Source: Eutreptiella sp. 'Long Island Sound 2002' (lineage: Eukaryota > Protista > Euglenida). From it: 64,000 bases of DNA. Shown here piece after piece: positions 1-64,000 of this stretch. The notes beneath the pieces are model-generated. The model saw only the letters and a list, made by a program, of their open reading frames with translations. It was not told the DNA's origin and searched no databases. The DNA lies in assembly GCA_964036045.1 (NCBI GenBank), contig OZ038378.1, positions 187,488,001-187,552,000 of the forward strand, in the 5' to 3' direction. The position numbers and the translations under genes are program-made. Within the stretch, counting starts at the first letter, position 1. Every line of letters begins with the position of its first letter.

Positions 1-1067
1 CCCACCTCCGCCGCAACGACAAGGGCGACGACGAGGGCTCCTGACCTTGCAGGAAGCAATCTTCGTGTCCCTGCACAAAGCCCCTGGCCCGCCCCCTCAA
101 GGGCTGTGGAGGGGTCCCCTGTTCCGAACACCCCCCGTCTACCGTCCAAACGGGCCCCGACGACCGACCCCATGTCCCACAGCCGCCCAAGGGGAAGGGG
201 GCAGGGGCTCCGGACGTGGTCCCGGCAGAATTTTTCGGCTCAGCGCGCTGCCAGACCGCCTGAGCGAGGTGGGCCCTGGGACACACGGGTCTGTTCTTGG
301 GGGAACAGGGGGTGTTCCTGGCTATAACACCAGAGGTACCCTCCCTGGGGGACAGTGTAGATGACAGGTCAGCGGACATAGGGGCTGAGCTCCACAATCC
401 TCTTCAGCTTCAACCTTCAAAACCCCTCGGACCCATCAGGGCACGGGGTCACGGCACAGAAGTACGTGGTGGGGGAAACCTTCAGAGGGCTTTTGTTCGT
501 TGTGAGAAATTTCGCGCTGGAAGGGGTTTGAAGTGATGCTTCAAATCAAACGAAAATCGAACGCACCTTAAGCTTCCTCGCCTCATCTTAGACCGCTGGC
601 CGCTGCACAGGAGACACTACCCGTCCTCGTCCAATCCGCCCCAAATGCACCAAACAGCGGACATGAAAGTTTGCCAACCTACTGCACTAAGGCTAAGGGG
701 TGAAAGGGGTGACTGCCTGGTGGTTTAGATGTTTAGACAGAGACTGGTCGAAAGCGTCCCCAGCACTTCTACTGGTACATGGGCATACGGCGGGTCTGGG
801 AGTTAAGGGGTACGGACTCTGTGATTGATGTGGGTGAGATTGGTGGCACAGGTGCAGGTGGTTGAGCGCTATAAATCCCACCAAGAGGTAGCAGGGCTCT
901 AACAGTGAGCACTCGACCCTGGTGCACTGCCCATTCACACACTTCCCCGAATTCCTCCCGCCCCCCCCCCCCCTTGATCGCATGCACATGAAAAGCAATC
1001 AATTGACAAAGTATTGAGGCATTGCTATCCTGGAAATTGGCGGAAGCATCTCAAACAACCGGTGCCG

Positions 1068-1412
1068 CCTCACGTCAAGTGGGTGGTACGGGACCTTCTG
1101 CCAAGGGCCTGTGGTGAGGCCTGTGGTAAGTAAGCTGCTTAGTGCCGGTATGAGTTTTTGGGATTTCGGGATTTTCTACTTTGCTAGTCCAGACCGCCGA
1201 TGGGGGGAAATTGTTTTTGGCGGGCGAGAGTGGGCCAACTGTCCCTCTGCTCACAGGTGCCGGTCTGCCCCTTGGCGTCCCTCCCACACCGGCACCGGCA
1301 TGCTTCACACCGAGTCTTTCCCATGACGCTTTGTTTGAACGGTGCTCACTAGCACCACTGATGATGTGGGAAATGAACACATGGTTCCTGCACATCGGTG
1401 GTGCACATCGAT
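1068..1412 (+). repeat. Dispersed repeat of about 340 bp, copy A
   Basis: Nearly identical to 2082-2417. Weaker partial copies lie at about 42125-42260 and, reversed, at about 5795-5830. GGTGCCG at 1061-1067 and 1413-1419 could be a target-site duplication. Confidence 0.9.
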
Positions 1413-1631
1413 GGTGCCGTCAATCTTTTCCACGTGCATTGTTTCCACTCTGAACTTCTGAAGCCCGCCCTGTCAGCGAGGGCGTGAAGTCACGCGGCGC
1501 AAACGGACAACCCTGGGCCTGCCCTTTCGCAAGGCCCTGCCACAACAGCCCGTTGCGCAGACCACCCTCTCCCTCCCTCTGCAAAGGCAGGCCCATCAGC
1601 CCCCTTTACAACGCCCTCAACTGCACAAGTG

Positions 1632-1937
1632 TTACGGCGCTGGAAGCCACGGCGCGGAGACGTCAGTGCGAGCGTCCATGGGGTCTGTGGTCTTCGGCCT
1701 GTCGTCGAGCAATGCATTGAAAATGGCGTTGACGAGGGCGTGCGTGGGAAAGAGATTGTCGAAGTGGTTGCTGTCCGAGAGCTCCGAGGCCCAAATCATG
1801 GGCTTGAGGATGCCGAACTGGTCCAGGATGGGCACGTGGCCCCGCCGCAGCAGCGGCACGGTGACGTCATTGTACATCATCAGCCGCTGATTATTGCGCC
1901 AGTCCTTGAGCTGCCGTGTGGCGGGGTGGCCCCCGAC
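1632..1937 (-). CDS. Exon 2 (terminal) of the SGNH-family gene, carrying the catalytic DxxH
   Basis: Acceptor TTGCAG|GTC at 1938 is phase 0, matching the exon 1 donor. The exon reads VGGHPATRQ...LDQFGILKPMIWASELSDSNHF...; DSNH is the block V DxxH that completes the Ser/Asp/His triad. Stop TAA at 1632. Confidence 0.85.
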   Translation of the reverse strand, partial: VGGHPATRQLKDWRNNQRLMMYNDVTVPLLRRGHVPILDQFGILKPMIWASELSDSNHFDNLFPTHALVNAIFNALLDDRPKTTDPMDARTDVSAPWLPAP

Positions 1938-2081
1938 CTGCAACGGGTGGAAGTAGAAGCAGAGGGAGAGCTTAAGGGCGGGCTCCGGACTCCAGCACAC
2001 CCTCATCACTGCAGGCTTTGCTTTACATTGGGTCTCGTCATGACGAGGGCCTGTGTGCAGACATTCTGGTGTGCTGCTGTT

Positions 2082-2417
2082 GCCTCACATCACGTGGGTG
2101 GTACGGGACCTTCTGCCAAGGGCCTGTGATAAGGCCTGTGGTAAGCTGCTTAGTGCCGGTATGAGTTTTTGGGATTTCGGGATTTTCTACTTTGCTAGTC
2201 CAGACCGCCGATGGGGGGAAATTGTTTTTGGCGGGCGAGAGTGGGCCAACTGTCCCTCTGCTTACAGGTGCCGGTCTGCCCCTTGGCGTCCCTCCCACAC
2301 AGGCACCGGCATGCTTCACACCGAGTCTTTCCCATGACGGTTTGTTTGAACGGTGCTCACCAGCACCACTGATGATGTGGGAAATGAACACATGGTTTCT
2401 GCACATCGGTGGTGCAC
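2082..2417 (+). repeat. Dispersed repeat of about 340 bp, copy B (inside the SGNH intron)
   Basis: Direct, nearly identical copy of 1068-1412; both yield the same spurious ORFs in the track (MCRNHVFISH..., MLVQTADGGK...). Confidence 0.9.
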
Positions 2418-3351
2418 AGCATTTTCATGCATTTTGCCTTTTTGGGAGATCATCAATGGTGGCTTGGCACAGTGGTGTGTGGGCAAGGCCGCCCCAGGGG
2501 TGGGGGTTACAGGGGTAGCAGGGGGTAGTACACTGTGCCAAATCCCCAAAACGGCCATTTTCAGGCACAATGCCCTGCAGGGCTAGTGAAATGCACAATG
2601 GTTTGTACACAACCCAGAGCACCAGGGGTCTGGGTTGATGGTTGATGGTTGAGGGGTCAACCATCTGTCAAAACTTTGGGGGGGCGGGGGGGGGGGGGAG
2701 CTGGCCGCTGGAAAGGCTAACGGGGCGTGTCGGCGCTGTTTGGGGGTTTTTGCTACAATTGGCAATATTCTTTCCTATACAGACCAGACTACACTCCCAC
2801 AATGTTGGACAGCCTCATAACGCAATCCGGATTCTTTTCGTCTGGACAGCTCCAATGTACGTAGAAGAGGCCATCGCCAAAATCAGTGTACGCCAAAGGG
2901 CCAGTCCATATCCCCAACTGGAAAGGGGCCAATCCAAATCCAAATTCTTGATAGATACCACGAACCAATAGGAAGGGATGCAAAACAACACACACCAGTA
3001 CACTAGAAATTAGGGCAAAGCATGCAAACAACTTTTATAGATGCATAACAAGGCTCATTGTTACTGTTACGAGGCACTACTATGCAACTTGGGTATGGTC
3101 CTGTACAAACTTTGTGCACAGCGCGCACACAGCGTGCGCACAGTGCACAACACGCCCCCTCTGGGTAGTTGGGGGTGAGTCTGGAGAGGTCTAAGGGGAA
3201 AGTTTGGAGGGGGTTGGAAGGCCAGTCCCGGGAAGGGGGCCATCATGGGGGTGCCTGGTATATTCATGTTTAAGGGCATGCCGGCCGGCCAGTCAATCAT
3301 GGACATGCCCGCGCCTCTGCCCAGCCCCAGCAAAAGCAGCAAAAGCCTGAC

Positions 3352-4641
3352 CTGCAGTGGCGTTGCCGTGAGCCACAGAACGTTGTCGTCCCCGCGAATC
3401 AGGGGAATGACCGCCTCCATCCACTCGCGGTACTGACGATACGTCCAGTGCGTCTTGGAGCAGAAGTGCTGCGCCCCCGACACGATCACACGGTCGAACT
3501 GCGTGTGCCACAGCCACGGCCGCTCGTTGCGCCGCTGGTACCCCAGCGCCCGGTGCAGTTTGGCTGGTGCCAACTGCGCCTTCACGAGGTCCGCGAACGG
3601 CACCTGCCGCCGCTCCGCCAGCCACTTCCCAAAGGTCGCGAGGTACGGGTCCGACAAGTAGTCCACCTCCCAGGGCCCGATCACGAACCGGTGGCTGCGG
3701 TGGTCCCAGAACGCTGGGATCTGGGCCGGGGGTTCGCGCATGTGGTCCTTGAGCTGCTGCAGCATCGTCACGTAGAGGCTGCGCGCGTGGCTGTCGCCGA
3801 GGATCAGCAACTTCTTGGGCGCCCGCAGCACGGACGCGACGCCCGCGGCGTTGAGCAGGTCGACGTAGCTGCAGTCCACGCCCTGCCACGTCCAGTTCCC
3901 GGTCCAGACCCACCGCCCGGGCCCGTCCAGCGCCTCGCACACCGCCCGCGGCCGCGGCGCCGCGCGCGGGCACCGCAGCGCCAGGCCGCCCCCCCAAAGC
4001 GACACGTTGTCGAAGGGGAACCAGCGGTTGTCCCGGTCGTTGGCCCAGCGGTAGTCGGAGTACTGCAGCTCCCCCGTCGCCCGGTACGCGCCCGCGCTCC
4101 ACAGCGAGAACGGCGCGTCGTAGGAGCAGTTCCCGGTGTAGCGGAAGTCCGGGGCGTGGAACTCCGGCCCCATGATCCGGACCATAAGGGAGTCGGGGCC
4201 GTAGCCCTCGCGCACCGTCTGCACCGTCCGGCTGTCCAGGGAGAACCCGCCGCGCTCGCGGCAGCCCGCGACGCGCTGGACCTGCCAGGCCCCGGCGCAG
4301 GTGCCTTCGTCGTAGCAGAGCGTCACGCGGAATTGCGGATGCCCCGGCGCGGTCGCACACGCGGCGGGCGCGGCAGCCGCCGGAGGGCTCATGATGAACC
4401 ACAACCAGAGCCAGAGAGCGATCGAGAGCGGGACCCGGCCCACGCGCCAGCGGCGTGAACGGCGACTGGCGCCGCAGCAGTGCGACAGCAGGCGCGCAGT
4501 CGGGAGCACCGCCGGGGCACTCGGACACAGTAAGAGCGGCGGTGGGGCCTGGGGCGACGACCGGCGCCCAGCAACAGCCGTGCGAAGCCTCGGTGGCGCT
4601 GCAGCCTCGGGGGGACGGGGCGTGAGCCCGGTCGGCATCAT
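3352..4641 (-). CDS. Exon 1 of a type II membrane SGNH-hydrolase-family protein (NXPE/PC-esterase/TBL-like, putative glycan O-acetyltransferase or esterase); about 531 aa when joined to exon 2
   Basis: GC-rich open frame with a hydrophobic anchor (IALWLWLWFIM), an Ig-like segment (GPDSLMVRIMGPE...YTGNCSYDAPF) and the block I motif LLILGDSHARSLY. It ends at ATPLQ with a phase-0 donor CAG|GTCAGG at 3351. The start ATG at 4641 is inferred; 4392 is an alternative. Confidence 0.85.
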
Positions 4642-6998
4642 GCCTCGCGGTGCGGCGTGAAGGACCACGTCCGCGACGACGGGGCTGGTGTGCCTTTCAT
4701 GAGCGACGGCCGGCGTGGGGCATCGCAGCAAAGCGGATTCAAAGGGCCTGACCATGCGGGAATGGGGACAACCCGACGCTCGGGAAGTGAGACCGGAGGC
4801 ATGTCCTTGTGGCGGAAGGCCCGGTGGGTGACAGGGCAATGCTTGTGCAGTCGACCCCAGGCACGCCTTGGAGCGGGGGAAGGGGGAAAGGGGATCTGAA
4901 AACCCAAGATTCGTGTACCAAAAGAGCCCAAAAATCTGGCCTGGCCTAAACGCGAATTCTATCCCGAGGCCCTTTTGCCAACCCACCGGGGGGCTCAACG
5001 GTCGGTTCTGATGGACTGAATGGCCACACCATGGACAGTTCCAGCCATCAGGCCTTGATGTGTGTGTGTTCTCATCACATGTCCCTTCTTCGTTGGGATG
5101 ACCCACTAACAAAGTGCGCACCCCCCGGGAACGGAGGGGGGGATGAAGCCCCGGATACATACCCCACTGCCCCTTTGCGCAAGCACGCTGAAAGTCAAGA
5201 AAACGACAGTCAGACGGGCTCCCGTGCCTAGACAAGGCAGTGGATGCGTAAGGGGCGGTTAGCTACCGTATACCCCCGCGACACAGGCATACGGTCATTG
5301 CTCACCAGTTCCGAGTATTGCCTTGAGTTCGCCGACAACTCGGTTATGGAATGTTTCTTGGACTGGGTTAGGGCAAGGACCGGGAACTGAGGGGGGGGGG
5401 GGGGGGTAATGGCTCTGTAAGTGCGCCCGGTGGCGCCTCCGGTTCTTCGCACTGGTTTGCATTTTCAGGAGTGTCTACGTGGGGGGGAATGAAATCGAGG
5501 GGCTGCTCCTTAAGAATATTTCACAAGCAAAAACATGAAATTTACTCCAAAGCCCTGGAATTGGATGCCGATTTGCATACTCAAAAGTCGTTTTTGGCCT
5601 GGCATGGTGGTGGCAGAGTGGTGGCAAGGGGCAGCAGCAGTCCTGTGAGCACTCCCACTCTCACCTATTGAAAAATACTTTCCCTGGGGCAAACAACCTT
5701 TCCTTCACAAGGCCTGGGAACGCAGCACACCACTGATGGGTAACACCTGGTGATCTGGCACGTGTGGCCCTTGTGTTACATTTTCAACTGTTAAGGGAAC
5801 GACTGAAAGTGAAGCATGCCGGCGTGGGGGTGTCATTTGGGACCAACCTCAACCCACCCACCCACCCACCCACCCACGTCACAATAAGAAACGATCATCT
5901 CATATTCATCATTCATCATCATGGTGAACCCCCACAGAGCTCAATGGTCGGTACTGCTCCCTCATAAAATTTCGTGCCACACAGGGGGAGGGGGTAGGGC
6001 GGATAAGGGCTGCGACCAACCCACACACCCCTACGTCAGAGAAAGTGTCCACAGCAAAAACACAACATTTATTGAGGAGGCTGAAATTGGAAGCCTGCAA
6101 ACTGTTATTACCAGCTCCACCACACGCACAAGGCAACCAACCAGCATTCATGGAGCACATTTTGCCACCAACTGACATGAAAACATGCTTGCAGTTGCCT
6201 CCTCATCCCCTCGTGGATTACCGACTTACCAGAATATCTGCCCTCAAGCCCTGGTCACCACGTGGGCCATAGGCAGTGTTGTTGTCGTATCTGTGTGCAC
6301 ATTGCAAGCATACGAGCAGCACTCATCAGATACCAACCTCCTGTAAAACCGACACATTAGTGCAACAGGTTGGGGCAGCACGAAAAAATACGTGAAATTC
6401 TGGTGCCTCCAAATATTGCAATGTGTTGCCCAAAGACTTAAATTGCACATCCACCGTACAACAATGCAAAAGGCATGCAAAAATGGGCACATTTCCGACT
6501 AAGGCCAAGTTGTTGCACTGTGTGCACACTGCGTGCATACTGCGCACGCAGAGGCCGGGATACTCACCCGAGAATACGTGTCACCTGACAGGTAGCATAG
6601 CAAAGCAGCAAAGCCCACATGAGAACAACAGAACTGCCTTCAACTTGGTACTCCACTATCCCTATGAACAAACCACTCAGCCTTGTAAGGGACAACTATG
6701 TAGGGGCATGCAAGATGCACACATGTTCAAGTGGCAAGTGCCACACTCAGATATATCACCACGACGGTGGCCACACAATTGACAACAAACACCATCATCA
6801 TTTTCCTCCTCCTCAATGGTTGCCTCCTCCTGTGCCCACACAGACTCAAGCACACGAGACCAAGGTCCATAGGGCCGATACCTAGTCTGCCTGCGAATAC
6901 AATCCCGGCATAAGGTCACATATCCATACTATATTCCCAAGATTGTCCACAGCCACGGTTATCTTATAAACATGGCGTGCGCACTTGGGATTGAAAAG

Positions 6999-7098
6999 GA
7001 CATCACCCCTGCCTTCTCCTGGTCCCCATAGTGGGGAGAAATCAATATGGCTACATCACCCCCTTCTCGGGTCCCCATACTGGGGAGAGTTCAATATG
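6999..7098 (+). repeat. Two units of an approximately 53-bp tandem motif (GGCTACATCACCCCTGCCTTCTCGGGGTCCCCATAGTGGGGAGAAATCAATAT)
   Basis: The same unit recurs three times at 8452-8600. Both arrays are followed by a similar AAAATGGGTGAAA tract, so they belong to one dispersed element family. Confidence 0.8.
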
Positions 7099-7559
7099 GG
7101 GGATGGAAAATGGGTGAAAATGGTTGAAAATGGGCAACAAAGGGTGACAATTTAAATGTGCCACATCCCAAATGCATAGGAAGCTAAAAAAAACCCCAGC
7201 ATGGAACCAAAAACTTGTCAAAGGGGCCAAAAGTAGGGTCCGAGTATTTGCCGACATCCAAAACTTCGCATTGCGTGCACGGCATTCCCTAACATGTGCT
7301 GCATTCACGTATATTAGCCTAATGTATGCACATGACTGCCAATGAGCACTGTTATCATTTTCTTCATCCCCTGCAAGCATCTTGATGTGCCCACACGGAC
7401 TCACAACGATGACTCCACAATCCATAGGGCTGATACCTAGTTTCCCATCCATTACAATGCCCATCAACATCAATCCTCAAATTTCAAAGGCATGCAAAGA
7501 GATGTACCATCCTTGCATAATGGAAACCATGCACATCTGTGTATTCTTGTTAGGCATTC

Positions 7560-7950
7560 CTCAAAGTCTTACGCTCAATAGGCATACATGTTGGTGTACA
7601 TGTGGCCTTTGTATGCACCTATGCCAAGTCACACTTGGTTGTACAGAGACATGGAAGGTTGGAGAGGAATGATGTGGATATAAGGTCATACTGGATTATG
7701 AAGGGTTTGGAACAATGCCTATCAGGCGGTGCTACATTACAATCAACAATGCCCCCACAAGATGTGTTGGAATTTGAGGTTGATTCCCACAGCACTTGTT
7801 TTCTTGCTCTTGGGGTGGAAGGGGTCCCTAAATTGGGAGGTGACATGTGATGCATAACACTACCCGATGGGAAATTCTGACAATTTCAAACATCATGAAG
7901 CATGGTTTCTTGGCCTCATTCATGGCTGCCTGAGACGGACCTATGATGTA
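7560..7950 (+). mobile_element. Highly degenerate LINE ORF2 fragment
   Basis: Stop-ridden translation (GWRGMMWI*GHTGL*RVWNNAYQAV) loosely resembles the LINE relic at 45400-45660. Similarity was judged by eye only. Confidence 0.3.
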
Positions 7951-8451
7951 TGGAAAGGTGACATCAAGGTAATTTGGTTAACATGACCATGGCTTTGTCT
8001 CCTTTTTTTAAGCCGTGCTTTAGGCTTTACAATTGCCTTGCAATAGACCCTGAAGTTGAATGTCAGCCCCTGGGCAATAATTTTGTTTCCCACATCATAC
8101 TTCAACAAAGCGGGGGGTCCACCTTTGCCTTTGTCTTCGGGGGAATGTTTGCCCGGCGCGCTACCTTTCTATTAACTATCCTGGCTTCAGCCCCAGATTT
8201 ACCCTCTGATGGAGAAAGCCCCCCAAATAGACCATGATGGACTGCACACCTTCCCTACAAAGCACGTTGCATAATTAGGCAATAGCTGTGAATTCAACAA
8301 CTCCAAATGTCATTTGTATTGTACTTAACAAACGGTACTTTGCCTTTACCTTTCCCATAGATTTCGCTATGGTAATTGGTCCCCAAGCCACAAGCGGTTT
8401 GGACGGCGTTTCTGCCTCACGTCACAAGAACGATGCGCAAACTCAGCATTA

Positions 8452-8600
8452 GCTACATTAGCCCTGCCTTCTCAGGGGCCCAAAGTTAGGCGGAATGGCT
8501 GCATCACCCGTGCCTTCTCGGGTTCCCCATGGTGGGGAGAAATCAATATGGCTACATTACCCCTGCTTTCTTGGGGTCCCCATGGTGGGGAGAAATCAAC
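8452..8600 (+). repeat. Three degenerate units of the same approximately 53-bp motif
   Basis: Visible similarity to 6999-7098. Confidence 0.8.
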
Positions 8601-9399
8601 CTAGTAAGGAGTGGATGTGGTGGAAACGAGCAAAAAATGGATGAAAATGGGTGAAACTGGGTGAGAATCCAAATGTACCATATCCCGAATGTGAAAGAAG
8701 CATCAAAATACCCGTTGTCAAACAACAATAATGCCCATAGTGTCACAAAGTATGGGGTTCTAGGACGGCTACATGTCCAAATAGTTGCATTGCGCGCACT
8801 GCGCTTAGTGCACCCCTAAAAAGGTCACCAGTGGGGCACGGGTCAAAAAAGATGCCCGGCGCGTGCCCGGCGCGCTAACGCTCCCCCTTCAGCTTCTAAA
8901 TCTTGAAAGTCAAGTTTTACACCTTCTTGAGTTGTGAGTCTTTTGGTTGCATGGGTTCAAGCACGGTGGCACATTGGACACCAGAGCATCTGCCAACAGG
9001 GTCTCCTGCCCTACAGCAACTTGCGTTCCCTGACAGTCCACTAACAACCCCCCCCCAGCCCCCCCCCCCCCCCCCTTCACAGGTGTCATATGACTAATTG
9101 TGCACCAAGTCAAGGAATCTTCCCACCAGAGGGTGGTGCACCTTCTGCTTTAGGTTATGATAGTTTGATTTTGCACCAAATCCTCCTATGTCTTCTACAT
9201 GACAATGCGTCCTTTAGCACAGATGGCTGTGCACTGGCATCAAACAGACTTGAGACACTGATACATCAAGCACCCGTGGCTCACAGGGCTTAAGTGAAAC
9301 ATTTTTGCATTCGAAACTAGCAGTAGCTAACACGTTGAAGGTTTTTGCATTCCTTCCACCATCCCTGCAACCACACCCTGACAGCCCAAATTGTGTAGT

Positions 9400-11300
9400 G
9401 TCACTATGAAACCAGGGGAAGCTGTGATAGATGACGGGCCCACATGACGATAGGTAGCCATAACCAGAGGTGAGCGCCCCGCATAGGAGTACATCCTCTC
9501 CAGTTGCACAGATATCCAGCGGTCTGCACTGCGACAAAACGGATGAGCATAACTGTGTCAAGATTGCCCAATTGCACAAAATCGTGCAGTGCAACGACCC
9601 AGCCTTCAGGGGGCTGGGGTGCAAGGAAACCCCTCAACTTGGCCAACTGAGCTGTGGAAGCTGTCATTGGAGCCCTCTATTGAGGGCGATTGCACACTGC
9701 CACTGTCGCTACCACCTGCAACGCTTTGCAAGTTCTTGCACTCCTGCTTGTGTTTTGAAGGAAAAGCGCACTGCAAAGCTGTAGCCGCAATAGTGATGTA
9801 AAGTTGCACTTAGAGCGTCTTGGCATTGATGTGGTTCTGTGTGAGGGCTCACACGCCTCTCCAACATTGTTGTCTGTCCCACACATGGCAACCGCTAGGT
9901 GTGTAGATAGCATACTTGCGAATTATTGTGAACAAGCATTGCAATTTCTCGGAGTTATGGAGAAAGTGCTTATGCTTGCATGAATTGCATTGTGTGCATC
10001 GGTCAACTACTTTGAGGCGCCCGTGGCACCAATGCTGCAGACAATGCGAGGCATTACCAGGCATAGCGCAGACTTTCCGAGCACAGAGCGAACACACTAC
10101 ACCATGGGTGTACAACATGTCCACTGACAGTGTGGCATGCGCACGGCAGGATGTGCATGGCCACGGCCAGGCCACTTAAGAGATGGCCTAAAGCTGCTGA
10201 GGGACAGCCTTTAACCTTGACCGGTGATTGGGGAATCTGACCTGCACGCACCTCCGCAGAGTTGCAAGGTTGGAGGCACACGACATTCACCTCATCAAGA
10301 TGCATGCCTTCCTACATCTTGTGCACACATGAAGAAATCTGTATCAAAAAAAACAGGACAGAAATTCCATATACCTCAGATCCACGGCGATCTACTGAGA
10401 AAACGAGAGGCACATTGTGCCGTGCAAAGGGAGTGGGACCTTTCATTCCTTGCCATCCTTGCAATCACTTTACACATATGACCCAGCCTGCGTTGGTTAG
10501 GATTTGGGCTAGGTGCTCGCATCTTGTTTCAACAGGGAGGGCTGGTGGAGAAGAAGAGCACGTCATCCAAATACTGGATGATAACCACAGCTGTGAGGTG
10601 AAGGAGGGCCAAAAAAGTCCCCAGGAGCTTCTGTGTTAGGGCAGGGCTAAGGGGCCATCCAAATGGAAGCCCATAAAAGCATACATCTGTGCCCACCCCC
10701 ACCCTGAAAGATGTCGCTTGCTCTGGAGGGGATATTACAGGTGTAGAACATGTTGGAAACGTCGACTTTTATGAAAAACAGGGAAATGCCCTTCGCTTTT
10801 GGCCTCGGCCAAGGCAGGTTGGTGGCGGTTACCAATTGGGAGTTGGTGGCGGTGGCGGTGGTTGGCGGTTGGCGGTTGACGGTTGGCGATTGGTGGTCCC
10901 CAGGGGCTGTCCTTAAGGGCTGTCCTTAACCACAAAAAAGAACCGGAAAAAAGGAGTCCTTAACGATACCCCTGGTCCCCAAGTGGGGGTCTTGCCCCAT
11001 GACCCACTACCAATTATCCGCGATGTGCTGGCCCCACATATCAAGGGGTGGGTGGGAACTGTGCCTGTGTGGCCCCGCCCCATTTGGGCTGAATGGGGTG
11101 TGAGAGGGACTTTTTTATGCGCGTTGGTGGGGGGGTTGATATGCATCACGGACAGGTTATGTTCTACATCACCACGTTCGGTGATGACACTGAGCGCCTC
11201 CCCCAGGCCCTATCGAGAAGCCCTGCCTCCTTGGCCTCCTTCACTGTCAGGAAAAGGTCTTGGAGCAGGTCACGGATTCTCCTTCTGAACCCTCCCCCCT
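9400..11300 (-). mobile_element. Decayed DIRS-like retrotransposon: reverse transcriptase plus RNase H remnant
   Basis: RT motifs appear in the correct order: LFFIKVDVSNMFY (about 10760), then after a frameshift FYGLPFGWPLSPALTQKLLG...VIIQYLDDVLF (YLDD at about 10560-10573), then ILTNAGWVI. An RNase H-like tail (TAQLAKLRG...LDTVMLIRFV) follows at 9400-9667. The LPFGW..SP and YLDD pattern is typical of DIRS/YR RTs; the subclass is inferred. Confidence 0.7.
10809..10983. mobile_element. Non-autonomous (GGCGGTT)n-containing element inserted into the DIRS-like RT
   Basis: Contains 7-bp GGCGGTT subrepeats and a GGGCTGTCCTTAA end. It is flanked by CCAAG at 10809-10813 and 10979-10983. Removing it rejoins GSWGKTPTW to PRPKAKGISLFFIKVD in frame. 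Confidence 0.7.
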
Positions 11301-11970
11301 TTGGCGCTGAGGGCTCGTGCTGCCCTGTTTGCACTCATAATTAGGGATGGGGTCAGGTGTTGCAGGGGAGGGTGGGGGGGAGGTGACAGTCGCATGGGGA
11401 CCCATTCCCTGAACCTCTGCCTTTTGTTGACTGCCCACCTGCATGTACACGAGTTTTGGGCCACATTGGGCCTGGAGCGGATGGCCAAGATGGTCAAGCA
11501 GGGCGCGCCACAAAGAAGGATGAGGGTCGTATCAACAAACAACAAAAAAGGCAGGGATTCAGGTCCCTTGGTGTGGGCTGGGGTGGCAGGGAAATATGTA
11601 CATGGAGGTGTTGGGAATGCATCCAGTTTCCGGACTGCTCTGTTCTTGATGCAGTAGACAGGCACACAACGTGGGGGGGGGCAACCTAAACAATGCTATT
11701 CACACCAGCACCAGAAGAAAGGTTTTGTACGTATGCGCTCAGAACCATCACAGCGGGCTGCTATTTAGTTTCAGGGGAGGGGGCATATAAGCCCCAGTAC
11801 CAAACGGAGATGTGCCACTGCATGTGGGAAACAGGATACCACAACAATTTTGGGCCTTGACCTTAGAAGAGAGAGTGGGAGGTCTGGGACCCAAAACTTT
11901 GTGTACCAAAAAAGGCCCAACAAGATGTTCCCAATGGTAACTTTCGTTGTTTTACCAGTATGGTCCCTTT

Positions 11971-12432
11971 GCAGGGCGGTCTTTAACGGAAAAAAAAAGT
12001 GTGCCGTTACAGAGTTTTCCCAAAAAAGCCCGCGGGCACACCATGTGTTGGCGGTGGGCGGTTGGCGGTTAGGGATTGGTGGTTGATGGCGGTTGACAGT
12101 GGTTGGCGGTTGGCGGTTGGTCGCTGCTAGGTTGGCGGCGGTTGGCGGTTGGCGGTTGGCGACTGGCGGTGGTGGGGTTGGTGGCGGTTGGTGGTGGTTG
12201 GCGGCGGTTGGTGGTTGGGGATTGATGGTTGATGGCGGTTGGCAGTGGTTGGCGGTTGGCGGTTGGTCGCCGCTGGCGGTTGGCGGCGGTTGGCGGCGGT
12301 TGGCGGTTGGCGGTTGGTGGCGGTTGGCAGTTGGTGGCGGTTGGTGGTTGGCGGTTGATGGTCCCTTGGGGCGGTCCCTAAGGGCGGTCCTTAACAAAAC
12401 AAAATCTAGTTCCTTAAGGACCCCCGTGGTCC
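11971..12432. repeat. Longer copy of the (GGCGGTT)n element
   Basis: About 300 bp of GGCGGTT/GGTGGTT heptamers, with the same GGGCGGTCCTTAAC...CCTTAAGGA...TGGTCC end as 10895-10978. Confidence 0.85.
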
Positions 12433-13619
12433 CTTGGGTCTGGGGGGGTTCAGGGGGGCGGGTACCCTCCTCCCCCTCCCTCTCCTACGGTGTATGGCCA
12501 TTCGAATACTTCCCTGGCCTTGACATAGGGGGCGTGTGCATAGGCTGAGCACAAAGTGTGCGTCATTGACGGCACACGGGTTGCATACTATCCGCGACAA
12601 TCTGTACCAGAGGCGGGAATGAGACCAGCGGGTAGTAGGCCGTGCTGGCGCCGGGGGCGGGGGGCAAGACGAGGGAAGGGGGGAGGACAGGCATCAGGGC
12701 GTCAAATGGTCCAGTCAGCCCAGGCACGTGTGGCACAACAGACCGCACCTCGACTGGGGAGTAGGGGCAAGGGGCGCCTTGAATGCCCAGGGCAGTGGGC
12801 AGGGGCGGGAGGCACAGGCCTGAGCGTGCGAGCCATCCAGGAACATCGGGCGGACGGGTCGTGCCTTGTCATCCGACCTTATGCCCCAGAAACCGGGTCC
12901 CGGCATTGCGGACGTGGGTGTGGCATCGCCTGCTGGGGTGGGACCGAGGGGCTGGGCCATGCCTGTGAAGAGTTAACACCTGCTGAGAAAAACGGTGTGC
13001 TGGCGCCTGCGGCCCATTTCTGTTATTAGGTCTGATGTGATTTGCGGCGGATGTTGCTGCAACGGGCCGTTGTCCCTGACTTCGGCTGTGCTTGTGCACG
13101 GGGAAGGGGAAGTGAGCAATGGGACAGTTCCCCTGATTGATGGTCTCAGATTCGCCGGCAGTTGATGTTGGCCCGGTGCTCCGTGAAGGTGCAGCTGTAC
13201 TGGCGTCGAGCAGCTTTGTTTGAGCCGCAGCGTGGGGTACAACGGACAAACTCATTCTTTTGTTCGGAAGGGGGGGGTTCGGCGTGATGCGTGAGGGTAC
13301 CTGGCACACGTAATACCTCTGGTCTCCATTTTCAAAACGCGGCCACGGGGCTGCGACGCACACTGTGCGCTTCCAAGGCATCCGCAATCCCTTGTTACGG
13401 GCAGGCACGCCAGGGAGGTTTGATGGCAGGGATGCAGCGGTCAACTAGCTGGATCCAACAAGCGCCACTGATCCCTTGCACTGTGTAAATACAGGGCCTT
13501 GTCTGGGCGCCGCGACCTCATCTGACCCTCGTTGTGCTGACCGCCGCCTTCGCACACACACACACACACACACACACAAATGCAAGACGACGGGTTCGTA
13601 CACTTGTGCATCTTTGCCC

Positions 13620-13818
13620 TCAGAAGATGGCGGGCTCGTCGGGCACCAAGTCCCGCAGCGCCGTGCGGTGCAGCTGCCCCCGGGAGTCATGCACGAGGCA
13701 TTCCAGTGAGCCCAACCCGTGCTCAGTGAGCAGGGCCCGGGCCTGTGCAAATGGAGCGTGGCACGTCCCAAATTGGTCCAGCTGCAGCAGTAGCACAGCA
13801 TTGCGCGGCGGCGTAGCC
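13620..13818 (-). CDS. CDA: CDA-family gene, exon 4 (terminal); joined protein 324 aa
   Basis: Acceptor TTGCAG|G is phase 2, matching exon 3. Reads ATPPRNAVLLLQLDQFGTCHAPFAQARALLTEHG...LRDLVPDEPAIF*; APFAQAR..L.E.G mirrors PCGxCRQxLxExG. Confidence 0.8.
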
Positions 13819-14108
13819 CTGCAAAGCAGCAAAAGGCTGCGGCTCTGGAAGGCTGGGAGTCAGGCCAGGACTGAAGGTGACGGTGGTCGGGGTTCAAGCT
13901 GAAGGTGAACCTGGGGCTGAGGTTGGGACTGAGGTTGAAGCTGGGGCTAGGGCTGATGAGGTTGAAGTTGGGTCTGGGTCTGGGGCTAGGGCTGGGGCTA
14001 GGGCTGAGGCAGAGGCTGAGGCTAGGGCTGCAGCGGACATTGAGACTGATGCTGGGGCTCGGGTTGAGGATGACGGATGGTACTGAGTCGGCAGGCAGGG
14101 GCAGATAC

Positions 14109-14194
14109 CTCACTCCGACTTGAAGGGTATGCAAGAGCCTTGTAACTGCGTCCAGAGTACTGCCGTACTCAATAGTCTTCAATTGCCATGACAC
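14109..14194 (-). CDS. CDA: CDA-family gene, exon 3
   Basis: Acceptor CTGCAG|GTG (phase 0) and donor AG|GTATCT (phase 2). Reads VSWQLKTIEYGSTLDAVTRLLHTLQVGVR; DAV sits at the CAE-equivalent position of domain 2. Confidence 0.75.
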
Positions 14195-14421
14195 CTGCAG
14201 CACAGAAATCCGCTTGTTGAGGTGGGGGTAGGGATAGCTGGGATGGGATTGCGTCCAACCCCAGTATTGACGTTACCTGAAGCGCTGGGTGTCCCATCCT
14301 GACACTCCTGTCGGAGGAGCTCACCCATCAGAGCATCGCAAGCTCCCCTGCACTGGACTCCCGGCCGCAGAGCTCCACTGACCAGCTCCGAGACAGACAC
14401 CATGAAATCACTTAAGCACAC

Positions 14422-14459
<38 letters not shown>

Positions 14460-16750
14460 AGACCCAAGAAAGAGCACTGAACAGCAAACTCGCAAATAAT
14501 GGACAGACAGCGGCAGTATGAGAGTGAGGAGCTGAGTGTCGAGGTTGTCATCAGCACTGAGTATTCCAATGAATAATTGAGCTAGACGACAAAAATGGCA
14601 TAGGCTCCTTTCTGTGCGGGGAAGGTGCAAAGCAGCGGCAACAGGACCAAGGCGGAGTAGCCAGAGAATAGGGCCAGAGAAGATGCATAGAAGATGACCG
14701 CACACCCCATGCCTGCCTCTGCAGTCCAATGTCCCACCTGCAGATGGCAGGCACGCATGCCACAACCCACAAATCCCCCCGTCCTCAGGCTGAAAAAAGC
14801 AAAAACAAAAACAAAAAAGGGGGGGGGGGGTAAAGAAATGTCAGGTTAAACACACAGTGGACGGGGGCCGCAGGGGGAAGGATAAGGTCGTCAGGTCCAC
14901 CACCAGATCACCACCAGATACCACCAGATGGGTGCACATGCACACACACCCAACAATGACAACAGCCATTCCCTGCCTCAGCAAGCACAGGCATTGGTCA
15001 TGGAATAAATCACACTAGGCTGCAACCAAAATCCCTGTAAGCAGAACACCATGGAGCCACACAAGATGACTAGGGGCCTTCCTCAGTCGTGAGCAGGGGA
15101 AAGAAGTGCAAAGACAGTTGCTTGTGACCACCCAGTTGGGGCAGGCTGGGAGCAGAAGAGTTCAATGTTAGCAACCCAAGCACGCTGGGCGCTACAATAC
15201 GGCTAGACATCAGCCATAAACTAACATAACTGATTCTCCCTCATCTAATGAGACATTTGCCAGTCCTAGTGAACGCCGTCTTGGACCCACACTGATATAT
15301 TGCATTGCTGAAATCATGTCATTCATCAAGTCTTACAGTGTGACAAAATACCACCTATTACCAGGGGATACCGTGTTCTAAACACCCCCGGCCTGTACCC
15401 AGCTCCGTATGTTCTGACCAAGTGGGCTGCGCTGCTGATACCATCGAATCCCTCTTGCCACCCCACCTAAGTCAGGCTGCTTACTCTGACCCGCCACGTG
15501 CCTTGTACGACAGCTGATTACTGCCTTTAAACATTAGACGCAAAGGTATGGGTACCCCAGGGGGCCTTTGCCGTCATTGACTTTGGGACCAAGTCCGCCA
15601 CCTTCTGCTTGCTGAAAAACACCTTCCCTTACCAGAGTTTGAAGCTGCGGTCGCCAAAACACTCAAATCTGTGACAATAAATGGATGCTGGGGTGCAAAA
15701 GCTGTCTCTGCAGTCTGTACCTTCTGGCAAAAATTTAGTCAATTAAGAAAGAGAAGTGGCTGTTCCGACCCTTTGCAGCATCTCCACAACCGCTCATTGC
15801 TAAGCGCGTGCTGCCAGTCCCTGCCCTTACTAGCGCTTGGCTGTTTCATCAGACTACAATCCCAAGAGATGCAAGGGTGCTTTTCTATTTCCCAAAATTG
15901 ATCAATTTTCTGCCTGGCTCTAGCAACTGCACGACATAGGCATGCACAATATGGTTGAGCTAGACTGTGGGGATCACCAAGAAATTCACCCGTCTACAAC
16001 TAGTGACGGAGTCACAGCAGCCACTGAATGGCTTATAGCGAAGCGGAGATGATGCATGCCTGAACTGGTCTGGGGTGTCCACAAACAATTCCCACGACTC
16101 AATGGGTAAAGCTAGTAAAGCTACTGCCAAGTCCTTTCAGGAAGTAAAACATTCCAAACCGTCCCATCCCCACCACCGAAAGGCCTGGGCTATTGCACAT
16201 GCACACAACAGGCGATTAGCACAAAGCATGAAAGAAAACTGGGTCGTCAGCGGCCTCGAAAACCATGGGTACCTTTCTATTACAAAGAGTGAGACACGAA
16301 GATGACCCTGGATAGGACACCAACAAAGTAGCAGCAGGTCCGCGGCGGCACCGCGCCCACACACACACGCACGCACGCCCGCACACACATGCACACATGT
16401 GGAGGCACAACCCCCTCCCCTTCCCCCAACACACACACACACACAAGAAAGACATTGCAAGTTATGGTGCTGACCAGGGCCCTATGCAAAGCGGTGCGTG
16501 GAGGATCTGCGCTCACCTCCAAGCAGGTATAACCACGACGGTCGCACATGTCTGGAGGTTCTGTTGGGTGTCAAGCTGTCAGCCATCTATGGGCAGTGGT
16601 GTAGTCTGAGACAGGATGCAGGGCTACGGGTTGTGCCACCAGACCACAGGACCACACAGCTGATCTGCTACGTTGGTTTGAGACACAAAACAAACCCGCA
16701 GGTAGCAGAGGTATGGTTATAGGGGCACGGACAGGGTCGCTGCAGCACAC

Positions 16751-17026
16751 CTCGATCCCTCCGTCCGCAAATAACACCCCAGCTGCGTACCGCAAGGGGT
16801 GCAGGGCATCGTTGTCATCATGGGCCGTGGCAGCAAGCACCTCCCTGTACAGCCGCTGTGCAGGCTTGTCTCTGGGCTCCTGTGCACATGTTGCCATGTC
16901 CCGTGCACACTGTACGATCTCAGCACGGCGTACTCCAGCGTATAGTGGTGGGTGGGGATACAGCTCTGCAAGGGTCGAGGTTTGGCGGTCTGCGCTGCCG
17001 ATCAGGTGCAGCAGCGTGTCGGGAGC
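16751..17026 (-). CDS. CDA: CDA-family gene, exon 2 (end of domain 1 and start of a degenerate domain 2)
   Basis: Acceptor TGCCAG|GCT and donor GAG|GTGTGC are both phase 0. The exon reads APDTLLHL...TLAELYPHP...HPLRYAAGVLFADGGIE, continuing the CDA fold (TLxELLP-like) and starting a second copy. Confidence 0.8.
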
Positions 17027-17899
17027 CTGGCAGAGGCGCAAGAAAGGGCATGCCCAGTGACCACGGCTGTGTTATTGGTGACTGACTCACAATTGTCACA
17101 GAGATCACATGGCTCTGCGCACCACTGCGGTTTTAGGGCAGACAGCGATTGGCATACAATGGGGAATCCTTGCACTGCGCATGCGCTGCGCGCTGCTTTT
17201 CAGTTATACTTTCTTAGAAAGCCTCCAAACTGACCCCCTTCAAAACAACCCCACTAGACAGCATGTGATCGGTGGTCAAGTTGCCTTACAGCTTGCCAAC
17301 GTGCAACCACACAACAGTCACACATCCCTCTCGTCCTTTGAATTGTGTGTGTTGTATGGTGGGCTAGGGAACCTTTTTGGGCGACCATATTGCTACTTTG
17401 TCCCTAGCAGTAGCAGCAGCAGCGACATCAACAAACTTGTAATAGCAATAGCATTAGCAACAACAGCAACAACATAAGCAGTAGTTATAACAAACAAACA
17501 GCAAATTCAGCAGCAGAAGCAACCGCAACATCAACAATATCAGCAACAGCAATGCAATGGGAACCTAACCCCCTCCCCATAATGCCCAATGATGAAAGTC
17601 GCGGGGAGCAGGCATGGCCAAAGCCTAATGCAGACATTGCAACCTAACCATTGAAGCCCCCAATGCATCTATGGCATCTAGTGACAAGAGCAGATTTTGA
17701 TTTCATAGGGCGCGTTAGGGAGCATTTGGACTATGGGTTGGCAACACCCCCCCCTTTCTAAACTCCCTGTGTGGCCTCTTATGATCTTATGACAAGGTTT
17801 CACGGGGCAGCTTAGGATTTCATAGGGCACTTTGGGATTCCAAAAGGGAGCTTGAGAAATGTATAGGCGCATTGGCACTATAGGGTGCCTAACCCCCTC

Positions 17900-19900
17900 C
17901 CTCCAATGGCATTATGGTGCTTGTAAGTGTCTGCCGGTGGCGGCGCACCTTGTGCAGCAGTGCATGGGACCGTCAGAAACGGCGGGTGGCCCGGAAACAA
18001 ATATACCGGTCATCATGTGGAAAAAACCAGGAATATCTCTCCCCTGTGGGACTGGTTTTATGGTCAGCCGTCAGGGTGGCATGGTCTTGTAGATGCTCAA
18101 GCTCGGTATGATACTATGCATGGCGCCATGGAACTTCTTTGCGAGTATGTGGATCAAAGTATTACGGGAATGGGAGGATTTTGCAGCCTATACCTTGCCA
18201 CAAAAGGAGGTCACCCTCATGATCACAGCACTTGCTTCAATGCAGCAGTCGACAGTGCGGCAACATCCACGAGTAGTGCTCTCACAGTCCCGAACTCCCC
18301 CCCCCCAGGCTTCTTTAGAATAATTAAATACCAAGGGGAGGGGGAGGGGGTGCAAAAACCCCTCCCCCCTTCCCCCTCCCCCCACCCACTCCAATTAATT
18401 AAGCAAAAGTCCAGGTTTGTGGTTCATGATGGTGCATGATCAATGGGGGTCCCCCCTTCGTTGTGGGGGGCCCAATCTAGCGTCTACCCCCCTCTCCTTG
18501 CTCTCAACTCTTCCCATCCTCTGTGAAACAAAGCATTGGGGGCCCTGAAATTGCTTCACTTCCAAAAAAAATTTGTTTTTCTTTTTTTTATTTTTGTTTC
18601 CTGTCAATTAGATGACGCTGTCTGCAGGTGTGGTGCCAAGGTGGGCCAAGGGGCTCTTTGCCATCTCCAACGCTTTGAAAGATGTTCCTACAGCGAAGGT
18701 GGCCCTGAAGCATTTCACCAGCTTTGAAATTGTTGTTTGGTGTAACATCTTGCGTGACACATTGACAGAGCTTGCACTTGCAGAGTTGGTTGGGCAAAAA
18801 AGTGACAGCACATTCGGGAATGTTGACCAGATGTGGTGCCATGCTCGGAGGGTGGCCACAGATGTGAAGGAAAAGAGGTACTGTAGGACCATCGTGCAAG
18901 ACATGGGAACTGTTTTGGGTCGCCTTGTGTGCAACAATGTACAGCTGCACGGTACACCGGAGGCAGCGGGTAAGGCCATGAATGATGCTATTGTGGCATC
19001 CGCTGCGAAATGGTCGGTAAAATATAGTCTTTACATGCACCTGAAGTTCCTGAACCTTGCGACTTGGCCCTCCCCAGGTAGTAAAGTAATGTCGTGCATG
19101 TGAACAAGATTGTTTCCGTCTCTATTCGGCCACTATTGTGTTTTTAGGGCTAGGGCAAGGGTTGTGCAATGCTCCAAGAATTCCAGGAAACATCCATGAA
19201 TCAACAGCAAGAATGGACCATCCGCTTTTACAACAAAAACCCTGCATGAAAAGGAAAAAGACGTGCTACAATACATTTTGGTGCGCAAAGATAAGGGGTG
19301 GGTGGGCTGGCCAACCCCCCCCCTCCCCCCTCAACCCTCACACATTATGGTTTCCGTCGAGGAAGAAGAAAAAGAAGTATGAGCATGCAGAGGCATTACA
19401 TGCGGAACATTAGTGCACAATCCTAGTGTACGGTGAAAGAGGATGGACCATAATATACCCGGACAGATCGTCAACACTGCATCTGGTCTTGGGAAGGGTG
19501 GGGGGATATAGAGTATTGTTCGAAGATGAAAGAGACACCGCGGCCTTCGTTCCGCTGGCAGAGGACCAAACAAATGTCCGCGGTCAGTTGAAAGCGGCAC
19601 TACGTGTGTTGGAAGGTCATGGACCGAGTGAACGGTCACTCATATTTCTAGATTGCTTGTTTTTTTGTGAAAGGGGTGCTAGGATGGGATGGCGACAGCA
19701 CAACTGGAGTAATAAAAAGGGGTCTATCCAGCACTAGGACATGTGGGAAGCCATTTTGACTCTTACAGGATGGTGAGGTGAACAAATGAAATGGCTACAC
19801 ACCCTATCGCATATCAATATCACAGGCAACACCAAAGCAGACCATTTGGCGGAGGCAAAGAGCCCCCATTTGTATGGCACGATCTCTGCACGCCCTAGAT
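17900..19900 (+). mobile_element. Decayed non-LTR retrotransposon 3' region with an RNase HI domain, antisense within CDA intron 1
   Basis: One frame at 19426-19860 reads IIYPDRSS...GGYRVLF...QTNVRGQLKAAL...LIFLD...GWRQHNW...QH*DMWEAI...KWLHTLSHINITGNTKADHLA. This is the RNase HI motif series with two premature stops. The protein-like ORFs at 17927-18300 and 18612-19103 are probably upstream ORF2 parts (inference). Confidence 0.65.
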
Positions 19901-21419
19901 AGGCAGAACCGCAAGACGAAGAGGAGCGAGAGGAAGACCCAATAAGAGGGTGGGAGGAGTGGGACCCGGCAAAAGAACAGCCGGAACACCCAAAGATGAT
20001 GCCCCCCCAACTGCACAGCCACAAGGAACACCAGTGCGACCAGCGAACCACCAACACATGGGCTCAATGCCGGCCCAATCTGCCCCGTCACCACTGTGGT
20101 GTGGAATAGTGGGGGGTGTACGTCTGTTCAAAGTGCCAAACGGCCCAGGCTATGCACATCATTGCATTTGTCTTTGGTATGGTTCCCCCAACTACAAGGG
20201 ACGAGGCACTGCCACACACGCCACTGAACGCCAGGATGGGGCCGGTGCGAAATACCTTCTGAACCGCCTAGCCACGGTCTCCACTGTCTCCCCGGGTGTC
20301 GCTGAAATTGTTAAACTCCCTAGACTTGGCTCTGATGAATGATAATGGAGGGGAGTCCTACAGTGATGGCTCTCTACGCTTTGGCCCCCCAACACCATCC
20401 ACTGCATCTACAGGTACCTGTAGTACAGAGGGACCACAATGTATAACTCCATAAAACTGCAACTGGTGGCAATGGAGGATACCGATTGGCGAGATGCGAT
20501 AGCCGCTCTGAAGTTCCTCCTAGCAAGTAGTTCCCCCACCCCACCATATGTTGTACGTAGGTGACCTAAGTGAGCGGGCGGCAACCAGCGCGGATAGTAG
20601 GCAATGAAAGCCGCGGGGGAGTGTGTGCAGCCAAAGGCTGATGTGGACACTGCAACCTGACCATTGAGGTGCCCAATGTACGTAGGTTGGAATTCATGGG
20701 GCACTTTGGGATTTTATAGTGCCTGAGGATTCTACAGGATGTATTGGACAACTGAGCACTCAACATTATGATTGTGATAGAAGAGAGGACACAAAACAAC
20801 TTTGACGAGAGAAGACATAAGCCAATCCTCTCAAGTCCTTATGCTTTCCAGCCTTCCTTCTAGCATCCTTTCTCTACTCATTTGCATTGCTTTCATGCAC
20901 CAAGTATAGTGGAAAAGAATTTACTCCATTTCATGAAGTTGGTGCAGCAATTTTCGCCCTAAATTGTCACTTTAAAACTAGGTTGAAAACATTTTTGACA
21001 ACCAAAACAACTACACTACAAAACAACAGACAGGAAGACTGCTTTTGCCTTGCCCATTTGCATCCATGTCACGTCCCAAGCATTGTGGAAGAAGCACAGC
21101 TCTCTCTGGGGTCACCAGCTTGGCACCATAGTGTCCATCTTACCTTGTCCTAGCAAAGAGGCAAAAGTAGGCGAAAACGGCCATTCTTGCCCGGAAAAAG
21201 CTGCCAATGCACAGAAAGCCACCATTGCCACCACTTGGGGAATGGAACAGGGTACAGTTGTGCGATGGTAGTGCTATTGATATGCAAACACGATGGTTTG
21301 ACTTCTAAACAGTATGCAAGAGATAATTTTCTGGTGCCTGTTAGTGTTGCTGATGTTGCTGCTGCATGTTGCAGTTGCTTGCTGATGTCTCTGCCTGTTA
21401 TCACCAACAACCTAACCGG

Positions 21420-22155
<736 letters not shown>

Positions 22156-22879
22156 AAGCAGCTGTTGATCCTGTGAAGTCATCCTGCCTCCTCTTGCTTC
22201 CTCCTTCTCACTGTAAAGTCCTCCTGCCTCTTGCTGCTTCTCCTCCCTGTCGGGTCCCCTGTTTACCCATTTGTACTGCATTCATGCCCCAATCATTGTG
22301 GAAAAGAAATTGCTCCATTTTGGAGCACCAGTTTGGCGCAGCAATGCTGTGCTGGATTCTCAGCTTGAAAATGGGTTGAAAATGGCTGATTTTCAACACT
22401 TAAATGTCATAGCACAAATCCACAGCTTGGCATACGGCTCCTCACCTGACCATCCTCCTTATGTCCCAACCATGTTAAAAGAACAAAGGTTCCATTTGGA
22501 AGCATCAGCTTGGCACAACACTTTTTCTCATGTATTCTCAATCTAAAATTGGGCTGAAAATGCTATTTGGGCCACGTAAATGGCCTACTTACAGCCCTAT
22601 GAAATCCTAAAGCGCCCTATGGCATCCACACTCGCAGTGGTGTGGGGGATGGGGTGGGCTCAGCTTCTTGCGGTGGTCAGCATCCCACAGTCGGGGCTAA
22701 CCCTAGCCCATGCTTATGTGCTATACTATTAGGCACATTGAGGCCATGCGTAAAATCGTAAGGCAGCTTGTGGCAGTGGTGTTGGTTAGCATTTTATGAA
22801 AATTGTTAGTGAAGGCGGCGCCTACATGAGGCCCCTCTTTTTTGGGGCTGAACGCCCCATCCCCATTGAATTTTTCACC

Positions 22880-23210
22880 TGCCTAGCTGCAACAGCAACA
22901 GCAACAGCAACGGCAATGGGAACGGCAAATCAACATCTACAGCAACGAGGCAATAGCAAAATGCCAGCAACAGCAACAACAGCAGCAACAGCAACAGCAA
23001 CAGCAACATATTACCAACAGCATGGACAACAGCAAAACCAACTGCAACGCCAACAGTAGCGGAAAGAGCAGCAGGAACAGGAGTAGCAGCAGCAAGCGTA
23101 GCAGCAGTCGTCACAGCAGCACCAGCACCAACACCAGCACCAGCACCAGCACCAGCACCAGCACCAGCACCAGCACCAGCACCAGCACCAGCACCAGCAC
23201 CAGCAAAAAC
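22880..23210. repeat. (AACAGC)n / (AGC)n / (CAGCAC)~15 microsatellite next to the CDA intron 1 donor
   Basis: Directly visible; it begins about 25 nt into the intron. Confidence 0.95.
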
Positions 23211-23228
23211 CGTGACAATAGCACACAC

Positions 23229-23642
23229 CACACAGCCAGACATGAACTCGCGACATAAGACACCAGGCGTCACAAAGTGTGCACGGTCTGTCACAATGTA
23301 GATATCCTTGACTTTCTTGAACGGGATCTCACACAGCTTCACTAAAGCTGCACGCTCTGCACAAATAGCCCCCCCAATAATAGGGCTGAATTCACAATTG
23401 GTGCCCGTGACATACTCCAGTGCACCAGCCTCAGACTCGTACACCACGACCGCATAAACACGAAAATTGGAGTGACAGGGCGGTGTAACATTTTGCTTGC
23501 CTTCCCATGCAGCACACTCCATATTCTCAGGTGAACAAATCGCATGCCGGGAACTGTTACGCATGCGGTACCACCGCACAGCAAACGCAGCAGCCGCAGC
23601 AGCAGTCAGGAGGTGAGTCACAACAGCGGACAAAAGACCCAT
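23229..23642 (-). CDS. CDA: Cytidine deaminase-family gene, exon 1 (hydrophobic N-terminus plus deaminase domain)
   Basis: Motifs PPCHSNFRVYAVV, GTNCE, ICAERAAL and TPGVLCREF correspond to APYSxFxVGA, GxNxE, CAE and PCGxCRQ of CDAs. ATG at 23642 follows a pyrimidine tract and AG. Phase-0 donor GTG|GTGTGT at 23228; 23231 is an alternative. Confidence 0.85.
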
Positions 23643-23659
23643 TGAATAATTTATCAAAC

Positions 23660-23690
23660 CTGCCAGAAGAAGAAGAGGAAGAAGAAGCAA
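23660..23690 (-). promoter_or_regulatory. Polypyrimidine tract plus AG: probable spliced-leader trans-splice acceptor (or 5'UTR intron acceptor) of the CDA gene
   Basis: Minus strand reads CTTTTGCTTCTTCTTCCTCTTCTTCTTCTGGCAG|GTTTGATAAATTATTCAATG, with the AG 17 nt before the ATG. Confidence 0.6.
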
Positions 23691-24561
23691 AAGGGTTGAA
23701 GACTGCACAGCCACCCCCCGACCCCCTTGCGGGCCCAACTCAAATGAACTGGTGGTCCCACAACCCACAACCGTCAGGGAAATCAAAACCATGAGTTTGT
23801 CACAGCCCCATTTGGACGGAAGCACTGCACCCACATACACACACACACAGACACATAATGGTCACATGCTCCTTGGGGGAGGGGTGAGGCGTTTGGAAAT
23901 GTAGCTCCACCGCGGCGTCCTTCCCATGCCCCATGTCGCATGTCCCATGTTCCCATGTCCCATGTCCTTCCCATGTCACTTCCCATGCGCCAGTAAACAG
24001 TATTATCCCCAAATGTGAGGGCGACGGACCTGCCTCCTTGCGCAAAATGCAACAAAACACGCATGGACGGGTGCAACTCATCAAGGCTGCCATATCCTCA
24101 ACTCAAGGGGCCAGAGAAATTTGTGGATTGTGAGTCCATATCACCAACTCAAGGGGCCACTCAATTTGTGGATTGTTTGGTGTGGATACGGAGTGAGGCA
24201 AAGCAGGAAGGGAGCCAAAAATGGTCATGGGCGGAGAATGGGCCCAAAAAGATGCCCGGCGCGCCAACGCCCCCCCCCGCGAGCTGGCCGGGAGCCCTAA
24301 ATTTTCTACTTACCCCCACAAACATTTATAAGCACGCCTGTTTACCCATACATAGCAATAGCATCACCCAACCATTGCATACGGTGCACACAAGCCAAGT
24401 TTCAGCAACTTTTAGTGTGAGCATATATTATGTGCGCACCGGGTTGACGTCAGCACTGCGCGCCACACCGCACGCACTGTGCAGTCACTACCCTCTATGG
24501 GGTGAGCTTTTGAGATGAAGGGAGACAGCACATTGCAATGTAACTTTTCTTCATATGTATG

Positions 24562-25236
24562 TACCCTCCCCCCCCCTTGCAAAGTCCCGGGGTAGCGCGC
24601 GACGGTCTCCCGGGTGGGGGGGGGAGACGGTCACCAAGTGACGGTGTCCCGGGGGGGGGGGGGGGGACATTGCAAGGGTATCTCAAGGCAAACTGTGGTA
24701 CCCTCCACTGACGCAAGCAAAGAGAACACATGTGAAGCGACTTTCGCGTTGATGCGGTGCCAATGTGTTTCATCCAACACAAATGTTATTGAGGATCCAA
24801 AGGAACGGTAAAGAACTTCTGGGTACGAGGATAACACACTTTGAATTGTTGCACATCCACCGGAGTGACCCCACCAGGGCGTATGTACCGAATGTGGCAA
24901 AACTGCATCCCATTTGGCGAAGGCCCCACAACAGTGGCCAACACATGTGCACCAAGTGTGCGGGAGTGGTACCGTACATGGTCACCGGGAGAAAACATCT
25001 TGGGTCTGAAGTGGCAACACAACACTCCCATACAACGCCTTTGGAGAGAGAATATCACAGAACATACACAGGTGCTTGATTTGTAGTATTGGGACAGCAA
25101 TGCAAGGCCATGCGTAAAGCAGATGGGCAACACAAACCAGCACAATTCATGTTAACTAGAAAAACATGGAAGTGACGGTGTCCCGGGGGGGGGGGGACTT
25201 TGCAAGGGGGGGGACTTTGCAAGGGGGGGGGGGGTA
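24562..25236. mobile_element. Approximately 670-bp MITE-like element with about 25-bp TIRs and a TA target-site duplication (Tc1/mariner-type signature)
   Basis: Left end TA|CCCTCCCCCCCCCTTGCAAAGTCCC (24562-24588) is the reverse complement of right end GGGACTTTGCAAG(G)n|TA (25211-25236). Internal GTGACGGTGTCCC(G)n repeats are present, and there is no transposase motif. Confidence 0.8.
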
Positions 25237-26472
25237 TCCATGATGCCCAATTCCTCAAAAATGATGCCACCCAAGAGTGCCTTACGGATACACACAATTA
25301 GCATCACCGAACCATTGCATTCAGAGCCCACTTCCCACTTTGAAGCAAGGTTAGTTGTTACCACAAGTTCTGTGCTCACCAAGCTGAGATTGCCTGCGCG
25401 CCGCACCACGCAAACTGCACGGGTGGCACCCTCAATGGCTAGAAGTTGCTTGTCCATACTCATGCGATGGTAGGAAACATGTGTACTAGGGTTGACCCAG
25501 GACAAAGGCCGGGTGGTACCAATTGGGGACTACCATTCAAGAGACTATGTAACTTTTCTTTGCTACTGTTAATTGCTGTGAATTGCGTTGTGGAGTCTCC
25601 AACTTATGAATTTCCCTCTGGAACCTGGAGAGGCGGGGATAGCAGACTATGCATTCCTTCCTTTTAACAATGATCCACATTTCATGATCCCCCCTTGCTT
25701 CGTTTCTTTGTAATGTGCCAGATTCAAAACCGCAGTGCCCAGCTTCAAAACCAATCAAATTACTCATCTCATCACGAATGAAACCAATGACGATTGCTGA
25801 CCCTTCGAATCTTTGGATGACCCAACTTTTCTGGAGGAGGCACTGTATTGTGATGTATGTATAGTGTATGGGCTACCGGACTGTGTGACAGCTTCTTGAA
25901 CACTTTGTGGTGTGTACCAGAACCAAAAAAGGACGAAAATCGTGACCGAAAGGATTTGTATGACAGGCAATACTGGACAAAGGCTACTGAGGGATGTTTG
26001 AATTGCTGAAAGCTGTATCAGAAGTGATAGTGCTTGTTGATGATGAACGGGAGCTATGAAAGGGAGTAATATCAATCGAGTTTTTTATTCGGAGTTTTCG
26101 GGGTATACATGGTATGTTCAAGACCATATTGATTCGGCCAGGAGCAGTGCGGTCTCTAGTTTGCTCTTCATCAACAGGCTCGGGGTCAGCAGCACAACAA
26201 CTAGGATCCATTTTGTGAGCAAACCACTCTTTGAGGGCAATGTGTAATGGTGAGGTGTTGCGTGCACGGCATGATGGATATACTAAATTGTCTCGTTAAT
26301 GACCAACGGCATTACAAGTGGAAGTCGCTATCTAGGCAAAAGACTGCTTTTTATATGGGGCATTGCACTATGTGGGTCAAAGAGGAGTATTAGCGTCGAA
26401 TACCCAGCCGTGAGTGAGGTGGGATATTTTGGTTTGAGTGACATGGGTGGGGGGAAAAAAGGTCTGCGGGGA

Positions 26473-29245
26473 GGGGGGGTTGTTCGAGGCCATTTTCCAG
26501 ACCCCCCCCCGGGGTGGCTCCCGTGACGACGCAAAAAACAAGCCATGCCCCCCCCCCATAGCAAGAGGGGTCCCATGATGGGGACCTCTGAACAACTCCC
26601 AAACCCCCCAGGGGGGGGGGGGGGCTCCGGCGACAAACGCTGAAAATCACCCCCTTATCCCCCCCACCCACTACCAACAGTGGTGGTATTTATGTCCGCT
26701 CAATTCCGGCTGCATCTCATTAGGCAGCGCCCCACCTTGGCCTCTTGTTGGCAGTTACAATTCATCGTCCGAGGAATCAGACGCATCAGAACCGGAAGTA
26801 GAATCACAAGTAGATGCATCATCAGAGTCTGAGCTGGAGTCGGAGTTGGAGTCGGAGTTGGAGCTGGAGCCGGAGCTGGAGCTGGATGTTGAGGTGGCAG
26901 AGGATGCACAGCAAGGGTTGAAGGGGCATAATCTGCATCCAGCACACGAGAATCAATGTCAAACCTGTCGGAGGTACATGCGGGACAAAACCAAGAACAG
27001 TCAAGAACTTGCAAGACTGGTGAAACGCAGCATTTTTGGTGATATCCAACAGTCTCACCATCACAAATGAGGATATCATTATCCTCAGTTGTGTCACCAC
27101 TGAGACATACCGAACAAACCAAATCTGATTCAGAATCAGAGGCATCATTGTTGTCCAAGACCTCTTGGACATGTTCAACATTAGCGGCATCTGCAGGCAA
27201 GCCTTTAGATTCTCATATTATTTGGATGTAGTGATACACTCTTTGTAAAAAGTCTACTTTTGGCCCACTGCTACAAAGCTCTTGGTCCATGAGAGCCCGT
27301 TTTAGGTTGCTAACGGTGCATTGCCCATTAAACCCAAAAGATGCACACAGCTGGCGCAACAATCGCTTCACATTAGCCAACACACCAGGGGTGAGATGAC
27401 CACAGCGGCGCTTCAACCGGGCTTCGGCTTTCAGAAATTCTAACCCACACAGATGGGTGAACCACCGGTCTACCTCAGAAATTTTCAACACGTGCCCAAA
27501 AGCAGCTTGCACCACTTGATTCATTTGTTCATGGGAAGGCTGCGCAGTTTCACGGTACAACTTTTTTAGGTGCACGGAGGGGGGCTTCAACCTTCAACAC
27601 TGGGACACCTGTTTTTTGCCTCTCCTCTTCAACACCTTCTGGTGTTAGGAAGGCCCCATCACTACTATATACAGGGTTATTCACAAACCTGCAGATGGTG
27701 TCATCAGGAATCTGCATCACTGAACAAGGAGTGAAGGAGGGAACACTGGGGTAGTCATTTCCGGTACAGAGACACTTCAAACTACGAATGCATGCATTGC
27801 GACGCAGCTGGAGATCGAAGAATCCGGCTGCAAAATGCAACTCTTGAAACTTCAAGGCATTAGCAATGGAAAGGCGTGCATTCACGGGAACCTCAGAAGG
27901 TTTTCCATCCAATACGATGCGACAATGCATCCTGAATTGCTGTGAAAATGCGTTAGAACCTTCAACTTTAGGATGCGACATTGAACTGATGATACGCCTA
28001 CCACTGTACATGGCACCGGCAATAGAGTTTGCAAGCACTGTCTGGAATCTACGGCGCCATACGGCAATCATTTCATCAGCGGGGAGAGACGAATTAGACT
28101 CAAGCAAGACAGCCCACCTTAACTTGCCCTTTTGAACGGAGCGCGTTTCTGCGCCGTTTACCCTTTCGGCCTCATCGAAGGATGACAGACCTGTAGCCCT
28201 CACACATGCAATCGTGTCACGCCTGTCATTCTTGATGTGTTCCAAAGCAAGTGCCCATCTGACCTCTGAGTTGCGCAGGTTATGGTCCCACCCTCCGTCA
28301 AACACAAAGAAAATATCCACACCTGTGCGACACTGTGATAGGGCGTCCTGTTGTGACACCAATTGCAGATCATTGACGGCTTGAAATGGCGGGGACCTGT
28401 GTTCGGCCACCACTCTCATCATTGCAAAAGCAATTTTCTCCACAAGCAGGTTGCATTTTTTTTGTACAATACACTTTTGTGCAATCACACTTTTTTTTTG
28501 TCAAGGGGGTTGACATGCTGAGAGACACGGAGATGCTGCATGCAATGCATCATGTACTTAGTTGCTTCAACAATGCAACACTACAGTTTGAATGTGCAAT
28601 GGCTTTTGCAACATCTTGCTTCAGCCGCCACCTTTTTGCGCAATTTGAATGCGGCCTTTTAGGGGGGGCAGAGGGGAACATTGCGTGCACATGCAAATGT
28701 TCTGCATTCCAATATTCTTCATATTGATTGCTTGCCACAGAAAAAGGCTTGAAAGGCACTACAATCAGGTCCGGCATTTTTCTGGTGTCTGAAAAAAGAT
28801 ATTTTTCCCCCCCTTTCCTTCTAGGTGGGTGTCAGGAAAGGACAGGTCGCGGCCACCTTTTTAGCCCCCGAGGGATGGAGGGGGTCTGGGTGTGTATTTC
28901 GCTTAGCCCACTTTATAAGGGGGTTGGGCATCGCGACTACTGCAAAGGAGCCTCGGGCGCCCCCAATCGTTAGTTTTTTTCTTTTCCCCTCACCTCTTTG
29001 GATCCTCCAAAAAAGGGTGTAACACCTGCCAAACATGGCTTTAAATGACATCACGGTTGAGCGCACTAGGGGAACTGCCCCCCTAGGCCCTATCCGTGCC
29101 CCTTTTATACCCCGTAGGGACCGGCGGGAGTTAAGTCCAGAAAATTTCAATAAAATTGGTTTGACACCAGCTCTGTCACAGGAGCCCCTTTTCCAACCCC
29201 CCCCCCAGGGGTCAGGGGGCTCGAATGCCCCCCCCCCCCCCCCCC
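26473..29245 (-). mobile_element. Putative Mutator-like DNA transposon relic with candidate imperfect TIRs
   Basis: A degenerate ORF chain at 28777-26700 lies between imperfect inverted copies of (G)n..TTCGAG.CC...GACCC...GGGGT...GGCTCC.GTGAC (26473-26530 and 29171-29245). No target-site duplication was found. Confidence 0.45.
26700..28777 (-). pseudogene. Frameshifted transposase-like ORF followed by homeodomain-like, SAP and PHD-finger modules
   Basis: FVFDGGWDHNLRNS and IVLDGKPS are candidate DDE acidic motifs of the DGxW Mutator-like type. They are followed by LKKLYRETAQPS...EVDRWF (homeodomain-like), CTVSNLKRALMDQELCSSGPKVDFLQRV (SAP) and CSVC...DILICDG...YHQKC...WFCPAC (PHD lacking one Cys). 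The SAP and PHD ORFs share a frame, split by one TGA at 27213. Confidence 0.65.
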
Positions 29246-29972
29246 ACGCGCAAACCTTTATTCCCACCTCCCCATGCATATGCAGAAGGACGTGTGCATA
29301 CGGACATGCATATGCACAGGCGCATGTGCATATGAACATGTTTGTGCACAAGCACATGCGCATGGCGTGTGTGCACCGTGCACGCGCGTTACTTTTGCGG
29401 CAAGTGCCACAGGAATGTCCTGATTTTTACCCCCTCCCAAAACACCTGAGGAGAGCAAACGCTTTGGCCACAAAAATTGTATAAACACCCCTCCTTCGTG
29501 AAACAGTGGGTTTCTCAACCTCTGCCCCCTACACCGTTTCTCTTCTCTCTTTTTATAATCCACTGTGGGCCAGCCAGAATGCAAACTCCCCCGCAGTCTT
29601 CCACAGTGCCGCCTAGTCCATAAGCTGGGTCCCTACCACCACATTGGCCCCCTGTCGTTGTCCACCTCTTCGATGCTGCACAACCAAGAGGGTGTTGGGA
29701 GCACTGTGGGCACACCGTGCAAAGTTTTCTGTAGGTCCATTTTTCTAGGGGCCGCCTTTTGCCACGTTGTAGGCTCAAAGGCAGTGTTGCGGTAAGGTGC
29801 ACTGTGATGGGGTGCCTGCAACTGCATATTGCCTCGTGCCACCTATCTATGCATATTTTTGTGTCCTTCACGGTCATTTTTGTTGTCCCTCAGCTCGGAT
29901 TTACAACGTCAACATAGCACAGTCAAGAGCACAATACAATTGGCACCCACTTCATGATCTTGGAAATGACCT

Positions 29973-30200
29973 TTGGGTCGTTGTGGCCCCTCACCATCCC
30001 AAATCATTACATCCATGGAGGTGCCCAGCGTGAGAGGACAGATGCAAACGACAACACAACACCTTTCCCATAGATTTCGCCGAAGAGGTGCACCGTGCAC
30101 CCATTGGGCATGCTCCACATTAGGTGCTCCCCCATATGCATCTGCATACGCATGCAGGTTCATTGTGCTGTGTGTGCTGTGGCTGTATCTGTCGTGCAGC
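29973..30200 (+). mobile_element. Possible tyrosine-recombinase box II remnant (YR/DIRS retroelement)
   Basis: SHRFRRRGA...LGAP...ACRF...LY resembles HSxRRGGA...GRW...Y. No convincing box I was found. Confidence 0.25.
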
Positions 30201-31890
30201 AGTTTTGTGTTGGTGCTGGCCGTCAGCCGCATGCCTGGTATTCACTCCGAACGTGGGGTAAGAACCTGGACAATGAGTCGGCGCTTGGATAGCAACCAAC
30301 GATACTCCCAGTTGCTGAACAGCGACGTTTTGTGGGCAATGACATACTCAAAGCCACGAGTTTGTATATTTTTTGGTTGTACGGTCTGTACTGTACGCGG
30401 TTCAAATGGCTGACACAGACTGCACAGACAGCACTGCACACTGAAGCATCCCATGAGCATGCCTTATAAGCGCAGCCCAGACCTCATTTCTTGCAGGGAC
30501 GCCAGTTGAGGGGCCCAACTCAGCCAATCCATTACACAACACGTGTGCACACATGATGCTAGCGTCCGTTTAAACGGGCGGAAATCCGTTAAAAGGGCGG
30601 AAACGGACACCCCCAAAATTTAAAGCGGGCGCAACTGGACACCACCCAAAGCCAAAACGGACGGAGACCCACAATGTACACGACACCGTTGTGGACCACC
30701 CAGGATGGAGGAGCTCGCAGTCAGTTAGCTGCCAACACACAATGTTTCACAAGTAATGGAAAAAGAATGCCAGGAGGCCATCGTCGCTACATTCGTTTTT
30801 GAGATGTCACAATGACCCGCTTGTTCCTTCATGCTATAAGCCAGCAAACGCACCGGAGAAGTTTCATATCCAACCTTCTGCGTTAATCTGTGACACGGAA
30901 AGTGACAGTTCCCTCGCCCCCCCTCCCCTTACTATGCAAGGGCGATTACTATGCAGGGGGGGGGGGGGGACTCCTCGGCATCAGTGGAGACATGGGCAGC
31001 TGAGGTCACCGAACCCCCGAACTCGCCTGACCTCGGGGATCAGATGCCGTAGCATGTCGGGGGCAGGGCGGACAAGACGCCACATCTCCCCGCATGGCTA
31101 ACACATTGGGGTGGGGAAAACAATAAATGTCCCGGGGGGGGGGGGGGCTTTTCCCAACCCCCTGTGTGACATTCCGTCTGGTTGTTGTTTCGTTACGGGG
31201 CCCTGGACAGTCACCCGTTCTTCCCTTCGCATGTTGCGTCGGGTTGCTGCTTTCTGTCGGCCGCTGTGGCCGGTGCTCCTGCTGGTGTCGTTTCCACGTT
31301 CGCGGAGCCCAACAAAATCCAATTCCCAGCATCTCAAGCCCTTGTGTGACACCACAAGCAAACAAAGGACTTTTACAAAGGCCCGGCCGAAGGAGCCCAT
31401 TTCTGCAAATCCCCCCCAAGAAATTGGGGGGGGGACTCCTAGGGCCCTCCCGGACAAAAGTTTTTCCCCCCCTCCTTGAGGCACAAAGCACGGCAGATGC
31501 GTAACCCCACTCCCCCGGGCGACACTCACCCAGTGACCCCGCCATTCCCCTCAGTTCGCCGGGCACCCCCAGTATGTCCAGGGGAAACTGTGGATCTTCC
31601 GCCAACTCCGCAGCGACTTCGGGTGTTTTGTGCCCAACTCTCTGTATGCCACACAACAGTGACGGTCCCCCGGGAAGGGGGTTAGGGGGGGGGGGGGGGC
31701 GGACATGGGGCAGGGCAGGGAGGGGGTGGGGGTATGGAGAGCTCGCCCTCGGACCCCTTCTACCAGTCAAAAGGGCTCACTCTAGCCTGTGGAAGTGGGA
31801 GGACGGGAGTCGCGGGCCATCTGCCTCATCCGGAAGTAGCGGCGGTTGTGGTGAACGTCTGAGCCTTCGACAATCCCATGGCAATTCCTC

Positions 31891-32022
31891 AACCACAACC
31901 ACAACCACAACCACAACCACAACCACAACCACAACCACAACCACAACCACAACCACAACCACAACCACAACCACAACCACAACCACAACCACAACCACAA
32001 CCACAACCACAACCATAACCAC
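31891..32022. repeat. (AACCAC)20 perfect hexamer array plus two further units
   Basis: Directly visible; it starts about 35 nt after the DUF616 stop codon and reads (GUGGUU)n on the mRNA strand. Confidence 0.97.
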
Positions 32023-32057
32023 CAACGTATTTCCAAGCGCCCGCGGTACTGAGCACC

Positions 32058-33257
32058 CTACGCCGCCCCCGTCGTATGCCACATCCCCTGCGGCACGTAG
32101 TGCCCCTTCGGAAGCTTCCGCTGGATCCGGAGCACGCGATACTGATACCGATGGGGCCACCACGTGAACAGCTCCCCGATGCTGAAGTAACTGAAGATGC
32201 CCGTCAGATTCCACGCGCCCACAACGCGCGGGAAGCTCAGCTGCTCCCGGGAATGAAAGTGCCAGTGAACCACCTCGTTCCACCAGGCGCACCCGAAGAG
32301 CTCCACGCAGCCTCTGTGGATGCCGCCGTGCGCGCGCACCAGGATGGCGGTGTCGACGGGCGTCGCCCAGATGCCCGCGGTGACGTCGGTCTCGTTCTGG
32401 TACGTGTGCCACATCCCGCGGATCGCGCTGCGGTTGTGTGCGAGCCGCGTGAGCTCCGTGCGGAACTCGTGCTGCGACGAGCGGAACACCGTCTGGAACA
32501 GCACGCCGATGCCGCCGAGGGTGTGGGCGGCGTAGTATTCGGCGCGGCCGCGCCCGGCGGGGGGCGCCTGCTTGGCACCGGCGACGCCAAGCGTGCCGCG
32601 GATCAGGTGCCAGGGGTCGACATCCAGCCGCACCTTCCCGTCGACGTACACCGAAAACACCGCGTTCGGGAAGAGGCGGTGCACGAGGATTTTGCTCACG
32701 AGCGAGCTCTTGTGTATGAGGTACGAGGCGTTGTACGGCAGCCGGTCCAGTCTCCAGAGCTCCCAAATTGTGACGTTGTAGGGCTGGAAGAGTACGGGCT
32801 TCACCAGGGACTCCTCGTCCAGCAATGCCACCCAGCACACCTCCTGCTTGTCGTACGCACTCCAGTTGTATGAGGGGTTGAACAGGTTGTCGTAGTAGCG
32901 GAAGATGACCGTCACGACGAAGATCTTGCACTCGGGTCGCCGCAGGTAGTGGTCGCGCACGTGGTCGTAGCTGGTGGGGCCGTGGAAGCCGCAGGGGATG
33001 TCCAGAGTCGTTGTGGCTGGCTCCATCGCAAGATACCGCGCCCTTGCCTCAGGGGTGATGGGGCAGCCATGGAACTCCGTGCTCTCTGCTGGGCAGGACC
33101 CGGGAGAGTACTGCAAGGCAGGGCATCGAGGGGCCCGGTCAGGACCTACCGCCCGGATTCGCGGAGTGTGCCGTCTACCCGCACTGGTCGGCGTGCAGCC
33201 GGAATAGAGCAGCAGCAGGACGGCGGCCCATGAGCGTAGCAAGGCACGCATTGGCAT
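32058..33257 (-). CDS. Intronless DUF616 (TOD1/MUCI70-like, putative glycosyltransferase) protein with signal peptide, 399 aa
   Basis: The family motifs appear in order: CKIFVVTVIF..YDNL..P, CWVALLDE, SKILVHRLFPNAVFSVYVDGK...DP, VDTAILVRAH, LFGCAWWNEV...SREQLSF. N-terminal signal MRALLRSWAAVLLLLYSG; high GC3. Confidence 0.92.
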   Translation of the reverse strand: MPMRALLRSWAAVLLLLYSGCTPTSAGRRHTPRIRAVGPDRAPRCPALQYSPGSCPAESTEFHGCPITPEARARYLAMEPATTTLDIPCGFHGPTSYDHVRDHYLRRPECKIFVVTVIFRYYDNLFNPSYNWSAYDKQEVCWVALLDEESLVKPVLFQPYNVTIWELWRLDRLPYNASYLIHKSSLVSKILVHRLFPNAVFSVYVDGKVRLDVDPWHLIRGTLGVAGAKQAPPAGRGRAEYYAAHTLGGIGVLFQTVFRSSQHEFRTELTRLAHNRSAIRGMWHTYQNETDVTAGIWATPVDTAILVRAHGGIHRGCVELFGCAWWNEVVHWHFHSREQLSFPRVVGAWNLTGIFSYFSIGELFTWWPHRYQYRVLRIQRKLPKGHYVPQGMWHTTGAA

Positions 33258-33312
33258 GGGTAGGCCCCATTTATGGAGGGTTGGGCACGAAATTGGCCAC
33301 CAGCATTCTGGG

Positions 33313-33332
33313 CGAAGAAAAACTCAGAAAGT
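33313..33332 (-). other. Genomic relic of the euglenid spliced leader upstream of the DUF616 gene
   Basis: Minus strand ACTTTCTGAGT-TTTTCTTCG compared with the Euglena SL ACTTTCTGAGTGTCTATTTTTTTTCG (recalled from memory): first 11 nt identical, the TTCG end kept, the middle deleted. It lies on the coding strand 55 nt before the ATG. Confidence 0.65.
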
Positions 33333-36139
33333 AGCGGTCAGTCATCGGCGATTGAAGGTCAGTGCTAGTAGGCCAACCCAATATCAATGAATGGATGGTT
33401 TGAAAAAGGGGGTTTGTGTGTGTGTCCAGGCAAATCAAACGGCTGGTCCAAATAATCTGATCTAGATACCTGTCCCATCCAATGGCAACGTTGGTGGACC
33501 GCCATAAGTGTCAATTACACAAGACATCGCCCTCCCACCAATAGGAGAATCGCTGCAATGCATGCACACTAGGCTCGCGTGGTGCAAGGGTTGCACTGCA
33601 CTCTATGTTCGGAATGTACGTACCTAGAAACGCCTACTGCTTGTACCTCCTGCCAAACTGCCCCGAATGACAGCCTTCCAGCAAAAGGTGGTGGTATATC
33701 TGACGGACGCCAAGGGCAGCACAATGGCTGTAGGTTACGGTGCCCTCAATGTTGGATGCTGCTCAGGAAAGCAGGAAAATGAGGGGGGAACAAGTGACGT
33801 CAAGGGGAGCGCCCAGAAGGGACTGGGAGTGCGGATGGGCTGCATGCCAGGGCATGGGGACTGAACCGAGGACCCGAAGGCATGGGGCATCCAGAAACAC
33901 GTCTCCCATGCATCGGCAATCAATTTTGGTTTCTCGCAGGTGCAACTTTCCCTTTGGAGAAAGGCCTATGATTCCTCTCTGGTATAAGGGGCATTTGCTT
34001 GGATAGGAAGGGGAATGCTGTGCCACTTTATGAAATTCAGTCGCAGCTTTTGACGCGCACATGTGAGGTTTTGAGTCGTTAGGTAACTTTAAGGCTAGTT
34101 GCTAGAAAGTCACCTCACGGGCACTGCACATGCGTTGTGCCCAAACTCTGCCTTGGACCTCATCACCATATCATTCCCATGCACCCCCTCTCCTGTGTCC
34201 AACGAATGCCGTTTCCATCGAACACTTCTGTCCACACCGTAATTTTTTGGGGCCTGATGAATTAGGTACCGGATTGAGGTACCGAATTAATTAAGTACCT
34301 AATGGCGTGCCCAACGAACTCTCCTGTTCGAACCGCATTTTTGGAGGACTTTATTGTTCGCTGGACAATCGCGGGAGAGGGGGTATTTTCCCAACACTAT
34401 TGGCCACGAATAACTCTGGCTGTAGCCACAGGACCATCAACCAACAGGGGTGCCTACTTTGGCATGGAGCGAAAAGGCAGCACGTAAGCAAATAAATGTC
34501 TCAACATCATTTAATCTATTTAAATCCTCCTGTCGTGATAATAACTTCATGGAACAACAGCAACAGCAAGCATGAGGAAAAGTATTTCTTCAACATACCA
34601 TTTCAAAATTGAACCATCCTTTTTGCATATCAATAGGCATATGAAAAAATGGCTTTTCGCAACTTGGCTTCCCAAATCTCAACGGCCAAAAAAAAAATGG
34701 TCAAAAATACCCATTTTCGGCCAGTTTTTGGCCATTTTGTTCTGAGAATTCAGGACAGAAAATGCTGTGCCAAGTATGTGCTTCCAAATGGCACCAATTT
34801 GGTTTGTTTTTTTTCCACGGTGGAAGGGACATCAAGGGAATGCAAATGGGCCATTGAGGAGGCATTTTCCAAGCCTTAATTCCATGCTATGGCCATTTTA
34901 GTGGTGAAAAACAGCCTTTTTTGGTTGGATTTTAACCTCAGAATTCAGGACGGTGACTCAGGGGTGGATATAGTGGGGGGGGGGGGGGGTCCCCCCCCAG
35001 CCCCCCTCCCCCCTGACAGCAATTACGATTAAGATTGCTCTGCCGCCCAGTGTGCACCAACCACATTTGGTCAACTCATATAGGTTCTTTGACCATACTT
35101 ACACAAAAACAGTGCCACTGTGAGGAGGGCCCATGACCCTGCCTGATTTCAGAAGCTAAGCCTCAGTGCACTAGTTTGGTACTAAGGTAGGAGACCACCA
35201 GGGTCATTTTTGCAAAATGGGTTTTGTTGACCAATCCTGGTATAAATTCTGCACACATTTGATATGAAATCATCAACCCTGTCCCTGAGGACATCTAACA
35301 CAGGGCAATGCACTGGACAGGTTTGTAGCATTTCTGAGTCCAGCACAATCATTTCTTCACACATTTGGCCAGAATTCTTTGCCATTCAGCAGGGTCCATG
35401 TCAGAACTGTCTGAGCTGTCTGTGCTGGAATTGGAACTTTTGCCATCCCGGCCGCTAGTAGACATACCTGCAAAGCAAAAAAAGAGCAATCGTAATCGTC
35501 GTTTCGTCGGCACACCCTCCTGGCCCAAGCCCCCCCCCCCCCCCCCGCCCGCCCCCCACCCCCACCTTGGTAATGTCGTCACTATTATATCCACCCCTGC
35601 GGTGACTGTTGCGCCAAACTGGTGCTTCCAAGAGCAGACAATAATATTTTGGCGTAAGGCAATGCCAACGGGTACACAAGGGACGTGAGGAGGAGGAATG
35701 AGGCATGAGGCAGGAGGACGTTATAAGATCACCTTTAGTTAAAAGTCCTTCTGACATAATAATAATTGTTCTACAACAACAACAACAACAACAAGTCCTC
35801 CTGTGGGCAAAGCCGTGGCCAAAAGAAATAATTTGAAATCAAGCCTACTCCAAACCTTTGCCAACGCATACAAATCAAAACATGTGCACCTAGTGCACTG
35901 TGCTGGCAGGCCACTTGCACAAAGGCTCACAGCCCCCTAAACAAAAAGCCATCTGATGTTGGCTACCCTCTGACAGCCATCAAGCATCGTCCAACTCCCT
36001 TTGGTTGCCATCAAGTGATCTATTTCAAAGTAGAAATGAAAAGAGGCATTCCCACCAGCACCTTGCATCACCACATTGCATAAATCACCAACAGTCCCAC
36101 CAGCACCCTGCATCACCACATTGCATAAACCACCAAAAT

Positions 36140-36560
36140 GCCAAGGCACGATATTTATGGCAAAGCCAAATCAGACAGTACAGGGCATATGTACAATATG
36201 GACTGGTAAGAGGGGGCTTATGGGGAATGCTGTCCACAGTCAATTGCAGCTGAAATGCACCCAAATAATCGTCTGCTGCTCACCTGCTGTGGCAATCTCT
36301 GGGTAAGGGCATGCGTCATGATTCGTGAACCGATACATGTAAAATCAGCACAACAGTGGAGTGACAGGGCACACGTCACCTGCCTAGGTCACGAAGGAAA
36401 AGTTTGGAAAATCATAAGTCAGGTCCCAAATCCCCAGCCCGCGCCCCGCACCCCCCAGCACCCTGCTTCACTTGCGAGCCATACCGACCGAGCTGCAGTG
36501 CCGATGGAGACTCACGGTACCAAGCGCAATCTACGTGGTCGCGACGGTTGGTAGTGGCAA
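36140..36560 (-). mobile_element. Degenerate LINE fragment, same family as 43791-45680
   Basis: CWGVRGAGWGF matches VWGVRGTQWSF at 45620-45650; the frame contains many stops. Confidence 0.45.
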
Positions 36561-39133
36561 GGCAGACGCCACCAGCACCCACTGCTGGGGTCTGAGAAAA
36601 TTTGTTGGACCCTGGACGTGGGGAGTGGTACGGGATGGGGCAGGGAGAGACATCAATCTTCAGCTGACTGAACGGGGTACTTCTTTCACCACACGAGAAA
36701 AAGGAATTCAGGGCATGCACCAAAACACCGCTGTGTGAGTGAGGCACCCACATAAAGACATGACCGTGTGCATACGACTAGCCCTGGTCATCTACTGTCT
36801 GGTAAGGGTGCGGAAGGGGACTGGTGTGGGAACGAAATGAGGATACAAAATTCTCAGATCAAAGGCTTTACAAAACGATGGCCTTTTCTTATGTTCCTAT
36901 GTACAGTGCTTACCCAAAGTTAGGACAGAAGGCTCTCAGGTAACTGTTCTCCGACTCTGTGTCACGATGTTGATCATGGGATGGTTGGGAGGATGCATGG
37001 AGGGTTAATTGGAAGGACCAATGGGATGATTGGTGGGACGATTGTTGAGCTGATCGCTCGAATGGCTGATAGCTAAGGTGCGTGTGGGGATTCTTTTACA
37101 GTTATTGGTCGGATGGCGAGTGACCTTCCATCCTCGCAGCCATTCCGATGTTCATTCCAACGATCCAGGGGGTAGCGGGCATGTTTAGTGAGAGAAAGCT
37201 CTCAGACATGGTAGTGCAGGGAATTGCTATGCCGCAAGTAGGTACATAAATCTGTAACAAGCACCATTCAAGTAGCTGCAACACCCAAACATCATGAAAT
37301 CAGATAAAACAGGACGAATGTAGTAGGAAGTAAAAGACAACCTCAACAGCATGCTCAATGGCGAACCAGCCGCTATGTACGGCGTGGTTGCTGTGAACCC
37401 ACATCAAATGGGATATGCTGCCTCACCGTCCAAGCTTGCGACACTTCCGTGCAACCTCCCACGCAAATCGTCCCACGCAGCCGTTGCGACGCCTTCACAC
37501 AACCGCTTTCGGGCAGTGCGGTGCCCACAACCCTCCACACACCCCACAAAGCCAAACCCTCGCGTGCAGCAGGTCAAACATCCCCGCGCATTTACGCAGT
37601 CTGCCATCCGGGGTGTGTGGAGCCATTCCCCTAACAAAACACACGGGATACCCAACGAACAGTTGTTGTCGGCCTGAAAATCCAACCGAAGCTCTCCAGG
37701 GCACAACTACTCTCCACTGGCACAACACCTGTCCTACACGTTCCGTCCCATGCGAGAGTCCCACACTCGGCCTCTCCGACACAACCTGTCCCAAACAAAC
37801 GGGTTGGATTGTGGAAGGTGTCTGCCGGCTCCACCGATACCTTCCTTGCCATCCGCCCCTGCCCCCAAATGATGGTCTCTCTCGTCCCCAATCATTGCCG
37901 GGTCGCCCTTTTCCAGCCCTGCCTCCGTTAAGACCCGGTCCCTTTCCATACCTAGCTTCCCCCCAGCAATACACGTCCTGTGTCTGTCATTCTGTCATTT
38001 TCCTCAGTGCAAATGCTCAGCACTTTTCAGACAGCCATGCATCTTGAGCACTGTCTCAGAGTCTCAGTGGGTCATACACTGTCATTCATGAAAATGTGTC
38101 AAGTCTAGTCGCATCAGTCTGGCACCGCCTGTATTCAATGCCTCTACGGAGACGTTTCCGCACAGCGCGCGCAGGGCTCCCTTCATTGGGGTTCATGTCC
38201 CACAACCCCAAAACCACCCGACACACAATACCCCCGCCTGTTATGGTCCAAACTCTTCACAGCCTCAGAAAAACGTCCCTCCGACTGCATCACACCTTTC
38301 TGTTGCATGCTTCCCTCCTCTTGCTCCCTCTCCCATCAGGTCACACGGGCAAGGCACAGGACATGAAAAGGTAGAACTTGCGCCCTTACGCACAGCGCGC
38401 GCACAGCACAAGGCGCCCTCGAGATGCAGCCCAAGACAATTCGGTCTGCAGCATACGGAATTCGGGCACAGTGCGGGCCCCATCTGCAATGTCCTGCATC
38501 GACATCGCAGAATCGAAAACGGCCGCAAACTGCAAACCCACTTTCCCACCTACAAATCGTGCTCAACACTTGTACCTCTGAATACGATAATCAACCAAAA
38601 TAACACCATCCAAGTAGACAGAATGCGCGACTTTTCGGAACGCCTTTCAAGGTCAAGGAGAACAAAATCTGCTGGACCCTCAGACAAGCGTTGGTTGACC
38701 GGCACCTGCCAAGGGGCACCCGCCGACCGCCGTCGGCCACACGCCGGAATGGCCAGAGGTACGCGAATACCGTCAGGTGACGGTCGACTCCCGCTGCTTG
38801 ACCATTTAACCGGCGTCCATAGAACGCCGACCGCCGTCAGTGGGCACCGAATCCGAGCGGTCGATGCCCTTCGGAGCGGAGGCATCATTCGGCACAACAT
38901 GCAACTCTTGTACAGTTCATGACGGACTACTGGGAGTAGTTTTCAGAGCAGCGCAGCGGGCTGCGCTTCACATACAACGTGCACGAGAAAGAGTGCAGAG
39001 GAGGATGAGGCGGTACCCTGTGTGGGCCTTCTGGCCGATTTGCCCACATCGTCGTGATTTTCCCGATTCCTTTTTTTTTTACGGGGATGGAGGTCTGGGC
39101 TGGTTGCGACCACAGGTGGGCTCACGAAGGAGT

Positions 39134-39330
39134 TCTTCGTGTCATCTAGCCTCAGTGACAAGCGTACAATTTCCAAACCAGAGGTACGGGGTTCGATTCC
39201 CACCCGGAGGAGACGCCACATACACCCAAATCCACAATGCATGCACCCACTTAGGCCAGAGGTTGTATATCAGACTCTCGAAAACTTCCCATATATTCAA
39301 CCCCCGTGTGAACAGGAGGAGGGGGTGAGG
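39134..39330 (+). mobile_element. tRNA-derived SINE-like element (head about 39134-39211)
   Basis: A-box-like TAGCCTCAGTGACAAG, TTCCAAA loop and B-box GGTTCGATTCCC. The anticodon and T stems do not pair, so this is not a functional tRNA. The 3' end is approximate. Confidence 0.6.
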
Positions 39331-40529
39331 AAGGGGGTCCAGGGGGCGGGGGGCTCCGTGCTCCGTCCCACGAGGCTGCGTCAGCGGCCCCACTCCTGCT
39401 GTGCTGGGGTACGAATCCCCAGCCCTCTACGTGTGGGTACAACCGAAAAGTAACGGTCCAACGTCACAGTACGCGCCCGCTGACATGCCCAACGTGGGGG
39501 GGCACACCAAGTTTCTGCCCGTGACGCAAGGCTGTGCGTGGTCAGCAGGGGCCCGGAATTTGATTGCGGGGGGGCTAGAGCCCCTTGGCCGGACCTTTCC
39601 CCCAAAAGGGCGGCATTGCGGCCGGGATATTCCCTGCCACACGACATGCAAAGGGGCGGCAAAAACATAAGACACAAAGTACACGCATGCCTACCCCCAG
39701 TTCCTCAGACGGTTGCGCCGCGCGCGCGCCGTCCGAAGACACCTGGCGAAACAGATCTACGGATAAGATGCGCGTCTGCAGCCGCTCTGGCGTAACAACA
39801 CTGGCCAACAGGAGCACATTGGAACTGACCCCTCCCAGACGCCCCCTGACATCGGGAGGTCTTATGCCCTTTCTTCTGGGGTCCGAACGCTATGCCCACA
39901 AAGTGGCTGCTGACTACTGCGACCGTCCAGTTGTGAGAGATCTGGCATTGTACGCTTGTAGTTCGAGCCATGGTCATGGCGCTGTACATTGGGGCGTCCT
40001 GAGGACGTCATGTGGGTTTCGATGCTTTTCTGATGGACTGTGTGTGCGACTTTGTGCGCGACGGTGTGTGACTGAGTATGAATGTGCAAGTGTATGTGTC
40101 TGCAGATGTGACTGTGCGTGTGACTGTGTGTGTGACTGCGTATGACTGCATAACGGTGCGCGAATGTCTGTAAATATGTGTGTGTGTGTGTGCGCGCGCG
40201 CGCGTGTGTGTGTGTATGTGTATGTGACGGCGTGTGCGGCAGTATGTTTGATGGTGTGTTGCAGAAACGCCCCTTTCCCTCCCACGAAGTGTCATCACGT
40301 TGGTGACTTCTTGTGGCGTGTGTCATAAAGGCTGAGTGAGTATGCGGTTGGTAGTTCCGTTGCCTCGGGGGGGGGCTACAACAATTACAGCTGCAGAATG
40401 GTGCTTCTTCCGGACTCAATGGGAGAGCCACCTGCGCAGTGCGCGCGGTGCAGTGGCACTCCGATGGTCAAAACAGAATCGTTCGGGATCCAGCAGCGTG
40501 TAAGGCGGTGGCGCGTGCGCGTTGTGAGG

Positions 40530-40712
40530 GCCAGGGGACAAGGGGAGGAGACGAAGAGGAGAGCCGCCGCCATGATGCTTAGCCGGACGGGTTGGGACAG
40601 AACCCCCCTCTCGGTCGCAGCCAGACCGGTGAGGGCCGGCGGGCACCATGGGGATGTGCCGCGGGTGCGCCCTACCGGGGGACCGCATCTCCTCCTCCTC
40701 CTCCTCCTCCTC
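40530..40712 (+). mobile_element. 5'-truncated copy of the LINE 3' end with a (TCC)n tail
   Basis: GGGGAGGAGAC.AAGAGGAGAGCCGC.GCCATGATGCT...CCATGGGG...GCGCCCTACCGGGG..CGCATCTCCTCCTCC is an inverted homolog of 43791-43965. Confidence 0.8.
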
Positions 40713-40859
40713 GTTCGTCACTACTGCGGGCGAGCCATCACCGCAGTTCCGGTTTGCGTGAAGCCGGAGGCAGGGGAAGTTGGCTCTTACCCTGACCTGA
40801 CGCCGCGACTTCAACGAACACTGCCCATTCGGACCGCAGGCCATGTACTTGAGCCCGTG

Positions 40860-43800
40860 CTACAGCAAGTGAATGGCCGCCAGCATCTGCGCCGGAAGAC
40901 TGGACTCCAATTGCGGTGGGCCGAAGCTGCAGGACGCGGTGGGCGCGAAGCTGAGGGACGCGGGCCCGAAGCTGGAGGTCGCCGAGAAGCTGGGCTCCTG
41001 TGAGAAATCGGGGCAAAGCGACTTGACAAAGATGCATCCCAGTGTCCCTCACGCCTGCAGCCGACAAAACACCCCCTCCATTCAGCATCGGTCTCCATCG
41101 ATTCGCCTCAAAAAGGGGTCGCTTGTTTTCGGGATGTCGCTTAGGGCCGTCTCACTGCCGTCGGGACGGATAGTACTGACGCCGTGTGGTGGGGGCGCTG
41201 GCGCCGGGTGCAGACGGCGCAGGATTATGCGACGGGCTGCACGGACCCTGCCATGGTTCGGCCGCTGGACCCCCCCTCGTGAGCCCGTTCGGTGTCAGAC
41301 CGGCTGGTTTTGTGTTGCCCCGTGTCATGCGGGGCCCTGAATTCTGCTGATGAAGTGAGGTGAGGTGAGGTTGCCCGGCGATCTCCAGACGCTAGCGTAA
41401 CGGCGTAACGGTACAGGCGTCCCTTCCGGCTCCCGATGGCATCGACACCCTAGCGCCTGGGACAACCGTCCACTGCCGCTTACGGGGATTTGAACCGTGT
41501 ACTTCTAGATCCGGTGCCAGGTGCATGACGGCTGAGCTACGCGACCTCTGTGTTGCCTGACGATGGGGCTCACTGGGCCTGAGGCTGTGCGGATGAATAA
41601 ACAAGTTGACGTTCCTGAGACACGACCCGTGTCTCACAGGTCGTTAGATCACTGTCCATGCGACCACAACATATCGCCGCTGCCGGACGTCGCCCACGAT
41701 GACGATCGGACACCGCCGGTTCCGGGTCTTCGTGCAGCCAAAGGCGCTGTAGCCTTTTGGGGGGGGGGGAAGGGGGTTCGTAAAGGCTGGACGTTCGTGT
41801 ACCAGCAGCTGAGAACAGGCCTTGTCTCACACAAGCGGGAGTCAAAGAGATATGCACCATTGCCCCCTTCTGCACTCAACCACGGCCTGAGAAATCCCGC
41901 CGACCTTTCATTACAAACAGCCAGAGGCCAGACCCAGGCCATTGCTTCATGACATGGAGCCCATTGTTTTTTGGAAAGGCGGGGGGTCGTTCCATACAAC
42001 CGGCGTCTAGTGTCATGTCTGTTGTGTGACCTGCTTGTGTTGATCAGGGTCGTCTGTGCCTTTCGGCAGTGCGGGCGTGGGGCAGAGCGGAGCGTTGGCC
42101 CCATGCTCACCTTTGCGGCATACTGCCCACGTGGCTAAGACAGGGTGGCAGAAAGTAGTTTTGATGGGTGAGGGTGGGACAGTTGTCCCCCTGCTCACAG
42201 GTGCTGCCTCTGCCCCTTGGCGTCCCTCCCGTGCCGGCGCCGGGGTGCTTCACACACGCCGAGGGGGGGGGGGGGGACCAAAAAGGCACCCACCGGTCCA
42301 CCGTCTGACCAACATTGCGCCCCATCACCCCCCGAGTGCTGCCCCCCCACCAACCCCCTCCCCTCCCTGAGGAGGCACCCACGAAAACGGCAGGCGGTCC
42401 ATCCCCAGGGGTGAGGGACCACTAAGATATGACGTGGGGCATCTGCCTTTTTTGGTCCTGGACGCTAGTGCCAAAGGGGGGGTAAAGGGTTGGCGAGCAA
42501 GAGTTTGCCGACACACATACTTGTGTACATATATAAAACCCTTCCCCCCCCCACACACACCCCGACGCACCGCGGCGCGACGGAAGGACTCGAGCCTCCG
42601 TGCTCCGGTGATTTCAGCCGAGGCCCTCCCATGCGCCAGAATTGGCGCCCCACCGCCCCCCCTATGCGCCGGCGGCGTCCCCTTGGGGCCCCCCGCGAGG
42701 GAACCGGAGCTAAGATATGACGTGGGCCCCTGTGCCCTGCTGTTCATCGCCCAAAACGACATTGGGAGATGCCCGGGGTCTACAAGGGCCCTGACTTACG
42801 GGGATGAAGCTCTGTGTGCTCGGTCGATTTTGTGGTGATCCCATGCATCTTCGTGCACAGTGGCACGCATGAAAAGACGGGGGGCGAGAGCCAAAATGTG
42901 GCCTGGTGCGCGCAGTGCGCGCACAGTGCCGTGTGTCGCTGGTTGTCCGGGCCGCTGAGGAGACGCCGTACCAACTGTGCGACACAGGGCACACCCGCGG
43001 CACACCAGAATGTCTGCGCGCAAGCCCATGTCCCAACGCTGCAATGGTGAGTAGTGGGGCGGACATTCCACTCTCAAAGTGCGCCTTCCCTTCCACTCCC
43101 AAGACATACAAAATGACGGGGTCGCCATCTGTGGTGCCGTGTGGCATGGTGGCTGACCATGTGGTAGAAGAAAAGTGGGGGAGGGATTGGTGGGGGAGGG
43201 GGGGCGGGGTTGGCCAGCACCCCCCCCCCCCGTCCTACAGTTGTCAACCTGTCAACCTGATCGTGACGGAAGACTTCTCACCTGAAGCACACATGATAAG
43301 AGGGGGAGGGGATGGGGAGGGGGTCCAACGGGTGGGGAACTCCCGCCTCCGATGGTTGTCAGCCGCCAAAACATTGTTGATCTTCACTTCACCACCTCAG
43401 GAGGCGTTGCCCAACGCATTCTCCATTTGCATTTGGGTGGGAGAGGGCTGTTTACCACGATCTGCCAGGCACAGCCATGCCCACGGCAGGATCCACACCT
43501 TGGCTCCCTTCAGCACAGCCTTGGGACTCAGCCGGATTGACGATGCACTCAGGTCCCGGATGGACGACGCAGCGAACGCCGGAGACATGGAAGTTCGTAA
43601 ATGGAAATCTCTGCGTTGGCTCTCCCTCTGGCCCGCGATTTCTGACAAAATCTAAGCACAAAATCAGGAAAGCCACCATCGATTCTCTTTGCACTCGTGG
43701 ACAAATCCTGGTCTATAAACTCCTCTCAGTCTCTACAAATTCCTCAGGTGCAATAGAAAACACACACATGCGCGCACACACACACACATAGGAGGAGGAG

Positions 43801-46214
43801 AAGGAGGAGGAGATGCAGTACCCCGGTAGGGCGCACAGCTCGCCAACCCCATGGCGCCTGCCGGCCCCCAGCGACCAGGTCGTCGGTGGGGTGGCCCTGA
43901 TCGCGGGCCTACCCAGCTCAGCATCATGGCTGCGGCTCTCCTCTTTGTCTCCTCCCCATGGACTCCTGACCCATGCAACACCCCGGCCGTGTGCTGCAAG
44001 TACCACTCAGGCAGCCTAGGAGGGACGGCGAGACAGGGAATCCGGCTGCACTTCTGGTCTGGCTGCCACCCCCCCCCCCAAGGGATTGGGGACACAATCA
44101 CACGGGTGTGAGCCCTTAGCCCGCCACGTACTACCGAAGGGCAGCATTTGGCCGGCGGGTCACGGCGGCCTAGTCCATCGCCTCATCCCACACACCCCCA
44201 TACAGCCCCCATGCCAGCCCCCATAGCACCTGTACACGGTCAGCCCAACCCCCTCAGCTCTGATTCCAAAAGGGAAAGTACCTGAGATCGGGGTGTGCCC
44301 AAGAAGATCACCGTGCTGGTCACAATGCTAGCCCCCGTAGCTCAGGAAGGTTCGGGAGGCGGAGCTGGTCGTGATCGATGGACTAGGCAGCCTACCGTCC
44401 CGTCGCTTGGTCTGGGTTATTGGGTATGGCCCACCGCAATGCTACGTGAAAATGTAGGAGATCCGGGTCCTGCACGATCGTTGGGGGGCTAGCCACCTGC
44501 GCGATCTGCTGATGGCCATGCTACACATGGCTGGGTTCCAAGCCCGGGCCAGCGACTAGGAGCTTTGGGAAGCGGGTGATTCGTACACCAATGGGCCCAC
44601 TAGGCCCCACCCCAATCAGACGGTAGCACCTGCTCTTGGGTCAAGAGGGCCATGAGGCACCCCCGCTCACACACCGGCCATAGTAGCCGCGCTGTGGGCC
44701 AATGGCTGGAGATGGCCGGGCGGGTATCCCAGGAGCCGGGTGGACAGGTCCCACACATGCCCCTCCGGGTCCCCAAAGACAACTTCGGGCTCGGACGGTA
44801 CAACGGGCATCTCCGGCTTGCGATCCAGGGCATCCCAAAAGTTGACCACGAGGGCCACCACACGATGTGCTGCCCCCGCCACCAACCCACAGTCATACAT
44901 ATACATGTGATCCGTGTCTACCAAGTGCTACCAACCACACTCATAGCGAAAGTGTCCGGCCTGCACAAGACCAAGACCCCCCACTCTGTCACGGCCCGCT
45001 GTTTCCAGCGAGTGCAAAAGGTCTCCTGCCGCGTATGCAACTGTGAGTGCACGGCCAGCCGGAAGAGGTGCCGCCACGGGCAGCCCTCCACCAAATAGTT
45101 AGCCGTCACCTCTTGGCGGCAAGCCGGACAAGGTCGAGAATCCACCGAAGGCGTTAAACCCTCCCAGCGAGCCATTGTATGTACATGTGCCCCCCACCGG
45201 ATCAGCCCCCATCCAATCACCGAATGATAAGTGTCCAAGGACTTCGGCGGGGGGCACTCCAGGGCGCTAGTATGTAGGAGCCACGGCAAGAGGGCGACGG
45301 TCTGTACATGGCAGTCCAGGTTGTGCAGTTGGACCCCATTGTGCAGAAAGCATACCCGTGGTTCCCGCACACCACGTACCCACCCCACCTGTGGCTTGGC
45401 AACTTGGGCCTAGCACTTGGCCACCCCGTCGGCGTTATCTAGCAGTGCGTCTAGGAATGCGCCGACCCTGTGGGAGTAAATGCCCGGGGACGTCGACGCC
45501 CATCCCCGACGCCCATCCCCAGCAAACCGCGGCAGGCCCGCAAAAGGTCATCCGACGGCAGAGATGACCTGGGGTTGTGCAATTGGACTGTGTCTCTGTA
45601 GTCCTTACTGTCGTGGAAGGACCACTGGGTGCCCCGCACCCCCCACACCACACGCCCCACAAGCCCAGAGGATTATCTAGGCCACGTACAGCTCAGCGTG
45701 GTACGGTCATACACACACACACACACGTTCAGAACCGCAAAATAAGAACAAAGCAAGAAAAGCGGTTGGAGAAAGTTCCTCGGGGAAAGCATAGCTGTCC
45801 TAGACATCTTTCAGTGTGTCACACATGCACACACACGTTGAGAACCGCGAGACAAGAACAAAGCAAGAAAAGCGGTGGAAAGAAAACTCCTCCGGAACAG
45901 CAGAGCTGTCCTGGACGTCTTTCGGTCTGGTGAAGATGACACGGATGGAAGCATGTTCAGTGCTGGGCAAAGCAAATGAACCTCTCCCTTCCCCAGACCA
46001 CAAAAATCACCCTCAGAGGAGCTCGTGAACTTCCTATGCCACAGCCTAGAGTTATCGTGTGCTGGGTGCAACCACCCCGCCACACACACACAAAAGAACA
46101 GAGGGGGTTGGAGAGGGGATCAGGGGAATGCAGCAATGCTGCGCAGCAGTGCAATGTCTTCGCACCAGGTGGGGGTGTAGCCTTCCGGCTGAAACTCTGT
46201 GGGGACACACACAT

Positions 46215-46272
<58 letters not shown>

Positions 46273-46763
46273 GAACACCCGGATTCCGCGTGCGAATTGA
46301 AGAAGCAAGAGATGAAGCAGAATTGGCACATGGATCTGAGTGACTGCGGTACTCTTGTCAGCACCCAATGTTCAAATCAAATACAAGAGCATTACGGCAC
46401 AGGCACCTTCTTGCGACAGCGAGGCGCATGTGCAAGCATTCCATTCCGGCAGCCCAAACAATTGTCGGCCACACCCACACACACACACACACACACGCAC
46501 ACACACATCGCACAAAAAAAGAGCCTTGCAGTGTGGCAGTGTACTGAAGAATACCACAGCCCTGTGCCCCTTGCAGACAGAAGAATGGAGACGCACTCAG
46601 AGGTGATGACACTAACATCAGTGTCCAATGTTCCTTTCCCTCTCCCCAGCCACGCCTCGCTCCTCATCTGCCCTTCGCTCTTGCCCCTCTCCCTGCTCTC
46701 GTTGCGGTCTGTGCCCGTTACGGACGAGTGATTCACAGCATTGGGATCAGCGGCCCCCGGCGT
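40860..46763 (-). CDS. Candidate Ser/Pro-rich 3' exons of the coiled-coil gene
   Basis: A phase-compatible chain can be built from exons at about 46655-46763 (0 to 2), about 46020-46058 (2 to 1), 43499-43641 (1 to 0, donor AAG|GTGTGG) and 40860-40997 (acceptor CTCACAG|, EPSFSATSS...AIHLL*). This is not unique without RNA data. Confidence 0.4.
41390..41546 (-). mobile_element. Second tRNA-derived SINE-like element of a different family
   Basis: Minus strand GGTCGCGTAGCTCAGCCGTC...GGTTCAAATCCCCG has A and B boxes at tRNA spacing but no intact cloverleaf. It is followed by a short body ending in TTACGCCG/TTACGCTA repeats. Confidence 0.6.
43791..45680 (-). mobile_element. 5'-truncated, decayed non-LTR retrotransposon ending in (TCC)n
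   Basis: Contains a C-terminal zinc-knuckle-like segment RWEGLTPSVDSRPCPACRQEVTANYLVEGCP (His lost), frameshifted flanking coding remnants, and a 3' tail shared with 40530-40712. Confidence 0.65.
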
Positions 46764-46858
46764 CTGGTGCGTGCGGAGGACTAACCGCGTCATGAGTCTG
46801 AGTCGCCTTAGTCATATTTTGTCTGCATGCGACCTCCTTCAGCGCAGCCATGACACAC

Positions 46859-59804
<12,946 letters not shown>

Positions 59805-60469
59805 CTTGAGGCCGATAATCATTTTATAGGAACAATTATGTGACGGTATGTCGTTTATGTAGGTTGGAATAGTTTTGTCCCTCTTTTTCTTCTCTAGCAA
59901 TAGCATAGCAACATAGCAACCCTCATCTGATCGCATGCAACCGATTGCCTGTCAACATTGGCACCAAGAAATACGCGCATCGCATCGCAACAAAGCATCC
60001 CTTTCTAGCGCAATGTTGTCAATGGGGATGAGCTTTCCTTGAAAAACGTGGTGGCGGCTACTACCGCGGTCAACTACCAAGTGTGAAGAACCACAGGGAA
60101 TCCGCGTGCTGATCGAAGGAGGTTCAATCATAAACGTTGCCGTCCACACGCTAAGCCCCGCCCTCCCGCCCATTTCTCCCCTTGCGGTATGGTCGAGCTC
60201 CCCACTACCTTCAAGAGGCCCGGGAAAAGAAAGTCAAGGACGATTGGCCAAGTCCCATACAATCTGTGTCAGACACCATGCAACAATCCGCCACAGAGGC
60301 TCCACAGCTTATTAACATGGACCGGGCATCATTGATGAGAACTTCATCTTTCTCAACCGTGCGTCGCATCCTCTCACAATGGAAGCAACTGTGGCACTTG
60401 GGATGCGATAATGTTGGGGCTAATTAGTGGGTGTGAATTTTGGATTTCCCTCCCCTCGAACGCAGGATT

Positions 60470-61110
60470 GGGGGGGGGTTACTTTTCACGTCCGTGTTGG
60501 GCCTGTATTAACACAACACAGGAGGGGGAGGGGGGGTACTTTTCACCGGCGTGTTGGGGCCGTGTTAACACGTCCAATAGGTGGGGTGTTGTGTTATGTG
60601 TTGTTGTGTTGTGTTGTGTTGAGTTGTGTTGTATTGTGTTGTGTTGTGTTGTGTTGTGTTATTCCTTGTTTTGTTTTGGTCTTTTTTGTTGTGTCATTGT
60701 GTTGTGTTCTTCTTTTTTTTGTTTTTTGTTTGTGGTGTGGTGTGGTGTGGTGTGGTGTTGTATTATGTTGTGTGGTGTTGTGTTGTGTCGTGTTGTGTTG
60801 TGTTGTGTTGTGTTGTGTTGCGTTGCGTTGTGTTGTGTTGTGTTGTGTTGTATTGTGTCATGTTGTGTTGTGTTGTGTTGTGTTTTGTTGTGTGGTCGTG
60901 TTATTCCTTGTTTTGTTTTGGTTTGTTTGTTTGGTTTGTTTGGTTTTGGTGTCATTTTGTGTTGTGTTCTTTGGCTTCTTGTGTTGCCATGGGGTGGACG
61001 AAGGGGGGGGGGGTTCACCTCCGTGTTGGGCCTGTGGTAACACAACACAGGAGGGGGAGGGGGGGTACTTTTCACCTCTGTGTTGGCCGGCCGTGATAAC
61101 ACGCCTTTTG
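60470..61110 (+). repeat. (TGTTG)n-filled element bounded by repeated ACACAACACAGGAGGGGGAGGGGGGTACTTTTCACC blocks
   Basis: The block occurs at about 60510-60548 and 61040-61077; a pentamer array fills 60590-60965. Confidence 0.9.
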
Positions 61111-64000
61111 CCCAATAGGGACGTTAAAAAATTTCCGTCAACTCTCTTCACCCACACAAGTCTGCGGTTACTTTCACCTCAATTCAACATTTTGGAATGG
61201 CCATGCAATAAGTTTGTAAGATATCCCAAGCATGCTGCATGTGCATTTTGTGTGGCGATTTTAGCACACGGAAAGATCAAATTGTGCATCGAACAACAAT
61301 TTCCACAAGCGAATAAAACACGGCACAAACTCAAGTGTGGCACATGAGATTGCTCATTGGCGTTTGTGGCTACTCGATGGCAAGAGGGGTGGCAATTTTG
61401 CATTTCTAGATGTAATTATGAAAATTGGATGGGAGTGAAGATCTTCTACACGGCATTACCACATGGTAGCATGCACGAAGGTTCTGCAATCCACAAGTCA
61501 TTGAACATATGTTGGATTGGAATTTTGAGTTCCTTTATCACACATGCAACGCGACAAACAATGCCCAAGGATTGTTGCTGTCTCGGATGAGAAAAAAGTA
61601 AGACGCCCTTCATCATGAATTTGTTGATGCTATGCACTTTGGGCTTGAACTGTCCTAGCAGCAGGGTTTCCGAACGGATGTGCGTGCGTGCGTGCGTGAA
61701 TTTGTGTATGTGTGTGTACAATAGTGAACGCCTTTAAGGGAAAGTAGCACAAGTGGGGGACAACGGGTACCCTGTTGGGTAGATTTATCCGCCTTGCTTT
61801 TGAGACGAAAAGGCTAGCAACAGAACCCACTCACATGTCCTGTGGGTGGATCTAGCACTTGTTCACATAATGGCGCTGTTGTGCAAGACGGGTGTGCTGT
61901 GAAAACTTGTGTTCCCAATTAGTGGGCGCCGTTGGCCGGCTGCGGGCGCAGGGTGCATGCCCGGCATGATTATGGGTTGGCTAGCCTGGCGGTTCACCGC
62001 TTGTGGTTTGGCGGGTACATGCCAACGGCGAGAAGCATATTGCCACCTTTTTTGTGGTCTGATTGTTGCTGAGGGAGGCCTCAAGTGTTACAGGAGGCTT
62101 TGCTCAGGGCCACATGGCACTCAATCACCTTGGGATTCGTGCCACAATCCGGTGGGGCACTTGGTCGGGAAGCATTGCCGGACGCTGTTGTTGTTAGATT
62201 CAAAGGACAGGCACCATTGGAGGGAGAGGTTGAGCGGTCCGGCAAGGCCCCGTTTCCTGATGGCAACGGTGTTGGTCTGCATGGAGGCAGACATAATGCT
62301 TTCTCTGGTCGTTTGATTGAAAAGGTGCATTTTTGGTGTGCCCGCTAGTTTGCACTACAGCTTTTCTTTCGGACCCGGGGTTCTTCCAAGAATGACTGCT
62401 TTTGCACAAAGGGGCACATCTCAAGGTGTAGAAACATGAAGGAAATGGGTCAGTGCTCGCACATAACACCCTCCACACCCAGCGCAACACCCTCGAGATG
62501 GCTATCACCATGACGGAAGCTATGACTGCGATCACAATCTACACCTCCAGCTCTTTGGTGTGCTGCACAACTACGGGCAATACCACATGCCAGTCGCATA
62601 TTGCAACAAAGCTGTCTCAAGCTGCCTCTGTCTCAAAGTCCACCTGACGACGTGGTCAGTGTGTAGCAGGAATACCCCCATCTGGTCTTTTTTAAAGCTG
62701 GTTGCTTGTCGCTGCCCTCGCCGCCCGCACTCATGAGGGTGCCCACCGCCTGCGACCACTTGCGACCCTTGAGAAAATTTTTGTACACGTCTAGCCATGT
62801 TATAGCCCACACACTCCCTCCCTCGCTACCTCGGGCCTGCGCGCCCTCCCTCCATCCCTACAAGTGTGCAAAGCATTTTTTTGGCCCATTGATGGAAAGG
62901 CATATCACGATTGTCTCTTGCACTACATAGTGGCATTGGCAATGGCTTGTTGGCTCCTTGTCAGCACAAGTGGTTGGAGGCAGGGAGCCTTGGCCTTTCG
63001 CCGCTTGGCACGATCAACACACACCTTGGAATAGCTTCCACTCAATTTGAGATATAGTCACTCAACAATCTCATCCTCCATATTGTTATTTTGAGGTGCA
63101 CTAGAGCCGGAGTTTGAATTTCTCCTTAATGTCCGGGTGGTGATGCCAAGGAACCACAACCTCATACTTCTAGAACCGACGCAAATAGAATGATACCAAA
63201 TTAATAACCACCTTCATTCACCGGAACAACTTTTCCTTCCGTGCTCACCATGTCCACGCCAAGGAGCGCGCACAATGGCAAAGGTCCAAAAAATAGCATA
63301 CAATAGCTCCACACGAGAACGGAAGAATGCATGTGTGTCATTGTATGTGGATGCCGTGCGACCAAACTCTTTATTTGGAGGTTTTCAAGTGGTGCAACAA
63401 CATGTGGGCGACCAGCATAGGCACCATGCATCCGCCAACCAAATTCCCACATTCATTTTATGCCGAGGTACAAAGTTGGTGAACAAAGTGTTGCTCCTCC
63501 CACACATGTCATGACGGCATCAGCCTATGAAACAATTGCGCTCGGGTAAAAAGACAGTTTTTTCAGTAAAAACAAAAATGTTGTCAAAAAGTACTTTCAT
63601 GTCAAAGAACGCAAGAAAATGTGTAGGTAGAGGGGTCACAACCCATAGTACCCACGGAGAGCCCTCCCCTTGGAAAAGGAAAAGGGGGGGGGGGCATCTC
63701 AAGCGCCTGCAACCGCTTTGGACCGTTGGCACCCCCCATGCATGTGTCGTTGCTTGGTGGCAATGATCGGACATGCACAGCGTGAAGCAACACCCACCAA
63801 CCGATAGTGCAAGGAGTTCACTTTGCCGGACATGTGCACCGCCTACAATTGTCTCCAGTGTTGTGCCTCACAGGGTTAGGGTACTCATGCGTCAATGGGG
63901 CAGCCATGCCCCAAAGCCAGCAGGCGACCGACCCCATAACCAGTGCGTGAGCGACCCATGACCGTTCAGTGACTGGCCCCATGAGAGGCAGGCAACACAA

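Follow-up and report, generated by a model that had tools for sequence, protein, structure and literature searches.

A worn spliced-leader relic in front of an intron-free TOD1/MUCI70 gene points to a probable orphan retrogene in a euglenid genome

We analysed a 64,000-nt stretch of the genome of Eutreptiella sp. 'Long Island Sound 2002' (contig OZ038378.1), here called the window, in which a single protein-coding gene and a short leader-like motif in front of it form the locus of interest. Listed in the direction of transcription, its features are:

33313 to 33332, minus strand: worn spliced-leader relic ACTTTCTGAGTTTTTCTTCG, 20 nt, read directly and aligned to the species' leader
33308 to 33312, minus strand: CCCAG directly after the relic, a candidate trans-splice acceptor
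33258 to 33312, minus strand: 55-nt 5' UTR leader between relic and start codon, unique in the genome
32058 to 33257, minus strand: intron-free coding sequence of 399 aa plus stop with a TOD1/MUCI70 glycosyltransferase-like domain, from the open reading frame and a Pfam match
31890 to 32024, minus strand: (GGTTGT)n microsatellite with roughly 22 repeat units in what is presumably the 3' UTR, beginning 36 nt beyond the stop codon

The open reading frame runs from 33257 to 32058 on the minus strand without internal stops, and its 399-aa product matches the Pfam family PF04765 (TOD1_MUCI70, formerly DUF616) with 104.3 bits against a gathering cut-off of 21.4 (E = 1e-29), the best stretch of the match covering only the first ~60% of the profile. 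The protein has an N-terminal hydrophobic segment, which would fit a membrane-anchored, glycosyltransferase-like protein. The coding sequence has a GC content of 65% (86% at third codon positions) and is colinear with the transcript-derived Euglena gracilis protein P0002, with 62-63% identity and no insertions, demonstrating that the reading frame is truly devoid of introns. For comparison, E. gracilis genes average 8 exons per 1,149-bp coding sequence (PMC11252322). The same PF04765 domain is carried by P0002 and by a further relative, P0003, and the nearest relatives in a metagenome scan are 23-26% identical to the euglenid proteins. Within this genome the window gene is the only ortholog of the expressed E. 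gracilis gene (EG_transcript_11423), no closer locus being present. A first-pass annotation of the window, made from the sequence, had described a 1.2-kb intronless, GC-rich DUF616 gene, and this description was borne out. It had also described the neighbouring genes as divided into exons of ~100 bp and elements bearing reverse transcriptase as plentiful; neither could be confirmed, as the 30 other reading frames and open frames of the window that were scanned gave no match to any Pfam family, reverse transcriptase included.

The spliced leader of the species was read from its SL-RNA genes, in which it is followed by a GT donor, and is the 26-nt sequence ACTTTCTGAGTGTCTATTTTTTTTCG, identical to the leader of E. 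gracilis. The SL-RNA unit is conserved, with leader and GT donor located ~530 nt from a 5S rRNA gene, and these genes confirm the earlier supposition that the leader begins with ACTTTCTGAGT. Leader-derived sequences are abundant, with 6,449 matches in the genome at two mismatches or fewer. The relic differs from the 26-nt leader by the loss of GTCTAT and by one T>C exchange, so that both leader ends are kept, and it contains an internal AG at 33324-33323 on the minus strand. It lies on the coding strand 5' of the TOD1/MUCI70 reading frame, 55 nt from the ATG, where the first-pass annotation had placed a leader-like motif; the 20-mer was located at 33332..33313 and CCCAG, which contains the sole AG between relic and start codon, at 33312..33308. 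Two upstream ATGs lie within the 55-nt leader, at 33306-33304 and 33270-33268, and neither of them is in frame with the coding sequence. The base preceding the relic (33333) is a T, the corresponding base being a C in 62 of the 67 other leader copies examined.

Neither the 20-mer nor the 400 nt around it occurs a second time in the 2.28-Gb genome, so the motif is not part of a common repeat, an objection raised at the outset. An origin as a repeat or as a variant leader was rejected, since a search with up to two mismatches returned 5 matches compared with 15 in controls. We also ruled out an assembly error, as DNA unitigs from three sequencing runs span 32030-34366 with 0 differences and the identity to another ENA assembly of this organism is 99.99%. 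An SL-RNA gene at this position was likewise rejected: behind the relic lie CCCAGAATG and unique sequence instead of a GT donor and the conserved SL-RNA intron. Its flanks are unlike those of eight SL-RNA units (L001-L008), the upstream flank differing from the conserved one, and the 55-nt leader showed no similarity to the SL-RNA intron or to sampled retroelement 5' ends. No 5S gene or other Rfam family was found between 30000 and 36000.

The significance of the match depends on how it is scored. Aligned end to end with the leader the relic scores 26; in 0.6 Mb of the genome's DNA none of 40 composition-preserving permuted leaders attained this value, and one reversed control did. This control rate translates into ~0.1 genes genome-wide that would have a chance match within 100 nt upstream on the sense strand. 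By local alignment, in contrast, the motif is not significant, as permuted leaders give ~1.3 equally good matches per 0.6 Mb and the reversed-leader control scores 27 inside the same 64-kb window. The 11-mer occurs once in the window with 0.8 matches expected when one mismatch is allowed, and genome-wide ACTTTCTGAGT followed by T or C, like ACTTTCTGAGTT, is found at or below chance level. An excess of ACTTTCTGAGT followed by a non-G base (1,025 versus 532) was considered as a sign of leader relics and rejected, its source being an LTR family that carries ACTTTCTGAGTA in pairs 6.1-6.3 kb apart. The gapped pattern ACTTTCTGAGTY-N0-10-TTCG has 31 genomic matches versus 4 in controls, nearly all of them plainly mutated leaders. 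What makes the relic significant is thus the end-to-end leader match together with its position, and not the 11-mer by itself. The original argument from the rarity of the 11-mer is revised accordingly: the 11-mer as such is unremarkable, while an end-to-end match in this place and on this strand is rare.

We searched the whole 2.28-Gb genome in six frames with the protein and its E. gracilis ortholog, and found neither an intron-containing parent of the kind that the first-pass annotation had envisaged nor a decayed one. Apart from the gene itself the search returned two paralogs, 30-34% identical and both intron-free, each a single open reading frame with nothing leader-like upstream. In one of them (C8) a T-rich tract followed by AG precedes the ATG, and a word search with this paralog for orthologs in other euglenid genomes found C8 only. 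Since both of these distant paralogs are single reading frames without a relic, the lack of introns is not diagnostic here, and the family may, judging from these sequences, simply be intron-free. At the 3' end, no poly(A) remnant was detected within 1.4 kb after the stop codon or following the (GGTTGT)n microsatellite, and as to a target-site duplication, no direct repeat brackets the unit and the flanks share no repeat, in agreement with the initial description of the locus. LTR-type capture was rejected, as the two flanks have no similarity to each other. The locus is present in three 2024 sequencing runs, in which its contigs extend colinearly into intergenic DNA and end at a microsatellite and at a high-copy repeat, indicating that they represent DNA and not RNA. 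The locus was absent from three tiny 2013 runs, and exact-protein look-ups returned only the second assembly of the same organism and no transcript contig encoding the protein.

Across the genome, 1,234 exact leaders are fused to non-intron sequence, compared with 0 in controls. Most of these fusions head retroelements, and some head intron-free host genes. Among 30 sampled exact fusions 21 head one retroelement family, with flanks diverging at the leader. The host genes headed by unique leader copies encode a C-type lectin, an S28 peptidase, a GT47 protein and a temptin/SOD/Kazal protein, and all are intron-free. A first-ATG reading frame of at least 170 aa begins within 60 nt behind nine of 27 unique leader copies, versus 1.7% of random positions; about two thirds of unique copies have no reading frame directly behind them. 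Host domains identified by Pfam were found at 4 of 58 distinct sampled leader sites, and more sites have unannotated reading frames. One copy (L059) has an internal deletion of the same kind as the relic and heads a full-length Peptidase_S28 reading frame, and both this copy and another (L029) show stacked, 5'-truncated leader relics. Reverse transcription of leader-carrying RNAs is thus demonstrably rampant in this genome, host genes included.

Based on these findings we consider it likely, with a probability of roughly 0.7, that the TOD1/MUCI70 gene at 32058-33257 on the minus strand is an orphan retrogene that still bears a relic of the leader. Its mature mRNA, trans-spliced to the SL, would have been converted into cDNA, with the machinery probably supplied by the leader-headed retroelements filling this genome, and this cDNA, starting with the leader, would have become a fixed part of the chromosome. 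The copy with introns would since have been lost, or the cDNA may have taken its place at the same locus, and such a replacement would explain why parent, poly(A) and target-site duplication are all missing. The leader would then have decayed through the 6-nt deletion, the T>C exchange and a C>T exchange at the preceding base, and any poly(A) tail or target-site duplication would have eroded. The proposal that the gene is a reverse-transcribed mRNA, already made in the first-pass annotation, is hence supported in part: leader match, place and strand as well as genome-wide retroposition argue for it, and the parent, poly(A) and target-site duplication that would strengthen it were not found. 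Taken by itself the window gene is a rather weak case, weaker than others in this genome, of a process that occurs here frequently.

One alternative is chance resemblance. It assumes an ancestrally intron-free gene of an intron-free family, in which the T/C-rich stretch before CCCAG is the ordinary polypyrimidine tract of a trans-splice acceptor that happens to contain the first 11 bases of the leader. Such a gene would resemble the two paralogs, which are intron-free without relics and of which C8 also combines a T-rich tract with an AG; the non-significant local alignment score, the value of 27 for the reversed leader in the same window and the frequency of ACTTTCTGAGTT at or below chance genome-wide are all compatible with it, as are the T in place of the usual C before the motif and the joint absence of poly(A), target-site duplication and parent. 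In addition, chance should account for four of the 31 members of the pattern class, and only two obvious chance members were otherwise seen. However, an end-to-end match of this quality occurred in 0 of 40 permuted leaders (0.6 Mb), and each chance member has a probability of only ~7e-4 of sitting within 100 nt upstream of a gene start in sense orientation, an estimate that assumes ~33,000 genes, the published E. gracilis count (PMC11252322). Real leader copies, on the other hand, often precede long reading frames (9 of 27 unique copies, within 60 nt). Moreover, ACTTTCTGAGT is not pure pyrimidine, so that by our own calculation a T/C-rich context raises its chance frequency only ~2.4-fold, which also argues against chance. 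On balance we regard a chance resemblance as unlikely.

Still less probable, in our view decidedly so, is that the motif derives from the leader and has nothing to do with the origin of the gene. It would then be the decayed remainder of an SL-RNA pseudogene, a leader copy standing by itself or the start of a leader-headed retroelement that happens to lie beside an independent gene. The raw material for such a coincidence exists, as leader-derived sequences are abundant (6,449 at two mismatches or fewer) and about two thirds of unique copies lack a reading frame directly behind them; from the leader counts we estimate that random adjacency is expected for ~5 genes genome-wide. The locus itself speaks against it: the sequence after the relic is unique and unlike the SL-RNA intron or any sampled retroelement 5' end, the sequence before it is unlike the conserved upstream flank of SL-RNA genes, neither a 5S gene nor any other Rfam family was found in the vicinity, and strand and spacing fit a 5' UTR. 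Furthermore, scaling up the host-gene retrocopies at 4 of 58 sampled sites gives far more cases than are expected from random adjacency.

If the gene is an orphan retrogene, it would still be functional, as suggested by its intact reading frame, its strong codon bias and the expression of the E. gracilis gene to which it is the sole ortholog. A functional gene must be transcribed and, as usual in euglenids, trans-spliced again, and we infer that this renewed trans-splicing would use either the relic's internal AG or the CCCAG that follows the relic. A further-reaching and rather doubtful idea, raised in part by the first-pass annotation, is that the U-run of the relic together with CCCAG (or the relic's own AG) forms the present acceptor, and that retroposed euglenid mRNAs each bring their own acceptor and are expressible anywhere within a transcribed region. 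If true, this would account for the survival of both ends of the leader in the worn relic and for the abundance here of host genes and retroelements headed by a leader.

Relict spliced leaders are an accepted mark of RNA-mediated gene duplication in dinoflagellates, in which retrogenes with such relics were reportedly described by Slamovits and Keeling in 2008 as 'mRNA recycling'. Dinoflagellate relict-SL retrogenes are also treated by Song et al. 2017 (PMC5585692) and in Open Biol 2025 (PMC12014239). Like those genes, the window gene is intron-free and has a DNA-encoded copy of the organism's own leader just upstream on the coding strand, and the surrounding genome contains many leader copies, stacked 5'-truncated relics included. 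The lineage differs, however, being Euglenida with a 26-nt leader; the window gene has just one relic, worn and lacking 6 internal nt, and no surviving parent was found. Moreover, the dinoflagellate relics were first seen in cDNAs, the euglenid relic in genomic DNA. A second parallel is provided by animal orphan retrogenes, retrocopies whose parental gene was lost (PMC3548309). Like them, the window gene is intact, conserved and free of introns, bears signs of having arisen from RNA and has no parent left in its genome; the sign here is a spliced-leader relic and not poly(A), a target-site duplication or a comparison with intron-bearing orthologs. The closest comparison within the genome are the leader-headed non-LTR retroelements, which are likewise copies made from RNA by reverse transcription, begin with the same leader and have upstream flanks that diverge exactly there. 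They are, however, multi-copy and selfish with near-perfect leaders, while the window gene is single-copy and encodes a conserved cellular protein behind a decayed leader.

In the open literature that we searched, we came across no account of relict-SL retrogenes in euglenids. The locus would add one conserved, single-copy cellular gene to the relict-SL retrogenes, and it is a hard case, in which the worn relic is detectable by end-to-end matching and position and not by k-mers or local alignment. If the reading as an orphan retrogene is true, an unrelated trans-splicing lineage would show that trans-splicing combined with active retroelements repeatedly opens a route to gene birth and intron loss.

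The classical Euglena leader ACTTTCTGAGTGTCTATTTTTTTTCG has 6,449 matches with at most two mismatches in the 2.28-Gb genome, whereas the reversed control has none. Of the first ten leader copies, eight are SL-RNA genes: a conserved flank precedes the leader, and a GT donor with a conserved intron comes after it. Both units scanned with Rfam have a 5S rRNA gene at a distance of about 530 nt (L002:2032-2150 and L071:2040-2158; L numbers denote sampled leader copies). Linkage of an SL-RNA gene to a 5S rRNA gene is the arrangement described for E. gracilis. As the SL-RNA genes encode the classical leader, the species' leader starts with ACTTTCTGAGT, which bears out the leader start assumed in the first-pass annotation. 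SL-RNA units L001-L008 are scattered at 25-120 kb spacing across the first 460 kb of contig C1 (G000:C1:29492-458353).

The base preceding the leader (-1) is C in 8/8 SL-RNA genes, 29/30 exact copies and 25/29 mutated copies. Overall, C precedes ACTTTCTGAG in 62 of 67 copies (L028-L087 and all SL-RNA genes), which suggests that the leader as copied by reverse transcription extends upstream of the textbook 26-mer by at least one base. At position -2 retrocopies mostly have T, the SL-RNA genes A.

The DUF616 gene had been described as 1.2 kb long, intronless and GC-rich with a leader motif 55 nt upstream, and this description holds: the protein matches Pfam PF04765 (TOD1/MUCI70, formerly DUF616; E=1e-29), and GC is 65% and GC3 86%. 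The relic corresponds to the species' leader minus GTCTAT, plus one T>C exchange, with both leader ends kept.

Features of the TOD1/MUCI70 locus (window positions)
33332-33313, minus strand: worn SL relic ACTTTCTGAGTTTTTCTTCG, read from the window sequence
33312-33308, minus strand: CCCAG directly 3' of the relic, read from the window sequence
Between relic and ATG, minus strand: 55-nt leader (5' UTR), read from the window sequence
33306-33304 and 33270-33268, minus strand: two upstream ATGs in the 55-nt leader, neither in frame with the main ORF
33257 (ATG) to 32058 (end), minus strand: 399-codon TOD1/MUCI70 ORF, from ORF and Pfam match
31890-32024, gene's strand: (GGTTGT)n microsatellite, about 22 units, 36 nt past the TOD1/MUCI70 stop codon

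An assembly artefact is excluded, since window positions 32030-34366 show no difference from DNA unitigs of three public runs and across 7.2 kb the identity to another assembly of this organism is 99.99%. The 20-mer relic and the surrounding 400 nt occur once in the genome; the motif is thus not part of a common repeat. At 34190, DNA unitig depth climbs from about 10-35 into the thousands, where a dispersed high-copy repeat containing long runs of G or C begins (34190-34400). Sequence rich in C/G runs is found 3' of the gene as well (30950-31750), without significant similarity between the two flanks, and no repeat common to both was found. Neighbouring genes split into exons and RT-bearing elements, both reported earlier for the window, were not confirmed: none of 30 other ORFs or open frames scanned matches any Pfam family. 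A 722-codon open frame without Pfam match (3067-5235, minus strand; GC3 0.79) has no leader-like sequence scoring at least 20 upstream.

Candidate trans-splice acceptors, predicted from the sequence, are the relic's U-run plus CCCAG, the latter holding the sole AG between relic and ATG, or the relic's own AG (33324-33323). Either would leave both upstream ATGs in the predicted mRNA, that at 33306-33304 opening an 11-codon uORF and that at 33270-33268 a frame overlapping the main start.

Among E. gracilis transcript proteins the best match is P0002 (EG_transcript_11423), 63% identical to the window protein; its best locus in the 2.28-Gb genome is the window gene itself, which as the only ortholog is presumably functional. 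Judged by both results, the organism is probably not E. gracilis strain Z. The ORF aligns colinearly with P0002 and with another euglenid protein known from transcripts, P0003; as lineage-specific insertions are absent, it hides no in-frame intron. E. gracilis genes average 8 exons per 1,149-bp CDS (PMC11252322), which makes a 1.2-kb single exon unusual. Two distant paralogs (30-34% identity; contigs C8 and C15) are likewise single ORFs, so that in the TOD1/MUCI70 family intron absence is not usable as independent evidence; nothing leader-like lies upstream of them (scores 16 and 18 versus 26 for the window relic). The intron-containing parent that had been envisaged was not found in the genome, intact or decayed. 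Poly(A), searched within 1.4 kb 3' of the stop codon, and a target-site duplication around the gene are absent, in agreement with the first-pass annotation.

The relic's 11-mer, previously regarded as special, is not significant alone, as 0.8 matches are expected in the window with one mismatch allowed. For ACTTTCTGAGT plus a non-G base the genome has 1,025 matches and the controls 532, and the count with T or C is at or below chance. Leader relics were ruled out as source of this excess; it comes from an LTR family carrying ACTTTCTGAGTA, which inflates k-mer counts for the first 11 leader bases. This sequence occurs genome-wide in same-strand pairs 6.1-6.3 kb apart (e.g. G000:C1:21239578 and 21245718), a spacing that marks them as the paired LTRs of an abundant LTR retrotransposon. 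In gapped local alignment the relic scores 26; per 0.6 Mb, permuted leaders yield about 1.3 alignments this good, and another stretch of the window aligns to the reversed leader with a score of 27. When end-to-end alignment is required, as predicted for a full-length cDNA, 26 is reached by 0/40 permuted leaders and once by the reversed control (0.6 Mb). At the resulting chance rate of about 4e-8 per strand position, about 0.1 genes in the whole genome should carry a match this good in sense orientation no more than 100 nt upstream. As independent evidence, 31 genomic sites, nearly all obvious point-mutated leaders, fit the pattern ACTTTCTGAGTY-N0-10-TTCG, against 4 in controls.

Exact leaders followed by a non-G base, hence not by the intron, number 1,234 in the genome and 0 in controls. 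One repeat family is headed by 21 of 30 sampled leaders, its upstream flanks diverging exactly at the leader, and several smaller families behave likewise, demonstrating large-scale copying of leader-carrying RNAs back into the genome. In 9/27 unique copies an ORF of 170 aa or more, counted from its first ATG, follows the leader within 60 nt, versus 1.7% of random window positions.

Unique leader copies heading intron-free host-type genes
L028: C-type lectin
L059 (G000:C1:3446833-3446851 and the next 20 nt): full-length Peptidase_S28
L069: GT47 exostosin-like glycosyltransferase
L074: temptin/Cu-Zn-SOD/Kazal protein

The L059 leader has an internal deletion, as does the window relic, and is followed by a second relic beginning just past its internal AG, a pattern that would be expected from re-trans-splicing of a retrocopy and a second retroposition. 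At L029/L010 (G000:C1:1042749-1042774 and downstream) and L046, three leaders (full, A>G and 5'-truncated) are stacked ahead of a 247-aa ORF that belongs to a small repeat family without Pfam match.

The best fit, with a probability of about 0.7, is that the window gene's own trans-spliced mRNA was retroposed with the leader at its 5' end, the parent gene then having been lost or replaced in place. A coincidence is unlikely: one of the few genome-wide chance matches would have to fall, in sense orientation, into the 100 nt ahead of a conserved gene, a placement with a probability of about 7e-4 per match, although perhaps 25 times likelier if such matches arise more readily in pyrimidine-rich acceptor regions. 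The non-significant 11-mer and local-alignment tests fit coincidence, and the base before the relic, T instead of the usual C, counts against a relic, whereas the end-to-end permutations and the excess of the pattern class over controls argue for one. It is less probable still that the relic is a leader-derived fragment of other origin, unrelated to the gene; random adjacency is expected at roughly 5 genes genome-wide, but the sequence 3' of the relic is unique and resembles neither the intron of the SL-RNA genes nor the 5' end of any sampled retroelement, which disfavours this origin.

No report of relict-leader retrogenes in euglenids was found in the literature searched. Among known systems, the dinoflagellate retrogene with relict leader comes closest (PMC5585692, PMC12014239); it belongs to another lineage and carries another leader, the euglenid case being known from DNA alone. 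The logic is the same, and the window locus is therefore a rather worn case of the kind known from dinoflagellates.
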